Of a stretch of 64,000 nt of DNA, positions 1 through 64,000 are shown piece by piece; position 1 is the stretch's first letter; the number at the start of each line of letters is the position of its first letter. Location: positions 1,302,001 to 1,366,000 of the forward strand of contig JAWMAR010000427.1 of NCBI GenBank assembly GCA_036785375.1, read 5' to 3'. Below the pieces are notes generated by a model. That model saw nothing but the letters and a program-made list of their open reading frames with translations. It did no database searches and was not told where the DNA came from. Source of the stretch: Leucoraja ocellata. Its lineage: Eukaryota. Made by a program: the position numbers and the translations under genes.

Positions 1-1571
1 TACTAAAATGTCCTCATTTTGTAGCAATTGGCTTGCACTTAGAGGATAAATTAGTGAATAATGAAGGACATTCAACAGATGCAGCAGAAAAACCACACAA
101 TACTGGTGGCTTTGACAATACAAGATCAGGCATAGTTCCTTCATACATTATTTGAAGTGATCTGTGCAGTTCCTGAAAATACTGACCTAGAATTATATCG
201 CTACACAATTTTTTCAAAATACCAAGACACACAGATTTATAGCTAGTTTTGTTCAGTATACAAGATCCAATAACCAGTCTACAATACAAGATCCAATAAT
301 TTGAGTATTGAGAGTTGTCAGAGTCATCAAGATTTCTCTATTTGAGGGAATTATAGTTAGATTTAGTCGAGACACAATTTGTTCAGATAAAACTTTCTGA
401 ACTGCCAGAATCAAGTAGTACATTAATTGTATGGCCATTGATGGATACTGTTGTAGCTGCATGAGACAAGCTCTGAGGAAATGCAGCTGTAATTGTATAT
501 AAAGAAGGCGTATACATGGCAGCAGTCCCAATTTTAGTAGTTGCTTTGGACTTGCATACTTTAGAATAATGTCCCTTCTTGCCACAACTATTACAAGTTG
601 CCTCTCAAGCAGAGTATCTCTCTCTCTTATGAATATTACTACTGCAAAAGTAACACTTCTTTTTTGAATAATTATATGCTGCAGCAAGGGCACCTTTATC
701 AGTAGAAATTGTTTCAGCTTGCTGCATATTAGTACTTGGGTGAAATTATTTTGTAGTAGTTGCATCAGAATACACATTAGATGAGCCATAAGCATTTGAA
801 TTTTTCTGAGCCAAGTTTAATGAGTAAGCTTGATTGTAAGCTGACTGTAAATCCAAGGTTTTGTTTTCTAATAGTCTCTGTCGTATTAAAGACGATGCCA
901 AACCATTGATCAAAGAGTCTCAAATAAGTTCCTGTCGATATTGATCAGCCGTAACTGCTTTGAAGGCAAAGACTTTACTAAGTCTTTGAAGTTCTCGTAA
1001 AAATTCATCGTGACTCACCAGGTTTTTGTTTCCGAGTAGCAAGGAGGTGTCGAGCGAATATCACGTTGGGTGTCTTAACAAAGAGTCTGCTTAGTACATT
1101 AGTAGCAGAATCATAAGTTGTACATTCCTGTATGTAATCATATACATCAGAAGAGAATGAGCTTATTAATGTCTTGAGTCTGTCTGGTGTATCATTGCCA
1201 CACCCATCAAAGAAGTTATTTAGTATATGAAGCCCGTGCTTCCAATCCTTTGCAGCAGCAGGTGAGTTTGGATCCAGATCCAAGCATTATGGTTTCAATA
1301 GTTTCTCCATCCCGATGTCGGACTGCTTGACTTCTAAGATTGGGTTGCTTAAATTGTTGTGAGGAAAATGAAACTTTACACTACTTGTAATTTATTTAAC
1401 TTTATTTAAGCTTTAAGCAACTCATTTCTATGATACATAAACTCAAAAACATCTGGTAAACATGGCTGATTCCGCAGGCCTTTCCCGCCTGCACATGCGC
1501 ACATGCGCCCACTTCAGTATCATTCCCCACTTTCATTAAAATAGAAGCAAAGAATTTGTTTAGACCCAACA
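1..1571 (-). mobile_element. Decayed Ty3/Gypsy LTR retrotransposon, 5' part (LTR-gag-protease), continuing off the window's left edge
   Basis: Minus strand: gag-like start at ATG ~1309 (MEKLLKP*CLDLDPNSPAAAKDWKH...RLFVKTPNVIFARHLLATRKQKPGES), zinc knuckle CNSCGKKGHYSKVC (~556-600), aspartic protease INGHTINVLLDSGSSESFI (~385-442); stops and frameshifts present. Confidence 0.9.
1355..1571 (-). repeat. 5' LTR of the Gypsy element (217 bp)
   Basis: TGTTG...CAACA inverted termini at 1355-1359 and 1567-1571; AATAAA on minus strand (~1401-1406); lies just upstream of the gag ATG. Confidence 0.8.
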
Positions 1572-1624
1572 CCATTTATTCCACTGTTGAAAATAAATTA
1601 TCTTCCTGGTCTCCAATAAATGTT

Positions 1625-2780
1625 TTTGTCTTGATCTAATTTCTTAGATTTGGAGTCACACAGCAGAGAAGCAAGCCTGTCAGCACACAATGTCCATGCC
1701 TACCTATACCAATCCTATACACCAGCACCTGGCCACTTGGCCAAAACACAGATTATTGTGTACAGTTCTGGTCACCACACGGCAAGAAGGATGTGGTAGC
1801 AATAGAAAGAGTGCAGAAAGGATTCACCTGGATTTACCTGGAATGGAGGGCTTTCATTATATGTTGGATAAGCTGGGTTTATTCTCACTAAATGAGGCAG
1901 AGACATTATTTTATAAAAGGTTATAACACAATGAGCTTAAATAGGATAGCCAGAACCTTTTTTTTGAGGAGAGAGGAATCTAGTGCTAGAAAGCGCAGGT
2001 TTAAGGTGAGAAGATAGAAATTTAAAAAAGATCTGAGGAGTACGTTTTTCACACAGGTGGCAGATATCTAGAAAGAGCTGCTAGAGAAGGCGGTGGAGGC
2101 AGATATAATTACAAAATGTAAATGCATTTGGTGAGGTATTTGGATAGGAAAAAAAAGGAATAAAGGCCTAATGTGCATCAATGGGATTGGTGTAGACAGG
2201 TGACATGGACAAGGTGTTCTGAAGGGCGTGTTTCTGTGCAGTCTGTTTGTATGATCTGTAGACTTCTCATTTGCAATTCAAGTGCTTGTTTAGATACTTA
2301 TTAAATAACTAGAGTACCTGCTGTTGGACTGTGAAAGAGCCACATGGAGAATGGAGCAGTAGATATAAACGGCCTTTATTCAGCTCGAGCAGCAGGCATT
2401 CTGGAGAATATATCTCTCTCTTGGGGACTCTCATTGGAGGCACCTTATCTAAAAAAGGATATTACAGCATTGGAGGCAGCACAAAGGAGGTTCACCAGGC
2501 TAATTCTTGTCCTATCAAGATTTCATAACTCCATAAGTTATAGGAGCAGAATTAGGCCATTCGGGCCATCATGTCTAATCCGCCATTCAATCACAGCTGA
2601 TCTATTTTTCCCTCTCAACCACACTCACCGGCCTTCCCCCCATAACCCATGACACGAAGAGATGGCAGGAATTTTTGGTCTATATTCCCTGGAGTATAAA
2701 AGAATGAGGGGGTGACTTTCATCAAATATATAAGATCCTAAGGAGGGTTTGACAGGGTAGGTCTTGAGAGTCATAAATGA
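1625..2780. mobile_element. Cluster of decayed CR1 (HER1-type) LINE 3' fragments, both orientations
   Basis: Remnants of CR1 ORF2 C-terminus (APYLKKDITALEAAQRRFTRLI in ORF 2344-2652) and typical 3' UTR sequence. Confidence 0.7.
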
Positions 2781-2849
2781 ATGGACAGAGCTACAAAATA
2801 AGGAACGTCTAAGATGACCAATCCTGAGCCCAGCACACAGATGCAATCA

Positions 2850-3235
2850 CAAAGAAGGCTCACTAGTGTCTCTACTTTCTGGGAAGTTTAAAGATGGTTT
2901 GTCTCTGTATATACTAACAGATGGCACTGTAGCAAGTATCCTGACCCGGTTGCATCATTGCCTGGTACGGCAATTCCAATGCACCAAGACGTAAGACACT
3001 GCAGAGAGTGGTGGATTCACGGGTCATCACTGGCACAGTGTGTTACCCCAACCCCCCACCACCCCCTCCCCCTTGGAAAGCTTCTACATGATGCCCTACC
3101 TTGAGAAGGCATTGGGCCATGCCCTCCCTGTTCACTGTTACTATCAGGCAGGAGTTGCAGAAGCATGACATGCCACCTTACCAAGTTCAGGATCAGCTAT
3201 TTTCCTACTACTATCAGGTTCTTGACCACCTTTTG
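2850..3235 (+). mobile_element. Decayed Rex1/Babar LINE fragment
   Basis: Remnant SILTGCIIAWYGNS...LQRVVDS...SLLLSGRSCRSM, matching the clearer Rex1 copies at 39074 and 48337. Confidence 0.65.
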
Positions 3236-3264
3236 CACTACTATGGACGCATTTTCCAATAGTG

Positions 3265-3394
3265 TGTAGGAAGGAACTTCAGAATGTAGTTTACACTGAG
3301 GATAGATACAAAATGCCGGAGTACCTCAGCGGGTCAGGCAGCATCTCTGAAGAAAAGGAATAAGTGACGGTTTCGGGTCGAGACCTTTCTTCAG
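3265..3394 (-). mobile_element. Penelope-derived terminal repeat with hammerhead-like core
   Basis: Minus strand CTGAAGA-AAGGTCTCGACCC-GAAAC-CGTC; homologous to the 3' terminus of the GIY-YIG element at 50331-50430. Confidence 0.75.
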
Positions 3395-3399
3395 AAAAA

Positions 3400-3670
3400 A
3401 ATTCCTTTTGATGCCGATTAATTCTGGTTGAAGCAGAACGGTTGTTTTCGCATATAAACCTTGAGCCGGGCTGAAGACAAATCATGCTTTAAATTCTGCA
3501 ATGTTTTCACTGCAGTGTAGATAAACTGCACTTCAATATAGATCTTTATCCAAGAAATACTTTATTCATAATATCTACAATAAATATAGTCGGTAGATAT
3601 CTTTGTCCACATTTATTGCACCATTATTTTAATATCTTTAGTGATCAATATCACTCATGTTTCTGCCTTA
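3400..3670 (+). repeat. Direct repeat copy 1 (paralogous to 6161-6439)
   Basis: Colinear shared sequence, e.g. gctgaagacaaatcatgctttaaatt, caatatagatctttatccaa, tgatcaatatcactc. Confidence 0.9.
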
Positions 3671-4035
3671 AGGGGCTGTCCCACTGCAGTGACCTAATTG
3701 ACGAGTTTAGACGAGTTTAGGAGGGTTTGAAAAAGTGTCATGTTGAAGACCTCCTTCGACTATGTAGAAGACCTCCTTCAACCTCCTTCGACTATGTTGA
3801 AGACTAGCTTTGACTAGCTTCGGGAAAATTGGACACCGAATAGTGGATAGTGAAGATGACCTCTTTAGATCTCCTTAGACCTCTCTTCGACTATGTTGAA
3901 GACTATCTACGACTACCTTCGATGACCTTTGACTACCCTCGATTACCTATGAATGACATGCCGACCTACTATGACCTACTCGACTAAACCTACGAGTAAA
4001 TAAAATATTGATTTTTTCTATGGCAACCTTTTTTA
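3671..4035. mobile_element. PIF/Harbinger-type MITE, left half only
   Basis: TTA followed by TIR AGGGGCTGTCCCACT; subterminal cctccttcgactatg repeats; colinear with the complete copy at 43659-44101. Confidence 0.85.
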
Positions 4036-4037
4036 AG

Positions 4038-4222
4038 TTCCGCGTCCACCACGATGTGGAGCTCTTCTTCCGTCGTCTCCGCATCAAAATGTTTTTCCAT
4101 GGGAAGGAATCCTCATCCCCCCCAGTGATGACCCCTTCTCCCGAGTCCAATGGACCCCCTCAATTTGGACTCCCCCTCATGGCCACCTACCTGCTTTAGA
4201 CCTTTTTTATTTTAAACTGCCG
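4038..4222 (+). mobile_element. Penelope-like element ORF N-terminal fragment, inverted relative to the adjacent RT piece
   Basis: FRVHHDVELFFRRLRIKMFFHGKE...DDPFSR...WTPPHGHLPALDLFI, typical of the region preceding vertebrate PLE RT. Confidence 0.75.
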
Positions 4223-5075
4223 AAAGGGGAGGAGATGGGAAGATGTGGCCAGTGGTGGGATCCCGTTGGAGGTGGTGAAAATGTCGGAGGATTATCTGTT
4301 GTATGTGATGGCTGGTAGGGTGAAAGGTGGGGACAAGGGGTCTCTGCCCTTGTTACGAGTGGGGGGATGGGGAGTGAGTGCAGAGTTATGGGGTATAGAA
4401 GAGACCCTGGTGAGAGCCTCATCTATAGTAGAATAGGGGAACCCCCATTCCCCAAAGAATTAGGACATCTCCAATGCCCTGATGTGGAACACTTCATCCT
4501 GGGTGCAGATGTGGCATAGATGGAGGAATTGGGAGTAGGGGATGGAGTCCTTACAGGAAGCAAGGTGGGAAGAAGTGTAGTCCAGATAGCCGTGGGAGTC
4601 AGTGAGTTTATATAGTAGATATCGGTCAGTAGTCTGTCACCTGTAATGGAGATAGTGAGGTCTAGAAACAATAGGGAGATGTTGGAAATGGTCCAGGTGA
4701 ATTTGAGTGCCGGATGGAAGTTAATGGTGAAATGGATGAAGTCAGTGAGTTGTGTGCGGGTGCAGGAGGTAGCACCAATGCAGTCGTCGATGTAGCGGAG
4801 GTAGAGGTCGGGGATAGGGCCACGGTACGCCTCGAACAAGGATTGTTCGACGTACCCTACAAAGAGGCGGGCATAGCTTGGGCCCATGTGAGTGCCCATA
4901 GCTCCGCCTTAGTTTTGGAGGAAATGGGAGGAGTCAAACGAAAAGTTGTTAAGTGTCAGGACCAGCTCCGCTAGGCAGAGGAGAGTATCGGTAGGCGGGG
5001 ATTGGTTGGTTCTACGGTCGAGGACAAAATGGAGGGCTTTAAGACCCTCCTGGTGAGGGGTGGAGGTGAAGGTCC
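4223..5075 (-). pseudogene. Penelope-like element reverse transcriptase fragment
   Basis: LAELVLTLNNFSFDSSHFLQ...MGTHMGPSYARLFVGYVEQ...YLRYIDDCIG...FHPALKFTW...FLDL (PLE RT with YIDD); frameshifted. Confidence 0.92.
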
Positions 5076-5111
5076 TTTCTTCTTCCCGCCCCCCCCCCCC
5101 CCACCCCCACA

Positions 5112-5210
5112 TCAGTTTGAAGAAAGTCTCGACCCGAAACGTCGCCTATTTCCATAGCTCCATGGATGCTGCCTCATCCGCTGAGTTTCGCCAACATTTT
5201 TGTCTGCTCT
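5112..5210 (+). mobile_element. Penelope-derived terminal repeat, mutated hammerhead core
   Basis: tcagtTTGAAGAaagtctcgacccGAAACGTC...gctgagtttc. Confidence 0.7.
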
Positions 5211-5499
5211 CTGGTTGGTGATAGGATGGTCTTTGCACGAATGAAGTCTTTGCACTAATGTATTGCTTTTTATTATTTTATCTGTAATTTGTGTATAATT
5301 TAGGTACAATTTTTGTTTTCTGTGTTTGAGTCTATGTGCGTGTGATGCTCCTGTGAGCAAGATTTTTAATTGTACCTGTGCCTTATCATACAAGTGCATA
5401 TGACAATCAACTTGAAACTTGACTCGATTTGGTGGATTTTGACAGAAACAGCATTGGTGGAATTTTTCCAGTAGTTTGAAATGCCTACTGCAGAGAGTC

Positions 5500-5850
5500 C
5501 AGGACTCAGAATAGTACCGGAGGGTTGAGAATGCTGCTGCCAGTTAAACCATGAGGTTGATCTTCAGAAACCTTTTCTTCTGTTGGCCAAAGGCTATAGT
5601 GGCACACGGTGGTGAATATCTTCATCAATGTCTGCCCTTGATAAGAGGTGGTTCCCAAGATGTGGGATGCGCTCTATGGTATCTAAAGTCTCACTACGAA
5701 TCTGAAGTGTTGGAGGCCAGTATGGCACACTGTGGGTAGTTTTGTACAAGAGCTTGGTTTTGTGGAGGTTGAGAGTAAGACCCATCCACTACCACGCTTC
5801 AAAGAATGATTAAAGCGGTTATGAGGCTTTGCTTCCGAGAATATATACGT
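5500..5850 (-). mobile_element. RTE (BovB-like) LINE RT fragment
   Basis: MGLTLNLHKTKLLY...PHLGNHLLSRADIDEDIHHR, matching the RTE motif GLxxNxxKTK...YLGSxLS..xxIDxEI. Confidence 0.75.
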
Positions 5851-6160
5851 TCAATCATCAAGTGCTTGTGGTTTGGATGCTTTTTTCCCATTGGGAGGAT
5901 GCAGTTGAGGAGGATCCAGGTGACAATGTGACAACATGACAATAAATTCAACTTGACTTGGCTTGAAGATACTTTCGAGTATACAGGTACTTGAATGGGA
6001 AAAATTCAGCATAATGCTTTCTGTTTTTTTAATGTTGTGGTTATTTTGTTGTATGCTGCAATGGCAACTCAAATTTCACTATATTAGTTGGTGTATGTGA
6101 CAATAAATGTCCTTTGTCCTTTGTTCTGTTTCTCGGAAGGATTACAGTTGCAGTAAAAAC

Positions 6161-6439
6161 AAATTCTTTCAATGACGATTAATTCTGGTTTGAGCGGAAA
6201 GGTCAGTTTCTCGTGTGAACCTTGAGCTGTGCTGAAGACAAATCATGCTTTAAATTTCTGCAATGTTTTCACACAGTGTAGATTATACTGCAATTCAATA
6301 TAGATCTTTATCCAAAATATACTTTATTCATAATGTCTACAGTAAACGTAGTTGGTAGATATCTTTGTCTACTTTTTATTGCACCATTAATTTAATATCT
6401 TCTTTACAATGATCAATATCACTCGTGTTTCTTCCTTAA
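6161..6439 (+). repeat. Direct repeat copy 2 (paralogous to 3400-3670)
   Basis: Colinear with 3400-3670 with scattered substitutions and indels. Confidence 0.9.
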
Positions 6440-6745
6440 AATAGCCGTGAAGTGTTTGAGAGGCTGCTACACAGGCGCTAGCTTGTTTGGCAGGACTCTA
6501 GACTGCGGTCCTTCCCCACAGAGCCTTTGTGGTGGCTGCACAGAGCTTCCTCAGCATATACTTCTGCACCTTGCAATGTTACCTATGGACATCTCCTTAC
6601 ACTAGAAGACCAACAAGTTTCAAGCAGACCAAAGTGGGTCTTTCGCTGAGTTGATAATCAGCCAGCAACAGTTGTTATTTTTCTGTGTGTGTCCCAGGGC
6701 AGAACCTATACATTAGAGCAGAGAAACAAGGAACTGGATTGAGGT
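6310..6745 (-). mobile_element. L1/Tx1-like LINE 3' end, decayed
   Basis: Minus remnant of PGTHTExNNCCWLIINSAKDPLWSAxNLLVF...LCAATTKALWGRTAV, then 3' UTR ending near tactttattcata. Confidence 0.65.
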
Positions 6746-7229
6746 GTGAGTATCTAGGCTTTGGGGAGATTTGACCATGATGCTGCCTGGATTAGAAGGT
6801 ATCAATTATAAGAAAAGGTTGGACAAACTTGGATTGATTTTTCGGTACCAACAGATCTGAGGGGAGACAAGAGAAGTATTTAAAATTATAAATAGAATGG
6901 AAACTCAGACTTTTTCTCAGAGTGAAAATGTCAAAAAAAGAGGGCAAAGCTATAAGGTCAGGATGTGTGAGTTTAAAGGAGAGTTGCCTGACAGGTTTTT
7001 TACATTTTAATGGGTCTATATGCAGAGGATAGGATGAAGCACAAAGCACCTTGCTAGGCTCAAGTTGATCATAGAGTCGCCTCAGGAAGGATTGGTTCAA
7101 TTAGAAGCACTGCTGCTTTACATGGCGAGGGATAGGAATCGCCCTTCTGTCGAATTACAAATACCACTGAGAGGCCATTGGACCAAAGCTGGCCGACTAT
7201 GAACCAACTGCTCCATAATAGCAAAGATC

Positions 7230-8100
7230 TCTAGTGCTGGTCACTCAGGGGGTCAGGCAGCATCTCTGGAGGACATGGATAGCCTATGCTTTGGGTTGGG
7301 CCCTTCTTCAGGCTGATTGCAGTAGAGCAGATGGAGCTGGAAGAGAAGTGGGGGCAGGATAAAGGTAGGCAAGTGATAGGTGGATACAGGTGAGCAGGAT
7401 TTATTGGCAGATGGGTGGACACTCTTGGTTACTAACTATTTTAACACCCCTTGCCATTTCCATACCAATCTTTAGATCCTCAGCCTCCTCCATTGCCAAA
7501 ATGAGGACATATGCAAATTGGAGAAACAACAACTCATATTCCACTCTGGCTCACAACCCAACAGTATGAAGACTGAATTCTCCACTATCATGTATTACCC
7601 TCCCCTCCCCCGCCCACACCATCTCCCTCTCCTTCCCGTTGCTCTTCCACCCCACTGTGCACATATTTCTCCCACCACTCCATCATTTTGCTTCCTTCCC
7701 TTTCTTCCCACGTTCAGCTCCCATCCCCGAGTGCCCCATTTTTCTTTTACCCCCTCCCCCCCCCCTCTCTTTCCCCTCCCTCTGTCCTCTTCCAAACATA
7801 CTGTATCCCCCCCTCTGGCTTTAGATTTCACTCCTCCTCTCCTCTCCTCTCCTCTTGTCTCCTTTTCACCTCTTGCCTTTGCCATTTACTCCACCCATCT
7901 ACCAAAAAACTCCCCCCCTCCCTCCCCTGCATTACCTATCGGTTACGAGGTTTTGTCCCAACAGCACCTCCTTTTCAGATTTCTCCCCCCACCCCCCACC
8001 CACACTGAAGAAAGGTTCTGACTCGAACCCTTGTCTGCCCATTCCCCCCACATATGCTCAGTGACTTGCTGCGTTCCTGCAGCACCTTGTGCTTTAACCT
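7230..8100 (+). mobile_element. Penelope-like element 3' end: GIY-YIG tail, pyrimidine-rich UTR, terminal repeat, with an inverted terminal copy at 7230-7420
   Basis: KLEKQQLIFHSGSQPNSMKTEFS homologous to ORF 49893-50219; CTGAAGA core at ~8005. Confidence 0.8.
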
Positions 8101-9072
8101 GACAACATGCACGTGTTGCCAATTAAACGCAGCGCTGAACGAAACACACCAGACAATTACTTTTATTAATAAATACACTTCTTTATTAATTGCAATTAGT
8201 TCAAACATCCCAACGGTTCGCTACAAAGTTTCCGATAATAACTCTTTAGTTTCTCAACTCTTTTAGTTGCATATCTTCCAAGATTCAGTACATGTATTCA
8301 GATATTTCAGATGAACCTGGTCTGGTCCACACTTTATGTGCAAGTGATGAATAAAACTGATATTGATATTGATTGATATTGGGTTCAACGATGAGTTCTC
8401 TGAATCCATGACTCTGGGTCATTTTCCACAGTGGATGGTCTCCAGAATCACTCGTGCCAATCATTCCATGAGGCACCTATCTACACATTTCTTTACATGC
8501 CTTCTGGACATTGCTTTGATTTGTTTTACTGCCAATTGTGCAGCTATGTCCATTAATTTCCTTACCGTATGTATACTTGATTCTTTGAGTTCCTGCTGGC
8601 TCCTATAATCACTCCAAAAACTGTAGCTACCAGTACTGTAATTATCAGGGAGTCTGTTTACACATCTGCACAGGATTTATTCCAAGAACATCTGGTTTGG
8701 TTTATTCTGTTGTCCAGGATAGTGGGAAATTTTACAGGGCTGTAAAGCTTTTCTGAGCCACTGTATGTTCTCACTTTGATACTAACCAGATCTCCAAATG
8801 CCAGCCTGATTCTGTTCATGTAGTCCCACACCACACTTTGTCATGTTTCCTTGTTGTTTCAATCTCCAAATATATCTGTTTCTCTGCCTCTCTCTTTATT
8901 GCCCTTGTTATCTCACTCTCCACCTACCCTGGCTCTCTTTTTCCACGCTCACTTTCTTTATCTCCCTCCCTCTCCTTATCTTTCTCAACTTTATCTCTTC
9001 CTCTCTTTATCTTTCTCCCTATTTTTCTCCACCATTCTTTATTTTTCATACTTTCTCCTTCTGCCTGACACT

Positions 9073-9348
9073 TCTAGCACAGATAGACAAGGAACCGAAG
9101 GTCTTTAGCATGCTTCATATGGCGGGCGAATCAAAAAGATCTTTATTGTTGAAGTAAAGAGAACAACACACACGGGAATGGGGGGAGACTGAGCCGGGGC
9201 TCACGACATAGACTGGGGCACACCCCTACACCCCGTGCCAACTCATTTCCCCTATTACTCAGTCACGTGACCCTATCCCCGACTACCGAGGGTTTGCATA
9301 GTAAGTGGCCTAACCACTGGGCGGTTGTTATTGGGAGTTATGACATCA
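9073..9348 (-). mobile_element. Possible LTR (solo, or 5' LTR of a decayed element extending to ~8100)
   Basis: CpG-containing ~275-bp block with minus-strand AATAAAGATC and an E-box; minus-strand 5' end TGATG; termini imperfect. Confidence 0.35.
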
Positions 9349-9954
9349 GAAGGTGTTAGTGAGATATCACAGTGTCCAGTTCTGGTTGCTTAGTGATAAG
9401 AAGGATGTTATTAAGCTGGAAAGGGTACAGGAAAGATTCACAAGGATGTTATATAGCTATACTGCAAGGAAACAGGGTATTTAACCCACTTTGGCCATGT
9501 TGACCATGTTGGCATTCTGTGCTAGTCCCACCTACCTGCATTTGGCCTATATTCTTCTTAATTATTTATTTACTGACTTACTTACTGCCTATTATACCGT
9601 TAAAGCTGTGCATTAAAGGTAACACATTAAAACTAACACAAGATGGCAGTGTTCACTACTGGAAATCTGTAATAAGCATGGAAAATACTGAAAATACACA
9701 GTTTGCAGGTGGTGCACAGGTTAAGTGAATGGACGAGTAATCCAGAGGCCCTGGCAACAACCCAGAGTTCAAACTCCACCCCGGCAGCTGTGGAATTTAA
9801 ATACAAACCCAATCAGAACCAGAAGCCCGAGTTTGACTTTGATCATAGGTGCTGCTTATGTGGAGGTTGCACGTTCTCTATGTGGCAATGTGGTTTCCAC
9901 CGGATTTCCCGCATTCCAAAGCCATACGTTTGTCAGTTAACAGGCCTCTATAAA

Positions 9955-10390
9955 TTGTGATACAGTGTGGAAACAGGCCCTTTGGCCTAACTTGCTTACA
10001 CCGACCACCATTTCCCATCTACACAGGTCCCAATTGCCTGCGTTTGGCCCATCTCCCTCTAAACCTGTCCTATTTATGTACTTGTCTAATTGCTTCTTAA
10101 ACATTGCGATAGTCCCTGCCTCAACCACCTCCTCCAGCAGCTCATTCCGTACAACCACCACCCTTTGCGTGAAAAAGTTACCCCTCAGATTCCTATAAAA
10201 TCTTTCCACCTTTACCTTAAACCTATGCCCTCTGATTCTTGATTTCCACACTCTCATAGGTGTCCACCTATTCCTCTCATGATTTTGTACACTTATATAA
10301 GATCACCCCTCATCCTCCTGCGCTCTAGGGAATAGAGTCCCATCCTGCTCAACCTCTCCTTCTAGTTTAGACCCTCGAGTCCTGGCAATA
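9955..10390 (-). mobile_element. CR1 LINE 3' end
   Basis: ORF SRIRGHRFKVKVERFYRNLRGNFFTQRVVVVRNELLEEVVEAGTIAMFKKQLDKY. Confidence 0.9.
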
Positions 10391-10479
10391 TTGCCCGATT
10401 AAACATTCCTGAACACACTTGTCAAATTCCACCCCATTGAAGCCCTTGGTACAATGGCAGTCCCAGTCTATATCAGGAA

Positions 10480-11160
10480 TACCGTATCAGTTGACAATAT
10501 GGGCAGAGAAACAGCAGATAGAGTTTGTAAGGACGAGTGTGCGCTGTTGCATTTTGTGAAGTTAAATGCAAGTAAAAAATGTATCCTTAAATGGAAAAAC
10601 CCTTAGGGGCAATGTTGTCAAGAGGGATCTTTGGATACAATCCACAGCTCACTGAAAGTTGCAACACCAAAATATAAGGTGGTAAAGAGGACATATATAC
10701 ACCCAATTGCCTTCATCGGTTGGGCATTGGGTATAAATGTCAGGAAGTCATGTTGCAGCTTTATATAACTTTGGTTATATTGTGTACTGTGTGCAATATT
10801 TAAGTATTGTGTGCATTTTTGGTTGCCTCATTACAGGAAGGATGTAAAGGCTTTGGAGATGGTAGAGCAGAGATTTACTACATTGCTGCCTGGATTGGAG
10901 TGTATTAGCAATAAGTAAGGGCTGGTCAAACTTAGATTGTTTTTGCTGCAGAGTCAGAGGTTGAGGGAAGACCTGATTAAAGTATATGAAATGATGACAG
11001 GCAGAGATATGCTGGATAAATTGTTATATGCCAAGAATATGCAGCCAGAGGAAGTGGTGGAACAAATACGATAGTGGCATTTAAGAAGCATTTAGATCGT
11101 CATGTGAACAGGTAGGGCATGGAGGGTATAGGATACAGACCATGTGCAGGCAGCGTAGCT
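10480..11160 (+). mobile_element. Decayed CR1 LINE ORF2 3' region
   Basis: Remnants such as gagggatctt..., ttacaggaaggatgt..gctttggag, gagggaagacctgat. Confidence 0.7.
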
Positions 11161-11172
11161 TAAATTAACATT

Positions 11173-11262
11173 GACACAAAATGCTGGAGTAACTCCGCGG
11201 GCCAGGCAGCATCTCTGGATAGAAGGAATGGGTGACCTTTCGGGTCGAGACCCTTCTTCAGA
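11173..11262 (-). mobile_element. Penelope-derived terminal repeat with hammerhead-like core
   Basis: Minus strand CTGAAGA-AGGGTCTCGACCC-GAAAG-GTC. Confidence 0.75.
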
Positions 11263-12329
11263 TTTAATGTTAAATTAGCTGTGGTTGGCTAAATGGACCT
11301 GTTCCTGTACTGTACTGGTCTGCTTTCTATTTGTCAATGGTACATTGATTATTATTTGTTAACCTGAATAAGGTTCTCTTTCATTCACCCATAAACTCAC
11401 ACTTCCACCTTTCACTCTTTGCTATGCCACAACTTAAAATCAAGATCGGTTTCTGAGGCTATTCTTCTCTAAGTATTTTCTCTGCTTGGAGCCCACTACG
11501 TCCCTTTGGCCTTTTTCTTTTGATCTCTCATTGTTTGGGACCAAATTTTGATGCTACCTATCCAAGGCTGTCAATATTGCCGTTCTAAAACATGTTGACC
11601 ATAGTCATAGGTAGACAAAAATGCTGGACAAACTCAGCGGACGAGGCAGCATCTATGGAGCGAAGGAAATAGGCAACGTTTCGGGCCGAAACACATGTAA
11701 TGGACAATGGGAGTTGCCCTTTCTATCAGTTTCTCAGATTTAAAATAGCATTTCCTTAAACAGTTAATTGATTTTACAATTGGTGGTCCACAATAGTAAT
11801 AAGTTTGGATACAAATGTTGATGTTACCACTCATTGGGGGAATGAGAGGAAAGTGATATCACATAACATCCTTCTCCAGAGGGTAGAATATTTTCTGGTG
11901 ATGAAAAGTGCATCTACATTGCAAGAATGGTGATTGAATTCCAGTCTGGGTTTTGAGCTGGACTGTGGAGTGGAATGAATGTTGGCAAGCAGCATGACTC
12001 CTTTGAAATCTGACAACTATAATTCCCTTTTATGGTGTATTAAAACTAAAATTAAACTGGAAAATATCAGCAGAGAAAACGTTCACCCTTCAGTATTCCC
12101 TGACTCTGGTCTCACTTGGATTTGGTGCATTTCTACTCACTCTCCTCACACACTTTCCCATATCCGTGTCATCTCTGACCCTCAGCATTTCACCGACCTG
12201 TACAATCTCACAGCTAAACGTGTTTGCACATGAGCAAAGTATGTTTATATCCAAAACTATGGTGATTCATCTGCCAGGCAACACACTGAAACTATTTAAC
12301 CATTGAGACTTCACGCTGTCTGGCTGTAT

Positions 12330-13265
12330 GCCTGTGGAAATGTTACATTGCTACATAGTAGGCAATCACACAACAAGCTGCAAACCCCTATGCAATCTAT
12401 GTTTGGATCCAAGCTCTGATGAGATGTGAGATCCTGAAGAAACTCAGATTGGGCATCAGTGAGCAGGTTATTGATTAGTAAGTCTGCCTTGACAGCATTA
12501 TCAATAAGAGCTTCCATCACTTAGATGATAACCGAGTGAAGACCGATTGGGCTGTAATTAGTTAGGCTGGCTCTGTCCTGCCTCTTGTGAACAGCACCGC
12601 AGCTCCGATTCTGCACCTTGTTGGGCAGATGCCAGTGTTCTAACTGTGCTGGAACATCTTGGCTGGAGCTACAACTGGAGTGCAGGGTTTCAGTACAACA
12701 ACTGGGATGTTGTATGGTCCCGTAACCTTTGTTATGTCGAGTGCCCTCTCAGCCATTTCTTGATATCGCAGAGTGAATCGACACGGCTTCTGCGATGGTG
12801 GGGATCGTAGGGGGGGAGCCCTCTTTGCACTTTTGACTGAACACGTTTGCACAAATCCTTCAGCCTTGGCTCCAGCACTCACATGCTAGGCACCACTATT
12901 ACTGTTCTCAGACCCTCTCATTCCTGTGCACAATTTAATTGTCCACAAATATTTGTGATTAGATGTGTTAGGAATACAGAGTTTCCATCTGATCATTATG
13001 GTGGTGAGATTGCTTCACTGTCTATTGCATGCTGTTTTGGCTGTTTAGCACATGTGTATTCCTGTACTGTTGTTTCACTGGGCTGGCACCTCAATATTTT
13101 TAGGGGTGTCAGGTGCAGTTCCCAACATGTCCTTCTGCACTCCTCATTGAACAAGGGTTCCTGGCTTCATAGTCATGTCTGAGTGGAGATTGCACTGGTT
13201 TATGAGGATTAGATTGCGGTGGTGAACATTTTTGCCGCTGCAGATGGTCCACGGCAGCATGTGGA
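12330..13265 (-). mobile_element. Old CR1/L2-group LINE ORF2 fragment
   Basis: ALDITKVTGPYNIPVVVLK...AKMFQHS and NYSPIGL...MMEALIDNAVKADLLINNLLTDAQSEF (RT N-terminal motifs). Confidence 0.8.
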
Positions 13266-13576
13266 TAACACCAGGAGTGGTCACCCGAAATACGTTGTGT
13301 CCTGAGGGACTACAAAAGATAATCCATCTCCTGGCACATAGGTAGAGAAGTCAAGTAAGGGAAGAGGTGAGTCGGTGATGGATCATGTTAATGCAAGAAC
13401 AGGATGGAAAACGGCAGCAAAGTAATGAAGCTTTCAAGCTTACCATCGATGCAGTAAGCAGCACCAATACAGTCATCAACATTCTAACACTGTATTCAGC
13501 GCCAATACTGTCATCAATGAAAGGAGGTCAATCAAAGACAATGACCCTGTGGCAGGGTTCATGGTGCAAATGGAGA

Positions 13577-13946
13577 TCATAAGGTCATAAGTGATAGGAG
13601 TAGAATTTGGCCATTTGGCCCATCAAGTGTACTTCGCCATTCAATCATGGCTGATCTATCTCTCCCTCCTAACCCCATTCTCATGCCTTCTTCCCATAGC
13701 CTCTAATACCTGTACTAATGAAGAATCTATCTATCTCTGCCTTAAATATACCCACTGACTTGGCCTCCACAGCCCTCTGTGGCAAAAAAAATCCACAGAT
13801 TCACCACCCACTGACTAAAGAAATACCTCCTCAACTCCTTCCTAAAAGAACATCCTTTAAGTCTGAGGCTATGACCTCTAGTCCTAGACTCTTCCACTAG
13901 TGGAAACATTCTCTCAACATCCACTCTATCCAAGCCTTTCACTATT
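13577..13946 (-). mobile_element. CR1 LINE 3' end
   Basis: MKGLDRVDVERMFPLVEESRTRGHSLRLKG...FFSQWVVNLW; (cttatga)n-type tail. Confidence 0.9.
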
Positions 13947-14159
13947 CACTCTATGAGAGCTGATGCCCAGTCTCAGTGAGATAGGGGTCTGTCCTCCAAT
14001 CTACAGTAATACAGTACAGTAGTACCTGCCTTAACTACTGTATCACCACCATTAAAAAAAACTACTCCTCAGGTTCCTATTATATCATTACTCCCTCACC
14101 TTAGACCTATGTCCTCTGGTTCTCCATTCCTCTACTCTTAATAGTAATGCTAAGGACTT

Positions 14160-14930
14160 GAATTTCTCAACCTTTTCTACTTTGGCACCAATGAGGCTGA
14201 TTTGGGTCATGTACCTCACCATGCTTCCTGAAGTCAATAATCAGCCCCTTCGTCTTGCTGACATTGTGGGAGAGATTGTTGTCCTGACACCATGTTGCTC
14301 AGTTCTTTATCTCCTTCCTATACTGTCTCATCATTGTTCGTGATTAAGACCACACAGTGGTGTCACCTGCAAACTTGTAGTGGTGTAGGCTAAGTGAGAG
14401 GGTGATGTACCCCTATACACTCACAACTATACGGCCAAATTTGACTCTAACTCCGAGTCAAATTTGGCCGTATAGTTGTGAGTGTATAGGGTATAATGGG
14501 GGGGTGACAATACATCCTTGCGGGGCACCCATGTTGAGAATTATTGTGGAGTAGGTGTTGTCACCTATCCTCACAGATAGTGGTCTGTGGGTCAGAAAGT
14601 CAGGGATCCAGTGGCAGAGGGAAGTGCTGATTCCAATGTCCATGAGTTTGGAGATGAGTTTGGATGGGATTATGGAGTTGAAGGTGAATCTATAGCCGAT
14701 AGATAGGAGTCTAATGTCAGAATCCTTGCTGTCTAGGTGTTCCAGAGATGGGTTTAGGGCTGGGGAAGATGGCGGCTGCTGTGGAGCTGTTGCGATGATA
14801 AGCAAACTATAGTGGATCACGGCTGGCTGGGAGGCTGGAGTTAATATGTGCCATCACCATTCTCTTGAAGCACTTTATTATGTTGGATATCAGAGCCAAT
14901 GGGCAGTAGTCATTGATGCACGCTACCTTA
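14160..14930 (-). mobile_element. Decayed Rex1/Babar LINE RT fragment
   Basis: FNSIIPSKLISKL...WIPDFLTHRPLSVRIG...MGAPQGC; YKFAGDT (mutated FADD). Confidence 0.85.
14411..14491. repeat. Perfect 37-bp inverted repeat with 7-nt loop
   Basis: 14411-14447 ccctatacactcacaactatacggccaaatttgactc is the exact reverse complement of 14455-14491. Confidence 0.95.
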
Positions 14931-15414
14931 CTAGATGAAGAAATGGGGTAAGGGGAAAGTGAAGTGGAAGAATTCTGGAGTTGATTGTTTGAGTTCCCGC
15001 TAACACTCTTCTGATCTATTCATTTCAAACTGCCTATATACTGTTTTAATGTCAGCAACTTTTTTTCTCCTTCTATTTGCATCTCCTCCATGCTCTCCCA
15101 TCGCCCTCTCACTTAGCCTACACCACTACCAATTGTGTTATTCATCCTCTTCTGGTCTCCACCTTATCACAGACATCTCCTTGGTCTTCTCCAATCTGTC
15201 CTAATATTTCTCAGTTCAGATGAAAGATCAAGTTAATACATTAATTCTGTTTCTCCCACCACAGATGCTGCCTGACCTGCTGAGTATTCACAGCACTTTC
15301 TGTTTTCGTTTCCGATTGCCAGCATCTGCAGCTGTTAGCATTCCTATTAATGTTTCTCTGTGACCCTTGTCATCTGATTTTCCAGGGCGAGTAGTTGGAA
15401 CATTTACCCTGTCC

Positions 15415-15720
15415 TTACAGAGTTGTATAAAATCATGAAATCAGGAGAATCCAGAACTATAAGGCATATGTTTAAGGTGAGGGGAAAGATTTCATAAGAA
15501 TCTGAGAGCAACATTTACACACAAAGGGTGCTGGGTATATGGAATAAGCTGCCCGAGGAAGTAGTTAAGGCAGATACAATAACTATTTATAGATATTTGA
15601 ATGGGTACATGTATAGGAAAGATTTGGAAGTATATGGGCCAAATGAGGGGAAATGGCACAAGATTTGATGGGACATTAGGCGGCATGGACAGGTTGAATC
15701 AAAGGGTATGTTTAAATTTG
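15415..15720 (+). mobile_element. CR1 LINE 3' end, decayed
   Basis: gtttaaggtgagggg..aagattt, ggaataagctgcccgaggaagtagt, tatgggccaaatg. Confidence 0.75.
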
Positions 15721-15772
15721 AATAACTCTATAACTCTGTGAAGGTCCGTGTTAAACTGTGTTTACTGTTTAC

Positions 15773-15774
<2 letters not shown>

Positions 15775-15861
<87 letters not shown>
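15775..15861. repeat. (CAAT)n microsatellite, probably a retroposon tail
   Basis: About 21 perfect CAAT units followed by a tttatt-containing 3' UTR-like segment. Confidence 0.95.
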
Positions 15862-16094
15862 CCACCCTTTATTATCATCTTGCAAAGCAACAGTTGTACA
15901 GTGCAAAATGAGAAGACGTTTCCCAGGGAATACCGGAGCATTGCACATAAAATAAAAACAATAAAAACAATCCAGTCCCTGATAAAACAGTACGAATAGT
16001 TTAAAAGTGCAGGTAAAAACTGCAACATTAAAATACAGTAAAAACTATTTTGAACTGATTAGCGTTAATTATCTAATTTTTCATATGAAAACAG

Positions 16095-16380
16095 TGGGTG
16101 CTGTTGTCGTGGAATTTGCATGTTCTCCCTGTGACCATGTGGGTTTCCTCCTTAGTGCTTCGGTTTCTTCCAACATCCCAAAGATGTGCAGGTTGGTAGG
16201 TTAAGTGGCTGCTGTAAAAGGTTTCTAGTGAGTAGGTGGATGATAAAATATAGGAGAATTGGCAAGGATGTGACAAGAATGAAAATAAGAATTAATGTTC
16301 AATTGGTGGAAGTGAGTGCTTGCTGGTTGGCATGGACTCTATGGGCCAAAGGGGTTGCTTTGTGCTGCATCACTCTATGA
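16095..16380 (+). mobile_element. HE1/V-SINE, decayed
   Basis: V-domain gtggaatttgcatgttctccctgtgaccatgtgggtttcc...catcccaaagatgtgcagg and CR1-derived tail. Confidence 0.7.
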
Positions 16381-16741
16381 TTTTTAAGAATTTAATAACT
16401 TTTAAAATTAATATGTTGAGTTGACATGTTCTTTAAAAAATATTGTTCCGGGTAACTGTGCCATAACCTATTTGCTTTGAGCGCATGAACATACAATCAG
16501 GCTGACTGATTGAGGCTGGTTCCCCAACTGATAGAGATCAGTGAAACTGTTAAATTTATTGGACTGTTTAACAGTTTAATGGTTCTAAATGGCATGGGTC
16601 TTGCCACTGAGAAATATTTGAAACTCTTTGGAATGTTTCGCTGCATTAAGGACATCATGTAATGAGGCTGTTCATTTAGTCATTAACTTAATTATTGCAC
16701 GGGGAGCTCGTGGGTTCAAGTCGCACCCTGGTGATTTGATT

Positions 16742-17626
16742 TGTGTGCAGACGTGTTGCCGACGGACGAGAGGCCGAAGCAAAGAAGTCGAAGCCAAAGA
16801 ACCGAATGGAAACGAGGCCGAAATGCCAATAAACCGAAAGAGTCCGAAGACGAAACGCCTACTAACCGAAAGGATGGGACGCCTAAAAGCAAACTAACCG
16901 AAAAGCTGCGTCGCCTAAAAGCAAACTTACCGAATGGCCACTCTGTCGAAACGCCACATACCCAAAAGGCGGCGTCACCTACAAGCCAAAGGACCGACTG
17001 CCCCTCAACAGAAACGTCCAATAACGGACATGACGTTGCCGGGGGGCGGGACTGTCAGGATTGGTCCAGACCCCCGCGTCCATCACATCACTGTGAAGGC
17101 ATGAACATTGTCCCAAACCTCCGCTCCACCCGACCCGCAGCCCAAGGAGGGTGGCCGTGGGAGAGTGGGGGCTATTCACCTTCGGCCACTTTCAACTTGG
17201 TGCTTGGGTTCAGATTGCCCAGTCACCTATGGCTTGTGTGGGAAAATGAACCACACGCTCCTGTCTCCCCCTTCTCTCTCTCCTCTTCTCTCTCTCCCCA
17301 CTTTTTTCTCCTCCTCTCTCTCTCCTCTTCTCTCGCTCCTCCTCTCTCTCCACTCTTCTCTCTCTCCTCCTCACTCTTCCCCTCCTCTCACCCCCCTCTC
17401 TCTCTTCTCTCTCCCTCCCTTCTCTCTCTCCCCTTCTCTCTCTCCCCCTTCTCTCTCTCCCCATTCTCTCTCTCCTCCTTCTCTCTCTTCCCCTCGGTTA
17501 GTAGGCGTTTCGTCTTTGGAGTTTCGTCTTTCAGTTTATTGGCCTTTCAACCTCATTTCCATTCGGTTCTTTGGCTTCGACTTCTTTGCTTCGGCTTCTT
17601 GTCTGTCGGCGGCACGTCCGAGTACC
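16742..17626. mobile_element. Non-autonomous Mutator-like (Rehavkus-type) DNA transposon
   Basis: 9-bp TSD GATTTGATT (16733-16741, 17627-17635); ~130-bp inverted terminal arms with periodic CCGAA motifs; internal CT-rich tract. Confidence 0.8.
17262..17492. repeat. CT-rich low-complexity tract
   Basis: Almost purely C/T on the plus strand. Confidence 0.95.
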
Positions 17627-19026
17627 GATTTGATTACATTATATGGACTAGAACTTCACTGTTGTCTAGAGGATTATGCTTCAAGTCATTGACTTTTGAT
17701 TGAGAAGTTGAACTGTCTGGAACCTTAGATGGACAAGGGATGGTTCCTAGCAAGAACAGATGATTTTCCATAAGTGATCCAATCAATATCCATCGACTAA
17801 CCTAACTAAAACAAATATTTACTCATTATCTTGTTCCTGTTTGTTAGTTTCATTTGGGAGACATGTATTTGCCACGATTCTCGCAATGGCCATTTTTGAT
17901 GTGGACTATTAACTATGTTGCCTGTCTGAAGAAGTCGCTGTCTGTATTCTATCTCAGTTGTACACACGATATTGCAGAGAACTGCAACAAACCCATGTCC
18001 AGGTGACCTAGGATGTGCCTCTGATGACACCCAACTGTGTAAGGTACTGAAGGCAAGGAATAGAATGCTGATAAATAGCACCACCCCCTCAGATGGGAAG
18101 GGAAGTTCAGAAAGCTACTTCTACTACTTACTCTGTTTCTTCCTTCACTGAAACTTTCAAGACGATTTATTTCATTTCTGAGATTGGGGATGTGCACGTC
18201 CTGTGGAAATGCTTTGAAACAGACATCTGGCTAATAGTTATTTTCTGTTTAAATTTCAGAATTAATGGGCGTTAAAGTGAGGAATAAAATTAATGGAACA
18301 TTACTAAGTGGCTTTAAATGAAGTACAATGGGAACATGGGTTTCCCATTTGGATTTAAAAAAAAAAAAAATTTCAGGTTCTCGGCATCAATGGCAAAGCT
18401 CTAATTGCTCTTGAGAAGGTGGGGATGAGCCGCCCTTGAATTACTGCAGTCCTTCTGGTAAAGATGCTCTCAAGGTAATATTTAATTTAGTTTGAAATGC
18501 ACATGGAAACACTGAGTCCACGTCGACTATCAATCACCCGTTCATATTAAGTCTCTGTTATCCCACTCCAGCATCCATTCCCTGCGCACTAGTGGCAGTT
18601 TACAGCGCTCAATTCACCTACCGAGGTAACCCATGCAGTCACAGGGAGATCAAACAAACTCCACACAGACAGTACCTGGGCTCAGGATCGAACCCAGGTT
18701 TCTGGTTCTGTGAGCCAGCAGCTCTGCGAGCTACATCACTGTACCGTCCTATTTTGCCTATGTTGGGAAGATAAATCCAGGATTTAGACCAAGTGATAAT
18801 GAGAAAAACTGGCAAAGTCAGGACACCCGGAAGAGAAGCTGCAGTTAGAGGTGCAGATGTGAAATTACATAAGAGTTTATTTATGTGTATAAACATCTGA
18901 CATTGGGGACACAAAATGCTGCAGATTCTGGAATCTGACATTATGTATTTCATTGAAAAAGATGCATGGCCACACGGAAAGAACCAGTGAGTCAGTGAAA
19001 TAAATGCAGAGGGAGATGGAGAGAGC

Positions 19027-19033
<7 letters not shown>

Positions 19034-19077
<44 letters not shown>
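19034..19077. repeat. (GA)n microsatellite
   Basis: About 21 GA units. Confidence 0.95.
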
Positions 19078-19079
<2 letters not shown>

Positions 19080-19469
19080 CTGTGATGTTGGGAGATAAAG
19101 ATGGAAAGTAGTTTGGAGAGACAAAAAAGAAATGTCAGAATCCAAACTATAGTCAGAGGAAAACCATCAAATAAGGCCCAGATGTGTATTTGAACGTGCC
19201 CAGATGTGTCAACTGTGAACGTGCGGCTAGGATGACTGCCCCCTTTTATGACTTTCTGAAAGACTGATTTGCTAATCCCCCAATCCCCAATCATATCCCA
19301 TTTTTACTTTGGATATTATTCTTTGTAGGTAATGAGGGAATGAACTGACAAATACATGAAGGGACGGAAAATAAGTCTCATGGTGTATAACTTTGTCTTT
19401 GCATGAATTATTCATATATATTCACCTAATGACTCTTTTGTTCTGTTCCTATGAAAAGTTTACTTTGCT

Positions 19470-19700
19470 TTTCAAATGAAACATTAAATCTAGGTCCGTC
19501 AGCCCTCTCAGGCGGATGACAGTGAATGCCAAGCACTTCTTCAAGTTCTAACTCGGGTTTCTGTTGATATGCGTCTCACGCCAAACATAATTCAAAGTAA
19601 AGTCTTACTTACTGCCATGTACAGTTTGTTGGCTGGCTTCTGACATTCCAACATACTTTTTATGATGTGGAATAAACTGGAAAATCACATAACTGCAATA
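19470..19700 (+). mobile_element. DeuSINE-like remnant
   Basis: tgaaacattaaatctaggtccgtcagccctctcaggcggatg resembles the DeuSINE body as recalled. Confidence 0.45.
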
Positions 19701-22129
19701 AATCTGTTTGGGCCAAATGGCTCTGAGAACTCCTGAATCGGTAGTAGCAAATCAGAATCCCAACACAGTCTGGGATCTCATGGCCTGACCTACCATTAGA
19801 ATCAAACTGGGGACTAAAAGCAAACTGCTACTCCAGTAATAGTTGGTCAGGCCATCTACTTGACTGTGGGGAGTTCCAGGACTATGACAATACTACATTA
19901 GATAACAAAGTTCTTCCCAGTCCTCTGAAGGATTAATGGGATGATTGCGATATTTTGCATCTTTTGTTTATCTGCACTTCTCTTAGCTGTAACACTGGCA
20001 AGAATAAACCTATACCAATGCAAAGAGGGTGAAACCAACCCAAGTGTCAGCTCCCAGTGGTCAGGATTCCGTGATCTCAGTCTGAAGAAGGGTGCTGACC
20101 CAAAATGTCACCTACCTATTTTCTCCAGAGATGCAACCTGTCCCGTTGAGCTACTCCAGTATTTTATGTCTAGCTTCCTTATTTTTGGTTTCAATAGGTG
20201 TCTTTTTATTCCGAGGAACACTGCCTATGAGCACCAGGGCTGACTCAGAAGGAATGCACAATGCTCATTCAAATAAAACTCTGATAATATTTTCTCTAAC
20301 CAAAATGTTGCCTTACTTCAATACCCTAGAACCTACACACTCTTCTGACTCACCAAGGCCCCTGTTCCCTTGCTCCCTTTCTCTTACTTATGAGATCCCT
20401 GAGAAACACAATTTTCTAAGTCGTTTCCATATCATTTTGTAAATGAGGAATCGACAAAATTAAATGAAAAACAAACAAAAAATAAACTTTTTGGTCAAAC
20501 TGCTCCATGCAGATGTTTATATATAAGACCGACTTCTTTTTATTCTGCATACTTCCTGCCATTCTGTTCTGTATCCCCTTCATTCCCATTTCTCAGCCTA
20601 TCCTTAAATCAACAAATCAGCGTTGTATCAAAGTGTATCAAAGAAAACCATGGATATTGGAATAGAAGACAAAAGAGACTGTTGGAATCTGGAACAACAA
20701 ACAGAAATGTCTTCTAAATTATTGATTTCATTTGTTACCAGCTGCTTGCCATTATTCCTCTGTTTTCAAATAAGGGGAGAGATGTTTTGTTCTCATCCCT
20801 TTGTTCTAACTATTAACTCTAAAGCCCTCTGTCACATCCATGGAGCCTTTGTCTAGTCTGATTGTTGCACCAGTCACTTCTGATAACATATTGGTGAACT
20901 TTCATTGCATTTTCTTGAGCATTTCCACATCTGTTTGGTGGCGCATTGAAAACTTAACAGTGCTAATCTGATATGCTCCTACCGAAGTGAATAGCAATAT
21001 TTTGCTTGAATACTTTATAATATTATCAAGCTGTGGAACTTTATTTTAAACCGTTGTACTGTGGGCTGAGGGCATATTTCAAAATGACCTTAATGAATAG
21101 GACTTCTGTAATAAAACATTACTGCATCCTGATTTGGATCTGCATTCAATTAATGGTGGCTTGGTTAAAGGATTTAAACAGATGAGAACTTTTCCATGCA
21201 AACATTTTTGGCGACAAGCATAAAGGATCAAATTTGGTTGTGAATTATGAATTATTTTACAGAGGTTTTTATTGGACACAGTATACAGACACACTCTTGT
21301 ATTTCTGACATATTTCTAACAAAAGGTAAGAGGCTTGGAGTGTCAAATTTGAAAAGTTTTCAATGGGATACGTAATATGATAAAGACTGGTTAAACCTTT
21401 GATATCCCCACTCAAAGGTTGCAGAATCCATCTAACTGTTCAAATTAAACCCCATCCAGGGAGTTTAAAACATTATACTTACTGTTACAATTAAGAAAAT
21501 GTAAAATGTGGTTCACTGATAAGCTGTTACCTGTACTGTGGGACCTGAATCTATCATCTGATAATTTCATATGTTTCAAATTGTATTTTCAGGATCATCT
21601 TGTAATCAATTGGGGAATAAAAAGGCAGAGATGACGATTACATCAGTATAAAAATAAAAAATCAGCAGAATAAGAACACAAATTGCTAAAATAAGAACAC
21701 ACCCAGCTGGTCAGGCAGCGTCTCCTGAGAGAGAAACAGCCAATATTTCAGGTCGAAAACCTTTGATCAGAGAAAAGAAAAAAATAACGAACTAGTTGTC
21801 AGTAGCAGAGAACAAACACTTGGTTTACAGTTATGCATAATATTGGAGACCTTAGTATTAGGAGAACAATTACAAAACAAGCTATAAGATCAATTGTAAA
21901 CGTAGGCTGTCCAGTGAAGTCATTCATTAGAATTGTCAGCGACTGGAGTGAATAATTTGGAACTATTAAATGTATCTCATTGTGAAGAGTATTTTAGCTG
22001 AGAGTATCTGGGTGTATACATTTAATTTTGTATTGTAGATAGTGATATGTTTGTATGTTTTTTTATAAGGGGAATCAGTGTGTTAATCATCAGCTATAGC
22101 CTAGCATTTAACACCATCATCCCTTTCAA

Positions 22130-22490
22130 ATCCATCATCAAACTTGGGCAACTTTGTTCCTTCCTATGATGAACGTTTCCATCGCCAAGGATGGAGATGC
22201 TCTTCAAATCTCCTTCTCCAATAGCTGGTTAATTGACTGCCTCCATTCACGATTCCCAGATCTTTACCCTGATCCTTTGATTATATAATCACTTTGCTCT
22301 GTTTTTGCTCTTGCGCACGCCTTGTAAACCTGAGTTACAACCTCACCAAGTTGATACCTCATCCTTTTTGCCCAGGCCTGTTGCTGCTTCTGCTGCCCTT
22401 CTATCCTCCACTTTAATCCAGGATCGACTGTCTGATCTGATAGTAATGGAGACAGAGGGAGACCCAGGGCCATGTTGTTACAGATGAACA
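22130..22490 (-). mobile_element. Old CR1/L2-group LINE fragment (same family as 12330-13265)
   Basis: Colinear similarity with 12900-13210. Confidence 0.55.
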
Positions 22491-22569
22491 TGTTGCCAAT
22501 AGCCCATATTGCCTCATGGAGGCTCAATTACAACTATAGAGCTATACACCATGGATACAGGTCCTTTGG

Positions 22570-22785
22570 TATGTGTAGCGCAGTGGTACTGTTGCTGCCT
22601 GACAGCACCGGGTTCTATCCTGATTGCAGGTGCTGTCTGCACGGAGTTTGTACGTTTTCCCCGTGACCTGCGTGGGTTTTCTCCAAGATCTTTGGCTTCC
22701 TCCCCCACTCCAAAGACGTAAAGTTTTGTAAGTTAATTGTCTTGGTATAAATGTAAATTGTCCCGAGTGTGTGTGGGATAGTGTA
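22570..22785 (+). mobile_element. HE1/V-SINE
   Basis: tRNA-like A/B boxes (tagcgcagtgg; gggttctatcc) and V-domain ggagtttgtacgttttccccgtgacctgcgtgggttttctcc. Confidence 0.85.
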
Positions 22786-22786
22786 A

Positions 22787-22943
22787 AAGCCCCTGTCCCA
22801 CTTAGGAAACCTGAACGGAAACCTCTGGAGACTTTGCGCCCCACCCAAGGTTTCCATGCGGTTTCCGGAGGTTGCAGGTGGTTGCCGGAGGTTGCAGGTA
22901 GTGGAAGCAGGTAGGGAGACTGACAAAAACCTCTGGGAACCTC
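22787..22943. mobile_element. PIF/Harbinger-type MITE, one end only
   Basis: TAA followed by TIR-like aagcccctgtcccactt; ggaggttgc subrepeats. Confidence 0.65.
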
Positions 22944-23437
22944 CATTGTCTATTCCAGCGCCTGGTCCATATCGCTCTAAACTATTCTTACCCATTTTCA
23001 TGTGTAAATTTATTTTAATTGTGGCAATTGTACGCCTCTCCCACTCCGTCCATCATCATATACCTATGACCCTCTGTGTGAAAAACTTTCCCCTTAGATG
23101 GCTTTAAATCTTTCCACATTCATCTAAAGTCTATGCCATCTAGTTTTAGACTCCCCTACCTTAGAATGTAAACTATCCAAGCACCTCATGATTTTACCTA
23201 CAGTAAATTTCCGTTAATCAGACTCAACCCTTTATGCCTTGAAAGTGCAATCGATTATCGAACATCATGATTTTGGAGGTAATTGAATTAATTGACTTTT
23301 GAAAGAAGACATGCAAAGTATATTAATGCACAATTCTTTTTGAATTTTATTAAGTTAACTATTTGAAATGTAGGGCATTTCGCTGCGTTCTTCTGCTCCT
23401 CTTGTGATTTTGGGTCAGGACATTAATACACATGTTG

Positions 23438-23568
23438 ATAGACACAAAATGCTGGAGTAACTCAGCATCTCTGGAGAAAAGGAATGGGTGACCCTTCTGT
23501 CCCACTGAGTTACTCCAGCCTTTTGTGTCTATCTTCGGTTTAAACCAGCATCTGCAGTTCCTTCCTAC
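23438..23568. mobile_element. Short palindromic Penelope-derived insertion
   Basis: 18-bp TSD acattaatacacatgttg (23420-23437, 23569-23586); arms atagacacaaaatgctggagtaactcag / ctgagttactccagccttttgtgtctat. Confidence 0.85.
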
Positions 23569-24636
23569 ACATTAATACACATGTTGGTGCAGGTACTGAG
23601 AGACTGCATCATTGCTGACGAGTGACAAGTGATGAGTTGAGGGTCAGGGAAAGAATAATAATAGCAGACATCAGTAATGTGACCCTAATGTTACACCAGA
23701 TCTAAGTCACCCACAGCTGTATGAATCTACTGGATATCCTGAAGATGAAAGGATGGCTTGCCTTCGATTTTTCATCTCCAGGTCCATGATATTCTCAGCA
23801 TTGCTGCTTCCCTGGAGTCCCCTGTGGACTCTACCAGCCGTCAAAATCCGTCTGACCATCAGAACATTGAGCCGCAAACTAAGGAGGAATGAATCTGGTA
23901 ATTCTTCACCTCTTCACCTCTGCCTATCCTTAGCCCCACGTCCCCCTCCCTTTTCATCTGTGCATAAATTGCCTTATTATTGTGTTTTGTATTGAATTCT
24001 GTCTTTACTTTGTGTACTAGTCATATCTCTACTATTTATTTCATTCCCCTTATATGTTTTTCCTCTACCTGCAAAATTTTTGTAAGGTGTCCTTGAGACT
24101 CTTGAAAGGCGCCCATAAATAAAATTTATTATTATTATTATTAATTAAATTGAACCAATGTACATCATTACGGACTCTGAGATAACAACCACAATATACG
24201 AGGTGCAATTTATATTTTATTAAAAGATAAACACAAATCAGACATGCAATTAACGGTTTATGATAAATCTATTCCTGGCCTTAAATATTTGGTTTGTGCA
24301 CTCACTTTTGGTTAAGTGAATTAAATATAATGCTAAATTTTCGACTGGTTTTGGAAAAACATGTCAGAATATCAATTGTCAGATTAAAGAGCATGTTTAT
24401 GCTGTTTATGCAATATTAAGATCTGTTATACACAGGCCCCAGGGATTCATCCACCTTAATATGCCTTAAGACCACCGGCATCTCCTCTTTTGAATTGTGG
24501 ATATGTTCTAAATATATCACTATTCATTCCCCTCCTTCGCCTCCATAACTTTCCCAACAGTAGAGATGAGAAACATGAATTCAACATCTCGCTCACATCC
24601 TGTGGTTTCATTCATATATACAAACACATTGATCTT

Positions 24637-24750
24637 TAGGAACAGGATACTGAGTTGGATGATCAGCCATGATCATATTGAATGGCGGTGCAGGCTCGAA
24701 TGGCCGAATGGCCTACTCCTGCACCTATTTTCTATGTTTCTATGTTTCTA
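24637..24750 (+). mobile_element. Young CR1 LINE extreme 3' end
   Basis: Nearly identical to 51125-51236; (gtttctat)n tail. Confidence 0.9.
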
Positions 24751-24754
24751 AAGG

Positions 24755-25205
24755 GACCTAGTCATTCCCTAGTTACTCTTTTGCTCTCAATATATTTGTA
24801 GAAACTCTTAGGATTTTCCTTTACCTTATTTGACAAAGCTATCCAATATCCTATTTGTATCTGTTAAGTGTACTCCTACACCTCATACACTCCTCAAGGG
24901 ATTCTCATGATCACAGCTCCTGTACCTGACATGAACCCTTGTCCTTTTCCTGACCAGAGCCTCAATTGTTAACCAGAGTTTCCTAATTCTGACAGCCTTC
25001 CCCTTAACTCTAACAGGGACATGTTGTCCCTGAATTTTCTATGTTTCACCGTTAAAGGCTTCCCATGTCCCACTTTATCTGCAGACTGTCTCTCCCAATC
25101 AACCTTTGCAAATTCCTGTTTAATGCCTTCAAAATTTGCTTTGCGCATTTTAGGAATTAATTTGTGACCAGTTCTACCTTTATCCATAACTATTTTGAAA
25201 CTGTG
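24755..25205 (-). mobile_element. Decayed CR1 ORF2 fragment (post-endonuclease)
   Basis: SFKIVMDK...RKANFEGIKQEFAKVDWE. Confidence 0.7.
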
Positions 25206-27596
25206 TAGGAAGGAACTGCAGATGCTGGTTGGAATTATAGTCACTTGCCCTGCTTCATTCTGAGTCTACAATTATGAGACTTATAACTGATTGTTCTCCA
25301 GAATGTGGTGCTGAACCCAATTCTTGACCTGTTCCAGAGTGAGATAAATGTGGCCCTTGTGCTATTATATATGGATTCCCAGAACCTGACCCAGTGCTGA
25401 TGAAGGACCAGCGGTGTATTTCTGGGTCAGTATGATGTGGACTTGGATGGGGACTTATATGTGTCCTTCCCTGCTGTCCTTGTCCTTCCAGGTGACAGAG
25501 GTCATGAGCTCAGGAAGTTTTGCTGAAGAAGCCAGGTAGATTTTCTGCAGTGATGCTTGTCCCCGACATACCATGCTGTTGTTGCTCCAGTGTGGCATAG
25601 AGTCATAGAATCATACAGTGTGGAAACAGGCCAGTCAGCCCAACTTGCCCAGACCGGCCAACATGTCCCAGCTACACTAGTCCCACCAGCCTGCATTTGG
25701 CCCACATCCCTCTAAACCTGTCCTATCCATGTTCCAGTGATGGAGGAAGTGATGTGTCGACAGATGATGAGCGACATCAAGAAGCTGACTATACACTCAA
25801 CGGTGGCTGGCTTTTAGCACTCTGAAATCATGCTGGTGCCAAGAGCAGACACCCAGAGACATCCTGTTATTTATGCCATCACTAGTACCTCTTGGTAACA
25901 TTACCACAGCAGAAGGAAATTTTGTGTTTGTGTCAACAAATTCTCCAGAGGTTCTGTTTGAAAAGTCGAGCACTGATTCCTTGGATTCTGTATGCATTAA
26001 TGGTATGGAATTCTCAGCAGTTTCGGTCAGTTTTATTGGTTGGGTTTAATATTTCTTTCTGAAGACATCTGACTACATGACCTATTTAAATGAGCAAGGC
26101 ATAGAGGATATGGTCCTATTGCAGACAAATAGATTTGTATACATAAGCAGAAAGGTCGGCATGGACGTGGTGGGCCAAAGGGCAATTTCTGTGCTGTACT
26201 TCACTTCCCTTGAGGTAACCTGAGTAAAAAGATGGTGACAAAGCAGAATGCCAGGTCTGTGAGAGGATCTTCCCTGGGCAACGTTGCATTCGATAAACTG
26301 CTGCTGTCCACCCTCGCCGGTATATGGTAAGTTGCTGGTGAGCGCATTGTGGAGTTGGTTTGCTGAATCGTGAGAGTGGGGCTATTCAGTGCAGAATGTG
26401 CAACTCTTAAATTGCTTTAGTAACCAAGACATTTATACAGGTGGTTGGGAAAGTGTCTGGTCAATGATAACTCTCTAAATGTCGAAGGCACAGGATACAA
26501 TGATTGCAAGGTGCTGAGTGTTTGAGGTGGTTAGATACTTGAGATAGTTTTTACCTGGTATTTATGCTTGCTGCTATCGGCTCAGGTCTAGAATCCTGCT
26601 GTCCAGGATTTGAGACCAATAAGAGCTGCTTATTTTATTCTCTGAAGAATTGCATATGCAGCAGAACTGTAAGTGAATTGTAAGTGAATATAGCCAGTTT
26701 TTGCAAAATGCTGGGCAGTTCATTAATAAAGAGATCTCAGGAAGAATACTGAGCAATTGGTCCCCAATATCCAGAAACATTTTCCCAGGTATTGCCACAG
26801 TTAAGATTTCCCATCACTTCTCATTTCCTTGGGCTCTCAATGGTACTCTTAACTAAACGTTACCACCTCTCTATCAGCATACAGTGCAGAACCCTAAAAG
26901 GCTGTCCCACTTGGATGACCTAATCCGCGAGTTAAGAAGACTGTCTTCGACCTTCAAACTCGAGGGCACTCGCCGGGAAGCCTCGAGCTGGATCGACCGT
27001 CCGTTTTGAAACCGCGAGCTGGATCGACTGACCGCACACACACACACACACACACACCCACACAAACACATCGCAAAGGCGGGGGCCAGGGAAAGCGGGG
27101 AGTGCTGTCTGAAATTCACACTTGCGATGAAGAGGAAGCTAAAACGGCTGCACAGTAAAGGTAAGTCCTTTGGAGAGCACGGGGGGGGGGGGAGGGAGAG
27201 AGGGGGAGAGAAGAAGAGAGAAGGGGAGAGAAAGGGGGGAGAAAGGGGGGAGAAGGAGTGGAGACACTTTTAAGTTTAATAAAGTTTAGCTGGCATTTTA
27301 CCTACCGGGAAGTTTTCCTTGGTCCTGAAAACTCCAATGAGCCAATCAAAATGCCCGGTCAGCGAAGGAGATTGCCCACAGCTGCACTCGACTGCCTGTA
27401 ACTTCATAGTGACCCTATTCCACTGCACTATGATTTCAAAAGAACCATGCCGACCAAATCTTACTCGCGGAAAATTTTTCAACATGCTGAAAAGTTTTCC
27501 GCGACCTAGCTGAAGCCGTGAGTATTCGGGAACTTTCCTCGAGCATGAAGGAGAGTTCCAGTGACCTCATAGGACCTCCTAGGACCACGTGTCAAC

Positions 27597-28729
27597 CAAA
27601 GATCTTATAGTGAAGCAAGATGGATTACTCTCACGCAAAAGTGAGGTACGCCCATGGGCGGATTCATGGGTGATTATAGGACACATTTTAGCAACCTGAC
27701 TCCGCCATCTTGCTCCGCTTTCTTGCTCCCGCCTTCTTGCTTCCGGCCAAAGATTGGATCCGCAGCGAGGAGAAGGAGTGCGGGGCCCGGGGCAGCGGGG
27801 AGAGAGAGTGCGGGGCAGCGGGGAGAGAGAGTGCGGGGCAGCGGGGAGAGGGAATGCGGGGTCCGGGGCAGCGGGGAGAGAGAGTGCGGGGTCCGGGGCA
27901 GCGGGGAGAGAGAGTGCGGGGCAGCGGGGAGAGAGAGTGCGGGGCAGCGGGGAGAGGGAATGCGGGGTCCGGGGCAGCGGGGAGAGAGAGTGCGGGGTCC
28001 GGGGCAGCGGGGAGAGAGAGTGCGGGGCAGCGGGGAGAGAGAGTGCGGGGCAGCGGGGAGAGAGAGTGCGGGGCAGCGGGGAGAGGGAGTGCGGGGCCCG
28101 GGGCAGCGGGGGAGAAGGAGTGCGGGGCCCGGGGCAGCGGGGAGAGAGAGTGCCCCAAGACAATGTTTCTTATTTACAATGTTTCTTATTTAATGTCCCT
28201 TGTCTAGTCTGAAATAAAGTTCATTATTGGATTAGAAGAAATATAATTGTGTGTGTTATATACATTTATATAATTTTCATGTATGTGTGTTTATAAACAT
28301 TTTATTCTTTAACAAGAATCAACAGAATTATGAACTAACAGAATTATGAATCTAACCGTATATCACGCACAAAAAGTCCCCCCCTGTCAATCACCCTGCG
28401 AGTCGGGTCGGTTCCGGTTACTACAAAATCAACTCAAACACTGCTTGTGAGCCATTTAAAAAGAAATGATTTAAAAAACATTAGAAAAGACAATTACCAG
28501 AATCAAATTTTATTCTTGACAAGAAGTTTGAACTGACAGATTTATGAATCTAACCCACACAAACTGTTGCCCCGCAACATTGATTACAGTGCGAGTCGGG
28601 TCGGGTTAGGTAGGCTCAGGTTGCTAAAATGGGCGTGGAAAATGCCCATGATCCCCTCCATAGCGTACTACACGTCAGTCCATTGCATTTAGCAGGAGTA
28701 GCCTATCTTGCTTCGCTATAAGATCTTTG
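27597..28729. mobile_element. Non-autonomous P-element-like (alternatively hAT) DNA transposon
   Basis: 8-bp TSD GTGTCAAC (27589-27596, 28730-28737); ~34-bp imperfect TIR CAAAGATCTTATAGYGAAGCAAGAT... Confidence 0.75.
27770..28153 (+). repeat. G-rich minisatellite (23-bp unit GCGGGGCAGCGGGGAGAGAGAGT, with 30-bp variants)
   Basis: About 14 tandem units; explains the overlapping low-complexity ORFs. Confidence 0.95.
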
Positions 28730-29924
28730 GTGTCAACCATGCTGCGAGTTTGAAGGTCGAAGACTCGCAGATTAGGTCGCCCAAGTGGGACAGTCCCTTA
28801 AGTGTCAGTGTTGAACTTTTAAAACAGGCTGTAACCTGAAAAGAAAGCTGGGGAATTTGTTTCTCCAAACAAAAGCTTTCCTTCTGGAATGCAAGGAATG
28901 GTAAATTGTCAAAGAAATACAAGTCAGTGCATAAGTAACAGCACAGGTAATAGAAAGGATAAACATTCCAATGGAGACAAGAGACTGCAGATGCTGGAAT
29001 CCTGAGATAAAAACAAAACACTGGAGGAACTCAGCAGGTCAGACTGTATTTGTGGAGGCAGATATTCAGACGATGGTTCCGGTTGGGACATTTTGATGAT
29101 CAACAGGGAGAAACCCTTTCACTAACATGTTAGAATGCTGAGAAACTGAAACATTTCCTCCGTAAAAGCTCTGTTGCATTCATGATTGCCCATCACACAT
29201 TCCTATATCAAGCAATTCATCGTCTTGCAACACGTAACGTGATGGGGGTTGGGCAATCAAAGGGGAGGCTGCATCAATCACATTTTGTGATGTTAGCATT
29301 ATCAAGTAAGGAAGGTGCAGGACATATTTTTAGCAACTTGCAAGGGACTGTCAATAGAACTGCATTATATTCTGAGTAATTGCTGTGGAGAGTTATCTAG
29401 AGTTAGAGTGAATAGTAATCCGAATGAAGGACAACTTTCAAGATAACTGCTCCAGGAGTTGAGATGGAAATTGTTGGATTAGACCTTCATGTTATGCGTA
29501 GGAGGGACCTGACTGTTGTCCACAGTTCAGTAGTTGTGATATCGGTGGACTATAGGTGGACTGGAAGAGGTGGGCTATGGACTTTGACTACTTGTACCTA
29601 GTATAGCAGTGTCTGATCCCATGTGTTAGCTTGGGTTGGTTGTGTGTACATTATGACTGCACATTTAGGTTTGAGTTTGGTCGGGTGGGGTTGTGACCAT
29701 CTGACCCAGGTCATTATGTTATCTGGGACAGAGTGGTTGCTCAGAATCAATGCAAGTGTCCTTTGCCCTTAATCAATAACAATAGATGTGCAGAATATCA
29801 AGTCCATGTATCCATCTTCCAAGCAATATCTGTAGGTTGGGTTATGTACAGAAACTGTGATATGTGCTCAGGTTGAGGTCTCCTCAGGTGGCCTTACGTT
29901 GGGTAATATTGCATCTCATCAGAT

Positions 29925-30420
29925 CATTAAACATTAGACCGTCCCGAGCTGAGGTATGGTGTGCATTTCTGTTCACCCATTGATGGGTAGGACATGATTG
30001 TGGTTTGAACGGTTGCAGAAGGAATGGATCAGGATGTTCGTGGGGTGGAATGTTTCACCCTTGAGGAGAGGTTGGATAGATTGTGTTTGTTATGGAGGAA
30101 GTTGAGGGATGATGCAGGTATAAGGTATGCAGAATTATGAGGGGCATTGACAAAGTGGTAGTGAGGAACATTACACCTTAGCAGAAATGTGTAGAAGCAG
30201 AGACATAGATGGAAAACAAAAAATAACAGGCTGATAATGGAATTCCAAAATAACTTTTTCAACAGAGGGTGGTTGGAATGTGCCTGAGGGGCAGCTGGAG
30301 GCAGAGACTCCTACCACATTTCAGAAGCATTGAGATGAACACTTGAATATGTATGCTGTGGAAGGGCAGACCAGGTGCTGGTTGGCATAGCGAACCAAAG
30401 GGTCTGTTTTTGTATTAAAA
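29925..30420 (+). mobile_element. Decayed CR1 LINE 3' region
   Basis: tgaggagaggttggatagattg, gaggggcattgaca, aactttttcaacagagggtggttgga. Confidence 0.7.
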
Positions 30421-32399
30421 CCTTTGTTTTACCAAAGGTTTTGACTTTTAACTTTGGGCAGGGGTTCAGCTGTCTTTCGGAATGAAACACAATTTCCTCA
30501 AATAGCCTTCACACATACCATTCTGGGTACTTTCACTATTACAATGCAAGTAGATGTGCCATCCATTTTTTTGCTGCATTGGTTTCAAAAGCATGGTTCT
30601 ACTGAATGTCCATGACTCCTTGGCCCCTGGCTTTGATCGGCTGTAGGAGATATCCCAGCTTTCAATGAGTGTCCAGGCAAGATCCTTGGGTCCTGGTCTC
30701 TCAGTTATGCATGGAGTTGTTTCAAAATGGTTTCTCTCAGGCAAAGTGGACATCCCTGCTGTATAGTTTCTCTTGGAACAAACCGCTGCTCAAAACAGAT
30801 CATTAACTTGGCTTTGATTTAATCACGGGATTACTTGTCTTTTGACTTTGAAGCGGGGTGATAAATCATTTAAAGAAAGAAAAAAGTAAAAAAGAACTTC
30901 ATCATTTTAGAGCTGATTTTTGCAATCTGTTTGAAAGTGAGTAGCTAGGAAGTACTATCAAGATAAAAGTATGCTCTGCAGGTCTTTGAAGTCTGCTGCC
31001 CATTTCAAAATGCTTTTTGTCCTGAGTTGTAATCCTAGGACTGGATTAGTAGTTCAAAGGATGCGAGCTGAAATTCACAAGTAAAGCCTATGCAAGATGG
31101 TTGATCATTAACTGCCCTCGCAAGTCAGTCAATTGTAACATAACTGAAATGACTCGCACCTTCCTAAAGGCAATGATGGGTGGACAATAAGTGCTGGCAT
31201 TGCCAATCATTGTCCACCTCATGGAAAAGTGTTAAGTGTAATTAATTTAATCACTTGCTTGTACATGGTGTGGCAGCGCCTTTTTCCTTGGATATCGCTC
31301 TGATCCCCACCACTAGCTGAACGTGCTGCTGTGCAATCGTGTGGATGTGCTGCACATTTTTTGTACTGGCAGGGCAGTGATGGGGACCACACCCCAACAT
31401 CATTGATAACAGCTGGGGTCTGATTCACTGATATTGGTTGGCCACTTGCATCTTGTCAGTCTACTCCCTACCCATACACAGAGGCAATGACTGGGCTGCC
31501 AGGATAATCCAGTGACTGGCAGTGCAGGCCCTTCAAAGAAGGGAAGAAGATTGAACATTTTTTTGCCTTCCATCACAGTGAGGAATATTTTTTTGCCTTC
31601 CATCACAGTTGTTCTGGTGGATGTTCATGTTAAACATTTATTTGGGGGTCTTGTTGCTCTTTATTGGTATGACTCCTCGTATGTTGCCAAACATGCTTGG
31701 ATAATAAATTACTATTATGATTATGATTCAAACCCAAAGCTGAGACCATCAGTGTCTCCTCATGAAGCAAGGATGAACTGCAGGGAGAAGCCGGAGATCA
31801 CGACTCCTCCTCCTTTGAAGACAAAACTGAGCTGCTGGGATAACCCCAAGATTGCTAGCATGTGCCCTGATGGAGAGGAACAGTGCCCCCAGGTGGTCCT
31901 GGACTTTCTTGTCACTGTAAGTAAAATAAATGATGTGAGTTCACCCTACTGTGAGTGTCGGTGTGGTCACTGTCAAACCTGGCATCGTCCCTGATACCGC
32001 ACTGGTGTAGAATGTGGGCAAGACCACACTGGCTACTCGCATGATGGAACTTTGCTGCTGTTTCCTAAGTTTTCTTGATGTTAATTGGGCTACTTTTCTG
32101 GATGTGCCACTCCATTTATTTCTCCCCATCTTGTAACTGGAGAATCATTCAGAACAACTAATATTGAATACAAAAACTGGACATTAAATCACCTTGAGAC
32201 TGAATGATGCCACAGTTTCTGCTGCTGTGCAAGTGCACTGCCATTGGCTGTGTTCACAGTAGAACTCTGTGTCTTCAGAGGTCTCCAAGTAATTTTTTTT
32301 ATTGCTTTTAGAGATATTTAACTAACTAAGTATACAATCACTTCTGGAAACGTGAATAGAAAAATGGTGAGAAACTGACAAAAGAAGAACTCTCTAATA

Positions 32400-34200
32400 T
32401 AGAATGTTTTTTTAATCTCTCACGGGGGATGTGACAGCACCGCCTATATTTTTCGTAAGTTTAATCACAATCTCTATATACTTTGTCTTCATATTTCCTT
32501 CGTCATCCTTTGAAGGCATCTAAAACTGTCCTGTCCTCTGGCCTACCAATAATCTTTGCAACAATGTGTTTAATTTCTTTCAATGCAATACCATGCGTAA
32601 TCTGTTTCGTTAGCCATGGATGGTACATTCTTCTCATAGAATCGTTCTTTCACACAGGAATTTACTTTGAACATTTATGAAAGCTCCTTAAATATCTGGC
32701 CACTTCTGATCTTACCCTCGGATCTGCTTTTTCAATCCACTTTAGCCACCTCGGTCTCCATACCAATGCAATTAGAATTTAAGTTTAATACACTAGTTTC
32801 AGACCCAAATTCCTCACCTTCAAGTGAATTTGAATTATTACCATGGTGTGATCACTCTTCCTGTGGAATCCTTTACCGTGGGATTGATAATACAATACAA
32901 CGGTTTATTTGTCACATTGCACAAAAAGTGCAAGTGAAATGATACGTCAGCAGCGATACAATGATAAAGGGCACACACAAAAACACAATAAATTTTTAAC
33001 ATAAACATCCACCACAGCATTCATCACTGTGGTGGAAGGCACACGATTTGGCCAGTCCTCCTCCATTTCCCCCCGTGGTCGGGACCTCAACCCTCCGCAG
33101 CCGTTGCTGCGGGCGTCCAGATGGTAAAAGGACAAGGTACAAGTCCAGGTAAGTCCAGAGTTGGCTCCTCCCCACCGGAGACCGCGGCTTTTAGTTGGTG
33201 TAGGCCGCAGGCCGGCGGCCGAAGATTTAAAGTTCCCTCCACGTCGCAGCCATAAGCACCGCAGTCTGCAGGGCCGGCGGTCGAAGCTCCCCTCCAGGGG
33301 TGATGTTAAGTCCATACCGGACCCGCGGTAGAAGATGGCCGCAGGCCGGCGGTGGAAGCTTCTTCTTCCCCCCGGGTCCCCCACGAGGGATCCCGGGCTG
33401 TAGACGCCGCGCCAGCTGGAGCTGTGCAGACCGCGGCTTCAGGCTGCCGTCTGCTGCGGGCCAACGGAACGGAGCGCTCCCCTCCAGCGAGCCCCAGCTC
33501 CGTGCTGACAGTCCCCGCTGCACCCGCCGCCGGAGCCCCGAGCCCCGGGCGCGTCTCCGGGAAAGGCCGCGCCGATCCTCGCTGTTAGGCCACGGGGGAG
33601 GCGACCTGGAAAAAGTCGCCTCTCCATGGAGGAGGCGGCCGAAACGGTTTCCCCCTTACCCCCCACACCACCCCCCACACAAAACACACTAAGAAACACT
33701 AAAAACAGACTTTAAGACATACTAAAAAAATAAAAAAAGTTGAAAAAGACTAACATGCTGCTGACAGGGCTGCTGCCAGTGCAGCGCCCCCACCAAGATG
33801 AAGGGAATAATAATAAAGGGAATAAATAATTCTGCCTAATAACACAAGGCAAGGTCTACAATAGATTGTATCCTGGTTATTTTCTCAGTGTATTGCTCTC
33901 ATATATCATCCTGAATCTGCTCTATGAACTTATCCTTAAGGCTATCTTTGCCAATTTCATTGGTCCAGCCGAGACAATGATTACCCCCATTATGATCCAA
34001 CTCGTAGTCCAACGTGCAGTATGGCTACTGCCACAGGCCTCTCACCGATGACTCATTTATTTTACATTTGCTTATCTTCACCCTTCAAATTGACCTCCCC
34101 CTTGAGGAACACATCCACTGTCCATTCACCATTGCTATCAGCTCATCCAAAGCCATCTTCACGCCACCACACTCACCCATCATCTTGCTCATCAGGTTTT
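32400..34200 (-). mobile_element. Decayed CR1 LINE (endonuclease and linker region), interrupted at 32889-33800
   Basis: CR1-like sequence on both sides of the insert, e.g. minus-strand LxNxDHNxIMGVIIVS remnants. Confidence 0.55.
32889..33800 (-). mobile_element. GC/CpG-rich non-autonomous retroposon with Rex1-like 3' tail
   Basis: Tail gtgcaatgtgacaaataaaccg(ttgta)n shared with 58521-58650; no RT homology in the body. Confidence 0.65.
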
Positions 34201-35079
34201 TATGAAGCTTGCTTTTAATATTGAAAGTTTTATTTTGGGTGAATGATTTTTGTTGCGATATATTGATCATAGGTCCAGTCGTTTACACTTATAATGTAAG
34301 GATCTATCAAAATACATTAGCTCTTTTCCTTTATATCTATCCATTTGAAATGTTAACTATCACAGTGGCGCAGCAGTAGAGTTTTAGTCTTACAGTGTCA
34401 GAGACATGGGTCCTGACTATGGGTGCTTGGCTGTTTGGAGTCTGTTTGTTCTCACCATGACCTGCATGGGTTTTCCATGTTGTATCTCTGAACTAAACTA
34501 TCCCTGATAGTCAGTTCTCAGTTTTGGTCAGCTTACAATCACATCTCTGTAATAACTATCAGATCATTTCAGTCTATTTCCATAGCAGCAGTAATATGAC
34601 AGGAATACCAATTCTATACTGTAAACTCCAGGAATTGGCTTATGCATCCTAGTTTCCCTTCCCATCATGCTTTAAGGGAAGCAGACTCTCAAAGGCTTTC
34701 AATGCAGCATGTGAGCTGTAAGAAACAGAATTGGCCACCCGGGGTATTCAACGATTTAAAGAGCTAATCTTGACAATGGAATGTAAAAAAAAAGACTCTT
34801 TGGATGTCTATATTCTGTCCGCAGAAGCTATTAGAATATTGATGTGAATTAGCTTGTTTCAATAAAGCTATTTGAAATCTCAAGGCTGTCTTATCTCTTC
34901 AAATACGCTCCCATTGCAATCATATAATTCCATCAAAATCCTGGAGTAAATGAACTCATTATAGCTATTGAAGTTGTATTTGATCAGTGAGCATGCAATT
35001 TGAAGCGATGAAGTTGAGATATTAGCATTGTAATGGCAGCTGGAGTCAGGAGAGGGGAACCAGCCACCTCTGAGTAGAC

Positions 35080-35340
35080 ATAATAGAACAGGCCCTTCAA
35101 CCACAATGTTTGTGCCGAACGTGATGCCAAGTTAAACTGATCTAATCTGCGTGTACATGATCCATATTTTTCTATTCCTTGCGCTTCCATGTGCCTATCT
35201 AACAGCTTTTTAAATGCCATTATTGCATCTGACCACCACCACCTCTGACAATGCGTTCCAGGCACCCACCACTCCCTGTGTCAAAAAATTTGCCTAGCAC
35301 ATCTCCACTAAACTCCCCGCTCTCAACTTAAAGCTATGGT
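35080..35340 (-). mobile_element. CR1 LINE 3' end
   Basis: AIMAFKKLLDRHMEAQGIEKYG. Confidence 0.8.
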
Positions 35341-35574
35341 AAAGACTGCTGGTATGTGGTCAATAAAGGAGAAAGGAGACTTCCAGAGAAACTCAGAGGA
35401 TCAAGCAGCATCTGTGGTGGTAAATGGACTGTCAATGTTTCAGGCCAAGATCTTTATCTGGGTTGAAAGAATAGAGGGGAAGCACCCAGTATCAAGATGT
35501 ATGTGCACGCGTGCGCGTATGTGCTGGCAGTGCAAGAGCTAGCCAACAATACATGATAAATAATTGATTGCCAA

Positions 35575-35975
35575 ATGAATATGAATAAGTTTATTGGTCA
35601 AGTATTCACATACAAGGAATTTGTCTTAGTGCTCCGTCCGCAAGTGACAACTTGGCATCCAGTGAGTTAGGAATGACACATAAAACATTAAACATTAATA
35701 ATAAAACATTATCGATTAAACATGTAAATTACATAAAATACCAGAGCAAATGGAGGCTACAGATATTTGGTTATTTAGTAGAGCTACTACTCGTGGAAAA
35801 AGCTGTTTTTATGTCTGGCTGTGGCAGCTTTGACAGTCGCCTTCCAGAGGGAAGTGATTCAAAGAGTTTGTGGCCAGGGTGAGAGGGGTCAGAGTTGATC
35901 TTACCTGCTCGCTTCCTGGCCCTTGCAGTGTACAGTTCATCAATGGAGGGAAGGTTGCAGCCAATAATCTTCTCA
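35575..35975 (-). mobile_element. Rex1/Babar LINE 3' end
   Basis: Reverse complement of the 44470-44954 family (HPGHKLFESLPSGRRL). Confidence 0.8.
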
Positions 35976-35978
35976 GCT

Positions 35979-36103
35979 GTTTAAGAAGGAACTGCAGATG
36001 CTGGAGAATCGAAGGTTACACAAAAAAGCTGGAGAAACTCAGCGGGTGCAGCAGCATCTATGGAGCGAAGGAAATAGGCAACATTTCGGGCCGAAACCCT
36101 TCG
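35979..36103 (-). mobile_element. Penelope-derived terminal repeat (young family)
   Basis: gtttaagaaggaactgcagatgctgg...cagcagcatctatggagcgaaggaaataggcaacatttcgggccgaaaccc. Confidence 0.85.
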
Positions 36104-36923
36104 AATACCACACTTCAGATGAATATTACATGATCTCTCTCAGTTTGAGTGTGTATCGCTGTTGTGAAATCCACTAACAGGATGTATTGACCACACTTCT
36201 TTGCCTATCATTTTTATTGCTTATTTATTAATCATCTCCAATGTGCAATCAATGGTTCGTATTGTTTTTACTCCATAATGCATCAGGTTACTCCATTTAT
36301 GATGAGTAATTTCTCTGATGCTTTGGGAAAGCCAGCATTAAAAACACCTGATTAGAGCCATATCATAGTTAGTGCCCAGTCGCACTGTACGTTTGCAAAG
36401 TTTCCCTTGTTTTTACTGGTGAATGCCGACACATTCTCAGAGATCTTACTGATGCTGGCACTCTACGGAGCAGCTAGAGACATTTCATCTCCCGGAATCC
36501 CTATCAGTGAAACATTAAAGATAAGTGGTGAGGCTGGTTAGAGCTGGGGAAGATTTTTTATATTGGTCAGGAAACTATTAATTGACTGGTGTTAAATTAT
36601 ATAACAGCTGTTTCTTATTCATTATATGAATCTGAGCATCTTCTTTCCAATTGTTTTAATACCTAAATACAGTCAAAATTTATTAATTCAGCACCGATAG
36701 ATTTTAGTCTGTTGGATATTACACTTATGAATACCCCAACATTACTTGTAATTCACTTTTTGTTCAGTAGCACAGCAGTAAAATATTTTTTCTCCAGATG
36801 AGTTTAAAAGGATCAAAACACAATTGCAAACCAGCCTGTAGAGTCCTTAAATTAAACGTGTTTGTGTGGAAGAGTGAGGTGTCCGTTGCTTATTCCAATA
36901 TTCCACATATTCTTCCAAATACT

Positions 36924-37146
36924 TAAGAAGGAACTGCAGATGCTGGAAAATCGACGGTACACAAAAATGCCGGAGAAACTCATCGGGTGCAGCAGCATCT
37001 CTGGAGCGAAGGAGATAGGCAACGTTTCGGGCCGAAACCCTTCTCCAGACCGAAGAAGGGTTTTGGCCCGAAATGTTGCCTATCTCCTTCGCTCCATAGA
37101 TGCTGCTGCACCCGATGAGTTTCTCCAGCATTTTTGTGTACCTTCC
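36924..37146. mobile_element. Palindromic mini-Penelope insertion
   Basis: 10-bp TSD tccaaatact (36914-36923, 37147-37156); ~95-bp inverted arms joined at two hammerhead-like cores. Confidence 0.88.
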
Positions 37147-37689
37147 TCCAAATACTACTCCCTGGTATTCCCTACTGTTGCCAATAATGATGGCTTGAAC
37201 CATTTTGTTGCTGGTGCCCTGCATGTGATGGACCTAGCAGCGTACAGGATACATTCCTAATCTACTCTACTTTCAAATACCTGTGATACATAACTAATGA
37301 AGGATCATCAATGTAAAACCTTGACACTGCTTCTTTCTCCACAAGTGCTGTCTGACTCGTTGAGTTTGTCCAATATTTTCTGGTTTTATTTCAATTTCCT
37401 ACAATGCCATGTAGATACCAGTGTTGTGCCCTCACTGCAACCACTTCACATTAAGAATTCAGACCTATAGCCAAAATGCTGCTGGGTCCCGTAGCCCTTG
37501 TTACATCTAACGGCCATTCTTTAGTAGCATGGACTGAATCCAATTAGCTAAAGGTTGGGATCTGCCATGGTGCATACAGGAAGAGAATGAGATGGATCAC
37601 CACATTGACATTCTGTTTGCAAACGTTTTTGCAGTCATGTTGAGTACCGCTGTCATTGAGGATTGAGATGCTGATATTATAGGGTCATT

Positions 37690-38030
37690 GAGTCATACAC
37701 CATGACAACAGGCCCTTTGGTCCACTGAGTCCACACCAACATTTCAACAGGCCATTTCCACTCCTCCTACACTAACTCATTCTCTCCATATTCCCATCAA
37801 TGGATAAATCACCAGATTCGATCATTAATTTTTATACAAGTGCAAATTTACAGTGGCCCTTTAACCTACCCTGCATGTCTTTGCAGTGTGGGAGGACACC
37901 AGAGAACCCTGAGGAAATCCACATGGTCACAGGGAGAATGCGTAAACTCCACACAGACCTGGGGTGGGGATTGATCCCAGGTACCTGGGGCTGCGTGGCA
38001 GTAGCTCTACCAGCTGTGCCACTGTAGCCC
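37690..38030 (-). mobile_element. HE1/V-SINE, decayed
   Basis: Reverse V-domain gaggaaatccacatggtcacagggagaatgcgtaaactccacacagac. Confidence 0.75.
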
Positions 38031-38104
38031 AAACTGGGTTTGTTTTACAAAGTTAGTTGTCAAGTGTCCACTACCGCGGGTGACTGGATATAATAGGAGT
38101 GAAG

Positions 38105-38201
38105 TAGCCTGAAGAAGGGTCCTGGTCTGAAACGTCACTCATCCTTTTACTCCAGAGATGGTGCCTGACCCGCTGAGTTACTCCAGCACTTTGTGTCTAT
38201 C
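38105..38201 (+). mobile_element. Penelope-derived terminal repeat
   Basis: CTGAAGA-AGGGTCCTGGTCT-GAAACGTC; flanked by atagKagtgaag near-duplication. Confidence 0.75.
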
Positions 38202-39073
38202 TATAGTAGTGAAGGGCATTGATTTGAACTATTGATTGTGAGATTGCTTATACAGTATCTGTCAATTACATGCTAAACATTGTTTAGCATGCATTTGGAC
38301 TCTTGCTGCAGTGCCATTCAATGGATATTGATTACTTCGTTAAGTGCTGGTCAATGGTATCGATTCCTGTGTGCAGCATGGGGATTGTTTTAACTGTGAC
38401 AACCTGCTCAAGTGTAAACATAGTCAGTGAAGGTGAAACTGGATGCAAGGGATACAAGGCACGTGGTGTTGTATTCATTTCCCATTACCATTGGCCCACT
38501 CACGTAATTTTGTTAAAAGAAATAAAACAATATTTTTATTGTGAACCACTTTAAAGTGGTGTCTACATGTTCTGAATTCATCCACTGGGAGAAATAGTTT
38601 ATTTGCATCTCTCCTACATAATCAGGAGATTGAATACCACTCTACTTTCCAAAACTCATTGAGACAGCAAGATAAATTGGACAATAGCGTGCAGTGGTAC
38701 TGGTGGGGAAGTTTGTAATTCCAGGGCTCAAATGCCCTTTTATGATGCAGAAACCCATCAGTCCTGAAAAGAGAATATACAATTCTCATTATTTTGCTTT
38801 ATTATATTTATGACTATTGATACAAGATAATAAAATATTTAGGTTATACCTGCCATTAACATCCCTATGTATCAATATCACTGTTATGTTTATCATTACT
38901 TTTCAGTTATTTTGTTTTTGCTTTTGAAAAAACGAATAAAAATATTTTAAAAGAAAGATAATAAAATGGGCCAGTTGTAAATGGAGCTCCTAGGAAATAA
39001 ATGTTAGCAATGCATTCACAAAGTTGACAATGAATCTCCAAGATTGTACTAAGTTCCCAATACTTTGGGGTAT

Positions 39074-39818
39074 TAGAATAGAATAGAATAGTTTCTTTAT
39101 TGTCATTGTAACATGGGCCATGTACAACGAAATTTAAAATGTCAGCCAGTCAGTGCAGCATTCAAACATTTCTAAAGCTAACGAAACATCCACGGTAAAA
39201 TAATAAAGATAAGCAAATAAATAAAAAACACAGACAAAGCACGCATACACACCCAACCCTCCATCCTTCTGTCGATTTCACCGTTACCACAGTCCCTTAG
39301 TCTGTATCGCCCCTGCGTTCCTTGGCGGCCACATTTAGTGCTTTTATAGCAGTGGGGTAAAAACTGTTTTGTAGTCTATTTGTCCTTGTCCTTGTGGATC
39401 TGTACCGTCTGCCTGACGGCAACAGTTCAAACAGGGAGTGTCCGGGGTGGGAGATGTCCTTTATTATATTCTGGGTTTTTTTGGTGCAGCGGGAACTGTG
39501 TAGGTCCTCCAAGGTAAGGAGAGGGCAGCCGACAATCCTCTGGGCGTTGTCAATGGCCCTCTGGAGCGCTTTCCTCTGAGCCACTGTGCAGCTGGTGTAC
39601 CACACGCATACACAGTATGTTAGTATGCTCTCAATGGAGCACCGATAAAAGGACAGCAGCAGCCTCTGAGTGATGTTGTTCTTCCTGAGCACCCGCAGGA
39701 AGTGCAGTCTCTGCTGGACCTTTTTCAGCAGCGCAGTGGTGTTCACGCTCCACGTCAGGTCCTCCTCAATGTGGATTCCCAGGAAGCGGAAATCCGCCAC
39801 CCTCTCTACACAGTCCCC
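39074..39818 (-). mobile_element. Rex1/Babar LINE, 5'-truncated, with open C-terminal ORF
   Basis: ORF 39297-39800 FRFLGIHIEEDLTWSVNT...QQRLHFLRVL...HPGHSLFELLPSGRRYRS...SFYPTAI; (ctatt)n tail. Confidence 0.92.
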
Positions 39819-40234
39819 TCTCTACACAGTTAATGGATTGCTTGGAGGAGTGACAGTTATTTTCCTGTTAAATTCCTCCCCAATATTGTTGCTGTTTTCA
39901 GTCCAAGGATAAGAATAAAACAGGCCAACCATGATTAGGTCTCTGATTTGGAGTTTGTTGTTTGTTGTTTGATTTCTTTCAGAAGGCAGCTTAAATGCTA
40001 CTGTTGACTCCTGATCGTTTTCTGGTGAGCCTGTTCAATTTCACGAATTAGGAATTTAGTGTCTGTCATGTTTCGTGGAAAAGATTAAGAAAAATCAATT
40101 TCCTCAGTTTGATGGGGAGTGAGAATGAGAGGGATTGTCTTGGCCCAAGAAGAGTGAAGGGCAGTGGGAATGGATTTGGATTTTGTAGCAAAGGGCCAAT
40201 TCAGGCATAATTGTGTGGCAAACTAATGTAATTC

Positions 40235-40513
40235 TATGCAGGCCATTTGAGCCACCGAGTCGGCGCCGACCAGCGATCACCCCGTAGACTAATCTACACA
40301 CACATGCGCCAATTTTACAATTTACCAAAGCCAATTAAGCTACAAACCTGTACGTCTTTGGAGTGCAGGGGGGGAAATTGGAGCATCCGGAGAAAACCCA
40401 CACCGTCACAGTGTGAATGTACAAATTCTATTCAGACAGCACCCATAGTCAGGATCGAACCCAGGTCTCTGGCACTGTAAGGCAGCATCTACTGTTGCGC
40501 CACTGTGTTGCCT
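40235..40513 (-). mobile_element. HE1/V-SINE
   Basis: Reverse tRNA head (caggatcgaacccagg; tgcgccactgtg) and V-domain. Confidence 0.85.
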
Positions 40514-40619
40514 GCAAACCCTTCAGCAAAAGAAGCAGCCCACACCTGCATACAGCAGGTAAGGGAAGGGTAACATTTGTGAAACCATGAAGTGACCCTC
40601 CAACAAGAGAGAGTCTAAT

Positions 40620-41300
40620 TATCTACCCTTGACATTCATTCAATGACATCAACACCAAATTCCCAACCGCCAATGTCTTGGAGGTCGCTATTGACCAGGA
40701 AACTTTATTGAAATATAAAGTGTTGGAGTAACTCAGTGGGTCAGGCAGCATATTGGAGGACATAGATAGGCAACGTTTCTGGTCGAGACCCTCCTTTAGA
40801 CTGACCAACCGAGCTAGTCAGTTACAGTAAATACAGAGCATAAAGAACAGTGCAGAGGGTGGATGTCCTGCAGCAAGTGTCTCATCTCCTGATGCCTGAT
40901 CACCTTCTCCAATGCATACGTCAGGAGTGTGATGGAGTACTCCCCACTGTCAAACCAACCATTCTGAAGAAGCTTCACACCATCCATTTGATTGGTACCC
41001 CATCAATTGCTTTAAACATTCATTCCCTCCACCACAACATAATGCGGTTACTCACCCAGTCTGCTATCATCGCAGCTTCCACAATCTCACCCAGTAAAAG
41101 CGCATCAGAAGCAAGTGGAACACCAGCATCTGCAGGGTGTTTTTGTAAGACTTGAAAACATATCGGATATGCGTCATCATTGCTGAGCCTAAATTCAAGA
41201 ACTCCCTTCCCAACAGCTCACTGCCATCTTCTCAAGGGAAGACGGGGAGGAGCAATAAATACCAACCTGACCAGTGATAGACTAAACTTGAAAAATTAAT
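40620..41300 (+). mobile_element. Old CR1/L2-group LINE 3' end containing a Penelope-derived insert (~40712-40805)
   Basis: VRSVMEYSPL remnant (gtcaggagtgtgatggagtactccccact); tail cttctcaaggg...gcaataaat. Confidence 0.65.
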
Positions 41301-42650
41301 AACTTAAAAATCAAAATCAAATGTCATGGAAATATTTCCCTGTTCCTTGCTGCTCCTTCTAGAGGTGCGGCTGGGGAGAAGGTTCCAGGATATAGATCTG
41401 TCACCAGACATAGAAGTTCCTCCTCAACAACACTAAGGGAGCACCTTCACCAGAAGGACGACACTGATTCATGAAGGTGGCTCACCCCCACCTTCTCAAG
41501 GGCATTTGGGGATAGGCCTTGCCAATGATGATATTCTCCCATTAGAGAATATATGAAAAATCCTAACACCTTTACATTAAGATAAAGGCACTGAAGGCTA
41601 ATATATTTATCGAGAGTTGACCGTAGTGAAATACTGAGATAGTGCACCTTGACAATTTAAATGGAAATGACGCACTACCACCTTTACCAAACAATGAAAC
41701 GAGTGATTCATTGGCATCTTGGTACATTAACCAGGAGACTAGCTGTGCAATTTGATATCAAAGGCTGTAGTCCTTTCTAAATTCATCATCTTTCCTGTAC
41801 TGAAATCTCAGTAATGAGGCAAGGTGTAAAAGTCTACAAATGTAATTTGCCAAATAACAGAATGAGAACTGAGTAGATAAATCCCTGTTGTACTAGATAT
41901 CACATAGAAAAGAGCTTATTGATCAACTGGAAGAGAAAAATCCATCCGCTTCAATATTATCCTTCAGAACTGGGCCTTGTAAAAGAATAGCTTCTGTTTA
42001 TTATATAATTGATTTCACTGAAGCATAGTCCTAAAACAATTTTTCCATCATCTTCAGATTCTGCTGCGTCCAATAGCTGATGTGAAGCTTATTCTTCTGA
42101 AAATGACCTGATTCTGAATTCAATTATATTTAATCTGTCGTGGTTTTCCTTTTTCACCCAAGAGACATATTTCCAATGCCCTGTCAGACTTTCACTCTGA
42201 CCTTCATCTTATCTCCGGTCCAAACCTTTATCTGCTGTGTGATATAGTGTCATATATATTATTTCCAACATGATTTGTGTTGCTATGAGTGTCTGGTTTA
42301 TTAACTCTTCCATTGCGGTAGTGTTCAACTAATCGTTGAAAAGAGGTCATTTTTCACCCTTAAAACTTAAAAACCAGTGTTGTGTTTTCAGAGCATCATT
42401 TAGAGGCCCTGTTTCACATAACATCCTGGTGCTCACTAACTCTGTGTCCAACTGGCAATGTCTTGATTCTAACATTCTCGTTTGTTTTCAAATATCTTGT
42501 CCAGGACTCCGCATCTCCCTATAACCTCTTACAGCTCTTTGTAATCTCTACATTGGTTCTTGCTCAAGGTCACTCATGGTTTCTTTGGTCTCAAATAAAA
42601 ACAGAAAATGATGGAACCAGGTCAGGTCAGGCAGCATCTGAGGAAAGAGA

Positions 42651-42863
42651 GTTTAAGAAGGAACTGCAGATGCTGGAAAATCGAAGGTTCACAAAAATGC
42701 TGGAGAAACTCAGCGGGTGCAGCAGCATCTATGGAGCGAAGGAAATAGGCAACGTTACGGGCCGAAACCCTTGAAGAAGAGTTTGGGCCCGAAACGTTGT
42801 CTATTTCCTTCGCTCCATATATTCTGCTGCCCCCGCTGAGTTTCTCCAGCATTTTTGTGTACC
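42651..42863. mobile_element. Palindromic mini-Penelope insertion inside an older Penelope-derived repeat
   Basis: TSD tctgaggaaagaga on both sides; inverted arms of the same family as 36924-37146. Confidence 0.88.
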
Positions 42864-43658
42864 TTCTGAGGAAAGAGAAACAGTTAATGTTTCAGGCCCA
42901 GGTCAATTTACCATGACTTCCATGTTCATTATTTTCTTTCTACCAAAGTTGGTAACAGTTCCGCAAGGCCACCAAAGATCTCAATTCATTAGGATTTCCT
43001 GCTCTCTAAAGCTCTCTGCATCTCTCTCACCTCTCTCAATGTAGTTCTTAAAACTTGTTTCCGAGGCAGCATGGTGTGTGATTTGGAAGGGAGCCAGTAG
43101 ATGGTGCTGTTCACATGTTCTTGTGACCAGTTGATTTTGTCTTTGGTTGGAGAGATCATGGGTTTACTGTGAATGTTGAGCACCTTGGGAGATGTTGGAG
43201 CTGCACTCACACAGGTATGTGGAGACAATTCTACCATACTCTTGATATGCATTGTAATATGGAAAGATTCTTCAATTTTGGAAAATTGAGTCACTTAGCA
43301 TGAGATGCCAAATATCTAGCTTTTTGACCATTGTATTCATGTGGCTAATCCAATTGAGGTTCTGTTTAAAATTAGTATATAATTAATTTTGACATCACTG
43401 ACAAGGCCACCATTTATTGTCCATTCCCAATTGCCCCTGTGATGGGTGTCAGCTACCTTTTTGAACTTCTGCAGTCCTTCTGCATGTCTTCTGGGCAGTT
43501 CCAGGATTTAGACACAGTGGTGATGAAGAAGTAGCAATATATTTCCAAGTCACGGTGGTGCCCAATTTGGTGGGGAGCCTGTAGGAGGTGGTGCTCCCAT
43601 GCTGTCCTTTATTCTTCATGGTGGTAGATGTTTTGGGAGGTGCAGTCAGAGTGGGTAA

Positions 43659-44101
43659 AGGGGCTGTCCCACTGCGGCAACCTAATTGTCGAGTTTAGAA
43701 GAGTTTAGGAGAGTTTGAAAAAATGTTGAACACCTCCTTCGACTATGTAGAAGACCTCCTTCAACCTCCTTCGACTAGCCTTGACTACCTTTGATTACCT
43801 ATGACCACCCTTGATCACCTACGAATAACATGCCGACCTACTATGACCTACTTCAACTAAACCTACGAGTAAAAAAATATCTATTTTTTCCATGGCGACC
43901 TTTTTTTTTTACTCTCGGGCATTTTTCAGCATGTTGAAAAATACGTCGCGACCTAGCTGAGGCCTCGAGTATGCACAGACTCGAGCATGAAGGAAAGTTA
44001 CAAAGACCTCCTAGGAACTCGTGTCGACCATGCTGCGAGTATGAGTTGAGGGCAAACTCTTCTAAACTCGCCAATTAGGTCTCCACAGTGGGACAGCCCC
44101 T
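43659..44101. mobile_element. Complete PIF/Harbinger-type MITE
   Basis: TIR AGGGGCTGTCCCACTG / CAGTGGGACAGCCCCT; flanks TAA and TTA (TWA target). Confidence 0.92.
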
Positions 44102-44469
44102 TTAGGCAGGTAACTCAGTGCATCTTGTAGGCACAGTACACACTGTCTGCCAGTAGCGGAGGGAAGAATGGTGTAAGATGTGGTACAGGGCACCCACCTC
44201 TCCTCCACCTTCTTTGCAACTTAATGCTAATAATTTCTCTCTTTCCCAGTTCTGCTGGAGGTTCTTTGAACTGAAACACAAACCGTGTTTCGCTTTCCTC
44301 AGATGCTGCCTGACCTACTGAGTATTTCCAAGATTTTCTGTTTCCAGCATCTGCATTGTTTATTTCCATTCACAGGAAAGGACTAAAAGTAATTAAAGCA
44401 CGTGTGCAGTGCCTACTTGATGCCAATGCAATTGTAGTTTATACCCAATGCCTGCAAAGATCAAAAATG

Positions 44470-44954
44470 CACTACGGCAGCTGAGGAAGCACAATCTGCC
44501 ACATGTGATGGTCCAATTCTATAGGTTCTTGGCTGCAATCTTCCCTCCATTGACGAACTGTACACTGCAAGGGCCAGGAAGCGAGTGGGTAAGATCATCT
44601 CTGACCCCTCTCACCATGGCCACAAACTCTTTGAATCACTTCCCTCTGGAAGGCGACTCCGGACTGTCAAAGCTGCCACAACCAGACATAAAAACAGCTT
44701 TTTTTTCCACAAGTAGCAGCTCTACTCAATAACCAAAAATCTGTAGCCTCCTTTTGCTCTGGTATTTTAGTTAATTCACATGTTTAATCAACAATGTTTT
44801 ATTATTACTGTTTAATGTTTTATGTATCATTGTTAACTGTCACTGCATGTCATGTTGTCACATGCGGGCGGAGCACCAAGGCAAATTCCTTGTATGTGAA
44901 TACTTGGCAAATAAACGTACTTACTTACTTACTTACTTAATTACTTACTTACTT
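44470..44954 (+). mobile_element. Rex1/Babar LINE 3' end with (TTAC)n tail
   Basis: LRQLRKHNLP...; catggccacaaactctttgaatcacttccctctggaaggcga; aataaa then (ttac)n. Confidence 0.85.
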
Positions 44955-44959
44955 AAAAG

Positions 44960-45245
44960 TTAGCATAAACATCCACCACAGCGGATCCCCCACATCCCTC
45001 ACCGTGATGGAAGGCAATAAAGTCTAATCTCCTTCCACTTTATTCTCCTGTGGTCAGGCCAGTCGAATCATCCGCAGTCGGGGCGATTGAAGCTCCCACT
45101 GCCGGCGATCAAAGCCCTCGTGTCGGGACGATCGAAACTCCGCGTCAGGGCGATCGAAGCTCCTGCGTCGGGGTGATCGAACCTCCTGTGGCCTCGAGCG
45201 TCCAAAGTTGGTCTCTAACCAGGGACCTCGAGCTTCCCAGTTAAG
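44960..45245 (-). mobile_element. Fragment of a GC-rich non-autonomous retroposon with ~21-bp internal repeats
   Basis: Shares ataaacatccaccacagc...gatggaaggca with ~33000-33040; repeated gtcggggcgatcgaagctcc. Confidence 0.55.
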
Positions 45246-45836
45246 TCTTTTAGTGGAGTTTTGAGAGCAATAGGCTGGATTTAAATGGAGCTTTAAAACC
45301 TCAGGCTGGCTTTAAGCCATGCAACTGAATTTAACTGGATATTTCAGAGATGCATACTAACTTTAAGCAATACGAGCTAGTTTGACATTCACTATATTGG
45401 CACACTGCTAACACATCCAGTCAATGCACTGACGAATTGTAGGGATTATTGAAATGTGCTGGTGGCAAGTAGCTATATATGAATCCATCCCTCAAATCCT
45501 GTTTCTTCACTTAGCAGAATGAACTGTTTCATTATTCAGGAGAGCAGCAGCAGGGTGGCAGTGAGATGTTGCCAAATTAAAAAAGTTCAAGAGAAGTAAG
45601 AAGCGGGATTTAATATTGAGCACAAGCCCTTGAGTGAAACTTCAGAGGCAGTCCAAAGAAAATGTTGATGCAAATCAAATAAAAATAACTGCATACCACA
45701 AGCTGTTCTCGGTGCAAACTTGTGGCATATTATATACATAGACAGACACATAGACAATAGGTGCAGGAGTAGGCCATTCGGCTCTTTGAGCCAGCACTGC
45801 CATTTAATGTGATCATGGCTGATCATTCACAATCAG

Positions 45837-46416
45837 GGGGTGGAAAATTGCAACCTTCACGTGGTCTGCCCTGTTTCGACGAATGCAATCAACCCGGCGT
45901 GCACAATCAAATAAGATCAAATAGAACAAGTTGTCCTACAACTTTAGGCCAGTGGTTCCCAACCTTTTTTTGGCCATGCCCCACCTAATCACCTCTAAAA
46001 TCCTGATGCCCCCCCCCCCTTGCTTTCCCTTGAGAGAAAACGGAGGAAATAGATATTATAAGGGTAACTTAGCAAAAGCTCTTTGAATCGCATTTCTAAA
46101 TCCATTTCAATAAATAAGGTTCTCCCATGACCTCGTGCGACGTGCATGAAGAGCGATGGCGCGGTGATTATGTATTAACTACACAATAAAGACCTTTTTT
46201 ACCCAAAAAAAATTATTTACTCAAAATAACATCTGAAACATAAACTACATATGTTTACCTGATGGAAAATCCCAAAAAATAAAAATCGAAAATTTGGACC
46301 CAGACCTCAGTCACGCTCAATTGCCCCCCTTAAAAATCAAATTGCCCCCCTGTGGGGCGTGCGCCCCACGTTGGGAACCACTGCTTTAGGCTGTGCACGC
46401 CACACGCAAGAAGAAG
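45837..46416 (+). mobile_element. Short retroposon 3' end with (AAG)n tail (possibly Ingi/Vingi or RTE group)
   Basis: 12-bp TSD attcacaatcag (45825-45836, 46417-46428); ends cacgcaagaagaag. Confidence 0.7.
45950..46383. mobile_element. hAT (Charlie-like) MITE
   Basis: TIR CAGTGGTTCCCAAC / GTTGGGAACCACTG; 8-bp TSD CTTTAGGC (45942-45949, 46384-46391). Confidence 0.93.
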
Positions 46417-46498
46417 ATTCACAATCAGTACCCCGTTCCTTCCTTCTCCCCATATCCCTTGATTCTGCTCACCCTAAGAGCTCTATCTAACTCTCTTT

Positions 46499-47276
46499 AG
46501 GGCCTGTCCCACTTAGGCGACTTTTTAGGCGAGTGCTGGAGACTCTGCGCTCACCTCATGATCGCCACATTGTCGCAACATGGTCTCTGGTGAGTCACCT
46601 TCATGGCTGTGAGGAGTTCCCGCATTCTGGGAACTAGTCGCGTCCTAGGTATGGTCGCAGCAAATTTTTTAACGTGTTGAAATTGCTCGCCTTGGTGAAA
46701 ATCAATACTTTTGCAGTGGTAGTGGGGTCGCCATGTCATTGTAGGTAGTCGAGGTAGCCGTAGGTAGTTTTAGTTAATCTCCTTTGTTGACCAGGCATTT
46801 TCATTGGCTCATTGGGGGGAAAAAATGGTAAGCACGAGTTTTCAGAACCAAGGAAAACCGACCGGTCATGTTAAATTCCCGCTAAACTTCACAGCTGTGT
46901 ATTTCTGGCTTGTTTAAAGTTGGATGTCTTCTTAAAAAGTGTCTCCACTCCTTCTCACCCCCCCCCCTTCTCCCCCCTTCACTCCCCTTCTCTCCTCCCC
47001 GTTCTTTTAAAGGACTTACCGTACACAGTGCTAGCGTTCTTTAACCTTCCTGTTCTTCCTGTGTGTGTCTGTATCACCTCGGCTTTGCACCATGTGAATT
47101 TCAGACAGCGCTCCCCCGCTTTCCCAGGCCCCCGCCTTTGCAATGTGTGTGTGTGTGTGTGTGTGTGTGTTCCGCTCTGACGGTCGCCGTTCCAGTTCCC
47201 GGTTTTTCAGGCGTGTGCCACGAGCTTGAAGGTCGCAGGCAGTCCGCTGACAAGTCGCTTCAGTGGGACAGGCCCT
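46499..47276. mobile_element. PIF/Harbinger-type MITE
   Basis: TIR AGGGCCTGTCCCACT / AGTGGGACAGGCCCT; internal similarity to the 26898 and 53301 copies. Confidence 0.88.
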
Positions 47277-48336
47277 TCATGAATGCATCCAATGAATCGC
47301 CCTCCACTGCTTTCTGAGGCAGAGAATTCCACAAATTCACAAATTGCCTGAAAAAGTTTTTCCTCGTCTCATCTCTAAATGGCCTACCCATTATTCTTAA
47401 ACCATGGCCCCTGGTTCTAGACTCTCCCAATATCGGGAGCATGTTTCCTGCATCTGGCATGTCCAATCCCTTAATAATTTTATATGTTAATAATGGGCAC
47501 GTGCTTATGAATGGAGGACAAGTGGGCAGTAAATCTCTTAACTAGTTTGTGGTTGGCAATTTTAATTAAACTGATAATTATTGTAAGTATCAGGAAAAAA
47601 AATATTTCTAACATTGATACTTTTCCAATTCCCAGCATCATTTGTCAGAGATGTCGTCTTGAGTAGTCAATCAAAAAATAACCAGATTTGAAGCTACTAA
47701 TACTGAGAAAGCTAACGTCAGTGCTAACTTTCCACTCAGATCTCCATTCTAGTCCTAGAACTTTATTAAATGTAAGTATCAAACAGTATCCTCAAAATAA
47801 TAAGATACCAGATTTAGCTTTCAATGCCACAGACAGAAATTCTATGATATTCTCCGAGACACTATGAATCGTCAGCTGACAAACAACTCAGCTTACATTT
47901 ATTTTGCAGCTTTTACACAGTAACAATTTCCAAGGAGTGTTATCAGGTAAAGGTTAACATTAAGATATTAGGATGGTTGGTCATAAATTCGATGAGTGGT
48001 ATAAAGATGCTGTTTTTAACGATAATGTGTTGAAAGACCAGTAGGCTTCATGATTCAGTGAAGTTCAGGAGCAGTTCATTGCATGGAACTCTAAGGTTTT
48101 GTCTTTCCGTTCATGAAAGTCACAAATCAGTGGAGTACTGTGGAGAGAAATTGCAGAATCATAAAAGGATGGAGCAATGAAGCAGGACCTGCAGGATTCT
48201 GAGAACGCTGGCCATCTACTCATAGAAACCAGTCCCACGTTCATCTCAGTTTTTATTCTCACTACATTCCCGTTAACTCACCCGACATACGCCCACTCAC
48301 CACATATTAGAGGCAATTTGCAGTGGCCCATTAAAC

Positions 48337-49364
48337 CAAGTCAAGTCAAGTTTATTCGTCACATACACATACGAGATGTGCAGTGAAATGAAAAGTGGCA
48401 ATGCTTGCGGATTGTCCAAATAAAACTACAAAACAGAATGGGACAGAAACACATATTCACATATTACATATTTGTGGGAGGAAAAAAAGAAAAAAAGAAG
48501 GAATTTTAAAAAGACACCACACAACAGTAAAATGGTACAGTAAAGTTAGTCCCTGGTGACATAGGAGTTTATAGTCCTAATGACCTCTGGGAAGAAACTC
48601 CTTCTCATCCTCTCCGTTTTCACAGCATGGCAACGGAGGCGTTTGCCTGACCGTAGCAGCTGGAACAGTCCGTTGCTGGGGTGGAAGGGGTCTCCCATGA
48701 TCATGTTGTCTCTGGAGTTGCACCTTCTGATGTATAGTTCCTGCAGGGGGGCGAGTGTAGTTCCCATAGTGCGTTCGGCTGAACGCACTACTCTCTGCAG
48801 AGCCTTCTTGTCCTGGGCAGAGCAATTCCCAAACCAAATCGTGATGTGTCCGGACAAGATGCTTCCCACAGCCGCCGAGTAGAAGCACTGGAGGATGCTC
48901 AGAGACATTCTGAATTTCCTCAATTGCCTGAGGTGGTAAAGGCGCTGCCTTGCCTTACTCACCAGTGCTGCAGCGTGTGATGTCCATGTCAGATCCTCTG
49001 AGATGTTGACTCCCAGGTATTTAAAGCAGCTCACCCTATCCACAGTATCCCCATTTATCTTCAATGATCTGTACGTCCTCGGATGATGTGCCCTCCTAAA
49101 GTCCACGATCAGCTCCGTGTTTTTTTTGATATTCAAGAGGAGGCTGTTGTCCTGACACCAGAGTGCCAGATCAGCCACCTGGTCCCAGTAGGCCTTCTCA
49201 TCGTTATTGGAGATCAGGCTCACCACCACAGTGTCATCAGCAAACTTGATTATTGAGTTGGAGCTGAACCTAGCCACACAGTCATGTGTGTACAGGGAGT
49301 GCACTATGGGGCTGAGGACGCAACCTTGGGGGGATCCTGTGCTCAGGGTGAGGGACTTCGATGT
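48337..49364 (-). mobile_element. Rex1/Babar LINE, 5'-truncated, with RT C-terminal ORF
   Basis: GSPQGCVLSP...SLYTHDCVA...IIKFADDTVVV...FKYLGVNISEDLTW (252-aa ORF 48546-49304); (cttga)n tail. Confidence 0.93.
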
Positions 49365-49780
49365 ATGGTTGTATGTGTCTGTGCATGTGTATACGTGTGC
49401 ATGCGATGTGTGTGCGCGTGCGTATGTGTGTTTGAATGTGGGTGTAGTTATGTGTTTTAGTAAATGAGTAGTGAATAATGTATGATAAGCACAGGACTCA
49501 GCTAATCCTTATTTTGGATTGTTCCAGCTACATCCTCCTTTGTTCCATCCTTCCCAATTTGCATGCACATCACTGAGCCTCCCTCCACAGTAAGAATGAT
49601 TTCATCTGAAAGTCTCCACTTCACATCATCAGGTCGGAGACCACAGCAGTACAAGAAGAGGTAAGGCAGGGATAGGCATTACATAAAACCTGAAATGGGT
49701 GGAAAAGCTCACCAGGCAAGATAGAAGTACATTTATTATTTCTAGCAATGATTTTCCATCAGAGTATAAACAGGCTACTT

Positions 49781-50430
49781 ACAGGCTAAGTGCCCCTCCC
49801 CGGGCACTTTCCCTTGCGGCCGCAGGAGATGCAACACTTGTCCCTTTGCCTCCCCCCTCGACTCCGTTCAAGGACCCAAGCAGTCGTTCCAGGTGCGACA
49901 GAGGTTTACCTGCATCTCTTCCAACCTCATCTATTGCGTCCGCTGCTCTAGATGTCAGCAGATCTATATCGGTGAGACCAAGCGGAGGTTGGGCGATCGT
50001 TTCGCCGAACACCTCCGCTCGGTCCGCAATAACCAAGCTGACCTCCCGGTGGCTCAGCACTTCAACTCCCCCTCCCACTCCGCCTCCGACCTCTCTGTCC
50101 TGGGTCTCCTCCATGGCCACAGCGAGCAGCACCGGAAATTGGAGGAACAGCACCTCATATTCCGTTTGGGGAGTCTACACCCCCGGGGCATGAACATCGA
50201 ATTCTCCCAATTCTGTTAGTCCTTGCTGTCTCCTCCCCTTCCTCAGCTCCCCTACTATCTCCTCCCACCCTCCAGCCTTCTGGCTACTCCTCCTTTTCCC
50301 TTTCTTGTCCCGACCCACCCCCACCCCCGATCAGTCTGAAGAAGGGTTTCGGCCCGAAACGTTGCCTATTTCCTTCGCTCCATAGATGCTGCTGCACCCG
50401 CTGAGTTTCTCCAGCTTTTCTGTATAACCT
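49781..50430 (+). mobile_element. Penelope-like element 3' end with GIY-YIG endonuclease
   Basis: FTCISSNLIYCVRCSRCQQIYIGETKRRLGDRFAEH...VAQHFN...EQHLIFRLGSLHPRGMN; pyrimidine-rich UTR; terminal repeat. Confidence 0.93.
50331..50368 (+). ncRNA. Putative minimal type I hammerhead ribozyme in the Penelope terminus
   Basis: CUGAAGA (50336-50342), extra A, stem II GGGU-UUCG-GCCC, GAAA (50356-50359), palindromic AACGUU in place of stem III; stem I weak. Confidence 0.6.
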
Positions 50431-50780
50431 ACTTACTGGAAGTCTGTTCCTAGCTCCACAATTCCTCCTAATAGTTCTGGAATGTTTTATTTCTGTTTCA
50501 GATTTTTAGCATCCACAGCATGTGGGAATAAAGTGAGATTTATCAACAATACTCATGTGGTCAGGTCAGTCTGAGTAAAGGATCTCATAAAATAGTCAAC
50601 AGCCAGAGTAAATATCACTGACTGTGTGATGCCCTTTGTACACTGAGTGGATGATCCTGTATTTATTTATTACCACAACTCCAAGTGACGATAAACTCCT
50701 GAAAAAGAAATAGGATCATTGGTGACCTTTCTTGCAAGCTGTACAATAAGTGGTGCTCCTTTAATTAGTTATTGATCCAA

Positions 50781-51236
50781 TTATGAAGAAAGACTGGATA
50801 GACTTGGTTTATACTCTCTAGAATTTAGGAGATTGAGAGGGGATCTTATAGAAACTTACAAAATTCTTAAGGGGTTGGACAGGCTAGATGCAGGAAGATT
50901 GTTCCCGATGTTAGGGAAGTCCAGGACAAGGGGTCACAGCTTAAGGATAAGGGGGAAATCCTTTAAAACCGAGATGAGACGAACTTTTTTCACACACAGA
51001 GTGGTGAATCTCTGGAACTCTCTGCCACAGAGGGTAGTTGAGGCCAGTTCATTGGCTATATTTAAGAGGGAGTTAGATGTGGACCTTGTGGCTAAGGACA
51101 TCAGGGGGTATGGAGAGAAGGCAGGTACGGGATACTGAGTTGGATGATCAGCCATGATCATATTGAATGGCGGTGCAGGCTCGAAGGGCCGAATGGCCTA
51201 CTCCTGCGCCTAATTTCTATGTTTCTATGTTTCTAT
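50781..51236 (+). mobile_element. Young CR1 (HER1-type) LINE 3' end
   Basis: YEERLDRLGLYSLEFRRLRGDLIETYKILKGLDRLDAGRLFP...WNSLP; (gtttctat)n tail. Confidence 0.95.
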
Positions 51237-51419
51237 TTAAAGTCAACGCTGGTCACATCACAATTCCATCTGATATTGGGTTGCACACACTAAACTAGGT
51301 TTATTCTGCATATACATAATCAAGTGAAGAAAGTAACATATGGTGAAAGTTGATGGTGTGCTTATATTTAACCCTTCCAGTCCTGGAGAGAAAATGAAGT
51401 GTTCTTGGCAGTACCCTGA

Positions 51420-51680
51420 GACTGAGGATGACTTGCCAATGTGGGAACCACAGCCTCTGCCCCATGTGAGGCAGGAGGTGACTGATTGGAGGGGGAGGTT
51501 ACATGGCAGATGGTCTGCTCCTTCTGTCACTAATGCTCTAAGATACTGTTGTGCACAAGTCACAGAAAACGCATATGCAGGGCCTCTGTGTGCTCCCAGC
51601 ATCAACTTGAGATTCTCAAAACCATCCCGAATCCTCCTTCTCCACTTGAGGTGCGATGAGCCAGAGATTTCCAAGAGTAA
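51420..51680 (-). mobile_element. RTE LINE 3' end, decayed
   Basis: HLKWRRRIRDGFENL...CLTWGRGCGSHIG (degenerate terminal zinc finger). Confidence 0.7.
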
Positions 51681-51866
51681 AGGAGAATATTGCATTCAAG
51701 TTACAACTTGATAAAATTACAGCACAGGTTCATGCACATTAAATTATGGAAACAGCACGTTATTGATGGATTAAGGCAGTGCATGACCCAGAGCTCATCA
51801 GTTATGGAGACATAAAAGATATACAGCATGGAAGCAGACCTTCTAGCCCAACTCGTGCAATCTGAC

Positions 51867-52167
51867 CAATATGATCATGGCTGATCATCCAACTCAGTAT
51901 CCTGTACCTGCCTTCTCTCCATACCCCCTGATCCCTTTAGCCACAAGTGCCACATCTAACTCCCTCTTAAATATAGCCAATGAACTGGCCTCAACTATCT
52001 TCTGTGGCAGAGAATTCCAGAGATTCACCACTCTCTGTGTGAAAAATGCTTTTCTCATCTCTGTCCCAAAGGATTTCCCCTTTATCCTTAAACTGTGACC
52101 CCTTGTCCTGGACTTCCCCAACATCGGGAACAATCTTCCTGCATCTAGGCTGTCCGACCCCTTAAGA
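51867..52167 (-). mobile_element. Young CR1 LINE 3' fragment
   Basis: ORF 51894-52133 nearly identical to the C-terminal part of ORF 50833-51138. Confidence 0.93.
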
Positions 52168-53300
52168 CATAGAAGAGAATGAGAAACTGCCCAACTACTG
52201 ATCCCTGGGATGTTAGTCTAATAAATGACATCCATCATCACTCCCTGTTTAAAATAGTTTATATCCTTGCTTCTGTAGTTTTAGTGTGTAAATATATATT
52301 ATCTGGCATTTTGTCAATTATCTTTTGTACATGAAGCATAAAATGTACAAATCAGATTGGATCATCAAAGAACTCTCTGAACACGATTTATTTTCAATAA
52401 ATCTTTGCTGACATCAATTTACTCTTTTTCAGAGCTAATTAGTTTGCCTCCAGATCAATGTAGTTCACAGAGTTTCCCAGCACGATGGGGAATTTTCCAG
52501 CAACATTTTTAATCTTCCAGTACTCTGGCCCAGTTCCAAACCTGGCAGAAGATGAGAAGTTTTATACTCAGACCTCTGCAATTTCCACCTTCACTTCTAA
52601 CGGTAATCCAATGTGCAAGCCATCCAGGTTACCTTAAGTATTGTCAATCTTTGAAGTATATCTTAGCTTCATTACTTATTTACTCTTGTACTCTGTGAAA
52701 GACTATAGCTGCATTTTGTTTTTAGCAAAGCCAAGTGGAAATAGACCAGACTTCAGTTCACAAGAGACGTGTTTTCGTGAGGTTTGAAAGTTTTCTATCC
52801 CCAGTGATAAACAGCTGAAAAGTAAGACTGTGCTCATAGTTCCTGACCACTGCTTCTTCTGCTCCTTATTGACTCAGGCACATTTACTTGTTGAATTCAT
52901 GACTATTCCAATTGCACACTAGATGGGTGTTTGTTTTGGCTCTTTGGAATCGGTTAAACTATGAGAAGTTATTGTCTTAAAAAAATGCCAGTTGTGACTG
53001 TGAGAACATCCATTGCATGGTTTTTGCAATATTTTAATGAGCATATCTAGACTCGGAATACATCACTCAAAGGGGATAAATGCAGAGGGCGAATGTAGCA
53101 ATCAAAGGCCCGTTTCTCTGCCTTTGGTCTTCCGAGTGAAGAAGGAATTCGGCATTGTAGTTGTTTCCGCAATCTCAGACTTTGGCAAACCTCACAGACC
53201 TCAAAGTGTTTTCAGCGTAGGTACTGCTGTACTGTAGGTCATGCTGCTGTCAACTTGCACACTACAAGGTTCTAAAAGCAGGACGTTAACAGCTGCCTTA

Positions 53301-54528
53301 AGGGGTTGTCCCACTGCGGAGACCTAATCTGCGAATTTAGACAAGTTTGCCCTTGACTCAAACTCGCAGCATGATCGACACACGAGGTCCTAGTAGGTCC
53401 TATGAGGTCACTGGAACTCTCCTTCATGCTTAAGGGAAGTTCCCGAATACTCGTGGCCTCAGCTAGGTCGCGGAAAATTTTTGAGCATGTTGAAATATTT
53501 TCTGCGAGTAAAATTTGGTCGGGATGGTTCTTTTTGACTCGTAGTGCAGTGGAGTGGGGTCGCTATTTATTTACAGGCAGTCTAGGGCAGCCGTAGGCAA
53601 TCTCCTTCGCTGACCGGGCATCTTGATTGGCTCATTGGAGTTTTCAGGAACAGGACACACCGTTAGTTGGTAGGTTAAATGCCCACCAAACTTTATTGAA
53701 CGTTGTCTGACTTCTTAAATGTGTCTCCACTCCTCCCACCCTTCTCTCCCCTTCTCTCCCCTTCTCTCCCCTTCTCTCCCCTTCTCTCCCCTTCTCTCTC
53801 CCCCTCTCCGCCTTCTCTCCCCTTCTCTCCCCCCCCTCCGTGCTCTCTAAAGGACTTACCGTACACTGTGGCAGCCGTTTACCTTCCTCATCATCGCGGG
53901 TGTGAATTTCAGACAGTGCTCCCCCGCTTTCCCTGGCCCCCGCCTGTGCGATGTGTTTAGAAGATTGAGGGGGGATCTTATAGAAACTTACAAAATTCTT
54001 AAGGGGTTGGACAGGCTAGATGCAGGAAGATTGTTCCCCATGTTGGGGAAGTCCAGAACAAGGGGTCACAGTTTAGGGATAAAGGGGAAATCTTTTAGGA
54101 CCGAGATGAGAAAAACATTTTTCACACAGAGAGTGGTGAATCTCTGGAACTCTCTGCCACAGAAGGTAGTTGAGGCCAGTTCATTGGCTATATTTAAGGG
54201 GGAGTTAGATGTGGCCATGGTGGCTAAAGGAATCAGAGGGTATGGAGAGAAGGCAGGTACAGGATACTGAGTTGGATGATCAGCCATGATCATATTGAAT
54301 GGCGGTGCAGGCTCAAAGGGCCAAATGGCCTACACCTGCACCTATTTTCAATGTTTCTATGTTTCTATGTTTGTGTGTGTGTGTGCGCGCGGTCGGTCGA
54401 TCCAGCTCGCGGTTTCATCGCTGACGGTCGATCCAGCTTGAGGTTTTTCAGGCGAGTGCCCTCGAGCTTGATGGCCGAAGGCACTCTTCTTAACTCGAGG
54501 ATTAGGTCGCCCCAGTGGGACAGCCCCG
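53301..54528. mobile_element. PIF/Harbinger-type MITE with nested CR1
   Basis: TTA TSD (53298-53300, 54529-54531); TIR aggggttgtcccactg / cagtgggacagcccc; internal (ccttctctcc)n-type repeats. Confidence 0.9.
53956..54370 (+). mobile_element. Young CR1 LINE 3' end inserted in the MITE's (TG)n tract
   Basis: FRRLRGDLIETYKILKG...GEKAGTGY; (gtttctat)n tail. Confidence 0.95.
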
Positions 54529-55064
54529 TTAGTATGTTATTGCTTGGTCAAGACATTGGGCAGAACTCCCTATCTCTTGTGATGGTAAGGATTATAAGTA
54601 GCAGGTGATTATTGTAACTTTGAATGAGCCCCACGGAGATGGGAGCTGTCGATGTTTAAGGTCCTTATTCATTACAGTAAATGCACAGGAGGGACCAAAG
54701 TACATTGACCTTTTTATTTTTCCCATTATGTATAAAGATAACATCACATGACTGAATATAATTTTAGTTACAATTGAATAGTTCACTGAAATAGTTTGGG
54801 ACAAATAGTTCAATTGAATTAGATACAGCATTTACAAGGATCCGACTGCCGGTGTGGTGCCCTTGCCCTTGCTGATTGGCGAGATCAAATTGTTCTTTGC
54901 GTTTGCTGCTAAACAGTGTGGATTGTGATTTCTAAGATTTCTAAGCAAAAGTCTTTCTCAGCTGGTAAACTTTTACAGCTCTCTGTGTGTCCTGATAACT
55001 TTGGCATCTAAACCATGTGAACATCTCACAAAGTATCCATAGCTAAGCGATTGGAATGGCTGCG

Positions 55065-55340
55065 CTATAGCTCCAGTGACCCTGGTTCAATCCTGACCTC
55101 TGGAAATGGCACTTTCTCCCTGTTACCGTGTGGGTTTCTTTCAAATGTTCCAGTTTCCTTCCACATCCCAAAGACATGGCTTGGTAAGTTAAATTCTTAC
55201 TGTAACTAAAATACCTAGTTTGTAAGTGAGTGGTAGAATTTGAGGCAAGAGAAATAAATAAGATTAATGTGGATAAATGCTTGGTGGTTGGCACGTATTT
55301 GGTGGGCCAAAGGGAGTGCTTCTGTGCTGTTTGACTCTCT
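55065..55340 (+). mobile_element. HE1/V-SINE, decayed
   Basis: ggttcaatcctgacctc B-box; cttccacatcccaaagacatg. Confidence 0.7.
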
Positions 55341-55763
55341 GTCTCTACAAAACTGACAGGTGGTTTTGATAAGAGTCTATGTTTTGATGAAAAACCAAGA
55401 GAACAATATGGGGGAAACAGTCTTGAGGTTGCAGGTACACAATTAGTTTCTTGAAATTTGTTTTTATAAAGAATGGTGAGAAGTATAAATTCTAATACAT
55501 CATTAGCAGAGACCATTCAGCCATTTCTTCCTGAAATGACCTTCACATCCAGTTCATCTCCCTTTATCACGCCAGATCATCTCATAACCCTTCCCAATCC
55601 TTCCTCACTGCCTCCTCACTACCCACACCTTGATATTAGCCACAAATAACACAGTCAAAGATACATAATGAGCATCTAATTGCTACTAACTCATCAGGTC
55701 TCATCCTACTACAGATATTCCCTTTGTGCTATCCATACCTCACATCTTCTGTGCAACATAATA

Positions 55764-55870
55764 CAGTAAAACTCCGATAATCCGGTACACTTGGGACTCG
55801 GGTAATGCTTGACTTGCAAGTTTCCCAGATAATTTGATATTACCCCTATTAATAACCCATCACACTTTTA
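55764..55870. mobile_element. Tc1/mariner-pogo (Tigger-like) MITE end
   Basis: TA followed by CAGTAAAACTCCGATAATCCGG; partner TIR not found; similar decayed ends at ~23200 and ~36670. Confidence 0.45.
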
Positions 55871-56153
55871 AATAAATGTAGTGTAAATGGATGGTTGGTG
55901 TGGACTCAATGGGCCTGTTTCTGTGCTATATTACTCTGTGACCACTTCCACTGGTTACTCAAACCTTCAGGGTTAAACCCACAAAAAAGTATAGGTTCCT
56001 CTTTTGTCTCAGGCAAATCTTATTGAGAGAATATCAGGAGGAACAGAAATTTGCAACATTGGCTGAAACACCAATAAATCGACATTAATGTTCAGGATCA
56101 TTGAGCAAATGTTTCTGTGAATGAATAGGACTTCACTAATGGCACAGCACGTT

Positions 56154-56517
56154 GGCGGCATGGTGGCACAATGTAGATATGATGCCTTACAGCACCAGAG
56201 ACCCGGGTTCGATCCTGACTATGGGTGCTCTCTGTACAGAGTTGTAGGTTCTCCTCATGACCTGTAGCGGGTGTTCTCCAGGAGATCCGCTTCCCTCCCG
56301 TGCTCCAAAGATGTATAGGTTTGTTGGCTAATTGGCTTGGTAAAATTGTAAATAGTCCCTAGTTCGTTTAAGATAGTGTTACTGTGCAGTGCTCGCTGGA
56401 CGGCGTGGACCTGTTGGGCCGAAGGGCCTATTTCCGTATTGCTATTGAGCCGAAGGGCATATTTCCGTATCTTAAATTAAACTAAACTGAACTAAACTAA
56501 ACTAAACTAAACTAAAC
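56154..56517 (+). mobile_element. Full-length HE1/V-SINE
   Basis: A box tggcacaatg, B box gggttcgatcc, V-domain, CR1-derived tail (locally duplicated), (AAACT)n. Confidence 0.9.
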
Positions 56518-57067
56518 AATCAAAAGAACTGAGCTTGCCATCTATCCTGCATTGCTGGGTAGAGTGGTGGAAGCAGTTCATAGACACCATTTAAGAAGTG
56601 TCTGGATGAGCACTTGAATTGGCTTGGCATAGAAGGCTACCAACCAAGTGCTGAAGATGACGTTACTACATATGTGTGCACACTGGTTGGTGTGGATGTG
56701 GTGGCCTGAATGAATTGTTTCCTATGTTCTTTGACCCTGGGATTCTCTGGCTCTATAACCATTATAAAGACCTACTTTTATACTCAAGTATTCTAGTAAT
56801 TCCTCACTTGCCATGCTGAAGTTCATTCGAGGCAAAGAAACTATTCCATGTTAAATGAAAATTTAATTTTACAGAGACTGTAGAATTCATCAGGTTCTTG
56901 GGCTATTTCAAAGATGGCAGCATAAAAGTACCTTAGTGCTCCAGCACCTTAGTTCTTAAGGGAGAAAAACTTGCATCAGAGTGCTCTCTTAACTTCAGAC
57001 GGAATGCTTAACATCCAGTCAGACAGCAATTTCTCTACTGAAGCTGCCACTGAGACTATTTGAGTTT

Positions 57068-57325
57068 TCAGGTTCGACCCTGACCTCAGGTGCTGCTTGT
57101 ATGGAGTTATCATGTTCTCTTTGTGACTGCATGGGTTTCCCTCGGGTGCTCTGGTTTCCTCCCATGTCCCAAAGACTTACGGGCTGGTAGGTTAATTGGT
57201 CACTTTAAGTTACCCTAGTGTGTAGTTGGGTGGTAAAAATCTTGGGGGAGTTGAAGGGAAGATGGGGAGACCAGGTTTTTAGGAAATTAGTGGCGAATGG
57301 GTTTGCTTTGTGACGTGGCACAAGA
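57068..57325 (+). mobile_element. HE1/V-SINE, decayed
   Basis: ggttcgaccctgacctcaggtgctg...gtgactgcatgggtttccctcgggtgctctggtttcctccc. Confidence 0.75.
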
Positions 57326-57829
57326 CTCTATCGACTGTAACTTGAAGACAAAGTGTTTTAAAGTTTCATGCATTGTGACCATTTAATTCCAAGACATTTG
57401 TCAGGATGGCAACTCACTCTCGGGTAGGAATAAAGGGCCAAATGTTACGCGGTGACTTAATGCATCAATAAACTGCATGACAGCTAAACTCTGCCAATCC
57501 GAGAGTTATACTTATAATTGCAAAACCATTTGTTTAATTTACTGGTGACAATGAACATGGGTCAAACCATTTACTGATAATAAAATCAAATAAAGGCAGT
57601 GTGTCATTAGTAGTGGAGACACAAGAGACGAAGATGTTGGAATCTTGAGCAAAATTATGAAAAGCTGGTCAACGAGTCTGGCTGCATCTGTGGAGGGAAA
57701 TGGAGAGTTGACGTTTTGGGTCGGGACCCTTCTCCATTAGTTGTACCAGATTCCAGCCTGCATTAGGTTTCATAACACGTACATATATAGACATGCAAAA
57801 CATGTGTTGGGGCAATATAGACCAGGTCT

Positions 57830-58280
57830 TGTTCTCCCATCAAAAGCATCTGCATGAGGCGATGCCTCAAGAAGGTGGTATCTATCATTAACGATCCCCA
57901 ACATCCGGGCCATCCCCTCCTCTCACTGTTACCATCAGGTACAAGGTGCATAAACCTGACATCCCACAACACCAAGTTCTGGAACAGCAATTTTCCTCCA
58001 ACTATCAGGTTCTTGAATCATCCTAGACAACCCAAATCCTACCCGAACTGTGGTACAAAACAGCACTACCTCTTGCACCACAGACTCGATAATGTTCTAA
58101 TAGTTTTTTTTTTGTTTAATGCCATTTTGCACAGCTTTCTTTTAGAATTTTATATATTATTTATGCATAACTTATGTATAATTTTTTTCAGTGTGTTTGT
58201 TTGAGTCTATGTGCCTGTGATGCTGCTGTACTTGTACCTCACCATACTCATGCATATGACAATAAACCTGAACCTGAACT
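57830..58280 (+). mobile_element. Rex1/Babar LINE 3' end
   Basis: RCLKKVVSIINDPQHPGHPLLSLLPSG...FWNSNFPPTIRFLN; gacaataaa(cctgaa)n. Confidence 0.8.
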
Positions 58281-58679
58281 TGGTCTGTTTTGGTTGCTGT
58301 GTCGCACAGTTGTATCTGAGCCCTGGGGCTCTGACAAGGGACCAGATGCTCCCCTCTCCTCCTATTTCAGGGCCTGGTTCAGAGGTCTCAGGCTGAAGAA
58401 CTCTGGAGGTTAGGCTTTGGCTGGAGAAAAGTGAGAGGCTGGGCCATGGATCAAGGCCTTGTCTGCACTCATTGGAGATGCCTTGGTCTCTGCCATTCTT
58501 CTTGATGGTGGGAGAAGATGAATACAATACAATACAATACAATACGGTTTTATTCGTCACATTGCACATAAAGTGCAAGTGAAATGAATTTGTCAGCAGC
58601 GGTACAATGAGAAAGAACCCACAATAAACAATAAAAATTTAACACAAACATGTTTGGGGGGGGGGGGGGGGGGGGGATT

Positions 58680-59961
58680 GTTCTTTCTATGCATTCCATC
58701 CTTTCTGGCTCATCAGTCGGGTATTATGCAAAATACAACTAAACATCGTCAGCAGAATCTTAAGTAACCATTTCCGGACCTGGGACTAACGAACCGAACA
58801 ATGAACATATACAGCGGCTCACAGGCAGTCCACGAAGAAACTATATCGGGTCCACATCAGGAAATGGCAAATATTGTTCTAGGAACAACATCGCTACTAT
58901 ACGACGAACATAACTCTGTTCTGAAATTCCTGGCTAGCCTCCACTATGATGAGGGGCTCAGTTTAGTGCCACAAACTGCGCCAGAAGTGCCTTTTCAGTA
59001 TTCTGGGGCAAGGATCAGAGCGTCATTCTGTCAGGTCTCACCCCCTGGTGACTAAACTCATGAGGGGAATTTTTAATATTATCCCCAAGGACTAGTATTC
59101 CCTTATATGGTATATATAGTATAGTCCAACATTACTGAGGAATTGGTCACCAGCTACAGCTCTGTCCCTGCAGACTTGCACATGACATGGTCATGCTTAT
59201 AGCATTGGTCTCAACACACAGAATTCAGTCTTTACATAAATAAAGGCTGGATAGTAACACCTCTTCTATGAGTAAAATAACTTTTTACATCCACAAATGA
59301 GTTCAACAGAACAGACCGGGATCATCAGGCCTCATATAGAGTTCAGTGCATACCCAATAGATGATTGCCTATGCATTATGAGACATAGACATAGAGAACT
59401 CTAAACAGCACAGAGGCAATGAGATGTGACATTGCAGAATCAAAATTAAATCTGTATCATGATTACCCCATAAGACAGGGGCTATAATTGTTGTTAATAG
59501 TTCATCATGGAATTTCAATGTCGGATTGATGTTTGAATACGTTAACACTATTTCCTCCCTTAAGTCAATTAAGGCAGTTGTGAGGCATGGACTCGTTTCC
59601 ACGGCATGAAATCACAGAGCTTTGAAATCTTCACGTAGTCACTCACGTGACTCCGAAGTAAAATAGTAAGATTAAACAAGAACTTACCAAGTTTGAAGTT
59701 TGATCGTTATTTTATGAGGAGTAACGTTGAGGGATTACGTGCCCTCCGCTCCCACCCTCGATCATAAAGTTCAACTGGTATCCTTTTTTCTCTAATCTTA
59801 CCATGTTCAGGTCATTGCTGTTATCTGTGATTTCACACCGCTGCTTTGAAGAATGACACGCATGCGTCCTGGCGGGTTCTTCACGTAATCCCTCAACGTT
59901 ACTCCTCATAAAATAACGATCAAACTTCAAACTTGGTAAGTTCTCGTTTAATCTTACTATT
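58680..59961 (+). mobile_element. DIRS tyrosine-recombinase retrotransposon, decayed 3' part
   Basis: Frameshifted YR: AAHRQSTKKLYRVHIRKWQ...VLKFLASLHYDEGLS...CARSA...SHPLVTKLMRGIFN; MVMLIALVSTHRIQSLH (box I Arg); QNRPG...IEFSAYP...LC; terminal inverted repeat structure. Confidence 0.85.
59662..59961. repeat. 80-bp inverted repeat (DIRS internal complementary region versus right terminus)
   Basis: 59662-59741 is the reverse complement of 59882-59961 with one mismatch. Confidence 0.92.
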
Positions 59962-61798
59962 AGGCTGCATTTGGAGTATTGCACCCCATTACAGGAAGGA
60001 TGTACAGATCTGGGCCTCTCCATTACAAGAAGGATATGCAGGTCTTGGCCACTGCATTACAGGAAGAATTTGCAGGTTCTGGTCAATCCATTACGGGAAA
60101 GATGTGCAGGCTTTGCAGACAGTGAAGAAAGGGTTTACCATAATGCTGCTTGGATGAGAGGGTATGATGGTGGGGCCATTTAGAGTTGTGGTCAGACTGC
60201 ATTGAAATAGGTCCTTTGACCCACCTTGTCCACGTTGACCAACACACACTCGATTATACTAATCTAGTGCCGATCTATTTCAGAACTGTCAAATCACTAG
60301 AATATAAAATTTGTGAGGTTATGTCGTAACTTTATCAAACATTGGCTAGTATGCAAGTCTGGTCATCACATTATAGGAAGGAAAATGTTTTGGGAAGGAT
60401 TCATTCTCAAAGAAAAGGGTCATAGAATTAACCACATGGAAACCACAACTTTCAGAGCATCCCATCCATGACAACCTTATCACCTAACTAACAATCCCAG
60501 CTAATATTAAGCTCTTCAACACTACACAACACGAACCAGTAACTTAAAACTCAATCCTCTCACTTTTAAAATGTGCTCTCTTGTTTCTGATACCCCTTTC
60601 ACAAGTAACAATTTTGATTATCTGCCCTAACTATGCTTCTCGTGATCTGTTAAACTCGCAAAACAGTGATTGCAGTGAGATGTTTCAGCACAACAGGGGG
60701 AGCTAAAGCTCTTGGAGTGTCTCTTGTTTCTGCATGCTTTCACTTTGGGATGGTTTAAGCAAACACCTATACAATCTTCTTCTATGTGATTGGAAATGCG
60801 ATGTCCCATCATTGAGTCATTTGGCCAAGCGGTCCTGGCTGCTAATGCAAGGAAGACAAAGCTTCCAGACTCACTCCATGTTACAAGTCACTTACTTATG
60901 CTTTAACATCTTTAATAGTATCATTTTTGCTGACGATAACCTGTGTAACAGATGAACATAGTTTGTCTGCTCCTTAATGAACAAAGCCCATTTGTTTAAA
61001 TGAATTTCTGTATTGGGACCTGTTGTGAAATTATGCTCAATGTTTGTTTTTTACTGCATATCTGAAATAAGAATGGATAATGCTGGGAAAATTGTCCTCA
61101 AGTGCTGCTTGTGAAAATAAAACAGGCAACACAAGAGACTGCAGATGCAGGAATCTGGAGCAACAAACAATCTGCTGGAGGCACGCGACGTGTTGAGCAG
61201 CATCTGTGGGGGAAAGGAAAGGAAAGGAGGGCCCTGCTACATATACTAGATATGATCGTCCATGGCAATGCCAGCATTTATTGTCCACCCCTCATTGCAA
61301 CTGAACGGAGGAGGCAGGAAGCGAAACCTGATGGAGATAAGGAAGATTACAGAGGGAATAGATAGGGTAAGGGATTAGAGGTTGAGGGGGGGTTATTGTG
61401 GATAAAATGTTTCAGCCAGAGGACAGTTGGATGCACAGCTGAGTGAGGGAGTGGACGCAGATATCCTCACAACGTTTAAAAGCATAGACTGTACACCAAT
61501 GCTGGTGAATAGGATTAGCAGAGATGGGCACTTGATGGTCGGCATGGACACGGCATCGGTCAGACCAGGAGGGGACAGCAGATTTCCGCCCATAAGGATT
61601 TTGGTGACCCACAATCCTGTGGTTTCACGGTTGCTGATCATGAGGCTGTTTTTTTTGTTAAATCCAGAATTTTATTTAATTCCTTGAATTTATATTCGCT
61701 TTCTGTCAAGATGGGATTCAAACTCATGTCTCTGGATCAATGGTCCCAAACTCTGGCCACTTGTCCAGTCCCTTAACCATAGTCCTCTAATGCTTGAT

Positions 61799-62088
61799 AT
61801 TTTAGTTTAGTTTAGTTTAGAGATACTTTGGCCCAATGAGACCACGCCGACCAATGATCCCTGTACTCTAACACTGTCCTACACACACAAGGGACAATTT
61901 ACACTTATACCAAGCCAATTAACCTACAAAACTGTATGTCTTTGAAGTGTGGGCGGAAACCGAAGAAATTCCACGTGGTTACGTGGAGAAGGAACAAACT
62001 CCGTACAGACAGCACCCGTAGTCGGGATTGGACCCAGGTCTCTGGCGCTGTGAGGTAGCAACTCTACTGCTGCGCCATCATGTCACCC
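61799..62088 (-). mobile_element. HE1/V-SINE
   Basis: (tttag)n tail, V-domain and reverse tRNA head. Confidence 0.88.
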
Positions 62089-64000
62089 TGGTTAAATTGC
62101 ACTTCAAGTTTCCAATAAAATTTGTAGTTGAAAAATCATCATGTATTACAAGTTACTCCATGTTTCTCCAATAAATGTATTCCTTGCAAAATTTCCGCCT
62201 GCAGCCTGATGCACTTTTATTAGAAGGTCGGAAAGTGGATTTAACGGCAGCTATTACAATTTTTAATAATGGTGTTCAGACCTCCAACTGGCAATAACCT
62301 GATTTAACACCAATGAAAATCACTTGAAACAATTACGCAGAAAGCAAGCATAGTTTAATTTCCTAATTAAATAAATATTTGTTGTGTGGGACATTCTGTG
62401 GTGCAGTGACCAGAGCTGCGCATATTACTCAACCAATGTTTTATAAAATTGTAACATAACCTCTGTGTTCTTATATTCTGTGCCTTCGTTAATGAAGTGA
62501 GGTATACCTAATGCCTTCTTCACTACCTTTTGTATCAGTGCAGCAACCTGTAGGGATAACCATGTTCTTCAGTGCCTCCGAGGGCTCTGCTATTTGTTGT
62601 GCATGTTTCACCCTTATAAGTCCTCACAAAGTACATCACCTAGGTGACATATTCATGCAGACATACGCACATACAATATTAAAGCAGGCCCTTCAGCCTA
62701 AAATGTTCACATCAACAATCTGCCATCTACTCACAGTAACGTCACATTAATCTACTTTTTTAAATTCCCCCCATATTCTCATCAATTCCTCCCAGATTCT
62801 ACCTCTCAACCACAATTTACAGTGGTCAATTAACTACCAACCCACACATCTTTGGAATTGTGGGAGGAAACCAGAGCACCTGGAGGAAACCTGCGTGGTC
62901 AAACAGTGCAAACTTCACACAAACACAAATTCTATACAAGGTTTGATGAACACGTGTGAGTCTGTCAGGAGGCGCTGGAACTCTGGATTGCTAGCCATTT
63001 TATTACCCCTTCCCATTCCCATTCCAACCTTTCTTTCAGCTTCTTCCACTGCCAGAGTGAGGTCATACACAAATAAAACTAATTGCTGGGTGAATTCAAT
63101 GGGTCAGGCAGCATCTGTGCAGGGAAATGCTTAGACGATATTTCAGATGAATCCAAAATACCACTGTCCATTCTCCTCCACAGATGCTGAGATCCTTCTG
63201 CACTTTGTTGTTTTGCTCAAGATTCTAGCACTTGCAGTCTCTCTACGGACATCACACAACGCCAGGATTGAACCAGGGTCTCTGGCGTGGTGAGGCAGTA
63301 CTACTCGCTGTACCTAGGAAGTCATGCACTTTCTAGGGGGGGGGGGGGTTGCCTTAATTCCAATGAAAATTCCAATGGTTTGAATAATAGTTTCAGTATT
63401 GGATGAGAAAGCGGGTTGGGGTTTTTACATTGAATTTTATTTTTTAACTGAACCATACCACTGGTTATAACTCTCTGTTGCACACTTCTGGTTCAAGTGA
63501 CAAAGGATGTCGGCTGGCAGAGAAATCAGACCTAACGATCCATAAACTGTCCTGGTATGTACTTTAATCACTTCTGTTCACACTGTGAAAGGTTTCAGTT
63601 GTCACGTAAATATAGAGCCTGCAGAGATTTACTGGAATGACACCAGGAGTGAACGTTTATAACAGTCAGGAGAGATTGAACCGATTGCGCAACTTATCCC
63701 AGAAACGGGAAGACCAAAGGTTCACCTGATAAAGGTCTTTACGATTATGGAAGCATGTGACTAAAAGAGCAGAGAAATGTTTTTAGCACCAGGCATGACC
63801 ACAGCTAGGAACTGTAAATGTAAGGTTCACTGTAATGGGGGCTGGTTACCTCTGATTGATGGCCACTGGCCAAGCATGGCAGAATTGGTTTGAGGTCTTT
63901 CAGCAGAGGCAGAGGGCAATGAGACTCTCCTGCAAGGAAGCAGGAGGTGTGTCAATTTAAAATCTCAGAACAATCTGCCTCAGATCCTTGGTGCAGTACT

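Follow-up and report, generated by a model that had tools for sequence, protein, structure and literature searches.

The window analyzed here is a 64,000-nucleotide stretch of the Leucoraja ocellata genome. At its left edge, on the minus strand, lies a Ty3/Gypsy retrotransposon, recognized by its paired TG...CA long terminal repeats (LTRs), a target-site duplication, a polypurine tract, and a protease-reverse transcriptase (RT)-RNase H-integrase domain order. Between the two LTRs are found gag, protease, RT, RNase H, and integrase, in the order expected for Ty3/Gypsy elements; the RT, RNase H, integrase, polypurine tract, and 3′ LTR run past the window edge. The second (3′) LTR is located 4.8 kb downstream, outside the window, with a purine tract before it (G000:C427:1298697-1298526), and GATAC flanks both ends of the element. 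The 5′ and 3′ LTRs differ by nine mismatches over 162 aligned positions and by one 10-nt indel.

The coding region of this copy is interrupted by stops, frameshifts, and an insertion in the RT, and the copy is broken and probably inactive. Its gag ATG is at position 1310, followed by zinc knuckles at about 655-554, a protease motif at about 415-398, and RT from about 37. Pfam analysis of an uninterrupted member of the same family (L133) places the protease at residues 321-408, RT at 517-662, RNase H at 727-849, and integrase at 877-1036. The features within the window are as follows.

1517..1521, minus strand: left copy of the 5-bp target-site duplication GATAC; the same 5-mer follows the 3′ LTR (L032, L033)
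1355..1516, minus strand: 5′ LTR, 162 nt, with TG...CA ends; its partner lies outside the window
1412..1425, minus strand: arm in the LTR complementary to the post-LTR site, a candidate self-primer with a predicted 3′ end at 1412
1401..1406, minus strand: AATAAA poly(A) signal, read from the sequence; transcripts of the family are tailed 13-16 nt downstream
1385..1388, minus strand: poly(A) addition site and R/U5 border, placed by homology to L133:717-720
1354, minus strand: spacer of one base, A, separating the LTR end from the paired site; A in all 12 hand-anchored families, a partly circular count as this base was used for anchoring
1340..1353, minus strand: position of a primer-binding site, without TGG and complementary to the arm, from sequence and pairing
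1..1310, minus strand: decayed gag-protease and the start of RT, from three-frame translation and from Pfam on the uninterrupted family member

Elsewhere the window holds a 23/30-nt tandem array (27739-28148), three repeats of about 300 nt in direct and inverted orientation (50824-54367), and an 80-nt inverted repeat of 99% identity with a 140-nt spacer (59662-59961).

The Post-LTR Site and Its Complement

On the element strand the LTR ends ...CAACA at 1355 and is followed by a single A at 1354 and by TTTAAGCAAC at 1353-1344. The exact 10-nt complement, GTTGCTTAAA, lies at 1421-1412 inside the same LTR, upstream of AATAAA at 1406-1401. The site has no TGG of the type that starts a tRNA primer-binding site; the first TGG falls within the gag start codon, 46 nt past the LTR. 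Apart from the place of the first TGG, this was described in a first-pass annotation of the window and was borne out here. The LTR end itself is placed independently of the pairing motif, by the second LTR, by the GATAC duplication, and by the other 3′ and solo LTRs of the host family, which lose similarity immediately past ...CAACA.

An initiator-like TGAGTT had also been described at the complement, and this motif proved not to be conserved: A, not G, stands there in 50 of 58 anchored host-family loci, and the G belongs to a minority G-C variant at duplex position 12. The duplex is longer than first noted, with 12 of 14 positions paired in the window copy and 14 of 14 in young copies. An exact 10-mer complement was found in 8 of 20,000 shuffled LTRs; the folding energy of 1300-1424 is unremarkable (z −1.1, with 28 of 200 shuffles equally good).

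DNA searches for the host family in the 3.4-Gb genome returned 889 and 857 first-look candidates, with 40 scored from each. The host-family sample comprised 60 loci with 5′ ends, 58 of them anchorable, some being overlapping fetches or segmental duplicates. Among the 58 anchored loci, pairing is 10/10 in 43 and 13/13 in 39, and duplex position 12 is A-T in 49, G-C in five, and unpaired in four. The double change at this position is probably a single event, so the covariation there was given little weight by itself. One element (L013 and L041) carries the same arm change in both of its LTRs and has a site without a compensating change. Arm-site pairing was predicted with a probability of 0.92-0.93 for three assumed transcript starts, and the AATAAA of the host family is predicted to lie in a small hairpin adjoining the duplex.

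Three host-family copies examined over their full length each contain one frame of 1262 codons and have 5-bp duplications; the LTR pairs of L133 and L134 are 100% identical. Identical LTR pairs and the 1262-codon open frame indicate that the host family was recently mobile, without a tRNA site. The U3 region of the family (window 1516-1480; L001-L030) contains a variable count of GC-rich units with GCGCATGTGC, predicted to fold as long hairpins; the variable number of these units gives host-family LTRs a length of 162 to about 280 nt.

Beyond the host family, a gag alignment gave 40 metagenome loci and one locus from a genome bin (41 in all). Twelve families were compared: the host family, represented by L133, and 11 others, each represented by one copy chosen by eye with short anchors. 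RT-RNase H identity to L133 ranges from 50% to 74% among the six families that are comparable. The 12 sites are all different, and 134 of the 144 first-12 positions are Watson-Crick paired to the family's own LTR, so that the covariation asked of related families is present. Two or more Watson-Crick pair types occur at 11 of the first 13 duplex positions, only positions 1 and 3 being invariant. Mean pairing is 11.2 of 12 with the own LTR versus 8.3 of 12 with the LTRs of other families, cross-family values being as high as 11 of 12 between similar families. The observed sum of own-LTR pairing was reached by none of 200,000 permutations in which families were treated as unrelated. Pairing is not above its shuffles in L083 (162 of 2,000), and is weaker in L071, L095, and L098 (6-17 of 2,000 shuffles) than in the other families.

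Pairing begins at base +2 after the LTR in the 12 hand-anchored families and does not extend inward, as is required if the end of a primer defines the end of the DNA. TGG is absent within 0-8 nt after the LTR in 12 of 12. The complement lies 23-55 nt inside the LTR of each of the other families, and the duplex arm is 10-18 nt long; its last six bases are AATAAA or ATTAAA in seven of the 12 families. The corresponding hexamer in L071 and L095 is ACAAGA, which is not a poly(A) signal, and pairing and register are kept. A second LTR fixes the LTR end in three cases (the host family, the L080 family, and L098) and does so ambiguously in L074; the boundary in the remaining families was taken from the CA-A pattern.

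The same sites were sought in the 41 loci by a scan without hand anchors. Twenty-six loci were scorable, five being too short upstream and ten having no recognizable gag start. The scan found the same sites in 12 of the 26, with 10-12 of 12 positions paired and at most 5 of 200 shuffles as good. Among the 14 failures, three scored 9 of 12 and 11 scored 8 or less; these 11 comprise seven decayed copies of the L080 family, three loci apparently without an LTR, and L063, a distinct family without a match in the 118 nt upstream.

Several loci are unusual in structure. L071 and L095 form a sub-branch in which gag starts MDKAL, the LTRs are short (about 90 nt), and the site is of the TCTTG type; an A-C mismatch at duplex position 6, shared by the two, is possibly conserved. 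L074 and L115 have inverted duplications, directly upstream of gag, that include the LTR, and that of L074 also takes in the primer site. An integrase tail and a purine tract precede the pre-gag LTR in L081 and L095, which suggests either circular DNA forms or elements arranged in tandem with a common LTR.

Transcripts and the Poly(A) Site

Raw reads from four runs that carry the same species label were aligned to L133; most of them derive from other copies, being 90-95% alike. Sense depth in the single-cell runs X21 and X22 falls from about 95 and about 77, respectively, to about 2 and about 6 just past L133:720. Loose poly(A) ends were present, among the matches listed, in at least 52 reads of X21 (717-720) and at least 52 of X22 (715-720). 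The poly(A) site is 13-16 nt past AATAAA, and U5 is about 30 nt long. Tails at L133:715-720 stand 22-27 nt beyond the 3′ end of the arm (693), with about 25 nt of R between, a length that fits strand transfer after a cut at L133:693.

No pile of read starts was seen at the arm, and 3′-weighted libraries such as these would not show one. Seventeen X21 reads have a loose 5′ end before L133:618, with a mixed consensus (agreement 0.72) that is partly adapter-like; the loose end at L133:618 in X22 reads as genomic. The consensus at L133:618 partly resembles what we take to be a template-switch adapter. The X21 ends may mark RNA 5′ ends that lie some 70 nt upstream of the arm, in contrast to Tf1, or may be a template-switch artifact. 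At L133:817, 21 reads (X23 and X24) join the start of U3 almost directly to the pre-gag region, which suggests that some transcribed copies have lost the primer site and most of the LTR.

A Lineage Apart from the Host Sushi-Like and Mag-Type Elements

The element had been described as non-chromoviral, with CCHC zinc knuckles in a gag that looked Mag-like. The first two points agree with our analysis. No chromodomain is present in L133 or P0007, the RT branch lies apart from the sushi-like rows, and no chromodomain entry occurs among 120 relatives listed. The domain is present in the host control L167; the frame of sushi-like L169 is also without it, but is shorter and may be cut. Two zinc knuckles of the form CX2CX4HX4C are found in an uninterrupted copy, and the first knuckle of the window copy is without its last Cys.

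Placement near Mag was not upheld. The RT-RNase H region is 32% identical to that of the host Mag-type element (the only Mag-type family available), which lies on a separate branch, and 34-35% identical to those of host sushi-like elements. A 29-row tree resolves three well-supported branches, one each for the lineage, the sushi-like rows, and the Mag-type rows, with 32-35% identity between groups, and 23 lineage rows split from four sushi-like rows with support of 98/98 and 100/99 (in a tree without a true root). The element is therefore neither sushi nor a member of the host Mag-type family, a distant sister relation being possible in an unrooted tree.

The lineage resembles Mag (clades A, B, and C) in its CCHC gag knuckles, single gag-pol frame, lack of a chromodomain, and animal hosts. 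It differs from the host element L166, which we take to be Mag-type from its RT motifs and its TGG site, in having a self-complement and no TGG: the post-LTR site of L166 starts TGG (TGGCGACGAG) and has no self-complement. L166 (G000:C418:1787500-1795500) is a young element with identical LTRs.

The host's sushi-like element L167 encodes a chromodomain and a Tf2-type SH3 domain, both of which are absent from the present lineage, in contrast to Tf1/sushi elements. Ten nucleotides of its post-LTR site are complementary to a stretch of the L167 LTR lying 136 nt upstream, and recovery of this site indicates that the scan detects known sushi-type self-pairing. The loop is 23-57 nt in the present lineage versus 136 nt in this sushi-like element, and the spacer is one nucleotide rather than two. 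L167 (G000:C201:1545500-1553500) and L168 belong to a young, abundant sushi-like chromovirus family with a 1517-codon frame and LTRs that are 99.7% identical and end in TA instead of CA.

Named relatives with 53-66% identity over the aligned RT-RNase H part come from prawns, mantis shrimp, a copepod, a tunicate, a soft coral, and a whipworm. Queries with P0007 and alignment A1 found no relatives in viral contigs. The single match among prokaryote genomes (L132; JAAESD010000556.1), in a record titled as a bacterial genome bin, belongs to the lineage: it carries gag, an RT-RNase H stretch free of stops, and a site that self-pairs over 14 nt. It is probably stray animal DNA. A lineage-motif search of paper supplements and full texts gave no match to a clade name, and a protein-cluster comparison (Atlas) returned generic gag clusters only. 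Cigr-1 and MolGy are non-chromoviral Gypsy clades of tunicates, molluscs, and annelids, and their host range, compared by description, would fit this lineage; the accessible parts of the two sources state nothing about their primers (PMC6238403, PMC8556966).

Probable Self-Priming and Its Alternatives

The first-pass annotation proposed that a Mag-like element primes its reverse transcription without tRNA. The Mag-like placement is not supported; the lack of a tRNA-type site, the complementarity to the element's own LTR, which covaries across families, and the non-chromoviral character all stand. On the basis of sequence and comparative analysis, we consider it likely (a probability of about 0.8) that the window contains a decayed copy of a non-chromoviral Ty3/Gypsy lineage in which the post-LTR site pairs with an arm of the element's own LTR and the element thereby primes its own minus-strand DNA.

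The accessible parts of the literature describe several comparable systems. Fission-yeast Tf1 has been demonstrated to self-prime its reverse transcription, and the same has been inferred for the chromoviral relatives of Tf1 and for a single plant lineage of Copia (PMC7175516, PMC6317226, PMC10085805); self-priming is attributed to Tf1, Tf2, and Tj1 and to the Tf1/sushi chromoviruses (PMC7175516, PMC4600332, PMC10085805). The first 11 bases of Tf1 anneal to the primer site; the RNase H cut falls between bases 11 and 12 (PMC7175516). Like Tf1/sushi elements, the present lineage has no tRNA site, a post-LTR sequence that pairs with its own 5′ LTR, and the Gypsy domain order; compared with them, its duplex reaches up to 18 nt and the arm often ends in a poly(A) hexamer. 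The self-primer of Tf1 consists of the first bases of the transcript, whereas a 5′-terminal arm is only a candidate here. Self-priming has also been predicted for TAR (plant Ty1/copia) and Tcn1 from a 5′-LTR complement of at least 10 bp to a stretch 0-5 bp past the LTR (PMC6317226), and the present element has such a complement. TAR is a plant-specific Copia lineage and Tcn1 is chromoviral, while the relatives of this lineage are found in crustaceans, a tunicate, a soft coral, and a nematode.

If the Tf1 mechanism is a guide, the RNA would fold back so that the arm pairs with the post-LTR site, and RT/RNase H would cut after the ...TAAA of the arm. Extension of the new 3′-OH would then copy U5 and R, a stretch of 55-57 nt between the LTR end and the cut, and the last 25 nt or so of the strong-stop DNA would match R at the RNA 3′ end and allow strand transfer. 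If plus-strand synthesis later copies the primer as well, a step that the title of a Tf1 paper reportedly implies, the site would be rewritten from the arm in every cycle; this would explain the tight covariation. In none of the 11 families checked for the Tf1-type "pretzel", a structure of three duplexes around the site, did a flanking duplex exceed its shuffles, and the sushi-like positive control failed as well.

It is also conceivable, if improbable, that the duplex serves only to hide the poly(A) signal of the 5′ LTR and so blocks premature 3′-end formation, with another primer being used. The arm ends in a poly(A) hexamer in seven of 12 families, the AATAAA of the host family is predicted in a small hairpin beside the duplex, and the site is present only downstream of the 5′ LTR, so that the effect would be specific to that LTR. 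However, the AATAAA actually used in the host family is outside the duplex, and L071 and L095 retain pairing and register with a hexamer of another kind; pairing and register thus persist without overlap with a poly(A) signal. Masking does not need the fixed +2 register, and would leave the element without a primer site. Alongside self-priming, masking of the poly(A) signal may be a second role of the duplex.

Priming by an unusual host RNA (a half-tRNA, an internal tRNA fragment, or another small RNA), with the LTR arm as a by-product, appears very unlikely. Half-tRNA priming occurs in some Copia lineages, according to the accessible part of PMC6317226, and offers a precedent, and the tRNA sample was thin, with 30 loci yielding only Lys(ttt) and Cys(gca) genes and two doubtful calls; against this, the site changes family by family in step with the family's own LTR, and the needed 10-mer matches the sampled tRNAs over 4 nt at most (6 nt in the two doubtful calls).

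We give still less credence to uncut priming, in which the 3′ end of the genomic RNA, carrying the arm in its R region, would fold back onto the site and act as the primer. Both LTRs contain the arm, and its final ...AAA could pass for the start of a tail, but the observed tails lie some 25 nt beyond the arm, which argues against priming by the natural RNA 3′ end and largely refutes it, barring a minor untailed 3′ end at the arm. A chance inverted repeat in AT-rich sequence, the least credible explanation, would accord with the modest folding score and with the high pairing between similar families, but is refuted by the own-LTR permutation test, the 12-family covariation, and the blind scan, and is opposed by the rarity of the complement in shuffled LTRs and by the same position and register, with different letters, in unrelated families.

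The self-pairing is a real sequence feature and a variant of a known self-priming mechanism; the priming itself we infer from sequence comparison. A search of the full-text literature, with Repbase, GyDB, and most subscription journals outside its scope, found no description of self-priming in a non-chromoviral animal Gypsy clade, and earlier notice in those sources is possible. Self-priming of such a clade is not mentioned in the accessible parts of PMC6238403, PMC8556966, PMC3670739, PMC2774666, PMC2582038, PMC3601003, PMC5443660, and PMC10680173. A wider picture, which we put forward tentatively and lean somewhat against, is that a large, animal-wide Gypsy clade evolved self-priming independently of Tf1/sushi; the poly(A) signal would be the 3′ end of the primer in most families, the duplex would both make the primer and hide the 5′-LTR signal, and the arm would perhaps be an internal piece excised from the RNA instead of its first bases.

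PMC3601003 raises the question of which mode of priming, tRNA or hairpin, is the older in LTR elements. Self-priming in this lineage, if true, would bear on that question: a separate and widespread animal lineage with a short loop would mean that priming without tRNA is common, with probably more than one origin. It would also provide a compact RNA in which to study the cleavage of an RNA duplex by RNase H, and annotation tools that require a tRNA site would be expected to under-call these elements.
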